Assembly: GCA_964400785.1 (NCBI GenBank)
Contig: CAYNWB010000004.1
Coordinates: 677 to 64,676, forward strand
Length of the DNA stretch: 64,000 bases
Origin: an uncultured Actinomycetes bacterium
Lineage (GTDB): Bacteria > Actinomycetota > Actinomycetes > Jiangellales > Jiangellaceae
Reading direction: 5' to 3'
Below are positions 1 to 64,000 of this stretch, one piece after another (within the stretch, counting starts at the first letter, position 1; each line of letters opens with the position of its first letter). The notes under the pieces were generated by a model, which did not search any database, was not told where the DNA came from, and worked only from the letters and a program-made list of their open reading frames with translations. A program made the translations under genes and the position numbers.

Positions 1-405
1 CACGCGCATGAGCGCCGCGTCGTCGAGAACGAAGTCGTCGTCAACGACGTATCCGTACGTGCGGTCGGTCATGGCGACTGCAAGAACGTAGTCGTGCACT
101 CCGAGCCCGGTGGCGGCGAACGTTGCGTCAGCCCATTGCTGCGGGTCGGTCCCATCGAACGAGTCGACGAAGACCACCCACATCCGCACGCCGTGCTGGG
201 CGTGGAGAGTGTCGAAGGCCGCTCGGATCTCGCCGACGTGGCCCCTCACGGCCCCGACCTGGTCGGTGATCTGGTCGGGTAGCGCGAACGGCTCAACCGC
301 GACCACGGGGGGCGTGTTCGCCAACCCGATGACCATCGCAGCCATGAGCAGGAGCATGACTCGAGCAACGAAACCGCGAGCATGGGCGCAAGACCGCGTG
401 AGCAT
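1..405 (-). CDS. TPM domain-containing protein (N-terminal part; gene runs off the left edge)
   Basis: Absent from the ORF track because no stop lies in the window. The reverse frame is open from ATG at 405 to base 1. It reads MLTRS..MLLLMAAMVIGLA (signal/TM), then HGVRMWVVFVDSFDGTDPQQWADATFAATGLGVHDYVLAVAMTDRTYGYVVDD, the pattern of actinobacterial TPM-fold proteins. Confidence 0.55.
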   Translation of the reverse strand, partial: MLTRSCAHARGFVARVMLLLMAAMVIGLANTPPVVAVEPFALPDQITDQVGAVRGHVGEIRAAFDTLHAQHGVRMWVVFVDSFDGTDPQQWADATFAATGLGVHDYVLAVAMTDRTYGYVVDDDFVLDDAALMRV

Positions 406-576
406 CCGAACTCACCCCTAGCAGCACCATGGACGTGGCCCAAGCAGGCTGCAAGGGCCATATGGACCGGTGTCCGGACCCCTGGCGCAGCGCAGGCTCC
501 CGCTCAGAGCCGCCGTGCCCGGGGGTGCGCAGTTGCGGCTGGGCCCCTGCCTGTCGGATGCCGTTCTGCGCCGGGG

Positions 577-605
577 TTGACAAGTAATGTGATCTAGAAC
601 ACAGT
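577..605 (+). promoter_or_regulatory. Candidate sigma-70-type promoter for the 643..1041 gene
   Basis: Perfect TTGACA at 577-582 inside a short AT-rich island in otherwise GC-rich DNA. After a 17-nt spacer comes CACAGT (600-605), which keeps the A2 and T6 of TANNNT. AAGGGA Shine-Dalgarno at 631-636 precedes ATG 643. Confidence 0.4.
588..603. promoter_or_regulatory. CRP/FNR-like 16-bp palindromic operator candidate
   Basis: TGTGATCTAGAACACA equals TGTGA-N6-ACACA, 9 of 10 matches to the CRP half-site consensus TGTGA-N6-TCACA. The core TCTAGA is itself palindromic. The site lies in the spacer/-10 zone of the candidate promoter. Confidence 0.4.
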
Positions 606-642
606 CGCGTGCGTCCGCGTACCTCTGCGAAAGGGATGGGCG

Positions 643-1041
643 ATGAAGCGTCTGGGGTCGGTTGTCGGAGTCGCGGTGCTGGTTCTCGGTGGTCTGGCGG
701 TGCCAGCCTCAGCTGTTGGCAAGGACGAGGCTCCGGCTCAGGTCTGCAAGGCGCTCGACAACACGTGGGAGTTCCCGGGGGACGATCGGCCGTTCGAGTT
801 CACCATCCAGTCGGACGGAGGCTGCGCCTCGAGCGTGGCTCAGGGCTTCCCCGACTCCTGGGTGCTCAGCGGGTCGGCGTTCATCTCGCAGTGCAAGTTC
901 CTCGAGGACCTGGGAGTCGTCTCGTACCCCTACGCCTTCTACGGCAACCCCGACTACGTGGCCAAGAACCGCGCGGACTGCAAGCACTTCCTCAGCTCGT
1001 TCCACTTCGGGCTGCTTCCCCCTGGACCCGGGGGCGGGTAA
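643..1041 (+). CDS. Small secreted protein with four cysteines (hypothetical)
   Basis: ORF-track protein starts MKRLGSVVGVAVLVLGGLAVPASAVG (Sec signal, AxA cleavage site). The mature part has 4 Cys and a Gly/Pro tail. Coding-type codon bias; SD upstream. Confidence 0.6.
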   Translation: MKRLGSVVGVAVLVLGGLAVPASAVGKDEAPAQVCKALDNTWEFPGDDRPFEFTIQSDGGCASSVAQGFPDSWVLSGSAFISQCKFLEDLGVVSYPYAFYGNPDYVAKNRADCKHFLSSFHFGLLPPGPGGG

Positions 1042-1102
1042 TCACCCAATCCCGTCCTAGGGGCGTGGACCCGCACGGCAAACGACGCTATTTCATCGCA
1101 CG

Positions 1103-1131
1103 TTGACTTAAACAGTCTGGCCTTCTACCGT
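1103..1131 (+). promoter_or_regulatory. Candidate promoter giving a leaderless or near-leaderless transcript of the ABC operon
   Basis: TTGACT (1103-1108), 17-nt spacer, TACCGT (1126-1131, TANNNT). Only 7 nt (cgcagcc, no SD) separate the -10 box from ATG 1139. Confidence 0.45.
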
Positions 1132-1138
1132 CGCAGCC

Positions 1139-2182
1139 ATGAGAGCGATGGTGCTCAAGGAGTTCCGCGAGCTGCGGCGCGACCGCCGCACGATGGCGAT
1201 GATCGTCTTTCTCCCCATCCTGCTGCTGGTCGTCTTCGGCTACGCCGCCAACTTCAAGGTCGACACGATCGAGACCGCGGTCGTGGGCCCGCAGGCCGAG
1301 CAGGTGGCCGCCGGCCTGCCCGACCTGCTCGAGGTCGTCGAGACCGACGTGGACGGCACCGAGCAGACAGGGGTCGACCTGCTCACCCGCGACACCGCCG
1401 ACGTGGCCGTGGTCACCGGCGCCCAGCCGCCGACGGTGCTCGTCGACGGCTCGGCGTTGTTCTCCGCCCAGGCTGCCGTGTCAGCTCTCAACCGGCTCGG
1501 AGACCAGGTGCAGGTCGAGGTGCTGTTCAACCCCGACCTGGAGACCTCGTGGGTGATGGTGCCGGGCATCGTCGGGCTGATCCTCATGTTCGTCGGCACC
1601 GTCGTCACCAGCATCGGCCTGGTGAAGGAGCGCGAGCGAGGCACTCTGGAGCAGCTCGCGGTGATGCCGATCCGCCCGAGCACGGTGATCCTCGGCAAGA
1701 TCAGCCCCTACTTCGTGCTGGCCTCGCTCGACATGGTGCTGGTGACGGTGCTGGGCATGGTGCTCTTCGACGTTCCGTTCAACGGAAACGTGCTGACCTT
1801 CGCGCTGGGCGCCGCACTCTTCCTCTTCGTGGTGCTGGGCATCGGCGTGTTCATCTCGACGATCTCCACGACGGTCGGGCAGGCGATCCAGACCGCGTTC
1901 TTCTTCTTGCTGCCCCAGATTCTGCTGTCGGGATTCATCTTTCCCCTCGACGCGATCCCGTGGGGCGTGCGGTGGATCTCGTACCTGCTGCCGCTCACCT
2001 ACTTCACCCAGATCTCCCAGGGTGTGATGCTGCGCGGGGCGCCGATCGACTCGCTGTGGTTGCCCCTGCTGGCCCTCACCCTGATGGCGGTCGTCGTCTT
2101 CACCGGCGCCGTCCTTCGCTTCAGGCGGGCGCTGACGCCCGGACGGCCTCGACGCGCCCGCCACGGCGTGGTGGCGTCGTGA
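1139..2182 (+). CDS. ABC-2 type transporter permease
   Basis: MRAMVLKEFRELRRDRRTMAMIVFLPILLLV start, a large extracytoplasmic loop and then 5 further TM segments. This is the YhhJ/YbhS-like ABC-2 architecture. Confidence 0.85.
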   Translation: MRAMVLKEFRELRRDRRTMAMIVFLPILLLVVFGYAANFKVDTIETAVVGPQAEQVAAGLPDLLEVVETDVDGTEQTGVDLLTRDTADVAVVTGAQPPTVLVDGSALFSAQAAVSALNRLGDQVQVEVLFNPDLETSWVMVPGIVGLILMFVGTVVTSIGLVKERERGTLEQLAVMPIRPSTVILGKISPYFVLASLDMVLVTVLGMVLFDVPFNGNVLTFALGAALFLFVVLGIGVFISTISTTVGQAIQTAFFFLLPQILLSGFIFPLDAIPWGVRWISYLLPLTYFTQISQGVMLRGAPIDSLWLPLLALTLMAVVVFTGAVLRFRRALTPGRPRRARHGVVAS

Positions 2183-2997
2183 CCTACGGCGTACGTGACG
2201 TCACGGTGCGCTTCGGCGACGTCACCGCGCTGCAGGACGTCACCGTCGCGGCCGAGCCCGGCGCCGTCTGCGCCGTCGTCGGCGGCGACGGCGCCGGCAA
2301 GAGCACGCTGCTGCGCACCGTCGTCGGGCGCGTGACTCCCGTCAGTGGCCGCGCTCTCGCACCCCCACCGCGTCACATCGGGTACCAGCCGTCCACCGGT
2401 GGCTGGTGGGCCGATCTCACGGTCGCGGAGAACGTCGACTTCGTCGGCGGTTCCTACGGGTTGCGCGGCGCGCCGCTGCGACGTCGCGCGGACGACCTGC
2501 TGGGTCGTGCTGGGCTGCTTGATGCCCGTGACCGGCTGGCCCGCAACCTCTCCGGCGGTATGCGCACCAAGCTCGGGTTCTGCCTCGCGATGCTGCACGA
2601 CCCCGCGCTTCTCGTGCTGGACGAGCCCAGCACGGGCGTCGACCCGGTGAGCCGGGTCGAGCTGTGGCGTCTGCTCTCCCAGACCGTGGCGGCCGGGACG
2701 GCTGTGCTGCTCTCGACCAGCTATCTGGACGAGGCCGAGCGCGCGGGAACCGTGCTGGTGCTGGAGCGCGGGCGAGCGCTGCTGGCCGGCACCCCGCGTG
2801 AGGTCATCGCGTCGTCGCCGGGTGTGGTGGTGCGCACGCGTGCGGTGACCCGGCCCGAGTACTCCTGGCGGCACGCGGACGGATTCCGCGAGTGGTGGCC
2901 CGTGGCCGCTCCCGACGGCCAGAGGCCCCTGGAGGTCGATCTCGAGGACGTCGCCATCGTGGCCTCGTTGCGGAGCAGTGCGGGCGTGGTCGCGTGA
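2179..2997 (+). CDS. ABC transporter ATP-binding protein (NBD1, degenerate H-loop)
   Basis: GTG at 2179 overlaps the permease stop (GTGA). Walker A GGDGAGKST, signature LSGGMRTK, Walker B LLVLDEPSTGVD. The H-loop position reads LLSTSYLDEA (Ser in place of His). Confidence 0.85.
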   Translation: MTYGVRDVTVRFGDVTALQDVTVAAEPGAVCAVVGGDGAGKSTLLRTVVGRVTPVSGRALAPPPRHIGYQPSTGGWWADLTVAENVDFVGGSYGLRGAPLRRRADDLLGRAGLLDARDRLARNLSGGMRTKLGFCLAMLHDPALLVLDEPSTGVDPVSRVELWRLLSQTVAAGTAVLLSTSYLDEAERAGTVLVLERGRALLAGTPREVIASSPGVVVRTRAVTRPEYSWRHADGFREWWPVAAPDGQRPLEVDLEDVAIVASLRSSAGVVA

Positions 2998-3854
2998 GCG
3001 CCGCTCCGCTCATCGAAGCGGTCGGTCTGACCCGGCGGTTCGGCCCCGACCTCGCCGTCGACGCCGTCTCGTTCGAGGTCGGCCCGGGCGAGGTGGTCGG
3101 GCTTCTGGGCGCCAACGGTGCGGGCAAGACCACCACCATCCGGATGCTGCTCGGTCTGCTCGCGCCCACGGCAGGCGAGGCCCGCCTGCTCGGTGGACCG
3201 CCGAGTCAGCGCAACCGTGCGGCTCTCGGCTACGTGCCGCAGGGGCTCGGCCTGTACCAAGACCTGACCGCTACCGAGAACATGGTCTTCAGTGCGGCCG
3301 CCTACGGCGTTCGTCCGCAACCCCTGACGGGTGCTCTCGCGCAGGCCGGGGGTCGCCTGGTGCACACCCTGCCGCTCGGGCTGCAGCGCCAGCTCGCATT
3401 CGTGTGTGCGCTGCAGCACTCGCCTCGGGCCCTCGTGCTCGACGAGCCGACGTCGGGCGTGGAGCCGCTGGCTCGAGCCCACCTGTGGGACACCATTCGC
3501 GCCCAGGCGGACGCGGGCGTCGGCGTTCTGGTGACCACGCACTACATGCAGGAGGCCCGCCAGTGCGACCGCCTGCTGCTGATGTCGAGGGGACGCGTCG
3601 TCGGCACCGGCAACGAGGCCGACCTGGTGCGGGGCACGAGGGTCGCCGCGGTCGTAGCGGACGCCTGGCAGAAGGCCTTCGAGGCACTGGACGCGGCCGG
3701 TGTGCCCGTCACGCTGGCCGGCACCACCGTCCGGGTCGTGAACGTGGAGGTGGCCGAGATCGAGGCGGTGCTCGCCGACGCCGGGGTGTCGGCGCGCGTG
3801 GAACCCGTCACCGCGACCATCGACGAGCGCATGGTCGTGCTCGCCCGCGCATGA
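2994..3854 (+). CDS. ABC transporter ATP-binding protein (NBD2, degenerate signature motif)
   Basis: GTG at 2994 overlaps the previous stop (GTGA). Walker A GANGAGKTT, Walker B LVLDEPTSGVE, canonical H-loop VLVTTHYMQEA. The signature position reads LPLGLQRQ instead of LSGGxxQR. Confidence 0.85.
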   Translation: MSAAPLIEAVGLTRRFGPDLAVDAVSFEVGPGEVVGLLGANGAGKTTTIRMLLGLLAPTAGEARLLGGPPSQRNRAALGYVPQGLGLYQDLTATENMVFSAAAYGVRPQPLTGALAQAGGRLVHTLPLGLQRQLAFVCALQHSPRALVLDEPTSGVEPLARAHLWDTIRAQADAGVGVLVTTHYMQEARQCDRLLLMSRGRVVGTGNEADLVRGTRVAAVVADAWQKAFEALDAAGVPVTLAGTTVRVVNVEVAEIEAVLADAGVSARVEPVTATIDERMVVLARA

Positions 3855-4513
3855 CGGGTGGGGGGCGAGGCCGTCGGCCCGGGTCGAGCACGACCCGCGG
3901 CGAGATCCTCAGCGCCGCGCGAGAGCTGTTCGCCCGGCAGGGGTACGAGAACGCCAGCCTTCGTGCCATCGCCCGTCGCGCGGGCGTCGACGTCGCGCTC
4001 ATCGCCCACTTCTTCGGGTCGAAGCAGGGGCTGCTGCGCGAGGTGCTGACGCCCCCCGTCGACCCGTCCCAGCTGATCGGGAACGCGCTGGTCGGTGCTG
4101 AGAGGGACCGGATGGGTGAGGCGTTCGTGCGGGGCGTCGTGTCGGCGTGGGACGCGCCGGCCTACAACGCAGCGCTCACCGGCGGCCTGCGGACCGCCGT
4201 GACGAACGAGCTCGCGATGACCTACCTGCGCGAGATGATGATGACGACAGTGGTGGGGGCGGTCTCGGCGCTCTCGGGTGACGACCGTGCGGGTCGGCGA
4301 GCCGAGCTCGTGGCGGCGCAGATGATCGGTGTGGCCATGGCTCGCTACCTGCTCGAGCTGCCTGAGGTGACGGCGATGACACCGGACGAGCTCGCGCGAG
4401 CAGTGGGGCCGTCGGTGCAGCACCTGCTGACGGCACCGCTGGACTCACCCGACTCAACGGTCCCGATCGACCATGTAGGGAATGAGGTCGGCGACGAACC
4501 GGCGGGAAGGTGA
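3851..4513 (+). CDS. TetR/AcrR family transcriptional regulator
   Basis: ATG 3851 overlaps the preceding stop (ATGA). N-terminal HTH ILSAARELFARQGYENASLRAIARRAGVDVALIAHFFGSKQGL. The last 60 nt overlap the convergent gene at 4454..5488. Confidence 0.85.
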   Translation: MTGGGRGRRPGSSTTRGEILSAARELFARQGYENASLRAIARRAGVDVALIAHFFGSKQGLLREVLTPPVDPSQLIGNALVGAERDRMGEAFVRGVVSAWDAPAYNAALTGGLRTAVTNELAMTYLREMMMTTVVGAVSALSGDDRAGRRAELVAAQMIGVAMARYLLELPEVTAMTPDELARAVGPSVQHLLTAPLDSPDSTVPIDHVGNEVGDEPAGR

Positions 4514-5488
4514 GTCCGGGACACCCGCGAAGGCCTGCTCGAACGCCTCACCGGCCGAGTCGGCGATACCGCGGGCGAACTGGTCGGCGAACGCCACGCT
4601 GCCGTAGTCGTCCATCATGCTGCGGACGTCGGCGATCGCTTGCGTCGTGCGTCGTGGCGGTGGCAGTGCCAAGAACCGCGTCACGCGGTCGCGGTCGGTG
4701 TCGGAGGCAGCGGCGAGCAGATGGATGACCATCAGGGTTCGCTTGCCCTCGCGCAGGTCTCCCAGCGGCTCCTTGCCGTAGCGCTCGTAGGCCGCGGTGA
4801 GGTTGAGCACGTCGTCGCGAATCTGGAACGCGGCGCCGAGAAAGAAGCCGAACCGGAGCAACGGCTCGAGATCGATCGACCGCTTCGCGCCGACCAGGGC
4901 ACCGACCCGCAGCGGCAGGACGGTGGTGTACCAGCAGGTCTTCTTCATGATCAGGTCGAGGTAGTCGTCGGGGGTCAGGTCGGTCCGCCCGTCGCGCTGC
5001 CACCCCAGCTCGAGGGCCTGGCCGTCCACGGTCTGGCCGGCCATGAAGTCGAACTCCGACCACACTCGTGCGGCGAGCCGCCTGCCCAGCCGCCGTTCGT
5101 TGTCGCGCAACGCTCGCAGCCCGACGACGGCCAGCCCGTCGCCGGCGTTGAGGGCCAGGGCACGGCCGTACTGCCGGTGCAGGGTGGGGCCCCCGCGGCG
5201 CAGCTCGCTGTCGTCCTCGAGGTCGTCGTGGACGAGAAAGGCGGTGTGCAGCAGCTCGATGGCAGCCGCCGAGGGCAGCGCGTCGGCCTCCTGCCCTCCG
5301 AACGCGGCACAGGTGGCCAGGCACAGGGCCGGGCGCAGGCCCTTGCCGCCCCGACGCAGGTACTCCGCAGCAGGATCAGTCAGGTAGACGCTGGTGGCGC
5401 TGGCCGCGAGGTAGGACAGGGCCGCCTCGCGGGCCAGTGCCTCGTACGTGTCGAGCTGCGTGGCGAACCCGGGGGTGCCCTCGGTCAT
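4454..5488 (-). CDS. Polyprenyl diphosphate synthase (GGPP-synthase-like trans-isoprenyl diphosphate synthase)
   Basis: First Asp-rich motif FLVHDDLEDDSELRRGGPTLH and second motif FQIRDDVLNL, with the typical KKT/GKR elements. ATG 5488 overlaps the upstream stop (ATGA). Confidence 0.9.
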   Translation of the reverse strand: MTEGTPGFATQLDTYEALAREAALSYLAASATSVYLTDPAAEYLRRGGKGLRPALCLATCAAFGGQEADALPSAAAIELLHTAFLVHDDLEDDSELRRGGPTLHRQYGRALALNAGDGLAVVGLRALRDNERRLGRRLAARVWSEFDFMAGQTVDGQALELGWQRDGRTDLTPDDYLDLIMKKTCWYTTVLPLRVGALVGAKRSIDLEPLLRFGFFLGAAFQIRDDVLNLTAAYERYGKEPLGDLREGKRTLMVIHLLAAASDTDRDRVTRFLALPPPRRTTQAIADVRSMMDDYGSVAFADQFARGIADSAGEAFEQAFAGVPDSPSRRFVADLIPYMVDRDR

Positions 5489-6144
5489 CCGACGGCCTCA
5501 GGTCCGCCCGCCACCTCGACAGCCACCGGCAGCGGCTCGTCGGGCGCTCCCGAGACAAGCAGGAGGCCGTGGTAGAGACCGGCCTTCTGGTCCGCAGGAA
5601 CCCGCACCGACAGGCGCACCTCGACTCGACCGCCGGCGGCCACCTCGTCCACGACCCTCGGCGAGGTGCGCAGAGCCGTGCTGCCCAGCCGTGCCCCGCT
5701 GGCACACACGAGGTCCGTCGCACCCAGCAGCAGGTGCGTCACCGCCTCGGCCCCGGAGTTGTGGACCCACAGTGTCGCCTCGCCGACGCCGCCCGGCGGG
5801 GTCGCAGCGACGGTGACGCAGTCAGGCACCGGCGGGCTCGACGCCAGGCCCTGCCCGAACGCCAGGCCCTGCCCGGCCGCCAGGTTCGCCGCGTGGTCGA
5901 GCACTCGAAGGTAGGACTCGGCCACTGCGGCGCCCGACTGGAGGACGGCCTCGCGGTCGGCCCCGGGGCCGGCTCCCGTGAGGGCATCGACGACAGTGCC
6001 GCCGATGGCCGAGTCCACGATGCCGACGTAGCGGTCGACGACCGCAGCCGCAGAGGCCAGGCCGAAGCGCTGCACCTGCGCTGCCAGCCGGCGAGCCTGG
6101 TCGGCGGCACCGGGCACGAGGCCCGGGTGTGGTGTGCCGCTCAC
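5485..6144 (-). CDS. Hypothetical protein (219 aa): Ala-rich helical N-half, GQGLA x2 linker, predicted beta-rich C-half
   Basis: Open frame wedged between two supported genes, with 4-nt overlaps at both ends (GTGA at 6141-6144, ATGA at 5485-5488). Coding-type codon bias. No family recognised by eye. Confidence 0.65.
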   Translation of the reverse strand: MSGTPHPGLVPGAADQARRLAAQVQRFGLASAAAVVDRYVGIVDSAIGGTVVDALTGAGPGADREAVLQSGAAVAESYLRVLDHAANLAAGQGLAFGQGLASSPPVPDCVTVAATPPGGVGEATLWVHNSGAEAVTHLLLGATDLVCASGARLGSTALRTSPRVVDEVAAGGRVEVRLSVRVPADQKAGLYHGLLLVSGAPDEPLPVAVEVAGGPEAVG

Positions 6145-8249
6145 GCGGCCGGCTCCCGGCCCGCTGGCGTGCCGGTTGTGGCGAGGCGCACGTGTCCGTC
6201 CAGGATCGCCCGAGCAGCCAGCGTGCCGGAGCGTGTGGCGGCCTCCACGCAGCCGGCGTCGAGGCCGCAGGCCGTCCAGTCACCGGCGATCGCGAGGTTG
6301 GAGAACCCGGTGCGACCTGGAGCGAGACGGTGGCGACCCGAGCCGGGCAACGACTGCACGTAGCGATCGGACGGGTCGACGTTCGCCCGCACGTACTGGG
6401 AGGCCAGCCGGTCCGGGCCGCAGCGCCCCTGGTCGTCCCACAGCGCCTGCCATCGAAATCCCGCGGGCCCCGCCACTCCGGGCCACAGCGCGCCGACCTC
6501 GTCGTCGAGAAAGCGCACGAGGGTGTCGTGCACCGAGGCCAGGCACAGGTCGGGATCGGGGTGCGGTCCGGGGTCGGGCATGGCTCCGCACAGGTAGGCA
6601 AGGCTGCGCGGGCGGTGCCCGGCCGGCCAGCCTTCGCGAGGCAGCAGGTGCGGCATGGACGCCCACGTGTCGAAGGTGTTGCCGAAGCCGCTGAGTGTGA
6701 CCTCTGCAGGTCCGTCCCAGCCCATCTCGCGCTCCGGCACCTCGAACCAGAGCTGGGCCGCCTGCGTGGGGACGGTGGCCACCTCGTCCACCATGCGGCG
6801 CCAGGCCGGCTCCGCGCTGACCAGCTGGGATGCCACGTGGGGAACCATGCCGAGCGAGACGGCCAGCACCGCGACGTCGAAGTGCTCCCCGGCAACCAGG
6901 CGCACGGCCCGCGAGCTGTCCGCGCCGCTCCCGCTGCCCGCCCACCAGTGCGACTCCAGCTCGGTACCGGGATCGGCCGCGAGCTGCTCGACGAGCGGGT
7001 GGTCGGGCCAGCAGGGCAGACCGTCCACGCGCACCAGCGGCTCGTAGCGCGTGCGCCCGGGTGCGAGGTCGACCTGCCGGGTCAACCGGATCGCACGCAC
7101 GGACCGGTGCTCGTCCACCTCGATGTCGTCGAGGCGGTGGAAGAACCGCACCTGCACGCCGCGTCGCTCCAGCGCCTGGTAGAGCGGGGCGAAGACGACC
7201 TCCCCCATGCCGGCCTGCATGCGCCAGAAGATCGAGCCCTTGAAGTCGAAGAGCATGCGGGCCGCGAGCTGCAGGCCCAGGCCGGCTGCGAAGCGCGGGC
7301 GCGAGCGGTCTCCTCGCTCATAGGCGAACACCAGGTCGTACATGCCGCAGACGATGGGGGAGTCGAGCGTGTCCGGGCCCGCGCCGTGCCGGGCCAGCCA
7401 CTCGCGGTAGTCGAGGTGGTCGATGCCGTCGAACCCGGCCCCGACCAGCAGTCCGTCCACCACCATTCCCCGCAGGTTGGTCACCACCAGGTCGACCAGG
7501 TGCCACGTGCGGCGAGCGGACGGGTCGGCGAGAACCGCAGCGTGGACACCGTCGCGCCACGCGCTCAGCAGCCTGGCGAACGACTCGACGGCGGGAGCGG
7601 TGAGGCTGGCGTCGGCGGCCATCCGGCAGGCCTGCTCCAGCGCCTCGAGCGTGACGGCCAGCGCCGTCAGCCCGCCGCCGCGAACCAGCCCCGCCACGTC
7701 GGCGCGGTCAGGACGGGGTGTCGGCGACCCGCTCAGGTACACCCGGCCCGGGGCTGCGGACGATCCCAGGGAGCGGTGGAAGTCCGCGAGCAGCCGCAGA
7801 GAGCTCGTGGCGATGTGCGCAGGCGTGAGAGGTCGGTGCTCGGCGCCGGGTTCGCCGGGCAGCGAGTCGGTGGTCGAGAAGCGGGTGACGAAGTGCTGCC
7901 ACGTGGCGCCGTCACGGTCGGCGAGCCCGACGTCGCCCCCAGGCGCGACCGCGTCCTGCCATGTCTGTATCGGACAGGACGGGTCGGTGCTCGGCCGGTC
8001 GAGCTCGGCGTACACCTCGCGCAGCACACGGAACGTCGCGTCGTAGTAGCCGAGCAGGACGTGCAACCCGTGCTCCTCGATGCGGTCGAAGGCACCTCGG
8101 CTGCTCGCTCCCTTGCCCCCGAGCCGCCAGCCGCGCTGGTAGACGGTGATGGAGTCCAGGCGTGACCGCCAGTCCCCGGCGCTCAGATCCCAGGCGGTGA
8201 CGAGCCCGGCCATGCCGCCTCCGAGGATGACGACGCGAGGACCACTCAC
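6141..8249 (-). CDS. FAD/NAD(P)-binding oxidoreductase of the phytoene-desaturase/amine-oxidase superfamily (702 aa)
   Basis: GTG at 8249, one nt after the upstream stop. N-terminus VVILGGGMAGLVTAWDL (GxGxxG), then YQRGWRLGGK and EHGLHVLLGYY. C-terminal FAD motif NLAIAGDWTACGLDAGCVEAATRSGTLAA. The track ORF start at 8822 lies inside the upstream gene and was rejected. Confidence 0.8.
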   Translation of the reverse strand: MSGPRVVILGGGMAGLVTAWDLSAGDWRSRLDSITVYQRGWRLGGKGASSRGAFDRIEEHGLHVLLGYYDATFRVLREVYAELDRPSTDPSCPIQTWQDAVAPGGDVGLADRDGATWQHFVTRFSTTDSLPGEPGAEHRPLTPAHIATSSLRLLADFHRSLGSSAAPGRVYLSGSPTPRPDRADVAGLVRGGGLTALAVTLEALEQACRMAADASLTAPAVESFARLLSAWRDGVHAAVLADPSARRTWHLVDLVVTNLRGMVVDGLLVGAGFDGIDHLDYREWLARHGAGPDTLDSPIVCGMYDLVFAYERGDRSRPRFAAGLGLQLAARMLFDFKGSIFWRMQAGMGEVVFAPLYQALERRGVQVRFFHRLDDIEVDEHRSVRAIRLTRQVDLAPGRTRYEPLVRVDGLPCWPDHPLVEQLAADPGTELESHWWAGSGSGADSSRAVRLVAGEHFDVAVLAVSLGMVPHVASQLVSAEPAWRRMVDEVATVPTQAAQLWFEVPEREMGWDGPAEVTLSGFGNTFDTWASMPHLLPREGWPAGHRPRSLAYLCGAMPDPGPHPDPDLCLASVHDTLVRFLDDEVGALWPGVAGPAGFRWQALWDDQGRCGPDRLASQYVRANVDPSDRYVQSLPGSGRHRLAPGRTGFSNLAIAGDWTACGLDAGCVEAATRSGTLAARAILDGHVRLATTGTPAGREPAA

Positions 8250-8250
8250 G

Positions 8251-11200
8251 TCAGAGCAGCTCGTCGGCGTCGGTCGCCTCAGGAAGGGAGTCTGCCTCGG
8301 CGAGGTCGTCACGGGCGGCTGACAGCACAGCGCGCCAGTCGGAGGGGCGGTGCGGCTCCGGAACCCTGGCCAGCGCGAGCGCGGCCCGCAGCCGTGCCAC
8401 CCGGGCCCCTTGCTCGGTGGCGATCCGGATCGACTCGGTGAGGTCGCCCACGGCCTGAGCAGAGTCGCCCCAACGCTCGAGGGCGAGGGTCGCCCGTAGC
8501 TGCAGCAGCACCGGCAGGTGCACGTACTCGCCGGACTTGTGCACCATCTCGATGGCCTCGTCCACCCGCTCGGCGGCTCTGTCGACCTGCCCCGCCGCGC
8601 GGTACAGCTCCGCGAGGTAGGCGAGGTTGGCGGGAGCGAAGGCCTGCTGGCCGAGCGCGTGCAGGGTGGCCACGTTGGTCTCGAGGAACTCCCGGTCCGG
8701 CTCGTCGTCGGGGGTGGCCGCGGCGTAGTAGGACGACCCCAGGAGCATCCAGTAGGCGTACCCGTGCTCCTGGCCGATGCCGACGACGCGAGCGCCCAGT
8801 GCGCGGGCGCCGGCGTGGTCACCGAGAAACCGACGGATCCAGGCCGCGTACGTCAGGACGAACGCCTCGCTCCACGGACCGCGGGGAAAGCCGATCTGCT
8901 CCGTGCGCGCCACGGCCTGCTGCTCCCAGGCCGTAGCGTGCGTGCGCTCGCCGCGGAGGGTGCTGACGCACGCGAGCGCGATCGCCGAGACTGCGATCGG
9001 GTCGTTCGGCAGGGGCCAGAACGGCGACACCGACTGCTCGGAGGGTCGGGCCGCGAAGCCCTGCATCGCGAGCTCGAGGTAGTGCTGCGAGTCGGTGAGC
9101 CTGCCCTCGTAGAACGACTGCCACCCCGCGCACGACTGCACCTCGGGCTCGAACCAGGCGAACTCGGCCTGGCGCACCATCGCGGTGAGGCGTTCGATCA
9201 GGCCACGCGCGGTCGGCAGCTCGCCGCTGGTGAGCCAGTAGGCCCAGATCGCGATCAGAGACGGCAGCACCTCGGGACGGCTGCCGAGCCGGGTGGCAAG
9301 GGCCTCGGCACGTCGGTGGTCGAGCTGGACGTCGGGCGCGGCGTAGCCCTGCACCGAGCTCACGCTCAGTGCCCGCAGCATGCGGCTGGTCAGCTCGGCG
9401 AGGTCGCGGTCCTGCGACTCGGGGAGGGTCTCCAGCAGCTCGAGCGCGCGAGTGAGCAGCTTCGTCGCCTCGGTGTGTGCGCCTCGGGTCTGCTGTGCCG
9501 TAGCGGCCACCAAGTAGAGCCGGCTCGCCGCCGGCGCGTCACCGGCGAGGTCGAGGTGCTCGGCCACGAGGGCCGGCTCGGCGCCGCGCTCGGAGATGAC
9601 CTCCGCGATCTGGGCGTGTGTCCGGCTGCGCACATCGAGCACCTGGGTCTCGTACGCCGCGTCGCGCATGAGTGCGTGCCGAAACCGGTAGGTGGAGCCG
9701 CCGGGGTCGGCCCGCTCGATGATGCCCGCGTCGGCGAGCACGAGCATCTGGTCGGCGACGGCCGGGTCGTCACCGACGACGGCGGCCAGGGTGGCCGGGT
9801 CGAACGCCGGTCCGAGGGTGGCGGCCACCTGTGCGATCCGCAGGTCGACACCGGGGGACTTCAGCCGCCAGGTGAACAGCTCCTGCAGGCGTACCGGCAT
9901 CGGCTCGGTGCGAGCCTCGTCGAGGTGGGAATGGGTCAGCTCCTCGATGAAGAGCGGGACGCCCTCCGCGCGGTCGATGATGGTGGCCAGAACATCATCG
10001 GACAGGTGCCGGCCGACTGCGAGGTTCTGCAGCAGGTGAAGGGCCGAGGCGTTGTCGAGACGGCGAAGGTGAAGCCCGGTTGCCGCCTCACGCCATGAGA
10101 TCGACGAGTCGTCGCGCGTGGTGGCAACGGTGAGCACGCCGGCCGGTCGGCGCTCGGTCAGACGCCCGAGCAGCCCCACGGTGGACGGGTCGGCCCAGTG
10201 CAGGTCCTCCACGATCAGCAGGTACGGGCTGGTCTCGGCCATGGCCGCCACCCACGCCACCAGCTGGTTGAGCGTCTCGTCCAGAAAGGCGGTCGGGTCG
10301 AGCTCCGGGGCGGGGTGGTCCGCAGTGGCGTCGACGCCGATGAGGGGGGCCAGGAAGGGAACCGACGACGCAGGGTCGAGGCCGAGCGACTCCAGGTTCT
10401 CGACCAGTCGGGCGAGCCTGTCGGTGCCCTCGTCGACGACGTCGAGGGCCCGCTCGATGGTGCGGGCCACGGGCCACAACGAGACGTTGGAGTAGTAGGG
10501 CAGGCATCCCGCGCTGAGAACCCTGCCTCCGCTGCTCTCGACGTGGTCGAGGATCTCGGCCACCAGCCGGGTCTTGCCGATCCCGGCCTCGCCGACGACC
10601 AGGAAGGAGCTGCTCGCGTCGGCCTCGGCGCCGTCACGCACGCGCTGCCAGGCAGCGAACAGGCTGTCACGAGGCTCGTCCCGACCGACCAGGCCGGCCT
10701 GCCGGTAGCGCTCGGCGTCGAACCGCGCCCCGGCATGGCGGGGTCGGTCGACGGCGAACACCTCCACCGGACGGCTGATGCCCTTGAAGTCACGCTCCCC
10801 GAGGGAGTGCAGGTAGAAGTCGGTGTCGACGAGGTTCTGGGTCACGTCGCTGATGACGACCGTGTTCGGCTCGGCAGCCTGCTGGATGCGGGCAGCCAGG
10901 TTGGGCGCCACGCCGACGATCGAGTCGCGCTCGTCGCTGGACCGCTCGTCGCTGAGGTCGGCGACCACGACACGTCCGGTGTGGATGCCGATGCGTACCT
11001 CCGGCGCCACGCCGATGCGGCGCTGCAGGTCAGGACGCGCCGCCTGCATGGCAGCCACCAGGTCGAGCCCGGCCAGCACGGCGCGACGACCGTCGTCCTC
11101 GTGCGGGTCGGGGAAGCCGAACCCGGCCAGGATGCCGTCACCCATGTACTTCATGACGTACCCGCCGTAGCGCTCGACCGCCTCACGCGCCGTGGCCCGG

Positions 11201-11502
11201 TAGAACGAGAAGACGTCGCGCAGCTGCTCGGGCTCGACCTGCTCGGACAGCATCGTCGAGCCGACGATGTCGGAGAACAGCAGCGACATCAGTGCGCGCT
11301 CGCCGCTCGCGCTCTGCTGACGTGCGGCGACGGCGCGCAGCACCTGCTCGGCGCGCACGTTGTCCGAGTCGACCGCACGCACCTCCTCGGCCGTGGCACG
11401 TGCCGTCTCCAGGTCGCCGGCAGCGAGCGAGGCCTCCGCCGCGGTGAGCAGACGGTCGAGCAGCCGGGTGAGCCGCGACTCCGCCGAGGTGCTGCTGGTC
11501 AT
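8251..11502 (-). CDS. Class III adenylate/guanylate cyclase domain fused to a STAND/AAA ATPase and a TPR-like helical region (1083 aa)
   Basis: ATG 11502 overlaps the upstream stop (ATGA). Cyclase core: LFSDIVGSTMLSE, KYMGDGILAGFG, IGIHTGRVVV, GVAPNLAARIQ. Walker A VVGEAGIGKTRLV and Walker B-like LLIVEDLHWAD, then a long helical repeat region. No C-terminal HTH seen. Confidence 0.85.
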   Translation of the reverse strand: MTSSTSAESRLTRLLDRLLTAAEASLAAGDLETARATAEEVRAVDSDNVRAEQVLRAVAARQQSASGERALMSLLFSDIVGSTMLSEQVEPEQLRDVFSFYRATAREAVERYGGYVMKYMGDGILAGFGFPDPHEDDGRRAVLAGLDLVAAMQAARPDLQRRIGVAPEVRIGIHTGRVVVADLSDERSSDERDSIVGVAPNLAARIQQAAEPNTVVISDVTQNLVDTDFYLHSLGERDFKGISRPVEVFAVDRPRHAGARFDAERYRQAGLVGRDEPRDSLFAAWQRVRDGAEADASSSFLVVGEAGIGKTRLVAEILDHVESSGGRVLSAGCLPYYSNVSLWPVARTIERALDVVDEGTDRLARLVENLESLGLDPASSVPFLAPLIGVDATADHPAPELDPTAFLDETLNQLVAWVAAMAETSPYLLIVEDLHWADPSTVGLLGRLTERRPAGVLTVATTRDDSSISWREAATGLHLRRLDNASALHLLQNLAVGRHLSDDVLATIIDRAEGVPLFIEELTHSHLDEARTEPMPVRLQELFTWRLKSPGVDLRIAQVAATLGPAFDPATLAAVVGDDPAVADQMLVLADAGIIERADPGGSTYRFRHALMRDAAYETQVLDVRSRTHAQIAEVISERGAEPALVAEHLDLAGDAPAASRLYLVAATAQQTRGAHTEATKLLTRALELLETLPESQDRDLAELTSRMLRALSVSSVQGYAAPDVQLDHRRAEALATRLGSRPEVLPSLIAIWAYWLTSGELPTARGLIERLTAMVRQAEFAWFEPEVQSCAGWQSFYEGRLTDSQHYLELAMQGFAARPSEQSVSPFWPLPNDPIAVSAIALACVSTLRGERTHATAWEQQAVARTEQIGFPRGPWSEAFVLTYAAWIRRFLGDHAGARALGARVVGIGQEHGYAYWMLLGSSYYAAATPDDEPDREFLETNVATLHALGQQAFAPANLAYLAELYRAAGQVDRAAERVDEAIEMVHKSGEYVHLPVLLQLRATLALERWGDSAQAVGDLTESIRIATEQGARVARLRAALALARVPEPHRPSDWRAVLSAARDDLAEADSLPEATDADELL

Positions 11503-13106
11503 GGTCTCCCGGCCTCGGTGGCGCGGGCGACGTAGAGCTGCACCGGCGTCGGCGACGACCCCTGCGTGGCCTTGAAGTGGCCGACGTAGAGGCCGGGCGC
11601 GACGCTGGTGTCGGTGCACTCCAGCCGCACTCCGTAGGTCTGCTCGTCCACCTGCTGGACGCTGACGATGAGGTCGGACGCCGGGATCGTGGCCCCACCG
11701 GCCTCGATGGACACCAAGGGGCTGACGACCGGCTGGTCGTCGGGAGCAAGCCCGACGACGGGAATCGTCGTCACCTCGGCGGCACCGGCGGTGGCCGCTA
11801 CGTCGCCGGCGCGAGCCTGCCCGGAGGCAGCGCCGGTCATCGCTGTCGCAACGCCCCGCATCGCGCTTCTCGGGCTGCCGGGTGGGGCGAAGCCGGCGTC
11901 GAGGCCGTCCCGCGCGATGTCATCGAGCATCTCCAAGCCGTACGTCCACGCCTTGGCCCAGTCCTTGGCCAGGGCAGACCAGTAGCGGGTGCCGTCGGCC
12001 AGCCAGTCCGAGGTGGAGTACCCGCCGGACGTGGCACGGGAGCTCATGTCGGCCATGAGGTCGAGGTACGTCCGCGCGGAGTCGCCGAAGAAGTCGAACC
12101 ATGCCTGCATGCCCTCGGAGAGCACATCGGTCGTTGAAGGCTGTGCGCCTCCCGGCTGGTGGCTCGGCCCATGGGGCGTGCTCGACGAACCACCCTCGAC
12201 CGCGCCGCGCACCCAGTCGGTCCAGAACGGGCAGACCATGCGGGCCACGTCGTCCCAGACGTCTTCTGTGAAGCCGACGATCTTCAGTGCCTTGACCCGG
12301 CGCACGGAGCCCAGATCGTTGACCGACAGAAAACCTCGGTCGACGTCGAGCTCACCGTCCAGGCTCAGGGCGAGGTCGTAGGTCATGCCGGCGGCGCTGT
12401 CGCCGTCGCGCCAGTAGTCGCAGTGCAGCAGCGTGTTGAGCTCTCTGACCAGCTGAACCTTCTCGTGGAACACGCCGTGCCAGTGCTCGTCGCCCAGCCC
12501 GGAGATGTCGACGGGTTCGTCGGCGCCGACGAGGCTCATGCCCTTGAACAGCATCGGCCCGCGCGCCGGCCAGCTGCGTGGGTCGATCCAGCCCACGACC
12601 TGCTCGAAGGGCGCGTCGGTCTCGAACTCCGAGAAGACCCACGCCGCAGTGAGCTCACCCACCTGCACCGTGCGTGTCTCGCACAGGTCGTGGCCGACGA
12701 ACGCGACATCCCGGTGCGGCAGTGCCTGCCCTGTCGTGGTCGTCTCGAACGGTACGCCCTCGGAGGCCGACCGCTTGAGGTCGGAGAGCAGTTCGTCCGG
12801 GTCGACCTCGCGGGCCCGCGCCACGGACTCGGCGAGCAGGTGGTACTCACCCTTCGTCGAGTCGTAGTGCGGGAAGTCGGCGCGGGCGAGGGCGTGCAGT
12901 ACCCCGATCCGTGCCGAGACCGGGATCTCGCTCTCCGGGGCCTCGGCGACGGCCCGCAGGTCGGCGCCGGGGGAGCTCGGGCGGAAGCCGGGAACGTCCC
13001 CAGGCTCGACGCCTCCGAGGGAGTCCGACAGGGCGTGCAGGCCGACGAGCGCTCGGTGCGGGGCGTCGCTCTCCGGTCCGCGGTACGACGGCGGCGTGTC
13101 GGTCAT
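11499..13106 (-). CDS. Hypothetical protein (535 aa), first gene of the cyclase operon
   Basis: ATG 13106 is preceded by AAGGGG with 6-nt spacing (the track start 13157 has no SD). Long open frame with coding codon bias. The stop overlaps the cyclase start. No family recognised by eye. Confidence 0.65.
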   Translation of the reverse strand: MTDTPPSYRGPESDAPHRALVGLHALSDSLGGVEPGDVPGFRPSSPGADLRAVAEAPESEIPVSARIGVLHALARADFPHYDSTKGEYHLLAESVARAREVDPDELLSDLKRSASEGVPFETTTTGQALPHRDVAFVGHDLCETRTVQVGELTAAWVFSEFETDAPFEQVVGWIDPRSWPARGPMLFKGMSLVGADEPVDISGLGDEHWHGVFHEKVQLVRELNTLLHCDYWRDGDSAAGMTYDLALSLDGELDVDRGFLSVNDLGSVRRVKALKIVGFTEDVWDDVARMVCPFWTDWVRGAVEGGSSSTPHGPSHQPGGAQPSTTDVLSEGMQAWFDFFGDSARTYLDLMADMSSRATSGGYSTSDWLADGTRYWSALAKDWAKAWTYGLEMLDDIARDGLDAGFAPPGSPRSAMRGVATAMTGAASGQARAGDVAATAGAAEVTTIPVVGLAPDDQPVVSPLVSIEAGGATIPASDLIVSVQQVDEQTYGVRLECTDTSVAPGLYVGHFKATQGSSPTPVQLYVARATEAGRP

Positions 13107-13235
13107 GCGGTGCCCCTTGTCTGCGCAGGGTGTGCTGCTGCCCTCGTGGCAGTGCATGAACGCCCTTCGTGGCTGGAGTCTAGGTAGCCGATCGACCCGA
13201 TGTCTGCACTCGGCGCGGGTCGCTGTACCGGGGCG

Positions 13236-14732
13236 TCAGGTGCGGCCGTACCGCTCGGCCAACGCCCGCAGTGCCGCCGCGAGGTCGTCGGACAGCCCGT
13301 CGGGGGGTGCCCGCCACGACCAGTTGCCCACGAAGACCGACGGATCGTTCATGCGGGCTCGGTCGTCGAGCACAAGCAGGTCCTGCAACGGCACCACGGC
13401 CACCTGGGCCCGCGAACCGATGGCTGCCTCGATGAGCGACCACACCACGCGGCCGACGTCCGCACGTGGGTCGACCTGGTAGTAGCGGGCGACCTCGGCG
13501 CGGTGCTGCTCGTCGAGCGAGAGCCACCACCCGGCGAGCGGCTGGTTGTCGTGGGTGCCCGTGTAGGCCAGGCACCGCTGCGGGAAGCGGTGCGGCTGGT
13601 GCGGGTTGTCGGGCGTGCCGTCGAAACCGAACTGCAGGATGCGCATGCCGGGCAGCGCGTTGTCGTCGCGCAGACGCAGCACCTCGTCGTCGAGCGTGCC
13701 CAGGTCCTCGGCGACGAACGGCATCGTCGGGAAGTGCTCCCGCAGGGTGTCGACGAACCTCTGGCCCGGTCCGGGCACCCAGCGGCCACCACGGGCGTCC
13801 GTCGCGTCCCCGGGCACCTGCCAGTACGCCGACAGCGCCCTGAAGTGGTCGATGCGCACGACGTCGGTCAGCTCCAGGCACCTCCGCAGGCGCGCCACCC
13901 ACCACGAGTAGCCGTCGGCGGCCATCACGTCCCACCGGTACAGGGGGTTGCCCCACAGCTGCCCGGACTCGCTGAAGTAGTCCGGCGGCACCCCCGACTG
14001 GACGACGAGGCCGCCGGCCTCGTCCAGGTCGAACTGGTGCTGGTGCATCCACACGTCGGCGGAGTCGTGGCTGACGTAGATGGGTAGGTCACCGAGAACC
14101 GTCAACCCGCGGTCGTGGGCGTAGTCGCGCAGGGCCGTCCACTGGAGGTCGACGAAGAAGAAGATTGCCTCCCACTCCTCGATGCGGTCGGCCAGCTCGG
14201 CGCGCGACGACTGCAGCGCTGCAGCCTCACGCCTGCGCAGCGGCGCGGGCCAGGCGAACCAGGCCTCGTCGTCGCGCGACTCCTTCAACGCGAAGAAGTG
14301 CGCGGTGTCGGCCAGCCACGCCTGCTCGGCGCGGAACCGCTCGAACCGAGCAGTCCACGGATGGTCGCGGTCGAGCAGGGCACGGGCCGCCGCTCGTAGC
14401 GTCGGCAGCTTGCGCTGGCGCAGCGTGCCGAACGGCACGGCGGCATCGGACGCGTCGTCGAGCGAGGGTGGCTCGTCGAGCAGCCCGGCCTCGTGCAGAG
14501 CGCGAAGGTCGACCAACCAGGGGTTGCCGGCGAACGTGGAGTAGCTGAAGTAGGGCGAGTCGTACTGCCCGTTCATGGTCAGGGGAAGGATCTGCCAGAC
14601 CCCGGCCCCGGCGCGGGTCAGCCAGTCGACGAAGGCGTATGCCTGCTCGCCGAGCGTGCCCACCGGCTCGGGCCCGAACAGTGACGACGGGTGCAGCAGC
14701 ACCCCCAGCCGGCGCTGGTCGAACAACTCCAT
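13236..14732 (-). CDS. malQ: 4-alpha-glucanotransferase (amylomaltase)
   Basis: N-terminus RRLGVLLHPSSLFG..GTLGEQAYAFVDWLTRAGAGVWQILPL, plus SPYFSYSTFAGNPWLVDL, DHFRAL and EDLG motifs of GH77. Confidence 0.92.
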   Translation of the reverse strand: MELFDQRRLGVLLHPSSLFGPEPVGTLGEQAYAFVDWLTRAGAGVWQILPLTMNGQYDSPYFSYSTFAGNPWLVDLRALHEAGLLDEPPSLDDASDAAVPFGTLRQRKLPTLRAAARALLDRDHPWTARFERFRAEQAWLADTAHFFALKESRDDEAWFAWPAPLRRREAAALQSSRAELADRIEEWEAIFFFVDLQWTALRDYAHDRGLTVLGDLPIYVSHDSADVWMHQHQFDLDEAGGLVVQSGVPPDYFSESGQLWGNPLYRWDVMAADGYSWWVARLRRCLELTDVVRIDHFRALSAYWQVPGDATDARGGRWVPGPGQRFVDTLREHFPTMPFVAEDLGTLDDEVLRLRDDNALPGMRILQFGFDGTPDNPHQPHRFPQRCLAYTGTHDNQPLAGWWLSLDEQHRAEVARYYQVDPRADVGRVVWSLIEAAIGSRAQVAVVPLQDLLVLDDRARMNDPSVFVGNWSWRAPPDGLSDDLAAALRALAERYGRT

Positions 14733-14818
14733 GTAGTAGCCACCTCCGGCGACGCGGGCCCCTCCGCCACGCTAGACCGGCCGTGGCTCCCACGTCCGGT
14801 TCTCGACGCATCGACGTC

Positions 14819-15763
14819 TCATCGGCGAACCGGTGCGCCTCCCCAGGCGGTGAGCTGGTCGGCGGTCATCAGCCCGGTGCTGGTGCCGCGCAGCGTGCAG
14901 CACCAGCGAGCGGCCAGCTGCCCGCGATGCACCGCATCAGGCAGTGGCAGCCCGTCGAGCAGCAGCGCCGACCCGATCCCCACCGCGAGGCTGTCGCCGG
15001 CGCCGTTCGTGTCGAGCAGCGGCGCCTCGGCTCCGGTGGCCGGGTGCGGGGGCAGCCGAACGGGCGGCCAGGTCAGCAGTGGCCCGCCCTTCTCGACTGT
15101 CGCTGCCCCGCGGGCTCCCAGACCGATGACCACGACCGAGGCCGACCCGACCGACATCGCCCACCGGGCATAGGCCTCCGGGTCGTCCAGATCGGCTCCC
15201 GAGACGCAGAGGATGTCGGCGGCTCGCACGAAGTCGAGCCGGTAGTCGTCGTCGGGACCGGGTGCGTCCTGGACGTCCACCAGCACCGCCACCCCTGCGT
15301 GACGGGCCGGCTCGAGCAGGTGCCGGGCCCAGTCGGGGATGTTCACGTGCACCATGCGGGCCCCGGCCAGCAGCGGTGCCACGTCAGCCGGCGACGGAGG
15401 CTCGACTCCCTGCATGCGCGGGTCGTAGAAGTTGCGTCTCGACCCGGACGCCCCCATCACGTTGACGCTGTGCGCCGTCCGGCCGGACGTGACGCAGCCA
15501 CGCAGGTCGACCCCGTCGCCGTGCAGGGTCTCGCGGACGAGGGTGCCCTCGCCGTCGTCGCCGACGTGTCCCACGAACCCGGTCCGGTATCCCAGCGCGG
15601 CGTAGCCGCGGGCGGCGTAGCCCCCGCCGTGAGCCACCGTGTGACGGATCTCGGCGAGCGTGCCCTCACGAGGCCCGTCCCAGCGCCACTGCTGGGGCGG
15701 GTAGACGAGGGTGTCGACCCCGACCGACCCGACGACCAGCACGTCGAGCGCCGCGTCGCTCAT
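14819..15763 (-). CDS. PfkB family carbohydrate kinase
   Basis: ATG 15763 overlaps the upstream stop (ATGA). LDVLVVGSVGVDT at the N-terminus and the DTNGAGDSLAVG signature near the C-terminus. The longer track ORF (to 16075) runs antisense into the upstream gene. Confidence 0.8.
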   Translation of the reverse strand: MSDAALDVLVVGSVGVDTLVYPPQQWRWDGPREGTLAEIRHTVAHGGGYAARGYAALGYRTGFVGHVGDDGEGTLVRETLHGDGVDLRGCVTSGRTAHSVNVMGASGSRRNFYDPRMQGVEPPSPADVAPLLAGARMVHVNIPDWARHLLEPARHAGVAVLVDVQDAPGPDDDYRLDFVRAADILCVSGADLDDPEAYARWAMSVGSASVVVIGLGARGAATVEKGGPLLTWPPVRLPPHPATGAEAPLLDTNGAGDSLAVGIGSALLLDGLPLPDAVHRGQLAARWCCTLRGTSTGLMTADQLTAWGGAPVRR

Positions 15764-16419
15764 CGAGGTTTCGGAGTCGTGCCCGTGCCCGGCTCCGGGC
15801 GCTTCACCTCGATACCGCCCATGAGTGCCATACCCGTGACGCGCACGGTCACGCCCGCCTCCTGCGGCACGGTGTCGCGGGGCCCGTCGAAGCCACCCAT
15901 GATCCCGACCCCGTCGACCTGGACGGCGACGTCCGCAGGAGCCTTGATCTCGATACCACCCCAGAAGGCGACGGCCGTGATCGTCACCCGAGGCGACTCG
16001 AAACGCGCCTGCGTGAGGTCGAGCTCGACCCCGCCCATGACCGCTACCGCGGTGAACGACGGGGGCACGGTCCACACGCCCTTGCGCGATGCCCCTCCCA
16101 TGATCGCGATGGCCGACCCGGATGTGGCGAGCCCTCCCACCCGATCCAACGACCCGCCGGCGAGCGGCGCCGGAGCCGTCCCTGCCCGAGGGACGGGCAG
16201 CGCCGAGGTCGTGCCAGGAAGGTCGGCGACCAGGGGCTCGAGATCTCGGTAGGTGCGGGCCGCATAGGTGCGGTCGAGCCGGTCCGAGAGCTCGTCGAGG
16301 TCGATGCGGCCGTCGGCGAGGGCAGTTCGCAGCGCCTCGGCGACCCGCTCGCGGTCGGTGTCCGAGCAGCGCAGGTCGCGCGGGTCGGGCGGGGCACCCG
16401 CAGGCTCGACGTCACTCAC
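15760..16419 (-). CDS. DUF1707 domain protein with a LiaF-like beta-rich C-terminal region
   Basis: LRCSDTDRERVAEALRTALADGRIDLDELSDRLDRTYAARTYRDLEPLVADLP is the DUF1707 signature. It is followed by repeated MGG(V/I)E(L/I) strands. Confidence 0.75.
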   Translation of the reverse strand: MSDVEPAGAPPDPRDLRCSDTDRERVAEALRTALADGRIDLDELSDRLDRTYAARTYRDLEPLVADLPGTTSALPVPRAGTAPAPLAGGSLDRVGGLATSGSAIAIMGGASRKGVWTVPPSFTAVAVMGGVELDLTQARFESPRVTITAVAFWGGIEIKAPADVAVQVDGVGIMGGFDGPRDTVPQEAGVTVRVTGMALMGGIEVKRPEPGTGTTPKPR

Positions 16420-16482
16420 CCGGCAGACGCTACGCCGCTACGCTGGTCTCGCTATGGGCACCAACGACCTGCGCTGCTGACC

Positions 16483-16911
16483 GTGGGTTCCGACGAGGTG
16501 TCGGCAGACCTGGTGGTGTCGGCGTCGACGGTGATCCCCGAAGCCGAGCTGCGGTGGCGCTTCTCCCGGTCCTCCGGTCCTGGAGGGCAGGCGGTGAACA
16601 CGACGGACAGTCGCGTCGAGCTGGTCTGGGACGCCGGCGCATCGACGGTGCTGACGCCGGTGCAGCGCAGCCGGCTTCTCGCGCGCGTGCCCGACGGGAT
16701 GCTGCGGGTCGTCGCCTCCGAGCACCGGTCCCAGTGGCAGAACCGACGCGCGGCGAGGCAGCGGATGGCCGCCCTCGTGCGGGCCGCGACGGCGAAGCCG
16801 CCACCCGTCCGCCGTCCGACCAGGCCCAGTCGCTCGGCGGTCGAGCGACGGCTGGCGGCCAAGCACCGCCGGGGCGAGATCAAGAGGCAGCGCCGCACCC
16901 GTGACGAGTGA
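16483..16911 (+). CDS. arfB: Alternative ribosome-rescue factor ArfB (peptidyl-tRNA hydrolase, class I RF-like)
   Basis: SSGPGGQAVNTTDSRVEL contains the GGQ motif. Basic C-terminal tail RRLAAKHRRGEIKRQRR. Confidence 0.88.
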   Translation: MGSDEVSADLVVSASTVIPEAELRWRFSRSSGPGGQAVNTTDSRVELVWDAGASTVLTPVQRSRLLARVPDGMLRVVASEHRSQWQNRRAARQRMAALVRAATAKPPPVRRPTRPSRSAVERRLAAKHRRGEIKRQRRTRDE

Positions 16912-16936
16912 GGCCGGTGGGCTCAGCGCTACCTGG

Positions 16937-17236
16937 TCAGTGCGCGCCGTGCGACTCGGCGATCTCGTCGATGCGCGCAGCGAGGTCGAGGTCGAGCCGG
17001 GTGACACCACCCGCGTCGTGGGTCGACAGGGCGAAGCGCACACGACGCCACCGGATGTCGATGTCGGGGTGATGGTTGACCTGGTCGGCCACTGCGGCCA
17101 CGTCGTCGACGAGCCGAACCGCCGTAGCGAAGTCGGGCGCGGTCACGGTGCGTTCGATGCTGGTGGCGCTACCGGTCCAGGCCGGCATGGACTCCAGCGC
17201 CGTCGCCAGGGCAGCGGCGCTCAGCACGTCGTTCAT
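16937..17236 (-). CDS. 4a-hydroxytetrahydrobiopterin dehydratase (pterin-4-alpha-carbinolamine dehydratase)
   Basis: 99-aa product MNDVLS..FATAVRLVDDVAAVADQVNHHPDIDIRWRRVRFALSTHDAGGVT with the HHPD motif. It is the 3' part of a spurious 554-aa track ORF. Confidence 0.85.
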   Translation of the reverse strand: MNDVLSAAALATALESMPAWTGSATSIERTVTAPDFATAVRLVDDVAAVADQVNHHPDIDIRWRRVRFALSTHDAGGVTRLDLDLAARIDEIAESHGAH

Positions 17237-17308
17237 GGCGGCAACGGTCGCACGCCGCGACGCTCGCCGCGACCCGTGCAAGGCTGACGGCCGGACGGAA
17301 GGAACGGC

Positions 17309-18309
17309 ATGGGAGTGGTGGTCGGTGCCGCCATAGGTAGGGATGGTCTGCTGCTGGCTGCTCGCCGTTCTGCCCCCGCCGCCATGGCCGGCGGCTGGGA
17401 GTTCCCCGGGGGCAAGGTCGAGCCGGGCGAGACCGAGTCCGGCGCCCTCGTCCGTGAGTGCCGAGAAGAGCTGGGCGTGCAGATCAGCGTCGGGGAACGG
17501 GTGGGGCCGGACGCGGCGCTGCCCAACGGCTGGACGTTGAAGGTCTGGTTGGCCAGCCTGGAGCCCGACAGCGACGGGGTGGCGCCAGAACCCGAACCCC
17601 TGCAGGACCACGACCGGCTGGCCTGGGTCGCACCCGAGCAGCTCTCGAGCCTGGCGTGGCTGCCCGCCGACTGGCCGATCGTGCACGCGCTGGCCGAGGA
17701 GTTCGTGCGCCCCGAAGCACTCCCGGGTGGCCGGGTCGGGGGAGCGACCCGGGTCGGCGACACGGTCCGTCGCCCTGTCGGGCCCTGGACTGCTGCGGTG
17801 CACGACCTGATGCGGCATGTACGGGCGTATGGGGTGCCTGGCGTGCCCGAGCCGCTCGGGCACGACCAGTCGGGCCGTGAGGTGGTGCGCTTCGTGCCCG
17901 GGCACACCGTCGGTGATGCCGACCCGGTACCCGAGCCTTTCCGCACCGCTCGGCTCGCCGGGCAGGTCGGAGCGTGGCTGCGCAGCCTCCACGACGCCAG
18001 CGCATCGTTCCCGACCCACCCTCGGCAGTGGCGACGGGGCACGATCGCGCGGCGCCCCGGCCAGGTGGTCTGCCACAACGACGTCAGCGCGCACAACGTG
18101 GTGCTCGACGACGCCGGCTCGCTCGTCGCCGTCCTGGACTGGGACATGTGCGCACCGGGGGACCACCGTGACGACCTGGCGTTCGCCGCGTGGCAGTTCG
18201 TGCTGCGGCACGGGTGCACGCCGGCCGACGAGGCCGCTGGACCGAGGCCGGGATCGAGGCCCTGGCTCGGCGTCGATACGCTCTCGTCGAGCTGCTACGG
18301 CGGGCCTGA
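17309..18309 (+). CDS. NUDIX (MutT-like) hydrolase fused to an aminoglycoside-phosphotransferase-like kinase domain; 3' end unresolved (possible frameshift)
   Basis: Nudix box [30 protein letters not shown], then kinase motifs [14 protein letters not shown] and [20 protein letters not shown]. This frame has no stop until 19150, deep inside typA. An alternate frame ends with TGA at 18307-18309. Confidence 0.6.
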
Positions 18310-18350
18310 GCGGTCCTCGGCAGGGCCGGGCAGCCGTCACACTGGTGCGC

Positions 18351-20219
18351 ATGCCCCTGCGCACCGACCTTCGCAACGTCGCCATCGTGGCGCACGTCGA
18401 CCACGGAAAGACCACCCTGGTCGACGCCATGCTGTGGCAGTCGGGTGCGTTCCGGGCCAACCAGGACGTGGCCGACCGCGTCATGGACTCCGGGGACCTC
18501 GAGCGCGAGAAGGGCATCACGATCCTGGCCAAGAACACCGCGGTGCGCTGGCACCGCGGCACGGCCGAGCACGCACCGGTGACCATCAACATCGTCGACA
18601 CCCCCGGTCACGCCGACTTCGGCGGAGAGGTCGAGCGCGGTCTGTCGATGGTCGACGGCATCGTGCTGCTCGTCGACGCCAGCGAGGGCCCGCTGCCGCA
18701 GACACGGTTCGTGCTGCGCAAGGCGCTGGAGGCGGACCTGCCGATCGTGGTGTGCGTGAACAAGACCGACCGCGCCGACGCACGCATCGCGACCGTGGTC
18801 GACGAGGTGTACGAGCTGTTCCTCGACCTCGACGCCAGCGAGCGGCAGATCGAGTTTCCCGTCGTGTACGCCGCGGCTCGGGCGGGCAAGGCCTCGCTCA
18901 CCCAGCCCGCCGACGGCCACGAGCCGGAGGCCGACGACCTCACCGCGCTCATGGACACGATCCTGGCCACGGTGCCGGCACCCTCCTACGAGCAGGGCGC
19001 GCCGCTGCAGGCGCACGTCACCAACCTCGACGCCAGCCCGTTCCTCGGGCGGCTCGCGCTGTGCCGCATCCACCAGGGCACCTTGCGCAAGGGCCAGCAG
19101 GTGGCCTGGTGCCGTACCGACGGCAGTGTCAGCCAGGTGAGGATCGGTGACCTGCTGATCACCGAGGCGCTCGACCGGGTACCTGCCGAGACCGCCGGCC
19201 CGGGCGACATCATCGCGGTCGCGGGTATCCCTGAGATCACCATCGGCGAGACGCTGACCGACCCGGCGGACCCCCGGCCGCTGCCGCTCATCACCGTGGA
19301 CGAACCGGCCCTGTCGATGGTCGTCGGCATCAACACCTCGCCGCTGGCCGGTCGGTCCGGAGGCACGAAGCTCACCGCACGACTCGTCAAGGAGAGGCTG
19401 GAGCGGGAGCTCGTCGGCAACGTGTCGCTGCGCGTGCTGCCCACCGAGCGTCCCGACTCGTGGGAGGTGCAGGGACGCGGCGAGCTGGCGCTCGCCGTGC
19501 TCGTCGAGACGATGCGGCGGGAGGGCTTCGAGCTCACCGTCGGCAAGCCGCAGGTGGTGACGCGAGAGATCGACGGGCGCGTGCACGAGCCGGTCGAGCG
19601 GCTGACGATCGATGCTCCGGAGGAGTACCTCGGGGCCCTCACCCAGCTGCTCGCCTCGCGCAAGGGCCGGATGGAGCAGATGGTCAACCACGGCACCGGA
19701 TGGGTGCGCATGGAGTACCTGGTGCCTGCCCGTGGCCTGATCGGCTTTCGCACCCAGTTCCTGACCGAGACCCGAGGCACGGGTCTGGCCCACCAGGTGT
19801 TCGAGCGCTACGAGCCGTGGTTCGGGGCGCTGCTCACCCGTCCGACCGGGTCGTTGGTGGCCGACCGGGCGGGCCAGGCGACCTCGTTCGCGATGTTCAA
19901 CCTGCAGGAGCGGGGCACGCTGTTCGTCGAGCCCGGCACCGAGGTGTACGAGGGCATGATCGTGGGGGAGAACTCGCGAGCCGACGACATGGACGTCAAC
20001 ATCACCAAGGAACGCAAGCTCACCAACGTGAGGTCGTCGACCGCCGACGAGCTGGAGCGTCTGGTTCCGCCGCGGGTGCTGTCGCTGGAGCAGGCCCTGG
20101 AGTTCTGCCGGGACTCCGAGTGCGTCGAGGTGACCCCGAAGGCGGTCCGGCTGCGCGCGGTGACGCTGTCGGCCACGGAACGAGGCCGCCAGGCCGCCCG
20201 CCGCAAGCACGAGACGTAG
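18351..20219 (+). CDS. typA: Translational GTPase TypA/BipA
   Basis: [42 protein letters not shown] and NKTDR G-motifs. 622 aa, EF-G-like domain order. Confidence 0.95.
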
Positions 20220-20412
20220 AGCTGCGGACGTTTCGGCGACGTTGCCGAGATCGGGGCCGGATTCCGGCGAGGTTGCCGATCGATCACGATTCGGACACGG
20301 AGCCCCGCGCAGTTTGGGAACGTCGCGAGCGCTGACGTACATTCCCAACGTTGCCACCGGTCCAACGCGTGGTGAACACTCATCAGTCCCCGACTCGGGA
20401 GTACCCACACGC

Positions 20413-21396
20413 ATGGCTGTCGGCACCGTGGAGACGTCTGAGCAGACGTCGACGGAGCAGACTGCGGTGGTCGGCCGCTCGCTGCGGGCGATCGTCTGGG
20501 GACGGCTCAAGCGGGACCGGACGGCGATGATCTCGCTGCTGGGGCTCTCGCTCATCCTGCTCACAGCACTCTTCGCCCCCCTGATCACTCGGCTGATCGG
20601 CGTCGACCCCTACTCGTTCAACCCCGACCAGCTGAGCTCGGCCGGCTCGCTGCCGCTGGGCAACTGGGGCGGGATCAGCTGGCAGCACCCCCTCGGGGTC
20701 GAGCCCCAGACCGGTCGGGACATCCTGGCCCGCCTGCTCTACGGCGCTCGCCTGTCGCTGTTCATCACGCTGACGGCGACGGTGTTCACGATCGTGATCG
20801 GCACGCTCGCGGGCATCCTGGCCGGCTACCGGGGTGGCTGGATCGACACCGTGATCAGCCGCCTGTCCGACCTCACCCTGGTGTTCCCGGTGCTCGTGCT
20901 GCTCATCGCGCTCGGCCCGGTCGCCCAGCAGATCGCCAGCGACGCGGGGCTCGACCCGAACACCGGCCGGGTGACCTTCATCATCCTCGTCCTGGGCCTG
21001 TTCGGATGGCCGTACCTCGGCCGTCTCGTTCGCGGCCAGGTGCTGAGCCTGCGGGAGCGTGAGTTCGTCGAGGCCGCCGAGTCGTTGGGCGCCAAGAACA
21101 GCCGGGTGCTGTTCGCCGAGATCCTGCCCAACCTCATCGCGCCGATCATCGTCGTGATGTCGATCCTGCTGCCGAGCTTCATCATCACCGAGGCGACGCT
21201 GTCGTTCCTCGGCGTCGGCGTGCTGCCCCCCACTCCGACGTGGGGCAACATGCTGGAGGACTCCGTGAAGTTCTTCACCGTCGTCCCCACCTACATGTTC
21301 ATCCCCGGCACTGCCCTGCTGATCACGGTGCTGCTGTTCAACCTGCTGGGGGACTCGATCCGCGACGCCGTGGACCCGAGGGCCGGACGTGTGTGA
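20413..21396 (+). CDS. Peptide ABC transporter permease (OppC/DppC type)
   Basis: ATG 20413 chosen over the track start 20242. TM-rich, with the EAA-loop region EFVEAAESLGAKNSRVLFAEILPN. Confidence 0.85.
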   Translation: MAVGTVETSEQTSTEQTAVVGRSLRAIVWGRLKRDRTAMISLLGLSLILLTALFAPLITRLIGVDPYSFNPDQLSSAGSLPLGNWGGISWQHPLGVEPQTGRDILARLLYGARLSLFITLTATVFTIVIGTLAGILAGYRGGWIDTVISRLSDLTLVFPVLVLLIALGPVAQQIASDAGLDPNTGRVTFIILVLGLFGWPYLGRLVRGQVLSLREREFVEAAESLGAKNSRVLFAEILPNLIAPIIVVMSILLPSFIITEATLSFLGVGVLPPTPTWGNMLEDSVKFFTVVPTYMFIPGTALLITVLLFNLLGDSIRDAVDPRAGRV

Positions 21397-21528
21397 CAGC
21401 GACCCACACCCGACGGGGTGACACAGACTTCCCGGTGCCTGACAGGGGCGCCGGGGCGAGCCCGCCGAACCAGGCGGGCGGCCTAGGGATCTGGGCACAG
21501 GGCCCAGGACCAGACCAGGAGGAATCAC

Positions 21529-23286
21529 ATGGCTAAGACCACATGGGGTCTGCGCGCTGTGGTTCTCGCTGCCAGCGGCGCGCTTGTGCTCGCCGCCTGT
21601 GGTGGCGGGGACGACACCGGCGGATCCTCGGGGAGTGGCAACGAGGAGGGCGCCCAGGGCGGCACCCTGTACTACCTCGACATCTCCGAGCAGGTGCAGC
21701 ACCTCGACCCGCAGCGCAACTACACCGGTGAGGACCTGGCGTTCGCCGGGTCGTTCCTGCACCGCACGCTGACGACCTACAAGTTCAGCCCGGACCCCGC
21801 AGAGGCCAACGAGCTGGTCGCCGACCTGGCCACCGACACGGGTACCCCGAACGATGACGCCACCGAGTGGCAGTTCACCCTGCGCGAGGACGCGACGTGG
21901 GAGGACGGCTCGCCGGTGACCTGCGAGGAGGTCGCCTACGGCGTCTCCCGCACGTTCGCCCAGGACGTCATCACCGACGGCCCCCAGTTCGCCGTGTCGC
22001 TGCTCGACATCCCCACCGACGACGAGGGCGCCTCGCAGTACAAGGGCCCCTTCACCGGCGAGGGCCAGGAGCTCTTCGACGAGGCGGTGTCGTGTGACGG
22101 CCAGACCATCACGTTCAAGCTGAACAAGACGGTCGCCGACTTCAACTACACCGTGACGCTGCTGGCGTTCAGCCCGGTCAAGCCCGACGCCGACACCGGT
22201 GAGCAGTACACCGACGCGCCGCTGTCGAACGGTCCGTACAAGATCGATGAGTACACCAAGGGCCAGCAGCTCGTGCTCACGCGCAACGAGAACTGGGACC
22301 CGGAGTCCGACCCGATCCGTCCGGCCTACCCCGACCAGATCATCTGGCAGTTCGCGCTCGACGAGAACGCGATCGACCAGCGTCTGATCGCCGACTCCGG
22401 TGACGACCAGTTCGCGGTGGCGCTGGGCATCCAGCCGGCCAACAAGCCGCAGGTGCTCGCCGACGACCCGCGGTTCAACGACCGCACGTGGGACGAGTTC
22501 GACCCCTACAGCCGCTACATCGCCATCAACACCCGGCTGGTGCCGAACCTCCAGCACCGTCAGGCGATCCTCGCGGCCATGAACCGGGAGAACATCCTCA
22601 CCGTGCTCGGTGGCGAGTTCGCCGGCACCGAGGGCGACGGCATCATCAAGCCGAACCTGGCGCTCGACTACGCCCCCACCGGGCTGTGGGAGGGGCTGCT
22701 GGGCGAGGAGATCCCGCCGCAGGGCAACCCCGAGTTCGCCCAGCAGCTGATCGAGGAGTCCGGTGAGCCCATGCCTGAGCTCATCTACGACTACCCCGAG
22801 ACCGAGACCCGCGGCAAGGAGGCCGCTGCGTTCATCGAGGCCATGGAGGCCGCTGGCATCTCCGTGACCCCGAACCCGATCGAGTCCGGCATCTACTACG
22901 GCACGGTGCTCGACCAGGAGGCGCAGAACCACCTGTCCTGGGGCGGCTGGGGTCCGGACTGGGCCAACGCCTCCACCGTCATCCCCGAGCTCTACGGCGC
23001 ACAGGGTGGCTTCAACCTGTCGCAGTACAACCAGGGTGGTGTCGAGGACGCCGAGTACGAGGCGCAGATCCAGGACGCGCTGGCGACGACCGACCGCGCG
23101 GAGCAGGCCACGAAGTGGCAGGAGCTGAACACCCGGGGCAGCGAGCTCGCCCTGGTGGCTCCGACCCAGTTCGGCCGCGACCAGCGCATCTGGGGCTCCG
23201 GCCTGGGCAACGTCTACTTCTGGGCGCCCTACGGCTCGTACCCCTACGCGGAGATCTTCATCAAGGGTGCCGGCTCGGAGGAGTAA
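21529..23286 (+). CDS. ABC transporter substrate-binding lipoprotein, family 5 (peptide/nickel)
   Basis: AGGAGGA SD. Lipobox LVLAACGGGDD. About 585 aa, typical of cluster C SBPs (YKIDEYTKGQQLVLTRNENW). Confidence 0.88.
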   Translation: MAKTTWGLRAVVLAASGALVLAACGGGDDTGGSSGSGNEEGAQGGTLYYLDISEQVQHLDPQRNYTGEDLAFAGSFLHRTLTTYKFSPDPAEANELVADLATDTGTPNDDATEWQFTLREDATWEDGSPVTCEEVAYGVSRTFAQDVITDGPQFAVSLLDIPTDDEGASQYKGPFTGEGQELFDEAVSCDGQTITFKLNKTVADFNYTVTLLAFSPVKPDADTGEQYTDAPLSNGPYKIDEYTKGQQLVLTRNENWDPESDPIRPAYPDQIIWQFALDENAIDQRLIADSGDDQFAVALGIQPANKPQVLADDPRFNDRTWDEFDPYSRYIAINTRLVPNLQHRQAILAAMNRENILTVLGGEFAGTEGDGIIKPNLALDYAPTGLWEGLLGEEIPPQGNPEFAQQLIEESGEPMPELIYDYPETETRGKEAAAFIEAMEAAGISVTPNPIESGIYYGTVLDQEAQNHLSWGGWGPDWANASTVIPELYGAQGGFNLSQYNQGGVEDAEYEAQIQDALATTDRAEQATKWQELNTRGSELALVAPTQFGRDQRIWGSGLGNVYFWAPYGSYPYAEIFIKGAGSEE

Positions 23287-23321
23287 GACCTCCCCGCCTC
23301 ACCTGAGGATCACGTCGTGAC

Positions 23322-23359
23322 GCGGGGTCGGGCAACCCGACAAGGTTGCCCGACCCCGC
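23322..23359 (+). promoter_or_regulatory. Intra-operon perfect 16-bp stem-loop downstream of the SBP gene
   Basis: GCGGGGTCGGGCAACC (23322-23337), 6-nt loop cgacaa, GGTTGCCCGACCCCGC (23344-23359). No U-tract follows. Confidence 0.6.
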
Positions 23360-23448
23360 CACTCCGCCGCTCCGCCACTCCTTCCCCCCCGTCCACCCCC
23401 TCGGCTGTGACAGGCTGACCCGACCCGCGAACACGAGAGGCCGTAGAC

Positions 23449-24438
23449 ATGGGCGCATACATCGCACGGCGGCTGTTCACCGTCGCGTGGATGCTGGTGC
23501 TGCTGAGCATGCTCGTGTTCGTGCTGTTCAACGCAGTGCCCGCCGACCCGGCCGCACTGACCTGCGGAAAGGCCTGCAACGAGCAGGTGATCGAGGCGAA
23601 CCGGGAGCGCCTGGGCCTCGACAAGCCCCTCACCGAGCAGTACACCGACTGGGTCAAGGGCATCTTCGTCGGGCGCACCTACGGCTCGGGCAGCGCGTCC
23701 TTCGAGTGCGAGGCGCCGTGCCTCGGCTACTCGTTCCTCAAGCGTGAGCCCGTCACCGACCTGCTCGTCGACCGTTTTCCCATCACCGGGTCCATAGCCA
23801 TCGGCGCCGTCGTGCTGTGGCTGGTGATCGGCATCACCTCTGGCATCTTCGCCGCCTTACGACGCGGGCAGTGGCAGGACAAGACGATCACTGCGATCGC
23901 CATGTTCTTCTACTCGTTCCCGTCCTTCTTCTTCGGCCTCGTGCTGCTGTTCTTCGTCGTCATCAGATGGGGCCTGGTGCCCTATCCCAGCTGGACTCCG
24001 TTCACCGAGGACCCGTGGCGGTGGTTCCAGACGATGATCCTGCCGTGGATCACGATCGCGCTGCTCTCGGCCGGCTTCTACACCCGGCTCACGCGCAGCC
24101 AGATGCTCGAGACCCTCGGCGAGGACTACATCCGCACCGCCCGCTCCAAGGGCCTGCAGGAGCGCACGGTGATCCGCAAGCACGCCCTGCGCGCGGGCCT
24201 CACCCCGATCGTCACGGCAACGGGGCTCGACCTGGCCTTTCTTCTCGGCGGCGCCATCGTCGCCGAGGTGATCTTCACCCTGCCGGGCATCGGCAAGCTC
24301 TTCCTGGAGTCGGCCACGAACCTCGACCTGCCGGTGCTCGCGGCGACGACACTCATCTCCGGGGTCTTCATCCTGTTCGCCAACCTCGTCGTCGACCTGC
24401 TGTACGGCGTGATCGACCCACGGGTGAGGCTCTCGTGA
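23449..24438 (+). CDS. Peptide ABC transporter permease (OppB/DppB type)
   Basis: [27 protein letters not shown] start and the EAA loop [22 protein letters not shown]. Confidence 0.88.
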
Positions 24439-25541
24439 CGCACGGACGATCGTTCGAGTCCTCCGCCGACGTGGAGGTGTCCACCGGCGTGCGCGAGCCT
24501 GCGCACGCCTACCTCGACGTCCGCGACCTCACCGTGGAGTTCTCCACCGAGGACGGCGTGGTGCGCGCCGTCGATGGTGTCTCCTACACCGTCGAGCGTG
24601 GCAAGACGCTGGCCGTGGTGGGGGAGTCCGGCTCCGGCAAGTCGGTCACCAGCAACGCCGTGATGGGGCTGCTCAACCCCAAGCAGGCCACCATCACCGG
24701 TCGGGCCCTGCTCGACGGGGAGGACCTGATCACGGCGACCCCCGAGCGGGTGCGAGCGCTGCGCGGCAGCGAGATGGCCATGATCTTCCAGGACCCGCTG
24801 TCGTCGCTGCACCCGTTCTACACGATCGGCAAGCAGCTCGTCGAAGCCGTCCAGGTGAAGAAGAACGTGGACAAGAAGGCCGCCCGGGCCCGTGCGCTGG
24901 AGATGCTCGACCGCGTCGGCATCCCCAACGCGGCGGCGCGCATCGACGAGTACCCGCACCAGCTCTCCGGCGGCATGCGTCAGCGCGTCATGATCGCGAT
25001 GGCACTGATCAACGACCCGGCGATGCTCATCGCGGACGAGCCGACGACGGCTCTGGACGTGACCGTGCAGGCCCAGATCATCCAGCTCATGCGCAACCTG
25101 CAGGCCGAGTTCGGCACGGCCATCGTGCTGATCACCCACGACCTGGGCGTGGTCGCCGACATGGCCGACGACGTCATCGTCATGTACGGCGGACGAGCCG
25201 TCGAGCGCGGGACCGCGCACGACATCTACTACCGCTCGGAGATGCCCTACACGTGGGGCCTGATGTCCAGCGTCCCCCGCATGGACCTGGGCGAGGCCGA
25301 GCGGCTGATCCCGATCCCGGGCACGCCGCCGTCGCTGATCGACATGCCGCCGGGCTGCGTGTTCCGTCCCCGGTGTACGTACCACGCCCGGGTCGCGGGC
25401 GGCCTGTGCGACACCGTCCGACCCGACCTGCTGCCCGTGGACGACGGGCACGAGGTGCGGTGCCACATCCCGAGCGACGAGCGCAAGGTGCTCGCTGCCG
25501 AGCTGTTCGCGCAGATCCGTGGCACGGGAGGCCAGGCATGA
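24435..25541 (+). CDS. Peptide ABC transporter ATP-binding protein (OppD type)
   Basis: GTG 24435 overlaps the previous stop. [24 protein letters not shown] and [10 protein letters not shown] motifs, plus the C-terminal oligopeptide-type extension with Cys residues. Confidence 0.9.
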
Positions 25542-26581
25542 CCGACCCGTTGATGACAGTCACGAGCCTGCAGAAGCACTTCCCGATCACCAAGGGGGCG
25601 ATCCTCAAGCGCACGGTGGGCCACGTCAAGGCCGTGGACGGGGTCTCGCTGGACGTGGCCCCGGGGGAGACCGTCGGCCTGGTGGGCGAGTCCGGCTGCG
25701 GCAAGTCCACCGCGGGTCGCACCATGCTGCGGCTGCTGGAGCCCACGGGTGGGTCGGTGGTCTACAACGGTCGCGACCTGACCGAGCTCAGTGCCAAGGA
25801 GATGGTGCTGCTGCGTCGTGAGATGCAGATGATCTTCCAGGACCCGTACTCGTCGTTGAACCCCCGGCACACCGTCGGCACGATCGTGTCGGCCCCTTTC
25901 CGCATCCAGAACATCGACCCGCCCGGCGGCATCAAGCGTGCGGTGCAGGAGACCATGGAGCGGGTCGGGCTCAACCCCGAGCACTACAACCGCTACCCGA
26001 ACGAGTTCTCCGGGGGCCAGCGCCAGCGCATCGGCGTCGCCCGCGCGATCGCCCTGAACCCCAAGCTCATCGTCTGCGACGAGCCTGTGTCGGCCCTGGA
26101 CGTGTCGATCCAGGCCCAGGTGGTGAACCTGCTGGAGGACCTGCAGGACGAGTTCGGCATCGCCTACGTCTTCATCGCTCACGACCTGTCGGTCGTGCGG
26201 CACATCTCCGACCGGGTCGCCGTGATGTACCTGGGCAAGATCGTCGAGTTCGCCGACGACGACACCCTCTACACCGAGCCGCGGCACCCGTACACGGCGG
26301 CCCTGCTCTCGGCGGTGCCGCTGCCCGACCCCATCAAGGAGAGCGGGCGCGAGCGGATCGTGCTGGAGGGAGACCTGCCCAGCCCGGCCAACCCTCCGTC
26401 CGGCTGCGTGTTCCGTACCCGGTGCTTCAAGGCGCAGGAGCGGTGCGCGGTGGAGGAGCCACCGCTGGTCGAGATCGCCCCCGGCCACTCGGTGGCCTGC
26501 CACTACCCGATGGAGCCCGACCTGGGCGTCGTGCTCGGCACCACCGCGGACGACCTGCCCGCTCCGTCCTACGACGTCTGA
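25538..26581 (+). CDS. Peptide ABC transporter ATP-binding protein (OppF type)
   Basis: ATG 25538 overlaps the previous stop (ATGA). [24 protein letters not shown] and [11 protein letters not shown] motifs. Confidence 0.9.
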
Positions 26582-28698
26582 TCGCGCAGCGCAGCGACGA
26601 TGAAGTCGCGCTGCGCCAGCAGCAGGTTCTCGGCGACCACCTGCTGCGGGGTCATGTGGGTGACCCCCGACAGGGGCAGCACCTGGTGCTGCCGACCGGC
26701 GGCCAGCAGCGCCCCGGACAGGCGCAGCGTGTGTGCCACCAGCACGTTGTCGTCGGCCAGCCCGTGGATGATCAGCAGGGGCCGCTCGAGCCTGGGGGCG
26801 CGTCCCAGCAGCGACTGCGACTCGTATCGGTGCGGATGGTCGTGCGACGTGCCCAGGTACCGCTCGGTGTAGGCGGTGTCGTAGAGAGCCCAGTCGGTGA
26901 CCGGCGCACCGGCGACCGCGGCGTGCACCAGGTCGGGACGCTCGAGCACTGCCAGAGCGGCGAGATAGCCGCCGAACGACCAGCCTCGGATCGCGACGCG
27001 GGCCAGGTCGGCGACCGGCCCTACCTGGTCGGCCAGCATCTGCAGGGCACGCACCTGGGCGTCCAGGGCAGGCTCGGCGAGCCGGCCGCACATCGCTCGC
27101 TCCCACGCCGGCGACCCAGGCGAGCCCGGGCCCTCCGCGACGACGACGACGAAGCCCTGCTCGGCGAACCACTGGCTCGGCAAGTAGGCCCGCGCGGAGT
27201 CCGACACCCGCTGGCTGTGTGGGCCCCCGTACGGGTCGAGCAGCACCGGCAGGGGTGAGCCGTCGTGTCTCTCGGGCAGCAGCACCGCCACCCGCGGATC
27301 GTCGGCGTGGTCGCGCCGCAGAAACCGTGGCCGCGGCCGAAGGGGTGGCAGCACGACGTCGACCAGCAGTGCACCCGTCCCGAACTCGCTGGTCACCGTG
27401 ACCGTGGGCACCGTCGACTCCAGCGAGTCCACGCGCACCACGGTCGTCCCAGCCGCATGCTTGGCCGCGGCCACCGCATGGCTGCCGGTCAGGAACGACC
27501 AGCGACGGTCGGCGTCCAGGCACGCCACGCGCACCTCCCGCTCGTCCTCGCTCACGGCGAGCAGCACTGCGTCGTCGGTGACGCTGAGCACCGCGTGCAC
27601 GGCGACGCCGGCCGGCGTGATCGGCTCGCCGTCGGCCACGAGCACGGCCGTGTCGGCCGCGACGTCGCGCTCCACGGTCAGCAGCCGGTTCGCCCACCAG
27701 GCCGGCACGCCCGGTACCACGTCGACCCAGCACTCGTCGGTGACAGTGCGACGTTCGGCGACGGCCGCACCGGGCTGCCACGTCAGCACACGCATGGCGC
27801 GCTGAGGGCGGTCGAGGACGGTCAGCAAGGCCGGCGTGCCGGGTGCCCACGACACGTCCACGAGGTACTCGGTGTCGTGCTCGGTGACGATCTCGGACCG
27901 GTCCGAGTCGAGGGTGACGTGCCACACCGACGTCCGCGGGTTGGCGGCGCCGGCGAAGGGGTAGCGCACGGGCGATGCCGGTTCGGCGGGGTTCGCCGGG
28001 TCGGCGATGTGGCACAGCCCCACCTCAGACTCGTCGACCCGGGCCACGAGCAGCGACTGCGAGTCGGGTGCCCACCAGAACGAGCGCAGCCGGCCCAGCT
28101 CCTCGGCGTGGACGAAGTCGGAGAGCCCCCAGGTGACGGCTTCGGAGTCGTCGACGGCCAGGGCGTGCCCGGTCTGCGTCCCGGAGGCGGGAGCGACGTG
28201 CAGCCCGCCGTCGCAGTGGTAGGCGACCCAGCGACCGTCCGGGGAGAGCCGGGGGTCGACCGCCATGCCGGCCACGGGCACCTCGACGGCGTCCGTGGTG
28301 CCGACGTCCAGCACGAAGATGCGTCCGGACAGGGTCAGCACGACCCGATCCACCGCTTCGTCCGTGGCGTAGGCGGTGATGCCGGCCCCACCCTGGCGCA
28401 TGCGCTCGCGGCGTGCGAGCTCGGCCGGGGGCAGCGCCTCGTCGTCGCCGGCCAGCAGGTCGTGAGGGTCGGCCAGCAACCGTTCCTGGCCGGTGGGGAC
28501 GTCGTAGCACCACAGCAGCCCGGTGCGCTCGGTGCCCGACCGCGACCGCAGGAAGAGCACGCGCCGACCGTCCGGCGAGATCGTCCACGTCGTCGGCGTC
28601 CCCAGCGTGAAGCGCTGGGTACGTGCGGACAGACGCGGGTAGGAGGCAGCGCCGAACGCCGCCGGCACGTCGGACGTCGTCGTGCTCGGGCTGCTCAT
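26569..28698 (-). CDS. S9 family serine peptidase (prolyl oligopeptidase / dipeptidyl-peptidase IV-like)
   Basis: ATG 28698. N-terminal beta-propeller-type region, then the catalytic block [14 protein letters not shown] (GxSxGG) and [10 protein letters not shown]. Confidence 0.85.
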
Positions 28699-28718
28699 GA
28701 CCCCAACGCTGCCATAGG

Positions 28719-29642
28719 GTGCGGACGGTGAGCACACCGTCCGGCGTCGCGCCGCTACCGGTCGCCGACAGGCGGCTGCTGCTTGTGCACGCGCACCCCG
28801 ACGACGAGACCATCAACAACGGCGCCACGATGGCCCGCTACGTGGCCGAGGGTGCTCACGTGACCCTGGTGACGTGCACGTCCGGCGAGGAGGGGGAGGT
28901 GCTCGTCCCGGATCTCGCGCACCTGGCCGCCGACGCCGACGATGCTCTGGGCCCGCACCGTCAGGTCGAGCTCGCCCATGCCATGGCTGCTCTCGGGGTG
29001 ACCGACCACCGGTTTCTCGGGGGCGCTGGGCGCTACCGCGACTCCGGGATGATGGGAACGCCGGCCAACGACCGGCCCGAGTGCTTCTGGCGGGCCGACC
29101 TCACCGAGGCGGCGACGCTTCTGGCGCAGGTCGTGCGCGAGGTTCGCCCGCAGGTGGTCGTGACCTACGACGAGTTCGGCGGCTACGGCCACCCCGACCA
29201 CATCCAGGCCCACCGAGTGGCCACGTACGGGGTGGTGCTGGCCGGGGTCGCGTCCTACCGACCCGACCTCGGTGCCCCCTGGACGGTGGCGAAGACCTAC
29301 TGGAACGCGATGCCGCGGTCGTACGTCGCCGCCGGCATCGAACGAATGAAGGACGCCGGAAGTGACTTCTTCGGCGTGGAGTCGGTGGACGACCTTCCCT
29401 TCGTGGTGCCCGACTCCGCGGTGTCGGCCGTGATCGACGGCACGGGCTTCGTCGAGAGCAAGCTGGCGGCGATGCGAGCGCACGCAACCCAGATCGCTGT
29501 CGACGGCCCGTTCTTCGCGCTGTCGAACCAGATCGGGCTGGAGGCGTGGGGGCAGGAGTTCTACCGGCTCGCGACCGGTGCCGGCGGGCCGGTGGACGCC
29601 GAGACCGGGTGGGAGAGCGACCTGTTCGCCGGTCTCGCATGA
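28719..29642 (+). CDS. mshB: N-acetyl-1-D-myo-inosityl-2-amino-2-deoxy-alpha-D-glucopyranoside deacetylase (mycothiol biosynthesis)
   Basis: [32 protein letters not shown] and [13 protein letters not shown] motifs of LmbE/MshB. Confidence 0.88.
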
Positions 29643-30082
29643 GCAGAACGGCGCGTGCCCGCCTCGGGCGAGCCCTCGGCCTGGTGTGTCTCGTGCTGCT
29701 GGCGGCCACGGCCGGCGCCGTGGGCGCCTTCGTGCACCGCACCACCCTGGACGTGATGGGCCTGACCGTGCCCGTGGGACTTGCAGCGGCGCTATCCGGG
29801 CTCGTCGGCCTGCTGCTGCTGGCCAGGCTGCTCGCCGCGGGTCGCGGCGGGGTGCTGGTCGTGGCCGGGGCCTACGGGGTACCCGTCCTGGTGCTCAGCC
29901 AGTTCCGGCCCGAGGGTGACCTGGTGGTCGCCGAGGACGTCTGGGGGCTGGCGCTGCTGGGCGGAGCGGCTCTCGTGGTCACGGTGGCGGTGGCCGTGCC
30001 GATCGCGGCCTACCATGGAACACCGCGCGGTGCCTCTGACGGCGCCGGACCGTCCCCCTCACTCGTAGCCGAGATGCCATGA
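29639..30082 (+). CDS. Small integral membrane protein conserved downstream of mshB (DUF6113-like)
   Basis: ATG 29639 overlaps the mshB stop (ATGA). 147 aa with four hydrophobic segments. The family name is from recollection, not a search. Confidence 0.55.
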
Positions 30083-31857
30083 CAGACACCCCCGCCAGCA
30101 CCGGTGACTCGACGGAGTCCGTCGTGTCGGTGGTCGCGGACGACTCGGCCGAGCAGTCGTCCTCCTCGCGGCGCCGCTGGCGTGTCGCGATCGGCGTGGT
30201 CGTCACACTGCTGGTGCTCGGAGGCGCCTACGTCGCGGCCTACCTCTATGCCGGCACGACCGTCCCCGCCGGCACCACGGTGCTCGGCATCGACATCGGA
30301 GGGCTGACGCAGCAGCAGGCCGAGGACACGCTGCGCGACGAGCTGCCCGCTGTCGCCGACGCACCCATCACGCTGCTGGTCGGCCAGGACAGCTACTCGA
30401 TCGTGCCGTCGGAGTCGGGTCTGAACGTCGACGTCGCCGCCACCGTGCGGGCAGCAGGGATCGGATCGTCCGACCCGGTGCGGCTCGTCGAGTCGATCGT
30501 GTCCGGCGGCGGGCCTGTCGACCCCGTCGTGGTGGTCGACGACGCGGCCCTCGGCTCTGCCGTCGACGAGGTCGCCGACGATGCCGACGCCGACCCGGTC
30601 GAGGGGGCGGTCGACTTCCGGGACGGCAACGTGGTCGCGACCCTGCCGCGAGAGGGCCGTCTCGTCGACCGGCCGGCCGCGGTCACCGAGGTCGTCGACT
30701 CCTACCTGGTGGTGAGCGGGCCGGTCGACCTGCCGGTGCAGACGTCGACGTCGGTGGTCACCGAGGCCGAGGTCAAGCGAGCCCTGCAGGAGTTCGCCCA
30801 ACCGGCCATGTCGGCACCGGTGGTGCTGCGCTCCGACCTCGGTACCAGCGAGCTGAGCACCACCCTGCTCTCCGACGTGCTGTCGATGACCCCGGACCCG
30901 GATGGGGTTCTGCAGCCGGTGCTCGACGAGGACGGGCTGCTCACGGCGTCGAGCAGTGCGCTGGACGACCTCGGGCAGCCCCCCACGGATGCGTCGGTCG
31001 TCATTCGGGACGGCTCCCCGGTCGTGGTGCCGTCCAGCACCGGTCGGGCCGCCGACACCAGCACCTTTGCCGCTGACGTGCTTGCCGCGCTGACCGGCAC
31101 CGGCGACGAGCGGGTCGTGCAGGTGCCCCTGGTCGACAAGCCTGCCGAGTTCACCACCGAGGACGCCGCCGCCAGCGGGGTGCGCCAGGTCGTAGCCGAG
31201 TTCACGACGTTCTACCCCCATGCCGACTACCGCAACACCAACATCGGACGGGCCGCCGAGCTGGCCAACAACACGTTCCTGAAGCCGGGAGACGTGTTCT
31301 CGATGAACGACACCGTCGGGGAGCGACGCGTCGACCGCGGCTTCACCTCCGGTTTCATCATCGAGAGCGGTCGCTTCGCCGAGGCCGTCGGCGGCGGCGT
31401 CTCGCAGCTGGCGACGACGCTGTTCAACGCGGGTCACTTCGCCGGCTTCGAGGACGTCGAGCACCACCCCCACACCCTCTACATCGACCGCTACCCCCCG
31501 GGACGAGAGGCCACCGTCTTCTACGGGTCGTGGGACCTGCGCTTCGGCAACAACACCCCGTACGGCGCGGTGGTGCAGTCGTTCATCAACCCCAGCAGCC
31601 CCGGCAGCTCCGGCGCGGTGACGGTGCGCATCTGGAGCACGCCCTACTGGGACGTCGAGTCGGTGACCGGCGACCGCACGAACTTCAGGCCGTACGAGCG
31701 CACGGTGATCGCGGGCGCGGCCTGCGTGCCGTCCAGCGGCTCCGACGGATTCGACATCACCGTCACCCGCACGTTGTCGCGGGGCGGGGCCGTGCAGGAG
31801 CGTGAGCAGCTGTTCACCCGGTACGACCCGACTCCCGAGGTGGTGTGCACCGGCTAG
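30079..31857 (+). CDS. VanW family protein (membrane-anchored)
   Basis: ATG 30079 overlaps the previous stop. N-terminal TM IGVVVTLLVLGGAYVAAYL. C-terminal VanW core NIGRAAELANNTFLKPGDVFSMNDTVGERR..GVSQLATTLFNAGHFAG. Confidence 0.75.
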   Translation: MTDTPASTGDSTESVVSVVADDSAEQSSSSRRRWRVAIGVVVTLLVLGGAYVAAYLYAGTTVPAGTTVLGIDIGGLTQQQAEDTLRDELPAVADAPITLLVGQDSYSIVPSESGLNVDVAATVRAAGIGSSDPVRLVESIVSGGGPVDPVVVVDDAALGSAVDEVADDADADPVEGAVDFRDGNVVATLPREGRLVDRPAAVTEVVDSYLVVSGPVDLPVQTSTSVVTEAEVKRALQEFAQPAMSAPVVLRSDLGTSELSTTLLSDVLSMTPDPDGVLQPVLDEDGLLTASSSALDDLGQPPTDASVVIRDGSPVVVPSSTGRAADTSTFAADVLAALTGTGDERVVQVPLVDKPAEFTTEDAAASGVRQVVAEFTTFYPHADYRNTNIGRAAELANNTFLKPGDVFSMNDTVGERRVDRGFTSGFIIESGRFAEAVGGGVSQLATTLFNAGHFAGFEDVEHHPHTLYIDRYPPGREATVFYGSWDLRFGNNTPYGAVVQSFINPSSPGSSGAVTVRIWSTPYWDVESVTGDRTNFRPYERTVIAGAACVPSSGSDGFDITVTRTLSRGGAVQEREQLFTRYDPTPEVVCTG

Positions 31858-31932
31858 GGCGACCTGCGTACGCTGGTGACGCACCGGCGTTCACCGGGGT
31901 GCAGCGCACCTGACACGTTGGAGGACCTGACC

Positions 31933-32253
31933 GTGACGTATGTGATCGCGCAGCCCTGCGTCGACCTCAAGGACCGTGCCTGCGTCGAGGAGTGCCCGGT
32001 CGACTGCATCTACGAGGGCGAGCGGATGCTCTACATCCACCCCGACGAGTGCGTCGACTGCGGAGCCTGCGAGCCCGTGTGTCCCGTCGAGGCGATCTTC
32101 TACGAGGACGACGTGCCGGAGGAGTGGCGCGGCTACACCGACGCCAACGCCGAGTTCTTCGACGAGCTCGGGTCTCCCGGGGGAGCCGCCAAGCTCGGCG
32201 TCATCGACCGCGACCACCCGACGGTCGCGGCACTGCCGCCCCAAGAGCACTGA
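31933..32253 (+). CDS. fdxA: 7Fe ferredoxin (3Fe-4S plus 4Fe-4S)
   Basis: GGAGGA SD, GTG 31933. VTYVIAQPCVDLKDRACVEECPVDCIYEG and CVDCGACEPVCPVEAI cluster motifs. Confidence 0.9.
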   Translation: MTYVIAQPCVDLKDRACVEECPVDCIYEGERMLYIHPDECVDCGACEPVCPVEAIFYEDDVPEEWRGYTDANAEFFDELGSPGGAAKLGVIDRDHPTVAALPPQEH

Positions 32254-33359
32254 GCCCGCGTCCGTCGGCTCGCCCCTCGTCCAGGCTGCCGGACTTTCCC
32301 TGGGACCGCCTGGCCCCGGCCGCCGGCCTGGCGCGGGCACACCCGGGCGGCATCGTCGACCTGTCGGTGGGGGCTCCGGTCGACCCGACACCGCCGGTGG
32401 TCGAGCAGGCGCTGGCGGCCGCGTCCCAGGCCCCCGGGTACCCGCTGACCCGGGGCACGGAGCAGGTGCGCAGGGCCTGCGCGACCTACCTGGCCCGGCG
32501 CTGGCAGGTCGCCGCCGAGCCCGACGCGGTGCTGCCGGTGATCGGCACCAAGGAGCTGGTGGCGTGGCTGCCGACCCTGCTGGGTCTCGGTGCCGGTGAC
32601 ACGGTCGCCTACCCGCACCTGGCCTACCCCACCTACGAGGTGGGGGCGGTGCTCGCAGGTGCCCAACCGCTGCCGACGGCGTCCCTGACTGCCCTGGGGC
32701 CGCTGCGAGTGCCCCTGATCTGGGTGAACAGCCCCGCGAACCCCGACGGGCGGGTGCTGCCGGCCGAGCACCTGGCCAAGGTCGTGTCGTGGGCCCGGGA
32801 GCGGGGTGCCGTCGTCGCCTCGGACGAGTGCTACCTCGAGTTCGGGTGGGACGTCGAGCCCGTCAGCATCCTGCACCCGCAGGTGTGCGGGGGCTCGCAC
32901 GAGGGACTGCTGGCCGTGCACTCGCTGTCGAAGCGGTCGAACATGGCCGGCTACCGGGCCGGCTTCGTCGCGGGGGACCCGGACCTGGTGGCCGACCTGC
33001 ACGAGGTGCGTCGGCACGCCGGCATGGTGGTGTCGGCACCGGTGCAGGCCGCCATGGTGGCGGCTCTGGCCGACGACGACCACGTCGTGGAGCAGAGGCG
33101 CCGCTACCGTGCCCGACGCGACCTGCTGACGGCCGCCCTGGGCGAGGCCGGCTTTCGCATCGAGCACTCCGAAGGGTCGCTGTACCTGTGGGCGACCCGC
33201 GACGAGCCCGCGATGCAGACCGTCACCTGGTGTGCCGAGCGCGGGGTGCTCGTCGCACCCGGCGACTTCTACGGACCGTCCGGTGCCCGCCACGTCCGGG
33301 TGTCGCTCACGGCGACCGACGAGCGCGTCGAGGCCGGCTGCGAGCGGCTGGTCGGCTGA
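32250..33359 (+). CDS. dapC: Succinyldiaminopimelate aminotransferase (DapC type); start codon uncertain
   Basis: LPDFPWDRLAP, DLSVGAPVDP, NSPANPDG and SLSKRSNMAGYRAGF (PLP Lys) motifs. There is no ATG/GTG/TTG in frame between the fdx stop and the conserved N-terminal motif. The only candidate is CTG 32250. Confidence 0.8.
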   Translation: MSPRPSARPSSRLPDFPWDRLAPAAGLARAHPGGIVDLSVGAPVDPTPPVVEQALAAASQAPGYPLTRGTEQVRRACATYLARRWQVAAEPDAVLPVIGTKELVAWLPTLLGLGAGDTVAYPHLAYPTYEVGAVLAGAQPLPTASLTALGPLRVPLIWVNSPANPDGRVLPAEHLAKVVSWARERGAVVASDECYLEFGWDVEPVSILHPQVCGGSHEGLLAVHSLSKRSNMAGYRAGFVAGDPDLVADLHEVRRHAGMVVSAPVQAAMVAALADDDHVVEQRRRYRARRDLLTAALGEAGFRIEHSEGSLYLWATRDEPAMQTVTWCAERGVLVAPGDFYGPSGARHVRVSLTATDERVEAGCERLVG

Positions 33360-33418
33360 TCCGCGCCACCGCGCGGTGCCGGAGTGCGCCTACGTGCGTG
33401 CAGGCACCGCGCGGTCTG

Positions 33419-33880
33419 TCAGCTCGTGGTGACCGGGTCGCCAATCTGGACGCTCGCCTCGGTGAAGGTGCCCCCGGTGGTCTCGACCGCCAGCTGGTAG
33501 TCGGAGTCCGGGGCGTAGCGCGGGCACGTGGAGTCGGCAGCCGGACAGGGCTGCATCTCGGCAACCCCGACCACGCGGCCGTCCATCGCCCAGACGATCG
33601 ACAGGGGCAGCTCGACACCACCCATCCAGAACTGGTGGCGGACGGGGGAGTCGTAGACGAACGCCATGCCCGTGCCGGGGGGCACCTGTGTGCGCCCCAT
33701 CAGCCCGACCCGCTTCTGCTCGTCGGTGGAGGCGACCTCGGCCTCGATGGGCGCTGCGGCTCCGACCACGACCGTGATGGTCTGCGGGGCAGCCTCGCCG
33801 ACCGGCCCGCACCCGGCCAGGCTCACCATGCCGGCCAGCACCCCGACGGCGGCGAGCGTCGCGCGGGATGGGATCCTCAC
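33419..33880 (-). CDS. DUF192 domain lipoprotein
   Basis: GTG 33880 overlaps the upstream stop (GTGA). Lipobox MVSLAGCGP. RVGLMGRTQVPPGTGMAFVYDSPVRHQFWMGGVELPLSIVW is the DUF192 pattern. Confidence 0.7.
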   Translation of the reverse strand: MRIPSRATLAAVGVLAGMVSLAGCGPVGEAAPQTITVVVGAAAPIEAEVASTDEQKRVGLMGRTQVPPGTGMAFVYDSPVRHQFWMGGVELPLSIVWAMDGRVVGVAEMQPCPAADSTCPRYAPDSDYQLAVETTGGTFTEASVQIGDPVTTS

Positions 33881-34881
33881 GACCCCTCGACGACGTCGAC
33901 GTGGATGTGGTCGAGGTGGCGGTCGGTGACGGTGGTGCTGCCCGACGGGTGGGTGTAGTCGCGCCACCCCTGCGCCCCCCGGCGAGCCGACCAGATCTTG
34001 TCGTCGTAGATGACGACCGCGACGCCGAGGCGCTCGGCGTGGGCGACCAACCAGTGGGCGGCTGCCCAGCCCTCTCGCCCTCCGGCCCCGTCCTGCATCG
34101 GGAAGAACACGTCGAGGGCGAGTCCTCGGTCGTGGGTGGAGGTGCCTGCTGCGGTCTGGTAGGTCGAGATCGGGGTGTCGGCACCGAACCAGGCCCGAAG
34201 CTCGTCGGCGACCGACTGCGCTCGCGGGGTGAAGCCGGAGGGGTCGGCCTGCTCGACGGCATGGCCGCTGTGCCGGATCGAGCACGACAGCGTGGCCGGC
34301 GACCAGCCGCTCAGCGCCGACGCGAGCACACGGGCGTCCTGCTCGTGGTCGGCGTAGGCGGTGGGGAAGGCGCTTCGCTGCACGGCCTGCGCGGCGTCGG
34401 TGACGGGCATCTCGGCGTAGCCGGGCACCTTCACGAGCTCGTCGTAGAACCTGCCGGCCGCGTACACCGGGTCCTGCACCTGCTCGGCAGACCCCCACCC
34501 CTGCGACGGCCGCTGCTGGAACAGGCCCAGGGAGTCGCGGTCGCCGTAGTCGAGGTTGAGCAGCTTCGACTCCTGGTAGGCGGTCGCGAGCGCGATGGTC
34601 ACGGCGCGCGCCGGCAGGCCTCGGCGCTCTGCCACGGCAGCGATGGTCGCGGCGTTGGCCGCCTGCTCGGGGGTGAGCCTGACCGTCTGCTCGCCCAGGG
34701 TGGCCTCGCAGCGCGGAAGCAGCGCGAGCGAGGGCAGGGCGTTGCCGGCCCACTGGTAGCCACCGACGAGCACGCCGGCCACCAGCGTCAGGACGACCAG
34801 CGCGCCGACGAACCCACCGCCGCGGCGCCGCCGGCGCGGCGGTTCGCCTGCGGGAGGGTGACGCTGCAGGGTCGACGACAT
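33877..34881 (-). CDS. Conserved membrane-anchored hypothetical protein
   Basis: N-terminal basic stretch plus TM FVGALVVLTLVAGVLVGGY. The extracytoplasmic part contains DSLGLFQQRPSQGWG. Coding codon bias. Confidence 0.65.
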   Translation of the reverse strand: MSSTLQRHPPAGEPPRRRRRGGGFVGALVVLTLVAGVLVGGYQWAGNALPSLALLPRCEATLGEQTVRLTPEQAANAATIAAVAERRGLPARAVTIALATAYQESKLLNLDYGDRDSLGLFQQRPSQGWGSAEQVQDPVYAAGRFYDELVKVPGYAEMPVTDAAQAVQRSAFPTAYADHEQDARVLASALSGWSPATLSCSIRHSGHAVEQADPSGFTPRAQSVADELRAWFGADTPISTYQTAAGTSTHDRGLALDVFFPMQDGAGGREGWAAAHWLVAHAERLGVAVVIYDDKIWSARRGAQGWRDYTHPSGSTTVTDRHLDHIHVDVVEGS

Positions 34882-34938
34882 CGTCGCCCCATGGTACGTG
34901 GGAGCGGTCGCACCTGCCGCCTGACGCCCGGGGCGTCG

Positions 34939-35901
34939 TCAGTCGTTGGTGTGCAGCGCGGCGTTGAGGCCGCCCCACGACCCGGTGCGCGGCAGCGCCT
35001 CGACCGACCCCGTGAGGGAGTTGCGGCGGAACAGCATGTCGTGCGCGCCGGACAGCTCTCGGGCGGCCACGGTTGTCGCGTCGGGCAGGGCGACCTTTGT
35101 GCCGGCAGTCAGGTAGAGACCGGCCTCGACCACGCACCTGTCGCCGAGTGATATCCCCAGCCCGGCGTTGGCGCCGAGCAGGCAGCCCTGCCCGATCGAG
35201 ATGACCGTGGTGCCTCCGCCGGACAGCGTGCCCATGATCGAGGCGCCGCCGCCGATGTCGGACCCGTCACCGACGACGACCCCGGCCGAGATGCGCCCCT
35301 CCACCATCGACGCCCCGAGCGTCCCGGCGTTGAAGTTGACGAACCCCTCGTGCATCACCGTGGTGCCCGGTGCCAGGTGAGCCCCGAGGCGCACTCGGTC
35401 GGCGTCGGCGATGCGCACCCCGGTCGGCACGACGTAGTCGACCATGCGGGGAAACTTGTCCACGCCGAGCACCGTCACCGGTCCCCTGCTCGACAGCCGT
35501 GCCCGCGTCTGCTCGAAGCCCTCGACCGGGCACGGCCCGGCAGAGGTCCACACGACGTTGGGCAGCACGCCGAACAGGCCGTCGAGGTTCTGCCCGTGGG
35601 GTCGTACGAGCCGGTGCGAGAGCAGGTGCAGTCGCAGGTACGCGTCGGCCACGTCGGTGGGCGGGTCGTCCAGGTCGATCACCGCGCGGACGAAGGCTCG
35701 CTGCACGCCGCGCAGGGCGTCTGTAGCCTCCAGGCGGATCAGGTCGGCGTCGGGCGGGTGCCCCGGCTCGGGGCGGCCCAGCGAGGGTGCCGGGAACCAG
35801 GCGTCGAGCACGTCTCCGTCCGCGCTCACGGTGGCCAGACCGTCCGCCCAGGCCGAGCGGTCGGCCGTCGAAGCATCGGCGGGCTGCTGCGTGGGCTGCA
35901 T
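34939..35901 (-). CDS. dapD: 2,3,4,5-tetrahydropyridine-2,6-dicarboxylate N-succinyltransferase
   Basis: ATG 35901. Actinobacterial DapD pattern [25 protein letters not shown], then hexapeptide repeats ([18 protein letters not shown]..). Confidence 0.88.
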
Positions 35902-35939
35902 GCACTCAGCCTGCCATCTGGCCCGGTAGCGTCTGGACG

Positions 35940-37019
35940 GTGCCACCGTTGCCAGTGTTCGCCGGGGTCGTCCCGCTCACCCGAGCGCTCTGCGACATCG
36001 AGTCCGTCAGTGGCGACGAGGAGCCGCTGGCCGACGCCGTGCAGCAGACGCTGGCACAGATCGGCGGCTGGCACGTGCTGCGGCACGGCAACGCGGTGGT
36101 CGCTCGTACCGACCTCGGCCGTGATCGGCGCGTCGTGCTCGCCGGCCACCTCGACACCGTGCCGGTGGCGGCGAACCTGCCGGCGCACCTCGACGGTGAC
36201 GAGCACACCGGCACGCTGCACGGCCGCGGCACCGTGGACATGAAGGGCGGCGTGGCCGTGATGCTGCGCCTGGCGTCCACACTCGCCGAGCCGGCGCACG
36301 ACGTGACCCTCGTGCTCTACGACTGCGAGGAGGTCGAGGCGACCCGCAACGGCCTCGGGCACCTGGTTCGTGAGCACCCCGGCTGGGTCGTGGGGGACGT
36401 CGCGGTGCTGCTGGAGCCCACCGACGGCCGCATCGAGGGCGGCTGCCAGGGCACGATGCGAGTGGAGGTCGTCGTGCCCGGCACGGCGGCCCACTCCGCC
36501 CGCGCCTGGCAGGGCACGAACGCGGTGCACGCCGCTGCTGAGGTGCTCGACCGGCTCGTTGCCTACCGTCCTCGCCACGTCGACGTGGACGGGCTGACGT
36601 ATCGCGAGGGCCTCAACGCCGTGCACATCCGCGGGGGGATAGCGGGCAACGTGATCCCCGACGAGTGTGTCGTGACCGTCAACTACCGGTTCGCCCCGGA
36701 CAAGGACGAGCAGGCCGCGCTGGCTCACGTGCGCGAGGTGTTCGACGGGTACGAGCTGCGGGTCACCGACAGCTCGCCGGGGGCCCGTCCCGGTCTGAAC
36801 CACCCCGCGGTGGCCTCCCTGGTGCGGGCGGCGGGCGAGCCCGTCGGCCCGAAGTACGGCTGGACCGACGTGGCCCGGTTCACCGCCCTGGGGGTGCCGG
36901 CCGTCAACTACGGCCCCGGCAACCCCGAGCTTGCCCACCGGGACGACGAGCACGTGCCCGTGGCGCAGCTGCGTCGCTGCGAGGACGTCCTCACCCGCTG
37001 GCTGTCGCAGGCCGACTAG
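35940..37019 (+). CDS. dapE: Succinyl-diaminopimelate desuccinylase (M20 family)
   Basis: [38 protein letters not shown] and LLEPTDG motifs. Start GTG 35940 (alternative GTG at 35955). Confidence 0.88.
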
Positions 37020-37028
37020 CCTCGCCCG

Positions 37029-37865
37029 GTGACCGACGACCGCCCGGGCGGTGCCGCGCCCGACGACGACCCGATGGCCGACCCTGGTCTGGTGGCGCCT
37101 GCTCATCCCTCGGAACGACGCCGGGGCCGCATCACCCTGCGTCGCGACCAGGTCGAGCGCAGCACCACCGACCAGCGGCTGCTGGACTCCCGCGGCCCGA
37201 CCGACTGGGTGCACCAGGACCCGTGGCGGGTGCTGCGCATCCAGTCGGAGTTCGTCGAGGGCTTCGGCATGCTCGCCGAGCTCGGACGGGCCGTGAGCGT
37301 CTTCGGCTCCGCGCGCACCGACGCGGACGACGCCCGCTACGTCCAGGCACGCGAGCTGGGACGGCGTCTGGCCAGGGCGGGCTACGCGGTGATCACCGGT
37401 GGCGGGCCGGGGGTGATGGAGGGCGCCAACCGTGGAGCGGTGGACGTCGGAGGCGTGTCGGTCGGGCTCGGCATCGAGCTTCCCTTCGAGCAGCGCCTCA
37501 ACGACTGGGTCGACATCGGCATCAACTTTCGCTACTTCTTCGCGCGCAAGACGATGTTCCTCAAGTACTCGCAGGGTTTTGTGGTGTTCCCCGGCGGGTT
37601 CGGCACCATGGACGAGATGTTCGAGGCGCTGACGCTCACACAGACGGGCAAGGTGACGCAGTTCCCCGTGATCCTGGTCGGCTGCGACTACTGGTCGGGC
37701 CTGCTCGCGTGGCTGCGCGAGCAGGTGGCCGGCGTCGGCAACATCGACGTCGGCGACCTCGACCTGATCACGTGCACCGACGACCTCGACGAGGTGATGG
37801 ACGTGCTCATGCAGGCTGACGCGCAGCGGCAGACCCGTGACGAGGCCGAGCTGTACCGGCGCTGA
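37029..37865 (+). CDS. LOG family protein (TIGR00730 Rossmann fold; nucleotide phosphoribohydrolase)
   Basis: SVFGSAR, ITGGGPGVMEGANRGA and the PGGFGTMDEMFEALTL signature. Confidence 0.88.
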   Translation: MTDDRPGGAAPDDDPMADPGLVAPAHPSERRRGRITLRRDQVERSTTDQRLLDSRGPTDWVHQDPWRVLRIQSEFVEGFGMLAELGRAVSVFGSARTDADDARYVQARELGRRLARAGYAVITGGGPGVMEGANRGAVDVGGVSVGLGIELPFEQRLNDWVDIGINFRYFFARKTMFLKYSQGFVVFPGGFGTMDEMFEALTLTQTGKVTQFPVILVGCDYWSGLLAWLREQVAGVGNIDVGDLDLITCTDDLDEVMDVLMQADAQRQTRDEAELYRR

Positions 37866-37910
37866 CGCGCCACCACCACCGCGTCGGCTCCCGCGGGCGG
37901 GCAGGGCCGG

Positions 37911-38774
37911 TCAGGCGAGGCCGCGCCGCGCCACGCTGGGGGGACGCTCGCCCCGGATCGAGGCCACCATGTCGAGCACCTGCAGCGTCGGAGCGACCTC
38001 GTGAGCCCGGAACACCCGGGCGCCGTGCCACCGGGCGACGGCGGTGGCGGCGAGCGTGCCGGTGAGGCGATCGCCGACCGGGCGGTCGAGGGTCTCACCG
38101 ACGAAGTCCTTGTTCGACAGGCTCACGAGCACCGGCCAGCCTGTGCCCACCAGGGCGTCCAGGCGCCGGGTGAGCTCCAACGAGTGGTAGGTGTTCTTGC
38201 CGAAGTCGTGGGTGGGGTCGATCAGGATCCCGTCGGCACGGGCACCCAGAGCCACCGCTCGTCGTGCGAGCGCCACGACCCGCGACAGAACGTCCTGCAC
38301 CGCGTCGTCGTAGGCCACCCGGTGCGGACGCGAGCGCGGCGCCAGCGGCCCGACGTGGCTGCAGACCAGCCCGACACCGGTCTGCGCAGCGACCTCGGCG
38401 AGCCGGGGATCGGCGCCTGACCACGTGTCGTTGAGCAGAGCAGCCCCCGCCGCGGCCACCTCGACGGCCACGTCCGAGCGCCAGGTGTCCACGCTCACCG
38501 CGACGTCGGGGTGCCGCTCGGCCACGGTCGCGACGAACGGGACGACCCGCCGCATCTCCTCGGCCACGTCGACCTCGTCCCCGGGACCCGCCTTGACGCC
38601 GCCGACGTCGACGATGCGCGCCCCCTGCGAGACCACCTCGTCCACGCGCTCGAGCGCGGCGGAGGCTGCATAGGTGGCCCCTCGGTCGTAGAACGAGTCC
38701 GGGGTGCGGTTGATGATCGCCATCACGGCATGCTCACCCTCGCCGAGGGTCACCGGTCCCAGTCGCAGCGACAC
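37911..38774 (-). CDS. folP: Dihydropteroate synthase homologue (FolP2-like position)
   Basis: GGGAGGA SD then GTG 38774. VMAIINRTPDSFYDRG, IVDVGGVKAGPG, NDTWSG and DPTHDFGK motifs. Confidence 0.85.
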   Translation of the reverse strand: MSLRLGPVTLGEGEHAVMAIINRTPDSFYDRGATYAASAALERVDEVVSQGARIVDVGGVKAGPGDEVDVAEEMRRVVPFVATVAERHPDVAVSVDTWRSDVAVEVAAAGAALLNDTWSGADPRLAEVAAQTGVGLVCSHVGPLAPRSRPHRVAYDDAVQDVLSRVVALARRAVALGARADGILIDPTHDFGKNTYHSLELTRRLDALVGTGWPVLVSLSNKDFVGETLDRPVGDRLTGTLAATAVARWHGARVFRAHEVAPTLQVLDMVASIRGERPPSVARRGLA

Positions 38775-38833
38775 CAGAGTCCTCCCTGCTCCCGAGGGGG
38801 CGCGGCCCCTGCTCGCGTGGGACGATCGGCTCC

Positions 38834-39310
38834 ATGAGCGCAACCTTCGAGGTGTCGGTGCCGGTCGCCGCCCCTGCGCAGGCTACGTGGTCGGTGCTCA
38901 CCGACTGGGGCCGGCAGTCGGAGTGGGCAGTGCTGACGAGCACGCGCGGCATCGGCCCGACGGGAGGCCGGGCGCTCGGTGAGCAGGTGCACGCATTCAC
39001 CGGCATCGGCCGCGTCGGTTTTCTCGACACCATGGTCATCGAGCGGTGGGAGCCGCCACGGCTGTGCCGGGTGCGCAAGACCGGTCGCGTCGTGCGTGGT
39101 GCGGCCGAGTTCGCCGTCGAGCCGGTGGGTGAGGCCGCGTCACGGGTGACCTACCGCGCCGAGGTGCAGCTTCCCGGTGGCCGCGTCGGCATGTGGGTCT
39201 GGCCGCTCGTGCGGGCCGGGTTCGCCGCCGGGTTCACCCGCTCGCTGGCCTCGCTCGCCAGGATCGTGGAGCGGGAGCAGTCCGCGGTGGGCTCCCCGTC
39301 GGCTCGGTGA
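38834..39310 (+). CDS. SRPBCC (polyketide cyclase/dehydrase-like) family protein
   Basis: MSATFEVSVPVAAPAQATWSVLTDWGRQSEW.. is the typical SRPBCC N-terminus. 158 aa. Confidence 0.7.
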   Translation: MSATFEVSVPVAAPAQATWSVLTDWGRQSEWAVLTSTRGIGPTGGRALGEQVHAFTGIGRVGFLDTMVIERWEPPRLCRVRKTGRVVRGAAEFAVEPVGEAASRVTYRAEVQLPGGRVGMWVWPLVRAGFAAGFTRSLASLARIVEREQSAVGSPSAR

Positions 39311-39921
39311 ACGACTGGTCGACGCGGCGGGCCGAGCCCGGACCGGACGGACGGCTGCGCTGCCCGTGGGTCGCGGGGGCGAAGGCCCCGGCCGACTACG
39401 TGGCCTACCACGACCACGAGTGGGGCCGTGCCGTGCACGGCGACTCGGCGGTGCTGGAGCGCATCGTGCTGGAGGGCTTCCAGTCCGGCCTGTCGTGGTT
39501 GACGATCCTGCGCAAGCGCCCCGCGTTTCGCACAGCCTTCGCCGGTTTCGACCCCCGCGCCCTGTCGCTGCTCACCGAGCACGACGTCGACCGGCTCATG
39601 ACACACGCCGGGATCGTGCGCCACCGCCGCAAGATCGAGGCGGCCATCACCAACGGCCGTGCCGCCGCCGCCTTGCTCGAGCGGGACGGCGAGGGTGCCC
39701 TGGACCGACTGTTCTGGTCGTTCGCGCCGCCGACCCCGCCGGCCGCTGCCCCTGCCACGCTCGGCGAGGTGCCGACGACGACACCGGAGTCGACCGCCCT
39801 GGCCTCGGCCCTCAAGCGCGCAGGTTTCGTCTTCGTGGGACCGACGACGGCCTACGCGGCGATGCAGGCGTGCGGGCTCGTCAACGACCACCTCACCGGC
39901 TGCCTCGCTCGTGAGGGATAA
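39307..39921 (+). CDS. tag: DNA-3-methyladenine glycosylase I
   Basis: GTG 39307 overlaps the previous stop (GTGA). RCPWV, YHDHEWG, LEGFQSGLSWLTILRKR and VGPTTAYAAMQACGLVNDH motifs. Confidence 0.9.
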   Translation: MNDWSTRRAEPGPDGRLRCPWVAGAKAPADYVAYHDHEWGRAVHGDSAVLERIVLEGFQSGLSWLTILRKRPAFRTAFAGFDPRALSLLTEHDVDRLMTHAGIVRHRRKIEAAITNGRAAAALLERDGEGALDRLFWSFAPPTPPAAAPATLGEVPTTTPESTALASALKRAGFVFVGPTTAYAAMQACGLVNDHLTGCLAREG

Positions 39922-39963
39922 TGGCCGTCGAGGCATCGTCGATCATGAGAAGGGGAGCGCACT

Positions 39964-40134
39964 ATGGCGGCAATGAAGCCGCGGACGGGCGACGGTCCGC
40001 TCGAAGTGACGAAAGAAGGCCGGGGCCTGGTCATGCGCGTCCCTCTCGAAGGGGGCGGGCGGCTCGTCGTCGAGATCAACGCCGACGAGGCGAACGCCTT
40101 GGGTGACGCCCTGAAGGCTGCCGCAGCGCTGTAG
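39964..40134 (+). CDS. DUF3117 mini-protein (56 aa; M. tuberculosis Rv1211-like)
   Basis: Below the ORF-track size cut-off. AAGGGGA SD then ATG 39964. MAAMKPRTGDGPLEVTKEGRGLVMRVPLEGGGRLVVEINADEANALGDALKAAAAL, stop TAG 40132-40134. Confidence 0.8.
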   Translation: MAAMKPRTGDGPLEVTKEGRGLVMRVPLEGGGRLVVEINADEANALGDALKAAAAL

Positions 40135-40179
40135 CCACCACGGTGTCGGCCGCCCCCGGGGCGGCTGGCACCGTCGCCC

Positions 40180-41352
40180 TCAGGACACGACGCTGCGGTA
40201 CACCTGCAGCGTCTCGGCGGCGATGGAGGGCCAGCTGAAGGCCTCGACGGCGCGGCGCCGCCCCGCGCGTCCCATCTGTGCCGCCCGGTCGGGTCGGGCC
40301 ACGAGCTCGTTGATCTCCTCCGCCAACCCCGCCTCGAACGCGTCGGGGTCGCGTACGTCGTAGTGCACCAGCACGCCGGTCTCCCCGTGCGCGACGACCT
40401 CGGGGATGCCCCCCACGTCGCTGGCCACGACGGCCGTCTCGCACCCCATGGCCTCGAGGTTGACGATGCCCTGGGGCTCGTAGATGGACGGGCAGACGAA
40501 CACCGTGGCGTGCGTGAGCACCTGTCGAACCTGCTCGCGGGGCAGCATCTCCGACACCCACACGACGCCGGTGCGCTCGGCCGTCAGCGTCTGCACCGCC
40601 TGCTCGGTCTCGGCCGCCAGCTCGGGTGTGTCGGGGGCCCCGGCCAGCAGCACGAGCTGCGCGTCCGGGTCGACCTGCCGCATCGCCCGCAGCAGGTGCG
40701 GCACCCCCTTCTGGCGGGTGATCCGCCCGACGAAGGCGACGGAGGGTCGGGTCGGGTCGACGCCGAGGCGTTCGAGCACGTCGGTGTCGGTGTCGGGACG
40801 GTAGAAGTCTGCGTCGATCCCGTTGTGCACCACGCGCACCTTCGCGGGGTCGACCCGCGGGTAGGCCGACAGGACGTCCTCACGCATGGCGTGACTCACG
40901 GCGATGATCGCGTCAGCGCCCTCGTAGGCCGTGCGTTCGGCGAAGCTCGACAGCCGGTACCCGCCGCCGAGCTGCTCGGCCTTCCAGGGCCGCAGCGGCT
41001 CAAGCGAGTGGGCGGTGACCACGTGCGGACGCCCGTGCAGCAGGGCTCCGACGTGGCCGGCCAGGTTCGTGTACCAGGTGTGCGAGTGCAGCACGTCCGG
41101 CTCGCCGTCCCGCCCCGACAGGTGAGCCAGCACGAGGTCGGTCGACAGCTGGCTGAGGGCCGCGTTGGCGTCCGGCATGCGCGGGTCGGTCTCGGCCGCG
41201 CAGGTCGCCCCCGGACGGTCCGGCCCCGAGCACAGCACGTCGACGGTCACCTCGGGCTGTGCCCGTAGCGCCGGGACGAGGTGGTCGACATGGACACCGG
41301 CGCCTCCGTAGACGTACGGGGGGAACTCTCGGGTGATCAGGGCGACGCGCAT
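40180..41352 (-). CDS. glgA: GT4 glycogen synthase / alpha-maltose-1-phosphate synthase (GlgA/GlgM type)
   Basis: ATG 41352. [25 protein letters not shown] start and the [11 protein letters not shown] motif of retaining GT-B enzymes. Confidence 0.88.
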
Positions 41353-41375
41353 GGGATGACAGTAGGGTGCCAAGC

Positions 41376-42602
41376 ATGGCGCGTGGTGGCAGACGAGTGC
41401 TCGGTATCGTCCTGGCCGGCGGGGAGGGCAAGCGCCTGATGCCGCTGACTGCCGACCGGGCCAAGCCGGCGGTCCCCTTCGGCGGCTCCTACCGGCTCAT
41501 CGACTTCGTGCTGTCGAACCTGGTCAACGGCGGCCTGGACCGCATCGCTGTGCTCACGCAGTACAAGTCGCACTCCCTCGACCGGCACATCTCGCTGACG
41601 TGGCGGATGAGCAACATCCTCGGCCAGTACGTCACCCCCGTCCCGGCACAGCAACGTCTGGGCCCGCGGTGGTTCCAGGGCAGCGCGGACGCGATCTTCC
41701 AGTCGCTGAACCTCGTCTACGACGACGAGCCCGACTACGTGGTCGTCTTCGGTGCCGACAACGTCTACCGCATGGACCCGTCGCAGATGATCGCGGCGCA
41801 CATCGAGTCGGGCGCCGGGCTGACGGTCGCCGGCATCCGCGTGCCCCGCAGCGAGGCCAGCGCCTTCGGCATCATCCAGACCACGGACGGCACGACGATC
41901 GACCAGTTCTTGGAGAAGCCGGCTGACCCGCCCGCGGTTCCCGACGACCCGGACGCGAGCTACGCCTCGATGGGCAACTACGTCTTCACCACCGACGCCC
42001 TGCTCGACGCCCTGCAGATCGACGCCGGGGACGAGGGGTCGGTGCACGACATGGGCGGCAGCATCGTGCCGATGCTGGTCGATCGCGGGGAGGCGGCGGT
42101 CTACGACTTCAGCAACAACCGCGTGCCCGGCTCCACCCCACGCGACCACGCGTACTGGCGCGACGTCGGCACGTTGAAGATGTACCACGAGGCCCACATG
42201 GACCTGGTGTCCATCGACCCGATGTTCAACCTCTACAACCGGGACTGGCCGATCCTGACCAGCCACCCCCAGCTGCCCGGTGCCAAGTTCGTCCAGGGCG
42301 GCACCGCGCGCGAGTCGATCGTCGGGCTCGGCTGCATCCTGTCCGGGTCGTTCGTCGACCACAGCGTGCTCTCGCCCGGGGTGCGGGTCGCCGAGGGCGC
42401 CACGGTGTCGAACTCGGTGATCATGTCGGGCTCACGCATCGGGGCGGGCGCCGTGATCCGCAACGCCATCCTCGACAAGGCGATCGACGTGCCGGCCGGC
42501 GCCAGCATCGGCGTGGACCACCACCACGACCGAGAGCGGGGCTTCACGGTGAGCGCGGAGGGCATCGTGGCCCTGGGCAAGGGTCAGAAGGTCGAGCTCT
42601 GA
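41376..42602 (+). CDS. glgC: Glucose-1-phosphate adenylyltransferase
   Basis: [36 protein letters not shown] and a left-handed beta-helix C-terminus. Divergent from glgA. Confidence 0.92.
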
Positions 42603-42678
42603 CGCCAGCCCGTCGGCGGGAGCACTCGTGACCGGCTGGAGGAGTCAGGTCGTGCGGGGGACCGGAGGATGACGGAGC

Positions 42679-44112
42679 ATGCCTAGTCCGGTCGTGAGGG
42701 CCTCGCCGGTGGCGCAGGAGGCGCTGCGGCCGGCCCTGGAGGCTGTCCGGCTCGAGCACGAGGTGCCCACGGGTTTTCCGAGCGAGGTGCTGGCCGAGGC
42801 GGACGCGGCGGCCCTGTCTGCGGACGTGTCGTCGCTGCCCGTGGTCGACCTGCCGTTCGTCACCATCGACCCACTCGGCTCGACCGACCTGGACCAGGCG
42901 CTGCACCTGCAGGCTCGGCCCGGGGGCGGCTGGCGCGTCTGCTACGCCATCGCCGACCTCGCTGCCTTCGTCCCGCCCAGCGGTGCGGTGGCGGCAGAGG
43001 CCTGGAGCAGGGTCTTCACGGTGTACTGCCCGGACCGTCGCATCCCGCTTCACCCCTCGGTCATCTCCGAGCAGGCCGCCTCGTTGTGGCCGGACGGAGA
43101 CCGGCCGGCGATCGTCTGGACGATCGACCTCGATCGGGACGGGGAGAGCGTCGCGGTGGACGTGCGCCGGGGCCTCGTGCGAAGCCGGGCGAAGCTGGAC
43201 TATGCGGACGTGCAGCAACGCATCGACGACGGTACGGCGGGCGAGATGCTCGCGCTGCTGCCCGACATCGGGCGGGTTCTGTCCGATGCCCAGCTGGCGC
43301 GGGGAGGAGCCTCGCTGCCGATCCCTGACCAGCAGGTGGTCGAGGACACCGACGGGTACCGGCTTGTGTACCGCCTGCCGCTGCCGGTCGAGGACTGGAA
43401 CGCCCAGCTGTCGCTGCTCACCGGTCGGGCAGCAGCCCGGCTCATGCTCGACGGCGGGGTCGGAGTGCTGCGCTCGATGCCTGCCGCGTCGCAGAAGGAC
43501 GAGCAGCGGCTGCGTCGGGTCGGCCGCGCCCTGCAGATCGAGTGGCCGGACGACCTGCCGTACGGCCAGATGGTGAACCGGCTCGGGCCGGCGCGCAGCT
43601 CCCGGACGGCGGCGTTCCTGACCGAGGCCACGTCGCTGTTCCGGGGCGCGGCGTACCAGGCCTTCGACGGCTCGCCCCCCGCCCAGGTCGAGCACGCGGC
43701 CATCGCTGCCCCCTACACCCACTGCACGGCCCCCATCCGACGACTGGTGGACCGGTTCTCCTCCCAGGTCTGCCTGGCCATCTCCGCAGGGTCGGCCGTC
43801 CCCGGCTGGGTACGCGCGGCGCTGCCACTGCTGCCGGAACGGATGAGCACGGGCGGGCGTCGTGTGCGTGCGATCGAGCGCGAGAGCCTGGACGCGGTCG
43901 AGGCCGCCGTCCTGCGACCGTTGGCGGGGCAGCACCTCGCAGCAACCGTGACCGAGGTGCGCGACGAACGCCGGGGTGAGGTCGCCGTCGCCGACCCCGC
44001 CGTCATCGCACCATGCTCCGGGTCGCTCACCCTCGGCGAGCAGGTGCTGGTGCGCCTCGACGAGCAGGCTCTCGCCCAGGGCCGGGTGAGGCTCGTCGCG
44101 GTGTCCGGCTGA
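42679..44112 (+). CDS. RNB domain-containing ribonuclease (RNase II/R family, no obvious S1/CSD)
   Basis: FVTIDPLGSTDLDQALH, VYCPDRRIPLHP and APYTHCTAPIRRLVDR are the RNB catalytic motifs. Confidence 0.82.
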   Translation: MPSPVVRASPVAQEALRPALEAVRLEHEVPTGFPSEVLAEADAAALSADVSSLPVVDLPFVTIDPLGSTDLDQALHLQARPGGGWRVCYAIADLAAFVPPSGAVAAEAWSRVFTVYCPDRRIPLHPSVISEQAASLWPDGDRPAIVWTIDLDRDGESVAVDVRRGLVRSRAKLDYADVQQRIDDGTAGEMLALLPDIGRVLSDAQLARGGASLPIPDQQVVEDTDGYRLVYRLPLPVEDWNAQLSLLTGRAAARLMLDGGVGVLRSMPAASQKDEQRLRRVGRALQIEWPDDLPYGQMVNRLGPARSSRTAAFLTEATSLFRGAAYQAFDGSPPAQVEHAAIAAPYTHCTAPIRRLVDRFSSQVCLAISAGSAVPGWVRAALPLLPERMSTGGRRVRAIERESLDAVEAAVLRPLAGQHLAATVTEVRDERRGEVAVADPAVIAPCSGSLTLGEQVLVRLDEQALAQGRVRLVAVSG

Positions 44113-44170
44113 CCGGGCGACCGGCGGCGGCACCGTTCGCCCTCGGGCGCGGCGCTGCTGGCGGAGCCTG

Positions 44171-44851
44171 CTACCGCTTGACGGCGGCGAGCAGCCCGTC
44201 GCCCATCGGCAGCAGCACCGGCACGACTCGCTCGTCGTCGCGCAGTGCCTTGCCCAGCTCGCGGATGGCGACGGTCTCGGCATCGCGCTGGGCGGGGTCG
44301 GCCACCTTGTCGTGCCACAGAGCGTTGTCGAAGGCCACCACACCACCGGTGCGCAGCAGCCTCATCGCGTGCTCGAAGTACTCGGCGTACTCGGTCTTGT
44401 CGCCGTCGCAGTGCACGAGGTCGTAGTCGCCGTCCTTGAGCCGAGGGAGCACGTCGAGGGCTCGTCCTGGGATCAGCCGCAGTCGCGTGTGCGAGACCCC
44501 CTCCTCGGTGAACGCCTGCTTGGCCAGGCGCTGGTGCTCGCCCTCGCGGTCGATGGTGGTCAGGATGCCGTCCGGCGCCATCCCGCGCAGCATCCACAGC
44601 CCGGAGACACCGGTGCCGGTGCCGATCTCCACGACCTTGCGCGCGTGCAGGGCCGCGGCGACGAAGCGCAGCGTCGCCCCCACGCCCTCACCGACGGGGA
44701 CGACGCCGACCTCGTCGGCACGTGCCCGGGCGCGGGCCACGATCTCGTCCTCGGAGAGGAAGCCGTCAGCGTAGGCCCAGGTCGCTGGCTTGGGCACGGG
44801 GCTGGTGGTAGCGATGGCAGTCTCCCCTCGGTTCGACGAGCAGTGGGGCAA
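44171..44851 (-). CDS. Class I SAM-dependent O-methyltransferase (family 3, caffeoyl-CoA OMT-like)
   Basis: VVEIGTGTGVSGLWM (motif I), DLVHCDGDK and GGVVAFDNALW. The track start is a TTG; GTG 44797 is an in-frame alternative. Confidence 0.82.
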   Translation of the reverse strand: MPHCSSNRGETAIATTSPVPKPATWAYADGFLSEDEIVARARARADEVGVVPVGEGVGATLRFVAAALHARKVVEIGTGTGVSGLWMLRGMAPDGILTTIDREGEHQRLAKQAFTEEGVSHTRLRLIPGRALDVLPRLKDGDYDLVHCDGDKTEYAEYFEHAMRLLRTGGVVAFDNALWHDKVADPAQRDAETVAIRELGKALRDDERVVPVLLPMGDGLLAAVKR

Positions 44852-45033
44852 GCCTATCCACCCATGGGCAGGTCAGGTGCCCAGCAGTGGCCCGAGCGGG
44901 GCCGTGTCCGGACGTGAACGCTTCGTCAGGCCGTGTCAGGGTTCTGTGAAACCGGGGCACCTGGCTGGCGGTGCGGGGCTCGGGGCGGGAGCATTGATCC
45001 AGTTCACGACCCGACGGTGGCAAGGAGAGAGCG

Positions 45034-45660
45034 ATGTCGTCCGCAGCAGCGGTGCCGGCGCCCGAGGCGTGGCAGCCTCCGAGCTGGGACGACATCGTGA
45101 GCGAGCACAGCGCTCGGATCTACCGCTGGGCATACCGCCTGACCGGCAACGCGCACGACGCCGAGGACCTGACCCAGGACGTGTTCGTCCGGGTGTTCCG
45201 GTCGTTGTCGACGTACCGACCGGGCTCGTTCGAGGGGTGGCTGCACCGGATCACCACCAACCTCTTCCTGGACGGTGTGCGCCGCACGTCACGTGCCCGC
45301 ACGTGGCCGCTGGACGAGGTGTCCGCTGCGCACAGGCTTGCTGCCAGCGATCCCGACCCGGGTCAGGCGGCGCACGACGCGCGGCTCGACGCAGACCTGC
45401 AGGCTGCCCTCGACGCGCTCTCGCCCGAGTTCAGGGCGGTGGTGCTGCTGGCCGACCTGGACGGGCGCTCCTACGACGAGATCAGCCGCCTGCTCGGCAT
45501 CAAGTCCGGCACCGTCCGCAGTCGTCTGCACCGCGGTCGACGGCAGCTGCGCGCAGCCCTGGCGCATCGGGAGCACCGCCCGTTGGCCTCGGTGGAAGCA
45601 CCAGGGGCACCCAGACGTTCTCACCATGAGCGCAACGCCGAGAGGGACCACGATGACTGA
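45034..45660 (+). CDS. sigE: ECF RNA polymerase sigma factor SigE
   Basis: AAGGAGAGAG SD. Region 2 [26 protein letters not shown]. Region 4 [27 protein letters not shown]. His/Arg-rich 40-aa tail. Confidence 0.88.
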
Positions 45661-46960
45661 CGTCACCACGCCACCACCGGGCACCACCCCTGGACCGCCC
45701 GTCGACGGCTGGTGGTCCCGTCCACCGACGGCGGACGGCACATCGACGAGTGCTGCGTCCGAGCACGACGCATCGGCCACGCGACCCGTTCCCACCTACT
45801 CTGCGGCGGAGCCGGACCCGTGGCGGCTCGCACCCGCCGCCGACGGCCACCCCGGAGTCGGCCAGAGGACTGCCCCGGACCTGGTGTCGGCAGCTCGGGC
45901 ACCCAAGCGGGCGCCGGGATGGCTCGCCCTGGCCGCCGCCGCGCTGGCGGCGGGTCTGGTGGGCGGCCTGCTCGGCGCGCAGCTGACCCCGGAGCCGGCG
46001 TCGCCCGCCAGTGCCTCGGACACCACCGGTACCGCCGTGCTCGACCCGGTCGAACCGAGCGCACGCGCCCCGGAGTCCGTCGCGGGCATCGCCACGGCCG
46101 CCCTGCCCAGCGTCGTCTCGATCAGCACGGCGACCGGCAGCGGGTCGGGTTTCGTCATCGACGACGACGGCTACCTCATCACGAACAACCACGTGATCGC
46201 CGACTCCGGCGAGCGGGGGGTGCAGGTCTCGCTCCAGGACGGGCGCACCGCCGAGGCCACGATCGTCGGCACGAGCCCCGCCTACGACCTGGCTGTGCTG
46301 GAGGTCGACCTGACCGGTATCGACCCCCTGGCCCTGGGCGACTCCGACGAGGTCGTCGTGGGTGACCCTGTCGTCGCTGTCGGCAGCCCTCTGGGCCTGG
46401 ACGGCACGGTGACGTCGGGCATCGTGTCGGCCACCGACCGCCCGGTGACAGCCGGTGGGCAGGGTGAGGTCAGCTTCATCAACGCCATCCAGACCGACGC
46501 TGCGATCAACCCCGGCAACTCCGGTGGTCCGCTTCTCGACGGCAGCGGCCGCGTGATCGGCATCAACTCATCGATCGCCGCGCTCGGCACCTCGTTCGGG
46601 GAGCAGGCAGGCTCGATCGGGCTCGGCTTTGCGATCCCCATCAACCAGGCACGGCTGACCGCGGAGCAGATCATCGCCACCGGGGAGGCGGAGTACCCGA
46701 TCATCGGGGCCACCCTCGACGTGGGTGAGCCCGGCCAGGGCGCCATCATCGCCTCGGTGGTGCCCGGCGGACCCGCCGAGCAGGTCGGGCTGCAGCCCGG
46801 CGATCGTGTGGTGGCGCTCAATGGCGGGGTGGTACGTGGAGCAGACGAGCTGATCGTGGCTATCCGCGCACGGCAGCCAGGAGATAACGTGACGCTCACC
46901 GTGGCCCGCAACGGCACCGAGCAGCAGGTCGACGTCACGCTCGGCGCTCGGGTGGGCTGA
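45653..46960 (+). CDS. htrA: Membrane-anchored S1C serine protease with PDZ domain (HtrA/PepD-like)
   Basis: GAGAGGGA SD, ATG 45653 overlapping the sigE end by 8 nt. Pro/Thr-rich cytoplasmic head, [21 protein letters not shown]. Catalytic [22 protein letters not shown]-terminal PDZ ([16 protein letters not shown]). Confidence 0.88.
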
Positions 46961-46982
46961 CCCCGGCGCGTAGGGAGCGATC

Positions 46983-47312
46983 GTGTTCGACATCGGCGTG
47001 GGCGAGATCGTCGTCATCGCCGTCGTCGGGCTGCTCGTCTTCGGCCCCGACCGGCTTCCGGAGATGGCGAAGCAGGCTGGTGGCTGGGTGCGTGACCTGC
47101 GTCGGATGGTGGCCTCGGCCCGCAGCGAGATGTCGAGCTCGCTCGGAGTGGACGCCCGCTACCTGGCCGACCCGAAGGGGTCGCTCACGAAGAGCCTGCT
47201 GGGGGAGGACATGCCTGACATCCCCACCAAGCGTGAGGGAGTGACCAAGGCGTTGGGGCTGGACGACGTCGTCAAGGCTGCCGACATCGACATCGACCCC
47301 GACGTCACCTGA
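46983..47312 (+). CDS. tatB: Sec-independent protein translocase subunit TatB
   Basis: MFDIGVGEIVVIAVVGLLVFGPDRLPEMAKQAG is the canonical TatA/B N-terminus. Its position after htrA matches tatB. Confidence 0.85.
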   Translation: MFDIGVGEIVVIAVVGLLVFGPDRLPEMAKQAGGWVRDLRRMVASARSEMSSSLGVDARYLADPKGSLTKSLLGEDMPDIPTKREGVTKALGLDDVVKAADIDIDPDVT

Positions 47313-47316
47313 GGCG

Positions 47317-48477
47317 TCAGCGACCTGCCGGGGACAGCCCCAGCGACATGCCGGCCAGCCCGCGCTCGCGGCGGCCGAGCCGGGTGGCCACCTCGCGGAT
47401 GGTGAGGGCCGCCGGGGTGTCCGGGCGGCTCAGCACGAAGGGGACCCCGGCGTCGGCGTCCTCGCGCAGCCCCGGGTCGACCGGCACCGAGCCGAGGAGC
47501 GGGACGTTCGTGCCGGTCGCGCGCCCCAGCGCCTCCGCGACACTCGCGCCACCCCCGGAGCCGAAGATGTCGAGCTGCTCGCCACAGTGTGGACACGCCA
47601 GCCAGGCCATGTTCTCGATGACCCCGAAGACCCGCTGACGTGTCTGCACCCCGATGCTGCCGGCTCGCTCGGCCACCTCCGCGGCAGCCAGCTGCGGGGT
47701 CGTCACCACGACGATCTCTGCATTGGGAAGAAGCTGCCCGAGCGAGATCGCGATGTCGCCGGTGCCCGGCGGCAGGTCGAGCAGCAAGACGTCGAGGTCA
47801 CCCCAGTAGACGTCGGTGAGGAACTGCTCGAGGGCCCGGTGCAGCATCGGCCCGCGCCACGCCACCGGCGCGCTGCGCTCCGGCTTGAACATCTCGGTCG
47901 AGATGAGCCGCACGCCGTGAGCGGGCACGGGAAGGATCATCTGGTCGAGCACCGTCGGCCTGATGCCGCCGACACCCATCATGCGAGGAGTCGAGTGTCC
48001 GTAGATGTCGGCGTCGAGCACGCCGACGGAGAGTCCGTCGTCGGCCATCGCAGCAGCGAGGTTGACGGTCAGGGACGACTTGCCGACGCCACCCTTGCCG
48101 GAGGCCACCGCGTACACCCGGGTCAGTGAGCCGGGCTTGGCGAAGGGGATGTCCTTGGCCGGTCCGCGCAGCTTCTCCCGCAGAGCGGTGCGCTGCTCGT
48201 CGCTCATCACGTCCAGCACGACCTCGACGCCGCTGACGCCGGGCACGGCACCCGCCGCGGCAGAGACGTCGCGCACGATCGTGTCACGCAGCGGGCACCC
48301 CGACACTGTCAGCAGCACCGTCACCCGGGCGTGACCCCGCTCGGAGACGACGACGTCGGCCACCATGCCGAGCTCGGTGATCGGTCGGTGGATCTCCGGG
48401 TCGTTGACTGTGGCGAGCGCGGAGCGGATCTGCTGCTCCACACCCGGTGCGGACGGGTCGTGGCTGGAGGTGGTCAC
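47317..48477 (-). CDS. mrp: Mrp/NBP35 (ApbC) iron-sulfur cluster carrier ATPase
   Basis: N-terminal DUF59-like VNDPEIHRPITELGMV, deviant Walker A VASGKGGVGKSS, and ACPHCG (CxxC). Confidence 0.9.
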   Translation of the reverse strand: MTTSSHDPSAPGVEQQIRSALATVNDPEIHRPITELGMVADVVVSERGHARVTVLLTVSGCPLRDTIVRDVSAAAGAVPGVSGVEVVLDVMSDEQRTALREKLRGPAKDIPFAKPGSLTRVYAVASGKGGVGKSSLTVNLAAAMADDGLSVGVLDADIYGHSTPRMMGVGGIRPTVLDQMILPVPAHGVRLISTEMFKPERSAPVAWRGPMLHRALEQFLTDVYWGDLDVLLLDLPPGTGDIAISLGQLLPNAEIVVVTTPQLAAAEVAERAGSIGVQTRQRVFGVIENMAWLACPHCGEQLDIFGSGGGASVAEALGRATGTNVPLLGSVPVDPGLREDADAGVPFVLSRPDTPAALTIREVATRLGRRERGLAGMSLGLSPAGR

Positions 48478-48503
48478 GCCCCGATGCTACGTACCGTCCC
48501 GGG

Positions 48504-49292
48504 TCACTGCGCGCCGCGATGGCCCGTGTGCAGGGCCTCGAGCACCCGGCGACGCAGCACGGCGAACGGCTCCGAGCCCACCAGAGCGGCCCGGCGGGGT
48601 CTCGGCAGCGGGACGTCCACGTCCGCGACCACACGCGCCGGCCGGTCTGACAGCACGACCACGCGGTCGGAGAGCAGGATCGCCTCGTCCACGTCGTGCG
48701 TCACCAGCAGGACGGCGCGCCGGTCGGCCTCCCACACCTCCTCCAGCCACACCTGCAGGTCGCGCCTCGTGATGGCGTCGAGAGCCCCCAGGGGCTCGTC
48801 GAGCAGGATCACGGCTCGGGGGACGAGGAACGCTCGCAGCAGCGCGAGGCGCTGCCTCATGCCGCCGGAGAGCTGGCCGGGCCACGCGTCCTCGTACCCT
48901 GTGAGTCCGAACCGACCCCACAGCGCCCGCGCCCGATCTCGGGCCTCGTCGTCGGGCACTCCAGCGACGCGTGCTCCGAGCAGGGCGTTGTCGAGGCATC
49001 GCTTCCAGGGCAGCAGGGTGTCGCGCTGGGGCTGCATGGTGGCTGCCCCGGGCCGACCGACGACGTCAGCGCCGCCCACGGTCGCCGTCCCGGCGTCGGG
49101 CACGAGCAGCCCTGCGAGCACACGCAGCACCGTGCTCTTGCCGCACCCGCTCGGCCCGAGCAGGCTCACGAACTGCCCGGGGGCAGCCTGCAGCGTCACG
49201 CCGTCCAGCACGACCGTCGCGTCGGGGCCCGTGCCGGCCCCGAAGGCATGGCGCAGCCCGCTGACCTGCCACGCAGCAGCGCCCGCGCTCAC
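48504..49292 (-). CDS. ABC transporter ATP-binding protein, NitT/TauT family (ThiZ-like)
   Basis: GTG 49292 overlaps the upstream stop (GTGA). [26 protein letters not shown] and ILLDEPLGALD motifs. Confidence 0.88.
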   Translation of the reverse strand: MSAGAAAWQVSGLRHAFGAGTGPDATVVLDGVTLQAAPGQFVSLLGPSGCGKSTVLRVLAGLLVPDAGTATVGGADVVGRPGAATMQPQRDTLLPWKRCLDNALLGARVAGVPDDEARDRARALWGRFGLTGYEDAWPGQLSGGMRQRLALLRAFLVPRAVILLDEPLGALDAITRRDLQVWLEEVWEADRRAVLLVTHDVDEAILLSDRVVVLSDRPARVVADVDVPLPRPRRAALVGSEPFAVLRRRVLEALHTGHRGAQ

Positions 49293-50332
49293 GGGGCCAG
49301 GTGCTCGTTGGTGAAGGCCGCCGCGCCGTCCACGGGCTGCGAGACGATGCCCGTGGTGGTGAGAAAGTCGGCGAAGCCCGTCCAGGTCGCGTCGTCCTGC
49401 TGGCCCCAGACGCCGGACTCACCCACGAACAGCGGGGCGTAGTAGCGCACCGACCGCTCGACGAGCGTCGGCTCGAGCTCGGGCACCTGCTGCAGCAACA
49501 GGCTCGCCGCCCTGTCCGGGTCGTCGACCGCCAGGGTGTACCCACGTGCCGTGACCTCCAGGAACGCCTCGACCAGGGACGGGTCGTCGGCCAGCGTCGA
49601 CTCCGCGGCCAGGAACAGCGGCGTGTACCAGTTCGGGATGCACTCGTCCCAGTCGGCGAAGCGGATCTCGTTGACGGCAACGCCCTGCACCTCGTCGGCG
49701 CGCAGCGCGTCCCATCCCGAGAACACCCAGGCGGTGTCGAACTGGTCGGCGCTCATGCCGGCCAGGTAGTCGATGTTGCCCAGCGTCACGAACTCGACGG
49801 ACGACGGGTCGGCGCCGTCGCAGCGCATGAGGGCGGAGATGATCTCGACCTCCAGCGCCCCGCCGAAGCCGCCGTAGCGGGTGCCCGTGAGGTCACGGGG
49901 GGCGGTGATGCCGTCCTCGGCCAGGCTGAACAGCGACGAGTCGTTGACCGGCAGCACGGTGGCGATCGACCGCACCGGCACACCGGCGGCTCGCGCGGGC
50001 AGCAGCGACTCGGCCTGGGCCATGCCCACGTCCACCGCGCCCGAGGCGACGGCCTGCTCGACCCCGGTGGAGGCGGGTTCGATGATGGTCAGGTCGATGC
50101 CGGCCTGCTCGTACCAGCCCTCGGCCTGGGCCGCGTACACGCCGACGTGGTGGGCGTTCGGCGTCCAGTTCAGCATCAGGGTCATGGGTCGCAGCGGCGG
50201 CGCCACCGAGGACTCGGGCTGCGAGGCGCCGGCACCTTCTGTGGCGCCGTCCCCGCCGCAGGCGCCCACCAGCACGGCAGCCGCGGCGCACGCGAGCATC
50301 AGTGCACGTCGGGGGATCGGGGTGGGGCGCAT
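49289..50332 (-). CDS. NMT1/THI5-like ABC substrate-binding lipoprotein (ThiY-like; HMP/thiamine precursor)
   Basis: ATG 50332. Lipobox VLVGACGGDG. LMLNWTPNAHHVGVYAAQAEGWYEQAGIDL is the NMT1/THI5-type pattern. Confidence 0.82.
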   Translation of the reverse strand: MRPTPIPRRALMLACAAAAVLVGACGGDGATEGAGASQPESSVAPPLRPMTLMLNWTPNAHHVGVYAAQAEGWYEQAGIDLTIIEPASTGVEQAVASGAVDVGMAQAESLLPARAAGVPVRSIATVLPVNDSSLFSLAEDGITAPRDLTGTRYGGFGGALEVEIISALMRCDGADPSSVEFVTLGNIDYLAGMSADQFDTAWVFSGWDALRADEVQGVAVNEIRFADWDECIPNWYTPLFLAAESTLADDPSLVEAFLEVTARGYTLAVDDPDRAASLLLQQVPELEPTLVERSVRYYAPLFVGESGVWGQQDDATWTGFADFLTTTGIVSQPVDGAAAFTNEHLAP

Positions 50333-50379
50333 GTCAGGGTCTCCTGTCGTCTGTGGGCCCGAGGGCGCGGTCTTGCTGC

Positions 50380-51168
50380 TCACCAGGGGGCGCGGGTCGA
50401 GTCGGCACGCCGCCGCTCCCGCTCGGCGACCTGCCAGGGCACGGCGGCCCGCTCGAGTGCGAACACCAGGCCCACGAGAGCCACACTCAGCGCGGCGATC
50501 ACCAGCACGGCGGCGAACATCTGATCGGTGGCGAACGACGCGCGTGAGCGCTCGAGGTAGAGGCCGAGGCCCGATGATGCCCCGATCCACTCCCCGACGA
50601 CTGCCGCGAACATCGCGTACGACGCCGCCACCTTCAACCCCGTGAACAGGCTGGGCAGGGCGCCCGGCAGCAAGACGTGACGTGCGACGTCGCGCCGCGA
50701 GCCGCCCATCGCCCGCACGAGGTCGACCTGGTCGCGGTCGCTCGACGACAACCCTCCGACGGCGGCGACCGCGACGGGGAAGAACGAGACGAGGGCGACC
50801 ACGAGCACGCGGGGCAACGGCCCGAACCCGAACCAGACCACGAACAGGGGGGCGAGAACCACCATCGGGATGCTCTGGGAGACGACGAGCAGGGGGTACA
50901 GCGCCGCGCGGACGGCCGTCGAGGCCGTCATCGCGACGGCCAGGGCGACTCCCAGCGTGGCGCCGATCGTCAGGCCGACCACAGCGGTCACCAGGGTCGA
51001 GGCGGTGTGCCCGGCGATGACGGCCGCGTTGGCGACCAGGGCGGCGGTGATGCCGGACGGCGCTGGGAGCACGTACTCCGGTGTCTGCAGCACCCGCACC
51101 GCGCTCTCCCAGACCAGCACGAGCACGGCGAGCAGCCCCACCGGCGGCACCCAGCGGGGCACGCTCAT
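50380..51168 (-). CDS. ABC transporter permease, NitT/TauT family (ThiX-like)
   Basis: ATG 51168 overlaps the upstream stop (ATGA). Six hydrophobic segments and the EAA-like loop DLVRAMGGSRRDVARHVLLP. Confidence 0.85.
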   Translation of the reverse strand: MSVPRWVPPVGLLAVLVLVWESAVRVLQTPEYVLPAPSGITAALVANAAVIAGHTASTLVTAVVGLTIGATLGVALAVAMTASTAVRAALYPLLVVSQSIPMVVLAPLFVVWFGFGPLPRVLVVALVSFFPVAVAAVGGLSSSDRDQVDLVRAMGGSRRDVARHVLLPGALPSLFTGLKVAASYAMFAAVVGEWIGASSGLGLYLERSRASFATDQMFAAVLVIAALSVALVGLVFALERAAVPWQVAERERRRADSTRAPW

Positions 51169-51452
51169 CTGAACGGGGCCACGAGGGTGTCCATCGCCGA
51201 CCCGGGCGACGTGCTGGAGTAGAGCTTGACGACCGACACGACGCTGTCCGCACCGGACGCCAGGGCAGCCTCGTGGGCCCGCCGAGCGACCGACCACGCC
51301 TCGTCGTCGCCTGCCTCGAACGTGGTGCCCAGCGCTCCCACCTCGTAGTGGCACCCGCTCGCGGCGATCACGGCGATCGCCGCATCGACGTGCGCGTAGG
51401 GGGTGGTGCCGTCCCCGACGGGGGACGGCAGGCACTGGATCTCGACGATCAT
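51165..51452 (-). CDS. YkoF/MTH1187-type thiamine-binding protein (ACT-like fold, 95 aa)
   Basis: GGGAGGAGGAG SD then ATG 51452. MIVEIQCLPSPVGDG..AHVDAAIAVIAASGCHYEVGALGTTFEA fits the MTH1187/YkoF pattern. First gene after a TPP riboswitch. Confidence 0.75.
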   Translation of the reverse strand: MIVEIQCLPSPVGDGTTPYAHVDAAIAVIAASGCHYEVGALGTTFEAGDDEAWSVARRAHEAALASGADSVVSVVKLYSSTSPGSAMDTLVAPFR

Positions 51453-51509
51453 CGCCGCTCCTCCTCCCACAGCGGTGAGGAGGGCGGTCGGCGGTGGTCC
51501 CGCCTGTCT

Positions 51510-51595
51510 CGACTTCCTGCGCCGGCATGACCCGGATCAGGTGCGAAGGGTCTGTGGTCCGCCCACACTCTCAGCGCTCGCGCGCTCCCCTGTCG
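51510..51595 (-). promoter_or_regulatory. TPP (THI-box) riboswitch aptamer
   Basis: Minus strand reads CGAC-AGGGGAGCGCGCGAGCGCUGAGAGUGUGGGCGGACCACAGACCCUUCGCACCUGAUCCGGGUCAUGCCGGCGCAGGAA-GUCG. The conserved CUGAGA, ACCUGAUC..GG.UCAUGCC.GCG.AGGAA and the P1 pairing CGAC/GUCG are all present. Confidence 0.9.
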
Positions 51596-51619
51596 GTGAG
51601 GTCAGCGTACGCCCTCGCA

Positions 51620-52147
51620 CTACGGGCGGTTCGACCCCGGCACGGCCGCGCCCTCAGAGCTGTCCTCGAGCTCCTCCACGATGTCCTCGGAGATCTCCCG
51701 TAGCTCGGTGCGGATGAAGTCGCGCGTGGCCAGCTCGCCCACGGCGAGTCGTAGCGCGGCGATCTCGCGGGCGAGAAACTCCATGTCGGCACGGGACTGG
51801 GCGGCCACCTGACGGTCCTGCTCGAACGACACACGGTCGCGGTCGTCCTGGCGGTTCTGGGCGAGAAGGATGAGTGGCGCGGCGTAGGAGGCCTGCACCG
51901 ACAGCACGAGGGTCAAGAAGATGAACGGGTAGGCGTCGAATCGCGACGTCGACGCGCTCAGTGTGTTCCAGGTCAGCCAGACGATGATGAACACCGTCAT
52001 GTAGACCAGGAACCGGCCCGTCCCGATGAAGCGGGCGATGCGCTCGGAGGCCTGGCCGAACGCCTCGGGGTCCACCTGGGGGCCGCGAGGGCCGCGTCGC
52101 GGCTCGCGGGGCAGGTCGAGGCGGTCACGCTCGGGCATACGGTCCAT
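51620..52147 (-). CDS. DUF1003 domain membrane protein
   Basis: ATG 52147 (or 52138). FGQASERIARFIGTGRFLVYMTVFIIVWLTWN..DAYPFIFLTLVLSVQASYAAPLILLAQNRQ is the DUF1003 pattern. It overlaps the upstream gene end by 23 nt. Confidence 0.8.
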   Translation of the reverse strand: MDRMPERDRLDLPREPRRGPRGPQVDPEAFGQASERIARFIGTGRFLVYMTVFIIVWLTWNTLSASTSRFDAYPFIFLTLVLSVQASYAAPLILLAQNRQDDRDRVSFEQDRQVAAQSRADMEFLAREIAALRLAVGELATRDFIRTELREISEDIVEELEDSSEGAAVPGSNRP

Positions 52148-53399
52148 CGGGGGCCTCCACTCGGTCGCGGTCCTGCCGTCGCCACTGCTGGCCGAGCAGG
52201 TGGTCCAACACGTCGTCGACCGACACCGCACCGAGCAGGTGTCCCTCGTCGTCGACGACCGGGGCGGCGACCAGGTTGTAGGTCGCCAGGTAGCGGGTCA
52301 CCTCCTGCAGCGTGGCGCCGACCCGCAGGGGCTCGGGGTCCCGGTCGGCCAGCGTCGAGACCAGGGTGGACGGCGGTTCCCGCAGCAGCCGCTGCACGTG
52401 GGCGACGCCGAGGTAGCGCCCGGTCGGAGTCTCGGTGGGGTAGCGCGAGATGAAGGCCATGGTGGCCAGCGCAGGCGTCAGGTCGGGGTTGCGCAGGTGG
52501 GCGAGCGCCTCCGCCACGGTGGCGTTCGGCGGAAGGATCACCGGCTCGTTGGTCATCAGACCGCCGGCGCTCTCGTCGTCGTAGTCCATCAGCTGCCGCA
52601 CCGACCCCGCCTCGTCCGGCTCCATCAGCGACAGCAGCTTGTCCGCGGTCTCCTCGGGCAGGTCCGAGAGCAGGTCTGCGGCGTCGTCGGGGCCCATCGC
52701 CTCGAGCACGTCCGCGGCGCGCTCGACCTCCAGCCGGGCGATCACCGTGATCTGGTCGGGCTCGTCGAGCTCTTCGAGCACGTCGGCCAGGCGCTCGTCG
52801 TCCATGGCGGCGATGACCTCCATGCGCCGCTTGTCGGGCAAGTTGGCCAGCACCTCGGCCAGGTCGGCAGCCCGCATCGTCGACAACGTGTTGAGCAGGT
52901 TGGCGGCCCCCTGCTCGCGCTCGCTCATGGCCCATCCCGTCACCTGGTCCCAGTCCAGGATCTGGGTGTCGGCTCGGCGGAACCGGCCACCGCCACGCTG
53001 CACCGCCACCTTGGCCACCCGCCAGTCGCGCGAGCGCGTCGGCTCGAGGCCGACGTCGAACACCACCGCCTCACCGTCGTCACCGGTCACCCGCACGCGC
53101 TGGTCGAGCAGGTCTTCGACGACGAGCGTCTCACCGGGGCGACGCTCGAAGCGGCGAACGTTGATCAGGCCCGTCGTGATCACCTGGCGGGCAGCGATGC
53201 TGGTCACCCGGGTCACCGGCACGAAGATGCGCCGCCTCGTCGTCACCTCGACCACGAAGCCCACCACGCGGGGGGCGCTGCGGTCCCCGTGGAACCGGAC
53301 GACGACGTCACGCACCTTGCCCACGCGGTCTCCGACGGGGTCGAAGACGTCCGTGCCCGCCAGCCGCGCGGCGAACACCAGGCCCGGGCGACTCGTCAT
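52125..53399 (-). CDS. Soluble MgtE-N / CBS-pair domain protein with PRC-barrel-like N-terminus (no transporter TM domain)
   Basis: MgtE intracellular-domain pattern LSTMRAADLAEVLANLPDKRRMEVIAAMDDERLADVLEEL, then a CBS pair (VAPVVDDEGHLLGAVSVDDVLDHL). No hydrophobic C-terminus. Confidence 0.8.
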   Translation of the reverse strand: MTSRPGLVFAARLAGTDVFDPVGDRVGKVRDVVVRFHGDRSAPRVVGFVVEVTTRRRIFVPVTRVTSIAARQVITTGLINVRRFERRPGETLVVEDLLDQRVRVTGDDGEAVVFDVGLEPTRSRDWRVAKVAVQRGGGRFRRADTQILDWDQVTGWAMSEREQGAANLLNTLSTMRAADLAEVLANLPDKRRMEVIAAMDDERLADVLEELDEPDQITVIARLEVERAADVLEAMGPDDAADLLSDLPEETADKLLSLMEPDEAGSVRQLMDYDDESAGGLMTNEPVILPPNATVAEALAHLRNPDLTPALATMAFISRYPTETPTGRYLGVAHVQRLLREPPSTLVSTLADRDPEPLRVGATLQEVTRYLATYNLVAAPVVDDEGHLLGAVSVDDVLDHLLGQQWRRQDRDRVEAPDGPYARA

Positions 53400-53488
53400 G
53401 GCCCGGAGGCTACCGGCGTCGCCCTGCGGTCAGGATTAGTCTGCAGGGCGTGCCACGTGCCGAGCTGCCGCGCCGACGGGGCGCGCGT

Positions 53489-54268
53489 ATGCGGCGGGCC
53501 CGGCTCGCAGGTCTGGTGGCCGTCACGGTTCTCGCCGCGTCGTGCGGCGGCGCGTCGCCGACGGACGACCCCGTGGCACGGCCGAGCCTGCAGGCGACCG
53601 CGGTGCCCGAGCCGGACGAGGCGGTGACCAACGGCATCGACGAGGTGTCCCCGGACGAGGCCCTGTCACAGGCGCGCGAGGCCCTGCTGGTCGCCGACAG
53701 CTTCCGGGTGGCCGGGTCCCCGACGGCCGGTGCCCCGCTCGACCTGGTACTCGTGGCGGGGGAGCGGGGCGAGGCCGACGACGGTTCCGTCGGTCGAGGG
53801 TCGGTGGGCAAGGTGAGCCAGAGCGGGTCGACCTTCGAGATGCTCGCTGTCGACGGTGCCGTGCACGTGCGCGGCAACCTGACCTGGCTCGCCGACGCGA
53901 TCGGCGAGGATGCCCAGCGCACGCTGGGAGACAAGTGGCTGCTGCTTCCCGAGTCGCTCGCCGAGTCGCTGGCCACGTTCGCCGACCCGCAGGCGTTCGT
54001 GCAGGCCGTCCTGGTTCCCGTCGGTCCCGTGCAGTCGGTCGGCGTGTCGGTCATCGACGGTGTCCCCGCCGTCGGGGTTCAGTTCGTCGACAGCGAGGCC
54101 ACCGCCTGGATCTCGGGGACGGGGGAGCCGTACCCGCTGCTCGTCGAGAGGCGCGGAGCAACGGCGACGGACGGTGTCCTGCGGTTCAGCGACATCGGTG
54201 CGCAGGTCACGATCTCGGCACCACCGGCCGCTGACATCGTCGTCGCGCCCGAGCCGTCGCAGGAGTGA
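53489..54268 (+). CDS. Putative lipoprotein (hypothetical)
   Basis: ATG 53489 gives MRRARLAGLVAVTVLAASCGG (lipobox LAAS-C). The rest has coding codon bias and no recognised family. Confidence 0.65.
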   Translation: MRRARLAGLVAVTVLAASCGGASPTDDPVARPSLQATAVPEPDEAVTNGIDEVSPDEALSQAREALLVADSFRVAGSPTAGAPLDLVLVAGERGEADDGSVGRGSVGKVSQSGSTFEMLAVDGAVHVRGNLTWLADAIGEDAQRTLGDKWLLLPESLAESLATFADPQAFVQAVLVPVGPVQSVGVSVIDGVPAVGVQFVDSEATAWISGTGEPYPLLVERRGATATDGVLRFSDIGAQVTISAPPAADIVVAPEPSQE

Positions 54269-55200
54269 GCACCCCCGCGCACCCGTCCGCACCGTTGATG
54301 CGGGCCCCGACCGGAGCCGACCTGCCGCTGCTCGCCGTCGCCGTGCTGGGCATCGGAGCCTCCGCGCCACTGATCACGGCCATCGCGGCGCCCGCCCTGG
54401 CCATCGCCTTGTGGCGCAACGTCTTCGGCACGGCGGCTCTGCTGCCCTGGGCCTGGGCGCGGGCGCGAGCCGACCTTGTCGCCGTGTGGACCGACCGGCG
54501 GCTGCGCGGGGTGGTGGCGCTGTCCGGGGTCGCCCTGGCCGTCCACTTCGCCACCTGGGTGCCCGCGGTGACGCTGACCACGGTCACGGCAGCAACCGCG
54601 CTGGGTGCGGTGCAGCCGGTGTGGAACGCGTTGCTGGCCGCCGCCGGCGGGACGCGGGTCAGCTCTCGGGTGTGGGCCGGCATCTCGTTGGCCGTGCTCG
54701 GTGCGTTGCTGCTGACCGGTCTCGACCTTGGTGGCGACCCTCGGGCGCTGCTGGGCAACGTGCTCGCACTCGTCGGCGGCATGGCCGCAGCCGTCTACGT
54801 CGCTCTGGGGGCTCGCGCCCGCGTGCAGGTGAGCACCGCTGCCTACTCGGTGTCGTGCTACGCGGTGACCGCGTCGCTGCTGCTGGTCGTATGCCTGGTC
54901 GCCGGTGTGCCGGTGGTGGGCTTCGACGGGCAGACCTGGGCGCTGCTGCTCGGCCTGACCGCGATGGCTCAGCTGCTCGGGCACACCCTGCTCAACCGCG
55001 CCGTCGGCACGGTCGGGCCGGTGGTCGTGGCGCTCGTCATCCTGCTGGAGGTACCCGCCGCGACCCTGATCGCTGCCTGGTGGCTGGGTCAGGTGCCTCC
55101 GCTGGCGGCCCTGCCGGCGGCTGCTCTCGTCCTCGCCGGGGTCGCGGTGGTCGTCACCTCGCGCACCTCGCCGGAGGTGACGCCGATACCCGATGCGTGA
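54265..55200 (+). CDS. EamA/DMT superfamily transporter
   Basis: GTG 54265 overlaps the previous stop (GTGA). Ten hydrophobic segments in two EamA-like halves. Confidence 0.78.
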   Translation: MSTPAHPSAPLMRAPTGADLPLLAVAVLGIGASAPLITAIAAPALAIALWRNVFGTAALLPWAWARARADLVAVWTDRRLRGVVALSGVALAVHFATWVPAVTLTTVTAATALGAVQPVWNALLAAAGGTRVSSRVWAGISLAVLGALLLTGLDLGGDPRALLGNVLALVGGMAAAVYVALGARARVQVSTAAYSVSCYAVTASLLLVVCLVAGVPVVGFDGQTWALLLGLTAMAQLLGHTLLNRAVGTVGPVVVALVILLEVPAATLIAAWWLGQVPPLAALPAAALVLAGVAVVVTSRTSPEVTPIPDA

Positions 55201-55258
55201 GCGATCTCACCGCACCGGCCCGACGCCGGGCGCAGCCGCCTGGCTACCCTGCGAAGCC

Positions 55259-56257
55259 ATGACTCCAGGTGTGACTCCCGCGTCCGGCTCGTCCGCTCCC
55301 ACCCGTGCGCTGCGCTCGCGCCGCTCCTGCCTCGCGGTGCCCGGCTCGAACGTCAAGATGCTCGGCAAGGCGCAGGGTCTGCCCGCCGACCAGGTCTTTC
55401 TCGACCTGGAGGACGCCGTGGCGCCCATCGCCAAGGAGGGCGCCCGCGACAACGTGGTCGCCGCGCTGAACGAGGGCGACTGGGGCGGCAAGACGCGCGT
55501 GGTGCGGGTGAACGACTGGACCACGCACTGGACGTATCGCGACGTCATCCACGTCGTCGAAGGGGCCGGTGCGAACCTCGACTGCATCATGCTGCCGAAG
55601 GTGCAGACGCCCGAGCAGGTCGTGGCGCTGGACATGCTGCTCACCCAGATCGAGACGACGAACGGTCTCGAGGTGGGCCGTATCGGCATCGAGGCCCAGA
55701 TCGAGAACGCCCTCGGCCTGGTCAACGTGGACGGCATCGCGTCGGCCTCGCCACGCGTGGAGACGATCATCTTCGGGCCCGCCGACTTCATGGCCTCGAT
55801 CAACATGAAGTCCCTGGTCGTCGGGGAGCAGCCGCCGGGGTACGACGTGGGAGACGCCTACCACTACATCCTCTCGCGCATCCTGATGGCGGCTCGCGCC
55901 TACGACAAGCAGGCCATCGACGGCCCTTACCTGCAGATTCGTGACGTCGACGGGTTCCGGCGGGTCGCCGGACGGTCGGCCGCCCTCGGCTTCGACGGCA
56001 AGTGGGTGCTGCACCCGGGGCAGATCGACGCCGCGAACGAGGTCTACAGCCCGGCCCAGGACGACTACGACCACGCCGAGCAGATCCTCGACGCCTACGC
56101 CTACTACACGTCGGAGGCCGGGGGTGCGCTGGGCGCGGTGATGCTCGGTGACGAGATGATCGACGAGGCCTCACGCAAGATGGCCACCGTCATCGCCGCC
56201 AAGGGTCGCGCCGCGGGCATGACCCGCACGACCCAGTTCACCCCACCGGCGGGGTGA
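55259..56257 (+). CDS. HpcH/HpaI-CitE family acyl-CoA lyase, closest by eye to L-malyl-CoA/beta-methylmalyl-CoA lyase
   Basis: VFLDLEDAVAP, RVVRVN..W.YRDV, IMLPKVQTPEQV, IEAQIENA, FGPADFMAS and GKWVLHPGQIDAANEVY motifs align along the whole length with Mcl-type lyases as I remember them. Confidence 0.75.
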   Translation: MTPGVTPASGSSAPTRALRSRRSCLAVPGSNVKMLGKAQGLPADQVFLDLEDAVAPIAKEGARDNVVAALNEGDWGGKTRVVRVNDWTTHWTYRDVIHVVEGAGANLDCIMLPKVQTPEQVVALDMLLTQIETTNGLEVGRIGIEAQIENALGLVNVDGIASASPRVETIIFGPADFMASINMKSLVVGEQPPGYDVGDAYHYILSRILMAARAYDKQAIDGPYLQIRDVDGFRRVAGRSAALGFDGKWVLHPGQIDAANEVYSPAQDDYDHAEQILDAYAYYTSEAGGALGAVMLGDEMIDEASRKMATVIAAKGRAAGMTRTTQFTPPAG

Positions 56258-57054
56258 GGCCGGCCGGGCCCCTCGCGGGCCGGGTCGCCCTCGTCACCGG
56301 CGCCGGCAGCGAGTCGGGCATCGGGTTCGCGTGCGCGGCGAGGTTGCGCCGTGACGGCGCGCACGTGGCGCTCGTCTCCACGACCGACCGGATCCACGAG
56401 CGAGCTGAGCAGCTGCGCGCGGAGCAGGCCGGTGGCGCGAGCACCCTCGGCCTGGTGGCCGACCTGCGGGACGAGGCCGCGGTCGCCGCCGTCGTCGCCG
56501 CGGTCGAGCAGGCGCTGGGCGGCATCGACGTCCTGGTCAACAACGCCGGGCTGGGCGCGCTCGGTCGTCCCGAGCCCTTCGAGCCGGTCGTGCGCACCTC
56601 CCCGGCGGCCTGGCGGTCGGGTCTGGAGGTCAACCTCACCACCGCGTTCCTGGTGACCCGGGCCGTGGTCGCAGGCATGCTCGCGCGCGGCTGGGGGAGG
56701 GTGGTCATGGTCGCGTCCACCACCGGGCCGCTGCAGGCCAACCCGGGTGAGGCGGCCTACGCCGCCGGCAAGGCCGGGCTGGTCGGCCTCAGCCGCGTGC
56801 TGGCCCTGGAGGGCGCGGCCCACGGCGTGACGGCCAACGTGGTCGCCCCGGGATGGATCGCCACCGCGGCGCAGACGGAGCAGGAGGTCGCGCACGGACT
56901 CGCCTCGCCCATGCACCGCTCGGGTACGCCGGGCGAGGTGGCCGCCGCAGTCGGCTTCCTGGCGTCCCCGGACGCGTCCTACGTCACGGGCCAGGTGCTC
57001 GTGGTGGACGGCGGCAACAGCCTGCAGGAGGGCCTCGCCGGGTACGCACGCTGA
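56254..57054 (+). CDS. SDR family oxidoreductase (FabG-like)
   Basis: GTG 56254 overlaps the previous stop. GRVALVTGAGSESGIG (TGxxxGxG), NNAG, YAAGKAG (YxxxK) and the PGWIAT motif. Confidence 0.85.
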   Translation: MRPAGPLAGRVALVTGAGSESGIGFACAARLRRDGAHVALVSTTDRIHERAEQLRAEQAGGASTLGLVADLRDEAAVAAVVAAVEQALGGIDVLVNNAGLGALGRPEPFEPVVRTSPAAWRSGLEVNLTTAFLVTRAVVAGMLARGWGRVVMVASTTGPLQANPGEAAYAAGKAGLVGLSRVLALEGAAHGVTANVVAPGWIATAAQTEQEVAHGLASPMHRSGTPGEVAAAVGFLASPDASYVTGQVLVVDGGNSLQEGLAGYAR

Positions 57055-57077
57055 CCTGCGCGCTCGGCCGGCCCGCC

Positions 57078-58001
57078 TCAGGGCACGACAGGCCCGGGCC
57101 ACACCGGCCGTTGCTCGGTGGCGGGGACGCGCAGGTGGCCGTCGGAGTCGAGGTAGTCACGCCACGAGCGGCGGGGCTGCCAGCCGAACACGGTGCGGGC
57201 CGCCTCGATGCTGGTGCCCGAGGCGTCGACACGGTCGAGGTCGCGCACGGGCACGGACGGGTAGTGCTCGGCCATCGCGGCCCGCAGGTCACGGCCACCG
57301 ATGTTGTCCGGGGAGGCCGCGTAGACCACCTCGTGGCCCGGGCTGTCGGACTCCACGCACAGCGCGAGCAGCTCGGCGAGGTCGTAGTCGTCGATGTAGG
57401 ACCAGAAGGTGATGCTCGGCAGCGACGGGTCGCGGACGAACGGGCCCAGGTTGCGCTCGTAGTTGCCCTCCCACTGCACCCACGACGGCCGCACCGACAC
57501 CGCGGTCATGTCGCTGCGGCGGGTGGCCGCCCCGCACAGCTGCTCGCCGAACAGCTTGGCCAGCCCGTAGGGGTCTTGCGGCAGCGCCGGGTGCTGCTCG
57601 TCGATCGGGCAGTAGGACGGCAGGAACTCGCGCTCGGCGAAGATGAATCCGGGCACGGTCTCGCTGGAGACGTTGACGAACCGCGGCACTGCTGAGCGCA
57701 CGCCGGCCTCGAGCAGGTTGAACGTGGCGAGCAGGTTGTTGGCGAACACCTCGTGCGGGGGGTTGTGGGTCGGGTCGGGGATGGCTGCGGCGTGCACCAC
57801 GGCGTCGCAGCCCTGCACGAGGTGGTGGGCGGCACCGATGTCGGTGAGGTCGGCCTGCACGTAGCGCGGCTCGCCCGGCTCGTCCGCCTCGAAGACGGGT
57901 GCGCCGCGATCGGTCGCGAGCACGTCGTGCCCACGCGACATCAGGCAGGTGACTGCCGCCGAGCCGACCTTGCCGCGGGCACCGGTGACGAGGACACGCA
58001 T
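57078..58001 (-). CDS. NAD-dependent epimerase/dehydratase family protein (extended SDR)
   Basis: MRVLVTGARGKVGSAAV (GxxGxxG), VVHAAAIP and YGLAKLFGE (YxxxK). Confidence 0.82.
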   Translation of the reverse strand: MRVLVTGARGKVGSAAVTCLMSRGHDVLATDRGAPVFEADEPGEPRYVQADLTDIGAAHHLVQGCDAVVHAAAIPDPTHNPPHEVFANNLLATFNLLEAGVRSAVPRFVNVSSETVPGFIFAEREFLPSYCPIDEQHPALPQDPYGLAKLFGEQLCGAATRRSDMTAVSVRPSWVQWEGNYERNLGPFVRDPSLPSITFWSYIDDYDLAELLALCVESDSPGHEVVYAASPDNIGGRDLRAAMAEHYPSVPVRDLDRVDASGTSIEAARTVFGWQPRRSWRDYLDSDGHLRVPATEQRPVWPGPVVP

Positions 58002-58113
58002 GGCGCCACCCTAGATCGCCGTGGACGAGGCACTTTCGTGACCAGGCCCCGAGAAGGGCTCCGGCGTCCTAGGTTCGGCCTCGAGCGTCCACACCTGCCA
58101 CCGGAGGCACGCC

Positions 58114-59697
58114 ATGCAGGTCTTCGTCGACAACCCGCTGCTGACTTTGTTCTTCTGCGTCGGGGTGGGAGTTGCCTTCGGCATGATCAAGTTCGGACCT
58201 GTGTCGTTCGGACCCGCCGGGGCACTGTTCGCGGGCCTGGCGCTGTCGGCAGCAAACGCCGACGTCGCCCTCGACCCGGTCTTCTCCGCCATCGGGCTGT
58301 GCGTCTTCTGCTACATGGTCGGCCTGGCCGCGGGCCCGTCCTTCGTGCGTGCCATCCGCACGTCGTACCAGCCGCTGATCGTGGCCGGCACGGCCATCAT
58401 CGCCATGGCGGCCGGTGGCCTGGCCGTGGGTCGGGCCCTCGGCGTCGACACGTCCTACATCGCCGGTGCCTATGCCGGTGCGGGCACGGCCACACCTGCC
58501 CTGGGCGCCGTCCAGCAGCAGCTGGCGGCCGGCGGAGAGGTGCCTCCCGAGCCGGCTGTCGGGTACGCGGTTGCCTACCCGTTCGCAGTGCTCGTCACGA
58601 TCCTCGGTCTGATCTACCTGATGAACGTTGGCAGCAAGAAGCCGACGAAGGAAGACTCCACGCGGCAGCCGTCCTTGGTCGTCAAGACGGTCGACGTGAC
58701 CAGGCCGGTGTCGCTCACGGTGCAGACGATCGCCGAACGTTTCGGGGCGGTTGTCTCGCGCATCACCCGCGACGCCGACACGATCGTCGCCCACGCCGAT
58801 GCGTCGATCAGGCAGGGCGACCTGATCACGGTCACCGTCGGGGACGACCAGCTGCCGCTGCTGGTCGAGGCCGTCGGCGAGCTGTCGGCGCGTGAGCCGT
58901 GGCACGACCGCAGCCAGATCGACTTCCGCCGGGTCGCGGTGTCGAACCGGGCGTTCGTCGGGCAGACGTTGGCGCAGCTCGACCTGGACGGCCAGTACGA
59001 CGCCGCCGTGAGCCGGGTACGACGGGGCGACGTCGACCTCATCGCCACCCCCGACCTCGTGCTGCAGATGGGCGACCGGCTACGGGTGACGGCCAAGCGT
59101 GAGGTGCTGCCGCAGATCACCAAGCACCTCGGCGACTCCGAGCGCGCGGCCAACGACATCAACGCTCTCGGGCTGGGGCTCGGCCTGTCCATCGGGCTGG
59201 TGTTCGGACTGCTGTCCATCCCGTTGCCCGGCGGTGGAAGCTTCGTCCTGGGCACGGCCACCGGCCCGCTCATCATCGGGGTGGTGCTCGGTGCGCTCGG
59301 ACGTACCGGACCGGTCGTGTGGCAGCTGCCGACAGGGGTGAACAACGCGTTCAACCAGCTGTTCCTGCTCATCTTCCTGGCCGCGGTCGGCACCGGGTCG
59401 GGCGCCAACCTGGTCAGCGCGCTGTCGGGTGCGCTGGGTCTGCAGCTGTTGGCCGTGGCGCTGACCTTCTGCGTGATCCATGCGGTGGTCTGCATCGTGG
59501 GGCTGCGCACGGTGCTCGGGTACGGCACGGCCCGTTCGCTCGGTGGGCTCACAGGCTCGCAGCTCAATCCGGCCCCGTTCGCGTACGCCATGGACAAGAA
59601 CGGCGACCAGCGCATCGCCGTCCTCTACGCGATGATCTTCCCCGTCATCATGCTGGGCAAGGTGATCATCGCCCAGCTGATGGTCATCTACTTCTGA
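58114..59697 (+). CDS. AspT/YidE/YbjL family transporter with two RCK_C (TrkA-C) domains
   Basis: MQVFVDNPLLTLFFCVGVGVAFGMIKFGPVSFGPAGALFAGL start. A central soluble pair of TrkA-C-like repeats (GDLITVTV.., GDRLRVTA..) lies between two 5-6 TM halves. Confidence 0.8.
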   Translation: MQVFVDNPLLTLFFCVGVGVAFGMIKFGPVSFGPAGALFAGLALSAANADVALDPVFSAIGLCVFCYMVGLAAGPSFVRAIRTSYQPLIVAGTAIIAMAAGGLAVGRALGVDTSYIAGAYAGAGTATPALGAVQQQLAAGGEVPPEPAVGYAVAYPFAVLVTILGLIYLMNVGSKKPTKEDSTRQPSLVVKTVDVTRPVSLTVQTIAERFGAVVSRITRDADTIVAHADASIRQGDLITVTVGDDQLPLLVEAVGELSAREPWHDRSQIDFRRVAVSNRAFVGQTLAQLDLDGQYDAAVSRVRRGDVDLIATPDLVLQMGDRLRVTAKREVLPQITKHLGDSERAANDINALGLGLGLSIGLVFGLLSIPLPGGGSFVLGTATGPLIIGVVLGALGRTGPVVWQLPTGVNNAFNQLFLLIFLAAVGTGSGANLVSALSGALGLQLLAVALTFCVIHAVVCIVGLRTVLGYGTARSLGGLTGSQLNPAPFAYAMDKNGDQRIAVLYAMIFPVIMLGKVIIAQLMVIYF

Positions 59698-59812
59698 GGG
59701 CCGCTGCTGACACGGTTGTGAGCAATCCAACGGTGCCATCGACGCCGTCGCAGCGGATACTGAGGGCAGTACGCCCGCCACCGGGCGCTGTTCCCACGTC
59801 CCAAGGAGACTC

Positions 59813-61009
59813 ATGGACCGCCTCGCGCAGACAGACGGCCTCACCGACATCCAGCAGGAGATCCTCAAGACCGTTCGCGAGTACACCGACGAGCAGATCA
59901 TCCCGGTGGCCACCGACCTCGAGCACAAGGACGCCTATCCCGACGAGATCGTCGAGGGTCTGAAGGAGATGGGCATCTTCGGGCTGATGATCCCGGAGGA
60001 GTACGGGGGCCTCGGCGAGTCGCTGCTCACCTACGCCCTGGTGGTGGAGGAGCTGGCCCGCGGCTGGATGAGCATCTCCGGAGTGATCAACACCCACTTC
60101 ATCGTCGCGTACATGGTCAACCAGCACGGTACCGAAGAGCAGAAGCAGCGCTGGCTGCCGCGGATGGCCGCGGGGGAGCTGCGCGGTGCCTTCTCCATGT
60201 CGGAGCCGGGTTGCGGGTCGGACGTCGCTGCGATCCGCACCCGCGCCGAGAAGGTCGACGACGACACCTACGAGATCAACGGCTCGAAGATGTGGCTGAC
60301 CAACGGCGGCTCGTCCAGCCTCGTCGCCGTGCTCGTCCTGACCGACGAGGGTTCCGACAGCGTCTACAAGAACATGACGACGTTCATGATCGAGAAGGAG
60401 CCCGGCTTCGGTGAGGTGGCTCCCGGCCTGACCATCCCCGGCAAGATCGAGAAGATGGGCTACAAGGGCGTCGACACCACCGAGCTGGTGCTCGAGGGCT
60501 TCCGCACCGGGGCCGACACGATTCTCGGTGGGGTCGGCGGCAAGGGCTTCTACCAGATGATGGACGGCGTCGAGGTCGGCCGGGTGAACGTCGCGGCACG
60601 GGCGTGCGGGGTGTCGAAGCGCGCGTTCGAGCTCGGCATCCAGTACTCCCAGCAGCGGGAGACGTTCGGCAAGCCGATCGCCCAGCACCAGGCCGTGCTG
60701 TTCCGGCTCGCCGAGATGGCGACCAAGGTCGAGGCGGCGCACCTGATGATGGTCAAGGCCGCGCGCATGAAGGACTCCGGGGCCCGCAACGACCTCGAGG
60801 CCGGCATGGCGAAGTACCTGGCCAGCGAGTACTGCAAGGAGGTCGTGGAGGACTCGTTCCGCATCCACGGCGGATACGGCTACTCCAAGGAGTACGAGAT
60901 CGAGCGCCTCTACCGCGAGGCCCCGATGCTGCTCATCGGCGAGGGCACCGCCGACATCCAGCGCATGATCGTCGGTCGCCGCCTGCTGGAGGAGTACAAG
61001 CTCGCCTGA
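59813..61009 (+). CDS. Acyl-CoA dehydrogenase family protein
   Basis: AAGGAGA SD. GAFSMSEPGCGSDVAAIRT, INGSKMWLTNGG, QHQAVLFRLAEMA, GGYGYSKEYEIERLYREA..IGEGTADIQR motifs. Confidence 0.9.
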   Translation: MDRLAQTDGLTDIQQEILKTVREYTDEQIIPVATDLEHKDAYPDEIVEGLKEMGIFGLMIPEEYGGLGESLLTYALVVEELARGWMSISGVINTHFIVAYMVNQHGTEEQKQRWLPRMAAGELRGAFSMSEPGCGSDVAAIRTRAEKVDDDTYEINGSKMWLTNGGSSSLVAVLVLTDEGSDSVYKNMTTFMIEKEPGFGEVAPGLTIPGKIEKMGYKGVDTTELVLEGFRTGADTILGGVGGKGFYQMMDGVEVGRVNVAARACGVSKRAFELGIQYSQQRETFGKPIAQHQAVLFRLAEMATKVEAAHLMMVKAARMKDSGARNDLEAGMAKYLASEYCKEVVEDSFRIHGGYGYSKEYEIERLYREAPMLLIGEGTADIQRMIVGRRLLEEYKLA

Positions 61010-61096
61010 GGCAGGACGCCCACCTTGGGAGCCAGGCCAGGCCCGCCGTCCGGGGGAAATCCCGCCGCCACCGCTGGCCGGCGGGTCCCCACCCTG

Positions 61097-61188
61097 CCCG
61101 TTGATCACGGCAGGTAGGCCATGGCGTGCCTGCCGAGGCGTGGACACCTCGGCCAGATCCCGGACGCCTACCTGCCGTGATCAACGGG
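61097..61188. repeat. 22-bp perfect inverted repeat enclosing a 48-nt spacer with its own 7-bp hairpin
   Basis: CCCGTTGATCACGGCAGGTAGG (61097-61118) and its exact reverse complement CCTACCTGCCGTGATCAACGGG (61167-61188). Inner hairpin GCCGAGG-cgtggaca-CCTCGGC (61132-61153). Confidence 0.9.
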
Positions 61189-61305
61189 AAGAGCGGGCGT
61201 GGAGGGAGTCTGTCCGTACCGTCCGCAGCTCGCGGACGTGATACGTGAGCGGAAGCACACCGGCCGCCTGCCTCACTGCGACGCCGCATGCGGCACCATG
61301 AGGGC

Positions 61306-61803
61306 ATGAAATTCGGGCGCTTCTACGAGGACTTCGAGGTCGGGGCCACCTACAAGCACTGGCCCGGCAAGACCGTCACCGAGTACGACGACCACCTGTT
61401 CTGCCTCATCACGATGAACCACCACCCTCTGCACATGGACGCGCACTACGCCGAGACGTCCACGCAGTTCGGCAAGAACGTGGTGGTCGGCAACTACATC
61501 TACTCGCTGCTGCTGGGCATGTCGGTGCCCGACATCTCCGGCAAGGCGATCGCCAACCTCGAGGTCGAGTCGCTGCGCCACGTGGCGCCGACCTTCCACG
61601 GCGACACCATCTACGGCGAGACCACGGTGCTCGACAAGAAGGAGTCGTCGTCGAAGAACGACCGCGGCGTGGTCTCGGTGGAGACGCGGGGCTACAACCA
61701 GGACGGCACGCTCGTGTGCATCTTCCGTCGCAAGGTCATGGTGCCCAAGCACGAGGTGGTGGGTGACTCCGAGCCCCGCCCGGAGCCGCGCGAGCGGGGC
61801 TGA
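61306..61803 (+). CDS. MaoC-like (R)-specific enoyl-CoA hydratase / dehydratase (single hot-dog)
   Basis: MKFGRFYEDFEVGATYKHWPGKTVTEYDDHLFCLITMNHHPLHMD is the MaoC dehydratase N-terminus. 165 aa. Confidence 0.82.
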   Translation: MKFGRFYEDFEVGATYKHWPGKTVTEYDDHLFCLITMNHHPLHMDAHYAETSTQFGKNVVVGNYIYSLLLGMSVPDISGKAIANLEVESLRHVAPTFHGDTIYGETTVLDKKESSSKNDRGVVSVETRGYNQDGTLVCIFRRKVMVPKHEVVGDSEPRPEPRERG

Positions 61804-61805
61804 GC

Positions 61806-62228
61806 TCAGAGCACGCCGAAGTCGCGCAAGGCGCCCAGCAACCCTGGCGACAGGGGCATCTGCTCCATCTCGTCCGGGGTGAACCAGCCGACGTCGTCCG
61901 CGTCGTCGCCCGCGGCCAGCTCGCCCCCGGTCACCTGGCACGCGAAGTCGTGGATCTCGTACCGGTACTCCCCGGTCGGGTCTTGCCGGTGGACCACCCC
62001 GAGCAGCTCGCCGACCTGCACTCTCAGTCCGGTCTCCTCCACAACCTCCCGGGCCGCGGCGTCGCGGAGGTCTTCGCCGGGCTCGGCCCGACCACTCGGC
62101 AGCGACCAGCTACCCGCATACGGCGCGTGCCCTCGTCGAACCAGCAGCACGCGACCCCGCGCGTCGCTCAGCACCCCGCCGGCGCAGAGGGTCCATGCGG
62201 GTGGCGTCACCGTCGTGACGATACGCAC
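61806..62228 (-). CDS. NUDIX hydrolase
   Basis: Nudix box GSWSLPSGRAEPGEDLRDAAAREVVEETGL. 140 aa. Confidence 0.85.
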   Translation of the reverse strand: MRIVTTVTPPAWTLCAGGVLSDARGRVLLVRRGHAPYAGSWSLPSGRAEPGEDLRDAAAREVVEETGLRVQVGELLGVVHRQDPTGEYRYEIHDFACQVTGGELAAGDDADDVGWFTPDEMEQMPLSPGLLGALRDFGVL

Positions 62229-62306
62229 CCCTCACCCGCCGATCTCGGTGCCCACAGGGCCCTTGAGACCTTGACGGGGCAGCATCCACCGGCAACGGTG
62301 CTGATC

Positions 62307-62939
62307 ATGGACGCGGCGCCGACCTGCCCGAGGTGCTCCAGTCCCCTCCGACCTCCGAGCGTCTGGGTCAGCCAGTGGGAGTGCCCCCAGCACGGAGCCG
62401 TTCTTCCGCTGCGCCGTCCACCCGAGCCCTCCACCGGCTGGCTGCGTCACGTGTCCGCGATGGCGCAGGTGCCGGTCTGGCTGGCCTGGCCGCTGCCGAC
62501 GGGCTGGGTGGTCAGCGGGGTCGCGCCGATCGGGGACGAGGTGAGCGGGGTGGCCGCGGTGGCGACGATGCTCACCGGTCCGAGCCCCCTCGGGGGTCCT
62601 GCGGAGATGCTGGTGCTGTCCGAGGAGCCCGGTGTCGGCCTGGGCGCCCGTCTGGCCGGCCTGCCCGGCATCGACCCGGGCCCGGTGTTCGACGGCCCGC
62701 CCTACAGCCACGTCGAGGTCGACGAGCACACCGTCCCGCTCTGGCTGGTGCCGGGCACCGACCACCAGGCGGTGGTGGTCGGCGAGCGCAACATGGTGTG
62801 GATCTGGGTGATCGTGCGCCCCGCAGCCGCCGGAGTGATGCTCGTGGACCACCTCTCGTTCAGCGACGCGCGCCGCCTCGGGGAGGAGATCCGCCTGCTC
62901 CCGTACGGGGCCCGCAGCACCTGGCTCGACGGCGGCTGA
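62307..62939 (+). CDS. Conserved actinobacterial protein with a zinc-ribbon-like N-terminus (DUF6758-like)
   Basis: ATG 62307. MDAAPTCPRCSSPLRPPSVWVSQWECPQHGAV (CPRC..CPQH). The family name is from recollection. The longer track ORF start (61950) is antisense to the NUDIX gene. Confidence 0.6.
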   Translation: MDAAPTCPRCSSPLRPPSVWVSQWECPQHGAVLPLRRPPEPSTGWLRHVSAMAQVPVWLAWPLPTGWVVSGVAPIGDEVSGVAAVATMLTGPSPLGGPAEMLVLSEEPGVGLGARLAGLPGIDPGPVFDGPPYSHVEVDEHTVPLWLVPGTDHQAVVVGERNMVWIWVIVRPAAAGVMLVDHLSFSDARRLGEEIRLLPYGARSTWLDGG

Positions 62940-62942
62940 CCG

Positions 62943-63782
62943 GTGGTCATCGACCTGCACACGCACTCGGACGTCTCGGACGGGACCGAGTCGCCCTCGG
63001 AGCTGGTGGCGACCGCGGCAGGGCTCGGGGTGCACGTGCTGGCGCTCGCCGACCATGACACGACCGCGGGGTGGGCGCAGGCCCTCCAGGCCGGTGCTGC
63101 GCACGGCGTCGAGGTGGTACCCGCGATCGAGGTGTCCACCGCCTGGCGAGGTGCCGACGTCCACCTGCTCGCCTACTGGCCCGACGACCAGGACGCCGCC
63201 CTGCAGCAGATGCTGCGCACGATCCGTGAGGGACGGCGGCTGCGCGTCCCGCGCATGCTGGCCGGGTTGGCCGCCCACGGCGTCGTCCTCACCGAGCACG
63301 ACGTGCGTCGCGCCGCCGGGGACGCCGTGTCGGTGGGTCGACCCCACGTCGCCGACGCGCTCGTGGCGGCCGGGGTGGTCGACTCCCGCGAGCACGCCTT
63401 CGCGACCTTGATCGGCGAGGGCATGCCGGGGCACGTGCCCAAGCCGGCGCCCCCCCTGCCCACGGCGATCCGCACCGTGGTGGACGCCGGCGGGGTGCCG
63501 GTGCTCGCGCACCCGTGGGCTCGCGGCACGCGGCGGGTGCTGGATGAGGCCGCGCTGGTCGAGCTCGCCGAGTCCGGGCTCGTGGGTGTCGAGGTCGACC
63601 ACGTCGACCACACGGCGGCCGTGCGTGCCGAGCTGCGCGCACTCGCCGACTCCCTCGGACTGGTCGTGACCGGGGGCAGCGACTACCACGGCGCGGGCAA
63701 GCCCGGGGTGCTGCCGGGCATGAACCGGACGACGCCCCGGGCCTACGAGGCCTTGCGGGCGCACCGGGCCCAGCGGTCGTGA
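62943..63782 (+). CDS. PHP domain metal-dependent phosphoesterase (TrpH/YciV-like)
   Basis: VIDLHTHSDVSDGTESPSELV, LALADHDT, VLAHPW and GGSDYHG motifs. Confidence 0.88.
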   Translation: MVIDLHTHSDVSDGTESPSELVATAAGLGVHVLALADHDTTAGWAQALQAGAAHGVEVVPAIEVSTAWRGADVHLLAYWPDDQDAALQQMLRTIREGRRLRVPRMLAGLAAHGVVLTEHDVRRAAGDAVSVGRPHVADALVAAGVVDSREHAFATLIGEGMPGHVPKPAPPLPTAIRTVVDAGGVPVLAHPWARGTRRVLDEAALVELAESGLVGVEVDHVDHTAAVRAELRALADSLGLVVTGGSDYHGAGKPGVLPGMNRTTPRAYEALRAHRAQRS

Positions 63783-64000
63783 GCGCGAGGGTGCTGCGGT
63801 CGTTCTTCCCGACCCGGCTCGACACCTGGGCGCAGTGTCCGCGTCGCTACCGGTTTCGCTATCTCGACGACCCCTCTCCGCCGACCCGAGGGGCCTTCGC
63901 CCACCAGACCCTCGGCGCGGCAACGCACCTGGCCCTGGCCACGTGGTGGCGCCTGCCCGAGTCAGCGCGCACCCCGGACGTCGTCGCCGCCCTGGTGGAC
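63779..64000 (+). CDS. PD-(D/E)XK (RecB-like) nuclease family protein, N-terminal fragment running off the right edge
   Basis: GTG 63779 overlaps the PHP stop (GTGA). LRSFFPTRLDTWAQCPRRYRFRYLDDP resembles the N-terminus of actinobacterial RecB-family exonuclease-like proteins. Only 74 codons are visible. Confidence 0.5.
   Translation, partial: MSARVLRSFFPTRLDTWAQCPRRYRFRYLDDPSPPTRGAFAHQTLGAATHLALATWWRLPESARTPDVVAALVD

Follow-up and report, generated by a model that had tools for sequence, protein, structure and literature searches.

A conserved actinobacterial operon joins a cyclase-STAND protein to putative isoprenoid enzymes and a predicted START-domain protein

Introduction

Cytoplasmic proteins of the Rv0386/Rv1358/Rv2488c type combine an N-terminal class III nucleotide cyclase with an AAA_16/NB-ARC-like ATPase and helical repeats, and terminate in a LuxR-type HTH. 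We know of no ligand for this mycobacterial group, nor of any Rv0386-type protein described inside an operon with isoprenoid enzymes. LAL/MalT regulators, which control biosynthetic clusters, are likewise built around an AAA_16-TPR core. In family 2B encapsulin terpenoid operons, a cNMP-binding shell protein is paired with a terpene cyclase/polyprenyl transferase cargo. Here, we report the analysis of a five-gene operon from an uncultured Actinomycetes bacterium, located in a 64,000-nucleotide stretch of DNA (GCA_964400785.1, CAYNWB010000004.1:677-64676; hereafter, the window).

The signalling protein of this operon has the same architecture as the Rv0386-type cyclase-STAND proteins, except that the LuxR-type HTH is missing. 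As with the MalT/LAL STAND regulators, an AAA_16 + TPR ligand/ATP switch is encoded beside what may be its own pathway, but the output is an N-terminal nucleotide cyclase and not a DNA-binding domain. The TOMM kinase/cyclase fusion, a family tied to a biosynthetic cluster, has the same cyclase, STAND and repeat architecture; unlike in that system, no TOMM precursor or cyclodehydratase genes lie near the window operon, although a distant variant of the cluster does carry a kinase-cyclase-AAA_16 protein. Family 2B encapsulin operons likewise link cyclic nucleotides to isoprenoid enzymes in actinobacteria, but the module described here has neither a shell gene nor a cNMP-binding domain.

Results

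The five genes lie on the minus strand (13106..4454) in the order P535, cyclase-AAA_16-TPR protein, 702-aa flavoprotein, P219 and polyprenyl synthase, joined by ATGA or GTGA overlaps or a 1-nt gap. Re-reading the sequence reproduced the layout given in the original prediction. P535 starts with ATG (13106..13104) behind AAGGGG (13118..13113), and its stop overlaps the cyclase start as ATGA (11502..11499). One base separates the cyclase stop (TGA, 8253..8251) from the flavoprotein GTG at 8249; the flavoprotein stop and P219 start overlap as GTGA (6144..6141), the P219 stop and synthase start as ATGA (5488..5485), and the synthase ends at 4454. Upstream, 129 nt lie between the operon and malQ (PF02446, 13236..14732, minus strand). 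The 3′ side is bordered by the predicted convergent TetR gene, which is the final gene of a plus-strand ABC-transporter operon and overlaps the 3′ end of the synthase gene by 60 nt (4454..4513). The chosen starts hold: public gene calls give identical 1,083-, 219- and 344-aa products, and homologues open with the same MTD for P535 and the same ..RVVILGGG for the flavoprotein. Membrane segments are absent from all five proteins, and no transporter belongs to the module.

Co-occurrence was judged on loci long enough to tell, among 37 loci from species-level genomes. All five genes were present in 30/37; the remaining seven contigs stop inside the module, and every sufficiently long locus repeated the full set in unchanged order. 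Carriers include Acidimicrobiia, Intrasporangium, Ornithinimicrobium, Pedococcus and Blastococcus, with orthologues 55-71% identical across classes and unrelated flanks (Intrasporangium, Acidimicrobiia and other MAGs compared). Nearly all joins are −4 overlaps or gaps of 1 to 7 nt in about 28 independent loci. Tight junctions are ordinary in high-GC operons, so junctions alone prove little; the arrangement rises above chance because order and junctions repeat in these roughly 28 loci with unrelated flanks. All five families also occur in Mycobacterium/Mycolicibacterium in a divergent arrangement, and in Mycobacterium JS623 the cluster sits on a mobilizable plasmid, adjoining a recombinase. Metagenome loci with flavoprotein homologues (39-71% identity, enough flank) carried a synthase homologue in 24/24 cases and a cyclase-like STAND protein in 22/24, in several different arrangements.

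The operon is thus real and intact in many soil actinobacteria, and its five genes form one conserved, translationally coupled unit, inherited and moved as such. The original prediction had called for a comparison of gene neighbourhoods, and the five genes do co-occur in related genomes. Its description of a self-contained accessory module holds, given co-occurrence in every long-enough locus, differing flanks, a promoter-like element of the operon's own and plasmid carriage in one Mycobacterium.

That promoter-like element (13177..13206, minus strand) consists of a −35-like CAGACA (13206..13201), an 18-nt spacer and a −10-like TAGACT (13182..13177), and lies 70 nt ahead of the P535 ATG. It was not called by a generic sigma-70 scan. 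A TAGACT/TACACT hexamer occurs 51 to 88 nt upstream of the start codon in 23/26 orthologous loci, in many of them behind a GGGACA-like −35 box, and transcription would start at this element. The 5′ leader (13107..13176), read from the sequence, holds the Shine-Dalgarno AAGGGG (13118..13113). Related loci have in common a block resembling CCGGTGACGTGACAGCAAGGYGGGT ahead of the ATG, and RNAalifold gave no consensus structure for the leader.

Pfam recovered the families named by the original prediction and returned nothing above threshold for P535 and P219. The second gene (8251..11502, minus strand) encodes a cytoplasmic protein of 1,083 aa with a predicted class III nucleotide cyclase domain (aa 72-245; PF00211, 63 bits versus a cut-off of 21.9), an AAA_16 STAND ATPase (aa 271-454; PF13191, 77.5 bits) and a helical/TPR sensor region (about aa 550-1083; weak TPR_12 match). 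These profile matches assign it to the class III adenylate/guanylate cyclases and to the STAND NTPases of AAA_16 type. Among 28 orthologues, the metal-binding Asp (FSDIVGST, GDG) and the transition-state residues Asn201 and Arg205 are invariant, the purine-specifying Lys118 is at least 70% conserved, and Walker A (GEAGIGKT) and Walker B (VEDLHWAD) are conserved. The nearest PDB relatives of the cyclase domain are the adenylate cyclases CyaB and CyaC, and we infer that the output nucleotide is cAMP. The TPR sensor is conserved like the rest of the protein (~0.6 column identity) which, with orthologues 55-71% identical across classes, indicates that it is not diversifying.

Pfam and NCBIfam found no HTH domain in the 1,083-aa protein, and a LAL/MalT-type transcription regulator was rejected for want of the C-terminal LuxR-type HTH. 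The best full-length profile match was NCBIfam TOMM_kin_cyc (TIGR03903; 372 bits over aa 99-1045, cut-off 705.75). Because the match enters the profile at position 320, it does not cover the kinase part; being under the cut-off, without the N-terminal kinase and without TOMM genes as neighbours, the protein was not classed as a TOMM kinase/cyclase fusion.

P535 (11499..13106, minus strand) belongs to an unannotated family with no sequence match in Pfam, NCBIfam, PADLOC or PDB. There are at least 256 homologues, with coverage above 90% in all 120 listed. At 50% identity the family comes to only 277 clusters in a set of 1.84 billion representatives, and no phage homologue was found. Although it had been deemed unplaceable, a confident AlphaFold2 model (mean pLDDT 84.8, pTM 0.74) yields four parts: an N-terminal helical domain (aa 11-134), a START/Bet v1 (SRPBCC) domain (aa 143-303; 12198..12680) with pLDDT above 90, a long helical hairpin (aa 328-403) and a C-terminal beta-sandwich (aa 444-526). 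Foldseek against the PDB gave 55 matches at E ≤ 0.001, and all 50 of the 50 listed belong to the SRPBCC/START/Bet v 1 superfamily, including norcoclaurine synthase, TTHA0849, START and the TcmN/ZhuI cyclases (E 5e-5 to 1e-3; target TM up to 0.71). The modelled helix-grip fold, in which an antiparallel sheet curls about a long C-terminal helix, accordingly places aa 143-303 in that superfamily. This is the most conserved part of P535 (column identity 0.61-0.68 versus 0.51 for the whole protein); its invariant residues include W179, W209, E215, C229, D256, R257, G258 and K275, even in relatives at 32-35% identity.

The helix-grip fold is common to PYR/PYL abscisic-acid receptors and phytohormone-binding proteins, and among the fold matches are proteins whose structures contain abscisic acid, gibberellin (terpenoid hormones) and cytokinin. 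The likeness of P535 to PYR/PYL-type START/Bet v 1 receptors is at fold level only (9-17% identity, no sequence-family membership), and unlike them P535 bears three additional domains. START-fold proteins can be enzymes too, and a catalytic role, as in the TcmN/ZhuI cyclases or norcoclaurine synthase, would be equally compatible with the predicted fold.

The 702-aa FAD flavoprotein (6141..8249, minus strand) had been described as desaturase/amine-oxidase-type, which we narrow to the phytoene-desaturase (PDS)/HpnE type by fold and by nearest sequence and fold relatives. Pfam matched only the N-terminal Rossmann/amine-oxidase part. The best profile match in the PDB was rice PDS (5mog), and the AlphaFold2 model (pLDDT 76.5, pTM 0.80) likewise had 5mog as its best Foldseek match (E 9e-13, target TM 0.71), with amine oxidases behind at 0.41-0.62. 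The motif GG..G..E.G.H...G.Y and the C-terminal GDW FAD motif are common to the flavoprotein, PDS, zeta-carotene desaturase (ZDS) and HpnE, but identity is ~14%, and the flavoprotein is ~230 residues longer, with an added helical insertion of ~120 aa (aa 143-264; 7458..7823). HpnE was the best NCBIfam match (68 bits versus a cut-off of 283; PDS, 26 versus 569). With scores far under every family cut-off and no hpnC/hpnD or phytoene synthase partners, either inside the module or up to about 30 kb away, assignment as an HpnE hydroxysqualene dehydroxylase or a plant-type PDS equivalog was rejected.

P219 (5485..6144, minus strand) is small and fast evolving. An alignment of 25 orthologues showed a conserved N-terminal helix (DVQRFGLxSAAxVVDRY) and a C-terminal beta-sandwich (about aa 110-212) with a WxHN motif. 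Its earlier status as unplaceable stands insofar as Pfam gave no match above threshold, but the beta-sandwich can be recognised, through a weak match to Pfam NEW3 (20.3 bits, cut-off 24.4) and a weak profile-level resemblance to the beta-sandwich of P535 (E 6e-4, probability 29%). The P219 homologue in the plasmid cluster of Mycobacterium JS623 has 229 aa (hhalign 98%, E 4e-14).

The last gene (4454..5488, minus strand) encodes a 344-aa protein assigned by profile to the trans-isoprenyl diphosphate synthases (PF00348, 189 bits versus a cut-off of 27), with a FARM motif (DDLED, aa 88-92) and a second motif, DDVLN, that recurs in Thermus GGPPS 1wmw. In the PDB it comes closest to Thermus thermophilus GGPPS 1wmw (157 bits) and to Pyrococcus GGPPS 1wy0, and it is probably a short-chain synthase of GGPP/FPP type, the chain length being predicted from sequence. 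All specific GGPP, FPP and long-chain NCBIfam equivalogs scored under their cut-offs (IdsA, 187 versus 468; GGPP_syn, 165 versus 500), as did the encapsulin cargo model NF041169 (171 bits, cut-off 450).

As predicted, Pfam and NCBIfam revealed no phytoene or squalene synthase, terpene cyclase or prenyltransferase among the five proteins. A canonical terpenoid cluster was rejected, there being no committing terpene synthase/cyclase, head-to-head synthase or prenyltransferase among them; nor were such committing enzymes found in the examined flanks of related loci. The actinobacterial module encodes no cNMP receptor. Profile searches placed the operon in no described pathway, as had been stated, and full-text literature searches found no description or function of it.

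In Proteobacteria and Bacteroidota, distant flavoprotein homologues adjoin AAA_16 signalling proteins whose outputs are cyclases or kinases. Across these phyla and distant actinobacterial variants, the AAA_16 core of the partner is constant and its output varies (cyclase; kinase + cyclase; kinase alone; kinase + GAF + cyclase). Such swapping of the output domain beside a constant flavoprotein is consistent with a flavoprotein that acts on the sensed input. In Qingshengfaniella the cyclase gene is followed by a Crp/Fnr gene, which suggests that a cNMP output is read in that locus. The flavoprotein gene of Azospirillum is followed by a gene for a FadL-type outer-membrane transporter for hydrophobic compounds, and acetoacetate-decarboxylase-family genes accompany the flavoprotein in Azospirillum, Catenovulum and, as a fusion, Qingshengfaniella. 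In the nonactinobacterial relatives this decarboxylase-like partner replaces the prenyl synthase, so the shared chemistry may not be isoprenoid. In Rufibacter, nuclease or recombinase genes lie nearby.

Discussion

We tentatively favor, at somewhat less than even confidence, a mechanism in which the enzymes synthesize or alter a lipid derived from GGPP and the STAND cyclase senses it and reports it as cAMP. The synthase would supply GGPP (or FPP), and the flavoprotein, perhaps with the help of P219, would oxidize, reduce or isomerize a lipid derived from it. The hydrophobic product, which may be a prenyl lipid, a quinone-like molecule or a signal, might be bound or carried by the P535 START domain and, free or P535-bound, serve as ligand of the TPR/STAND sensor. 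Ligand and ATP would then drive oligomerization that pairs cyclase domains as active dimers, and the level of an isoprenoid metabolite would thereby be reported as cAMP. The whole would be a cassette that both makes and senses a ligand and answers with a nucleotide second messenger, and the proposed interplay of P535 and cyclase follows the receptor-plus-partner logic of the PYR/PYL receptors. The nearest relatives of the synthase (GGPPS) and flavoprotein (PDS/HpnE) argue for isoprenoid chemistry, the START fold for handling of a hydrophobic ligand, and the intact cyclase and Walker motifs for an active signalling protein; a TPR region conserved to the same degree as the remaining protein is expected for a conserved endogenous ligand. 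Against this mechanism, the module has no enzyme for C30/C40 substrates, and all characterized PDS/ZDS/HpnE enzymes act, to our knowledge, on such substrates. Also against it count the lack of a cNMP receptor in the actinobacterial module, the scores of the synthase under every NCBIfam equivalog cut-off, the decarboxylase-like partner of the nonactinobacterial relatives and the enzymatic roles that START-fold proteins can have. Information could also flow in reverse, with the cyclase regulating the enzymes.

Somewhat less likely, the other four genes would form a pathway (for a pigment, membrane lipid or secreted terpenoid) with the cyclase-STAND protein as cluster-situated regulator, sensing another cue and steering the pathway via cAMP or direct contact in LAL/MalT fashion. 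The AAA_16-TPR core of such regulators, the natural-product-cluster family to which the nearest NCBIfam model (TOMM_kin_cyc) belongs and the tight translational coupling, which suits a pathway with its own regulator, are consistent with this, and kinase-output variants could control enzymes by phosphorylation. However, the module has no DNA-binding domain, no cNMP receptor and no committed terpene synthase, cyclase or prenyltransferase to define an end product, and a changing output with a constant flavoprotein partner is less simply explained.

Less probable is sensing of uptake or catabolism, in which an exogenous hydrophobic compound is both the substrate of the flavoprotein and the cue sensed by the STAND protein, and the actinobacterial synthase, P219 and P535 are lineage-specific additions. 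The FadL-type transporter of Azospirillum and the acetoacetate-decarboxylase-family genes of Azospirillum, Catenovulum and Qingshengfaniella point this way, but a biosynthetic prenyl diphosphate synthase accompanies 24/24 actinobacterial loci with enough flank, and the module has no transporter and no membrane segments.

The original prediction had also raised a defence role, which we regard as improbable. The STAND protein would detect an invader and make a cyclic nucleotide in the manner of Pycsar/Avs, with the other proteins as effectors (e.g., through a membrane-active lipid). STAND with an N-terminal signalling domain does recall Avs and bacterial NLR-like proteins, the cyclase domain matches PADLOC PycC models (E 1e-15), and the distribution is patchy, with the JS623 plasmid copy beside a recombinase and nuclease/recombinase genes nearby in Rufibacter. 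Against it stand the conserved, nondiversifying sensor, the housekeeping neighbours, a P535 without phage homologue and the lack of any effector with a cNMP-binding, TIR, nuclease or membrane-spanning domain; the cyclase matches are generic, and PADLOC is silent on the other four proteins. Pycsar membership was rejected on the same PADLOC result and the absence of a cNMP-binding domain from those four: the class III-fold cyclase domain is common to both, but here it forms one protein with a large conserved STAND sensor, and its companions are putative biosynthetic enzymes. Chance adjacency of unrelated genes sharing a transcript, for which overlapping stop/start codons, common in high-GC genomes, might speak, is highly improbable, contradicted by unrelated flanks throughout and by five families found together in every sufficiently long locus of the 37 and also, rearranged, in mycobacteria.

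Returning to the lipid-sensing mechanism, a bolder and more speculative form of it would make the operon a self-contained synthase and receptor pair for a new isoprenoid-derived intra- or intercellular signal, and the flavoprotein family the ligand-making partner of AAA_16 STAND kinases/cyclases in several phyla. GGPP synthase, PDS-like flavoprotein and P219 would build the molecule, and P535 would hand it to the TPR sensor of the STAND cyclase for conversion into cAMP. The operon may reveal what cyclase-STAND switch proteins sense and, if this form is true, would provide the first known ligands for a large class of orphan STAND signalling proteins.

The five genes of the module were re-read on the minus strand of the window, from 13106 to 4454. 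They encode P535 (535 aa, no annotated family), a cyclase protein (1,083 aa), an FAD-dependent flavoprotein (702 aa), P219 (219 aa, no annotated family), and a trans-polyprenyl diphosphate synthase (344 aa). The chain and its junctions were exactly as the original prediction had them: P535 and the cyclase gene overlap at ATGA (11502 to 11499, minus strand), the cyclase stop TGA (8253 to 8251, minus strand) is one base from the flavoprotein GTG at 8249, and overlaps at GTGA (6144 to 6141, minus strand) and ATGA (5488 to 5485, minus strand) join flavoprotein to P219 and P219 to synthase. P535 begins with ATG at 13106, after AAGGGG (13118 to 13113, minus strand), and its homologues start at the same MTD. 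The 1,083-, 219-, and 344-aa products were identical to public gene calls (NCBI contig, 95.5 kb; G+C content of the window, ∼72%). The 129-nt gap to malQ (PF02446) upstream was confirmed, as was the convergent TetR gene downstream, which shares 60 nt (4454 to 4513) with the 3′ end of the synthase gene, so that the two transcripts would be antisense there. TetR closes a plus-strand operon that otherwise encodes an ABC-2 permease and two ABC ATPases. Neither TetR nor MalQ had a counterpart at other module loci. The sole Rfam match in the window was a TPP riboswitch (RF00059; 51497 to 51601, minus strand; 67.2 bits versus a gathering score of 54.3). A 334-aa ORF adjoining a DapD-like gene (33877 to 34881, minus strand) has the base composition of a coding sequence and matched no Pfam family at an E value of ≤1e-5.

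Module loci were collected from one genome per species, giving 37 loci, all labeled Actinomycetota except one metagenome-assembled genome (MAG) labeled Acidobacteriota. Carriers included Ornithinimicrobium pekingense, Pedococcus cremeus, Blastococcus, Tetrasphaera, Ornithinibacter, Dermatophilaceae, Propionibacteriaceae, and many Acidimicrobiia. Whether the genes co-occur elsewhere had been proposed as a check, and tblastn with the five window proteins found all five, in order, in every long-enough locus; Intrasporangium mesophilum, an Acidimicrobiia MAG, and another MAG have the same order among other neighbors. Identity to the window proteins was ∼70% for the synthase, ∼67% for the flavoprotein, ∼65% for the cyclase protein, ∼55% for P535, and ∼36% for P219, and junctions at nearly all related loci were 4-nt overlaps or 1- to 7-nt gaps. 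By these sequence comparisons, the five genes form an operon and are inherited together. The MAG labeled Acidobacteriota (L008, CAWHEU010000022.1) carries a window-type module with 60 to 71% identity to the actinobacterial one, through either mis-binning or interphylum transfer. Several module genes are frameshifted in the MFD-series MAG contigs (loci L040 to L043), so gene lengths there are not to be trusted. An apparent cyclase-flavoprotein fusion in one of them (L041, a single 1,812-aa ORF) was rejected as a frameshift artifact, since the true cyclase C terminus (ADELLASG*) and the GTGA overlap sit in another frame.

A TAGACT/TACACT hexamer lies 51 to 88 nt before the P535 ATG in 23 of 26 loci, often accompanied by a GGGACA-like −35 box; the window counterparts are TAGACT (−10-like; 13182 to 13177, minus strand) and CAGACA (−35-like; 13206 to 13201, minus strand). 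The module thus appears to bring its own promoter, and transcription would then begin near window position 13170, ∼7 nt past TAGACT. A generic promoter and terminator scan was uninformative in the GC-rich DNA of the window. Directly 5′ of the P535 start (window 13107 to 13140), many loci (L017, L037, L028, L039, L012, and others) have a block resembling CCGGTGACGTGACAGCAAGGYGGGT, within which is a GTGAC direct repeat. A structured leader RNA or riboswitch was considered and rejected: Rfam had no match there, single-sequence folds were variable GC hairpins, and RNAalifold gave no consensus pairs. Given no consensus RNA structure, the block could be a protein-binding site. A CRP-type site (GTG-N8-CAC) was absent from the leaders examined.

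The cyclase protein combines a class III cyclase domain, most similar to CyaB and CyaC (both adenylate cyclases), with an AAA_16 STAND ATPase and a TPR region. Across 28 orthologues, it keeps the metal-binding Asp residues, Asn201 and Arg205, and both Walker motifs (A and B). The TPR region is conserved as strongly as the catalytic parts. It would work like Rv0386-type mycobacterial cyclase-STAND proteins and LAL/MalT switches, but without their HTH domain; Pfam found no DNA-binding domain in it. It is also similar to TIGR03903, yet falls below the family cutoff and has no kinase. Membrane segments were absent from all five module proteins.

The synthase (PF00348, 189 bits) has both Asp-rich motifs, and its nearest relatives are the geranylgeranyl diphosphate (GGPP) synthases of Thermus thermophilus and Pyrococcus. 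It falls below every NCBIfam equivalog cutoff, so a C20 product is only presumed. In the flavoprotein, Pfam sees the N-terminal FAD/Rossmann part only, and the best NCBIfam model is HpnE (68 bits versus a cutoff of 283). When PDB sequences were searched with a 30-orthologue profile, rice phytoene desaturase (5mog) ranked first, and it was also closest to the AlphaFold2 model (pLDDT, 76.5; pTM, 0.80) by fold (E value, 9e-13; target TM score, 0.71), followed by generic amine oxidases (0.41 to 0.62). An insertion of ∼120 residues (aa 143 to 264) forms long helices. The flavoprotein is thus like phytoene desaturase and HpnE in fold, but below every family cutoff and, in this module, without a head-to-head synthase partner.

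P535 had been described as unplaceable in any family. This held for family searches, with no match in Pfam, NCBIfam, PADLOC, or PDB sequences, but not for structure: the confident model (pLDDT, 84.8) has four parts, namely, a helical N-domain, a START/Bet v 1 helix-grip domain (aa 143 to 303), a long helical hairpin, and a beta-sandwich. Every one of the 50 PDB fold matches listed was an SRPBCC protein; they include START lipid-transfer domains, norcoclaurine synthase, TcmN/ZhuI cyclases, and proteins that bind abscisic acid, gibberellin, or cytokinin. Homologues of P535 number at least 256, none named (the 120 listed each cover >90% of P535), and the family is confined to 277 clusters (50% identity) among 1.84 billion representatives. 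Ten distant P535-like proteins had no informative Pfam domain. The motif HWHGVFHE was discarded as a metal site, its histidines being replaced (GWRGTYLE) in relatives at 32 to 35% identity, and a phage origin was set aside after no match in the phage collection. P219 consists of a conserved N-terminal helix followed by a beta-sandwich at the C terminus, the latter weakly similar to that of P535 (hhalign E value, 6e-4; probability, 29%); on this weak evidence, P219 may be a paralogue of the C-terminal half of P535.

A metagenome scan with a flavoprotein profile (543 of 600 stretches confirmed among the matches listed) yielded 80 loci at 39 to 71% identity; neighbors were counted in the 24 with flanks of ≥5 kb upstream and ≥2.8 kb downstream. 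All 24 had a synthase homologue and 22 had a cyclase-like STAND protein, which included the cyclase domain in 19. Arrangements varied, the window type being one of them. Locus L085 has the order cyclase, P535-like 429-aa protein (94% probability to the P535 START domain), 147-aa protein, flavoprotein, P219-like protein, and synthase. In a divergent type, the genes for synthase and P219 lie on the strand opposite to those for a P535-like protein, a 170-aa protein, cyclase, and flavoprotein. The large partner also varies (kinase-cyclase-AAA_16 in L110, kinase-TPR in L121). Mycobacterium and Mycolicibacterium carry the divergent type: in Mycolicibacterium litorale between ESX-4 genes and cutinases and in Mycobacterium sp. 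JS623 on a mobilizable plasmid, alongside a recombinase, with a 229-aa P219 homologue (hhalign, 98%) and a 481-aa P535 homologue (68%). In the complete M. litorale genome (CP019882.1; L128, 3051 to 3964), the synthase matches in two frames without a gene call, reflecting either a pseudogene or a sequencing error. The extra 147- to 173-aa protein of variant clusters (L131, L128, L088, and L085), whose gene immediately precedes that of the cyclase or flavoprotein, had no Pfam match. Its reading as a detached P535 beta-sandwich was rejected as not significant (E values, 0.24 and 0.32); the nonsignificant alignment falls on that beta-sandwich, a hint that two genes may have fused to give P535. In two distant variants, the synthase gene is followed by a gene for a 1,160- to 1,208-aa protein (L121, 10967 to 14449; L117, 9187 to 12813), in which an N-terminal acetoacetate decarboxylase (ADC)-like segment is the only recognizable part; this ADC-like family also accompanies the flavoprotein in Proteobacteria.

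Outside Actinomycetota, flavoprotein homologues (30 to 36% identity) adjoin AAA_16 signaling proteins. Qingshengfaniella has a flavoprotein/ADC-like fusion followed by a cyclase-AAA_16-TPR protein and, after it, a Crp/Fnr regulator, and Rufibacter has a kinase-AAA_16-GAF-cyclase protein divergent from the flavoprotein gene. Eight Azospirillum plasmids or chromids were matched; the region viewed (A. brasilense Sp7 p3) holds a flavoprotein and a FadL-type porin, an ADC-family protein and a second flavoprotein, and a giant kinase-AAA_16 protein. Catenovulum has the flavoprotein and an ADC-family protein only. With the flavoprotein present across these clusters and its companions differing, the flavoprotein family looks like the hub, to which prenyl synthase, P219, and P535 look like actinobacterial companions and ADC-like proteins the usual companions elsewhere.

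The catalytic motifs are intact and the folds assigned. The synthase and flavoprotein, perhaps with P219, would make or modify a GGPP-derived lipid, which the START domain of P535 may bind and the STAND cyclase may sense to produce cAMP. We tentatively place the enzymes on this input side mainly because the AAA_16 core and flavoprotein stay constant across variants in which the STAND output domain may be a cyclase, a kinase, or both; conservation of the TPR region like that of the catalytic parts fits an endogenous ligand. The reverse direction, in which the cyclase regulates the pathway to an end product, is doubtful, if nearly as likely as sensing. The FadL and ADC associations hint at a role in catabolism or uptake, which is improbable and fits poorly with the actinobacterial synthase. 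Unlikely, too, is the defense module entertained in the original prediction, given that the module has no effector, a sensor that is not diversifying, housekeeping neighbors, no phage homologues, and PADLOC matches to the cyclase domain only.

That no described pathway has this composition was borne out among known pathways and defense systems, and neither full-text literature searches nor the STAND conflict-systems paper (PMC7159879) describes the cluster. The module reads as a STAND signaling switch tied to a small isoprenoid pathway and is not categorically new. It includes two protein families without annotation and a phytoene desaturase-like enzyme without a known substrate. Large cyclase-STAND and kinase-STAND proteins are numerous in actinobacteria, mycobacteria included, and we know of no activating ligand for them. 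Here, one cyclase-STAND protein shares its operon with a START-fold binder and with enzymes expected to produce or modify a small hydrophobic compound, a grouping that provides concrete candidates for ligand and coreceptor. Cultivable carriers (Pedococcus cremeus CGMCC 1.6963, Ornithinimicrobium pekingense DSM 21552, Blastococcus sp. CT_GayMR16, Mycolicibacterium litorale, and Mycobacterium sp. JS623) make the proposed functions testable, and the flavoprotein-STAND link, seen again in Proteobacteria and Bacteroidota, may reflect a general rule.

Follow-up and report, generated by a model that had tools for sequence, protein, structure and literature searches.

Ig-like beta-sandwiches of the NEW3/NPCBM_assoc type (PF10633) are known from secreted glycosidases and from giant surface-type repeat proteins, and heteromeric prenyl diphosphate synthases include non-catalytic small subunits, such as component I of heptaprenyl diphosphate synthase, which are all-alpha. 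In the stretch of 64,000 nucleotides analysed here (the window), two proteins, P219 and, in a probable divergent copy, P535, use an Ig-like domain of this mainly extracellular family inside an apparently cytoplasmic isoprenoid/cyclic-nucleotide operon, where, in contrast to the known NEW3 proteins, it occurs as a single copy after a helical hairpin and, in P219, within a small protein. We propose, with a probability of about 0.55, that the hairpin-Ig parts of both proteins dock or assemble an isoprenoid-handling complex in the cytoplasm without being catalytic themselves, with P219 sitting on the polyprenyl diphosphate synthase and the tail of P535 on the same assembly.

Both open reading frames were recovered with the C-termini quoted in the earlier note, the one encoding P219 being 219 aa long (Table 1). 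The GTG start codon of P219 overlaps the stop codon of the flavoenzyme gene (GTGA), its stop codon overlaps the start of the polyprenyl synthase gene (ATGA), and the stop codon of P535 overlaps the start of the cyclase gene (ATGA); P219 and P535 co-occur strictly in this one translationally coupled operon. The operon is widespread in Actinomycetota, and its five-gene order recurs in about 27 loci, i.e., wherever a locus has the length needed to contain all five genes, with P219 as the fastest-evolving of the five members. This conservation, together with the START/Bet v 1-fold domain of P535 described below, removes the label of orphan proteins that both had been given; a keyword literature search retrieved no description of the operon, of P219, or of P535. 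As to the identity of the synthase, the prenyl transferase cargo of family-2 encapsulins was considered and dismissed, as the NCBIfam score of 171 bits fell short of the cut-off, which is 450.

Table 1. Features of the operon within the window. Residues of P535 domains are given in the 552-aa numbering of ORF 11499-13157.
Feature	Position	Strand	Basis or remark
Polyprenyl diphosphate synthase, inferred partner of P219	4454..5488	-	Pfam E 1e-55; fused to a P219-like protein in a sister clade
P219 gene	5485..6144	-	219 aa; orthologues at the equivalent operon position in ~27 loci
P219 NEW3-type Ig-like beta-sandwich, residues 110-211	5512..5817	-	AF2, Foldseek, Pfam, hhalign
18-nt tandem duplication encoding GQGLA twice	5841..5876	-	Disordered linker of P219
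P219 helix 2, residues 64-93	5866..5955	-	AF2
P219 helix 1, residues 13-57	5974..6108	-	AF2 pLDDT 55-70
FAD amine-oxidase/phytoene-desaturase-like oxidoreductase, operon context	6141..8249	-	
Class III nucleotide cyclase-AAA_16/STAND-TPR protein, operon context	8251..11502	-	
P535 gene	11499..13106	-	535 aa; start is the family start, M18 of ORF 11499-13157
P535 divergent Ig-like beta module, residues 461-548	11514..11777	-	Homologous to the P219 module
P535 two-helix hairpin, residues 343-420	11898..12131	-	AF2 pLDDT 62-71
P535 START/Bet v 1 (SRPBCC)-fold domain, residues 160-320	12198..12680	-	AF2 pLDDT > 90; Foldseek

The sandwich of P219 was modelled with eight to nine strands (AF2 pLDDT 93-97), and Foldseek searches with it recovered GH123 N-terminal sandwiches and ASH/PapD-like domains with E values from 5e-8 to 1e-4, the value of 5e-8 belonging to the GH123 enzymes. 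The NPCBM_assoc model of Pfam matched P219 with 20.3 bits (E 6e-4), under its gathering score of 24.4 and over residues 160-191 only, and matches to NPCBM_assoc/NEW3 at E < 1, all of them weak, were found in 16 of the 27 members of the family. Profile alignment with 77 tandem repeats of NEW3-annotated giant proteins, taken from proteins that pass PF10633 (e.g., P0132 at 115 bits), covered 101 columns of the module with an hhalign probability of 99% and an E value of 5e-18. As judged by this whole-domain profile homology, P219 is a canonical member of the NEW3/NPCBM_assoc-type Ig-like domains, with which it shares the B-strand signature x-h-x-N-x-(G/T) and the F-strand signature P.dQp.G.Y.G.h.h; the N-terminal beta-sandwich of GH123 (PF22680) is likewise an Ig-like sandwich as in P219. 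The guess of an Ig-like or CARDB-type beta-sandwich thus held for P219, with AF2, Foldseek, Pfam, and hhalign in agreement.

Helix 1 of P219 carries VQRFGxxSAAxVxxRY, the motif with the highest conservation in the family (invariant columns), with a pairwise identity of 63% in the core, and VQRFG..SAA and WxHN are the invariant residues particular to the P219 family. Between the helices and the sandwich, the exact 15-nt direct repeat reported at 5843-5857 and 5861-5875 is present and forms the core of two 18-nt units (5841-5858 and 5859-5876) that are identical at 17 of 18 positions and lie in the linker, where residues 95-100 have a pLDDT below 50 in the AF2 model. As the duplication was not found in the closest P219 homologues (P0007-P0009), it has no family-level meaning and is a lineage-specific duplication in a disordered linker.

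Natural gene fusions point to a partner of P219. In six contigs, one ORF encodes both the polyprenyl synthase and, joined to it in frame, a P219-like protein with its hairpin and sandwich; these contigs come from different sources, are 51-88% identical to each other, and carry the fusion ORF directly after the flavoenzyme gene, and the next relatives are unfused. This fusion shows a functional linkage of P219 with the synthase, and it says nothing direct about the tail of P535. From it, we infer a physical association with the polyprenyl synthase, of which P219 would probably be a non-catalytic docking part, because the two are fused in a sister lineage. Signal peptides are absent from P219 and P535, and so are recognisable catalytic motifs from the helical-plus-sandwich parts of both.

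In P535, the central domain shows a helix-grip fold in the AF2 model, in which a long C-terminal helix lies across an antiparallel sheet, and it is the most conserved region of the protein (68% pairwise identity). Its fold resembles that of the SRPBCC/START/Bet v 1 proteins, with Foldseek matches to TTHA0849, MSMEG_0129, the TcmN and ZhuI cyclases, and norcoclaurine synthase (E from 1e-4 to 1e-3, target TM 0.54-0.72), but it has no family match at the sequence level, and its arrangement, with a helical domain on the N-terminal side and a hairpin-plus-Ig tail on the other, was found in no annotated family. The invariant residues particular to the P535 family are LVSIE and the Trp-rich helix 2 of the hairpin, DWxxDGxRYWSQLAKDWAxAW (invariant columns). 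Compared with P219, the terminal beta module lacks about 18-20 residues after its first strand and ahead of the LVS strand, which correspond to the B-C hairpin with WxHN, so that its strand set is incomplete for the NEW3 type, the B strand (x-h-x-N-x-G) being absent. Searches of the P535 family against Pfam and NCBIfam gave nothing meaningful, the module itself having no Pfam match, and sequence-profile searches of the PDB gave no significant match.

The earlier note had described a common order of features at both C-termini, and this order is found in both family consensuses, namely L-V-S..G, VRL, PG-x-Y-x-G, and P-[VI]-x-L. Its final P-x-PV element, in contrast, is particular to this P219, the family consensus being P-[IV]-x-L, and GLYxG is a hallmark of the whole NEW3/NPCBM_assoc family. 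The comparison by hhalign suggested in that note gave a similarity beyond chance: with the P219 alignment built from the orthologues of the 27 operon loci, the module profiles aligned over 70 columns with a score of 31.5 (P 9.8e-5, probability 58%), against a mean of 11.3 (sd 2.35, maximum 21.7) in 300 column shuffles, which corresponds to a z of about 8.6, and against a maximum of 18.6 when the remaining proteins of the operon served as decoys (about 2,600 columns). The signal rose with the depth of the alignment, the probability being 2.4% with a shallow alignment of five P219 sequences and 30% at full length with a deeper one; pairwise BLASTP gave an E value of 0.022 only. The HMM of the P219 module matched some P535 relatives at 18-20 bits (8.4 for the best of 9,111 decoys from the same genome), with the matches in register and within the C-terminal 130 aa in 115 of 117 P535-relative proteins, and, reciprocally, the HMM of the P535 module matched P219-like proteins at 19.8 and 19.3 bits (decoy maximum 12.7). 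In addition, the separate AF2 models have the same strand order and agree in secondary structure at 63 of the 70 aligned positions (90%), a figure that drops to 27-61% once the register is slid by two or more. The scores of hhalign, the reciprocal HMM matches through intermediate sequences, and the congruent predicted secondary structure support the homology of the two beta modules, which is not a compositional effect; the similarity is weak. Among the 20,125 ORFs of at least 70 aa of the same genome, each module HMM found only its own source protein, and no further paralogues of either module were detected.

Of the claim that the operon holds two paralogous modules, the homology thus stands, and an operon-internal duplication would go beyond the evidence, since the P535 module scores 26.6 against the generic NEW3 repeats (P 4e-4, probability 35%) and is about as near to them as to P219; both probably belong to the same domain family, and neither a specific duplication nor a shared partner is required. 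It could then be that generic NEW3-type Ig domains were recruited independently for different jobs, with no common partner and no duplication inside the operon, P219 serving, for example, the prenyl synthase and the P535 tail oligomerising with itself or capping the START pocket. Besides the scores against unrelated NEW3 repeats, the different sets of invariant residues in the two families and the hairpins, for which homology was not detectable, speak in favour of such a recruitment. We nevertheless regard it as rather doubtful, because the unusual order of two long helices, linker, and sandwich is common to both proteins, which are always found together in one operon, and because the matches between the hairpins, weak as they are, are co-linear.

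Regarding these hairpins, two long helices ahead of the beta module were predicted by AF2 in both proteins, so that the proposal of a shared helical segment holds for the architecture and fails for sequence homology (hhalign score 14.5, P 0.05, 12 columns): local, global, and relaxed-gap alignments scored between 9 and 14.5 in mutually inconsistent registers, and HMM tests gave nothing convincingly above the decoys, with a weak positional preference only (74 of the 103 best P219-hairpin matches fell on the P535 hairpin). Nor is an Ala/Trp/Asp-rich composition common to both, as the P219 helices hold no Trp.

The same helices could instead mediate binding between P219 and P535, their hairpins packing as a four-helix bundle in a START-Ig/Ig heterodimer, in which case the fusion with the synthase would reflect mere operon neighbourhood. 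A pLDDT of 55-71 for hairpins that stand beside confident domains in the monomer models is what would be expected of helices that require a partner, the two proteins strictly co-occur, and within the tails conservation is highest in helix 1 of P219 and in helix 2 of P535. However, all natural fusions found connect P219 with the synthase and none connects it with P535, and we consider this pairing very unlikely. Finally, a chance or compositional match between two proteins that are rich in Ala, Val, and Gly and encoded by a high-GC genome, which the BLASTP value, the shallow-alignment probability, and the absence of an HMM cross-match in the same genome might suggest, is largely refuted, and hence highly improbable, given the column shuffles, operon and genome decoys of the same composition that never came near the score, the growth of the signal with alignment depth, the reciprocal matches through intermediate sequences, and the secondary-structure agreement confined to the aligned register.

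Under the preferred reading, that of docking modules in an isoprenoid complex, the matching build of P219 and of the C-terminal ~210 residues of P535, each predicted as two long helices, a flexible linker, and an Ig-like sandwich (in P535 a divergent copy from which the B-C hairpin has been lost), would reflect related roles. P219 would assist the polyprenyl diphosphate synthase encoded downstream as its accessory subunit, and the P535 tail would tether the START-fold, putatively lipid-binding domain to the synthase assembly, either by binding the same partner as P219 or by pairing with it hairpin to hairpin. A more far-reaching version, which we hold to be distinctly unlikely, is that the lipid product passes directly from the synthase, acting together with the flavoenzyme, into the pocket of the P535 START domain, and that loaded P535 then switches the cyclase-STAND ATPase, with the hairpin-Ig modules assembling the complex. 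If true, the operon would encode an isoprenoid-sensing device for cyclic-nucleotide signalling of a kind not described before, its Ig-domain scaffold being known otherwise from extracellular proteins.

Two hypothetical proteins become annotatable from this analysis, P219 as a hairpin plus a NEW3-type Ig domain, and P535 as a helical domain followed by a START domain, a hairpin, and a truncated Ig domain. Should P219 regulate or scaffold the synthase, this class of enzymes would have an accessory subunit of a new kind, which would also offer a way towards the product of the operon.

Compared with the known prenyl synthase small subunits, to which no match of P219 was found in Pfam or NCBIfam, P219 resembles component I in being a small, non-catalytic protein encoded beside a catalytic trans-prenyl synthase, but the likeness is one of functional analogy only, as P219 is not all-alpha, its AF2 model consisting of a hairpin followed by an Ig-like sandwich. 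At the fold level, its sandwich is also similar to the ASH/PapD-like/MSP Ig-like domains of CEP192, HYDIN, CFAP65, and the pilus chaperones (Foldseek E from 3e-7 to 5e-4), the sequence relation being limited to weak Ig_CFAP65_7th matches in four of the 27 family members. With respect to the pilus chaperones, no sign of a donor-strand chaperone function was seen for P219; the ASH/PapD-like domains, in turn, mediate docking between proteins, as we propose for the hairpin-Ig parts as well.

The earlier note proposed that P219 and P535, two uncharacterised proteins (219 and 535 aa) of a five-gene minus-strand operon, share a C-terminal beta module, and both C-terminal sequences quoted there are correct. 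The deeper the alignments, the stronger the evidence for the shared module became: a direct BLASTP comparison of P219 with P535 from the window gave E 0.022, hhalign with a five-sequence P219 alignment a probability of 2.4%, the comparison of 27 P219 orthologues, taken out of operon loci, with 29 P535 sequences E 5.5e-4 (probability 30%), and the C-terminal sub-alignments alone a score of 31.5 (P 9.8e-5, probability 58%) over 70 columns, P219 139-214 against P535 475-546. This score was well above those of 300 column permutations of the P535 module (mean 11.3, sd 2.35, maximum 21.7; z ~8.6). Every other domain pairing, and ~2,600 decoy columns alike in organisms and composition (taken from the families of the cyclase, flavoenzyme, synthase and P535 N-terminus), stayed at or below 18.6, with no alignment longer than 20 columns. 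In reciprocal searches, a P219-module HMM reached up to 20.2 bits in other P535 family members, while the highest score among 9,111 decoy ORFs was 8.4. For 115 of 117 P535-family proteins, its best match kept the same register and fell inside the last 130 residues. Among 20,125 genome ORFs, this HMM did not find the window's own P535. The P535-module HMM gave 19.8, 19.3 and 15.7 bits in P219-like proteins (decoy maximum 12.7). In addition, models from separate alignments predicted the same order of elements in both modules (EEE, EE-HHH-EEEE, E, E, E), with identical DSSP states at 63 of the 70 aligned positions, compared with 27-61% once the register was slid by two or more residues. The two beta modules are therefore homologous, their match being one that composition fails to explain.

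The P219 module (residues 110-211) was predicted by AlphaFold2 with a pLDDT of 93-97 and matched GH123 N-terminal sandwiches, ASH/PapD-like domains and pilus chaperones (E 5e-8 to 5e-4). Weak matches to NPCBM_assoc (NEW3, PF10633) were found in 16 of 27 family members, and matches to GH123_N_2 in 10. Also retrieved by the profile search were giant proteins in which the module is repeated 4 to 18 times in tandem, among them P0131 (2,900 aa, 18 copies) and P0132 (1,986 aa, 15 copies), assigned by Pfam to NPCBM_assoc. The repeats of such giant proteins (P0131, P0132, P0140, P0147 and P0196; 1,400-3,500 aa, with as many as 18 NEW3-type Ig units in tandem) are the closest relatives of the P219 module outside the operon. 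Against 77 NEW3 repeats, the P219 module aligned over 101 columns (hhalign probability 99%, E 5e-18), which bears out the fold supposed in the earlier note, an Ig-like or CARDB-type sandwich. Because this alignment takes in a "...VP.dQp.G.Y.G.v..." signature, the GLYxG motif is a hallmark of the whole NEW3-type family and not private to P219 and P535; judging from Greek-key sandwiches, it presumably resembles a tyrosine corner.

Two long helices are predicted ahead of the module in both proteins, with mediocre confidence (pLDDT 55-71). The shared helical segment of the earlier note stands as an architectural resemblance only: comparison of the two hairpins by hhalign gave scores of 9-14.5 in inconsistent registers, which does not support homology, and hairpin HMM scores were not separated from decoys (best P535 match 12.2 bits, decoy maximum 9.9). 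The P219 hairpin HMM had its best match on the P535 hairpin in 74 of 103 cases, and the handful of top-scoring matches were co-linear, which is a positional hint only. Trp is absent from the P219 helices, and helix 2 of P535 is Trp-rich and highly conserved. The GQGLA direct repeat of P219 is real, its exact 15-nt core lying in an 18-nt tandem duplication with 17/18 identical positions. The six duplicated residues are absent from the closest homologues (80-96% identity) and lie in a predicted disordered linker (pLDDT <50, AlphaFold2), and we read the duplication as a recent slippage event without family-level meaning.

Features of the operon and its surroundings (window coordinates; P535 residues in 552-aa ORF numbering)
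Feature	Position	Strand	Remarks
Region with TetR-family gene beside ABC-2 exporter	2978-4513	+	convergent; downstream boundary
Polyprenyl diphosphate synthase	4454-5488	-	just downstream of P219
P219 gene	5485-6144	-
P219 helices	residues 13-57, 64-93		predicted, ahead of module
Tandem duplication (18 nt), P219	5841-5858, 5859-5876	-
FAD amine-oxidase-like oxidoreductase (flavoenzyme)	6141-8249	-	longest ORF 6141-8822
Class III cyclase-AAA_16/STAND-TPR protein	8251-11502	-	longest ORF 8251-11619
P535 gene	11499-13106	-	ORF extends to 13157; family start M18
START-fold domain of P535	12198-12680	-	residues 160-320
P535 helices	residues 343-376, 382-420		predicted, ahead of module
4-alpha-glucanotransferase gene	13236-14732	-	upstream boundary, same strand

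The five genes, in a window of ~72% G+C, form a chain with overlapping stop and start codons (junctions ATGA, GTGA and ATGA). In both the flavoenzyme and the cyclase, the longest ORF has a spurious N-terminal extension that runs into the upstream gene; the true starts, ~8249 and 11502, follow from family alignments and from the ATGA/GTGA junctions. A DNA-binding domain is absent from the cyclase-STAND protein of the window. At the locus of the P219 relative P0010 (L001, 1-2077, minus strand), the operon is immediately preceded by a second cyclase gene, which has an HTH_77 domain and is encoded on the other strand.

P219 and P535 are not the orphans they had been called. For P535, clusters at 90% identity include at least 237 relatives (45-66% identity), none of them annotated, and a scan of species-representative genomes gave 35 loci in Acidimicrobiia, Intrasporangiaceae, Ornithinimicrobium, Blastococcus, Pedococcus and others, with the five genes in identical order at every locus of sufficient length. 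P219 evolves fastest (29-41% identity to the window copy; 45%-77% for the other four), which is why only five relatives came up in a word-based search; when 1.84 billion representative proteins were searched with a profile, 1,586 matched at E <=1e-3. The operon appears decayed or mis-assembled in one MAG (CAWERJ010000012.1; locus L036, 5652-13807), where the P219 homologue shifts frame after ~60 residues and only fragments of P535, the cyclase and the flavoenzyme are matched. Neither the two proteins nor the five-gene operon turned up in keyword searches of the literature.

The large profile search also revealed P0227 (508 aa), with a P219-like protein in its first 213 residues and polyprenyl synthase in the remainder. 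A targeted search added P0280 (592 aa) and P0281 (507 aa), with 51-58% identity, encoded directly after the flavoenzyme gene with an overlapping start and ~250 nt downstream of it, respectively. Including a metagenome scan, hairpin, sandwich and synthase were found in one uninterrupted ORF on six contigs of different sources, 51-88% identical; in the next relatives (L043-L048), a stop codon follows the sandwich. A sequencing error is thereby ruled out: the arrangement is a Rosetta-stone fusion that has persisted as the sequences diverged, tying P219 functionally, and probably also physically, to the synthase encoded just downstream. The fusion makes the role of the module testable.

P535 further contains a confidently predicted START/Bet v 1 (SRPBCC) helix-grip domain, with Foldseek matches (E 1e-4 to 1e-3) to TTHA0849, MSMEG_0129, TcmN/ZhuI cyclases, norcoclaurine synthase and plant hormone receptors. 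No other part of P535 is as conserved (mean pairwise identity 68%, against 48% in the tail). Within this domain, residues 225-249 hold an invariant cluster of His, Cys, Asp and Glu (H225-W-H227, E232, H245-C246-D247-x-W249). The cluster may bind a metal or form a catalytic site, in which case P535 might be an enzyme and not just a ligand carrier.

We propose that P219 would serve the polyprenyl synthase as an accessory module with no catalytic role of its own. The equivalent tail of P535 would bring its lipid-binding START domain to the same assembly, by docking on the partner of P219 or through hairpin-hairpin pairing with P219 itself. Module homology, fold, operon linkage and the fusion are shown by the data; the docking, what the P535 tail binds and any connection with the cyclase are inferred. 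Against the 77 NEW3 repeats, the P535 module, ~18-20 residues shorter and without the B-C hairpin that bears the invariant WxHN of P219, scored 26.6 (P 4e-4, 61 columns), about equal to its score with P219; of the proposed paralogy within the operon, membership of the same domain family is thus what has been shown. A generic Ig domain recruited independently by each protein, with different partners, is a possible but rather unlikely alternative. Still less likely is a P219-P535 heterodimer as the main function. A chance likeness of the modules is very improbable, given an observed score beyond every permutation and decoy, the reciprocal HMM matches above decoys and the agreement in DSSP states. 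The module itself belongs to a known domain type, found here in an unusual, apparently cytoplasmic, isoprenoid-linked setting.
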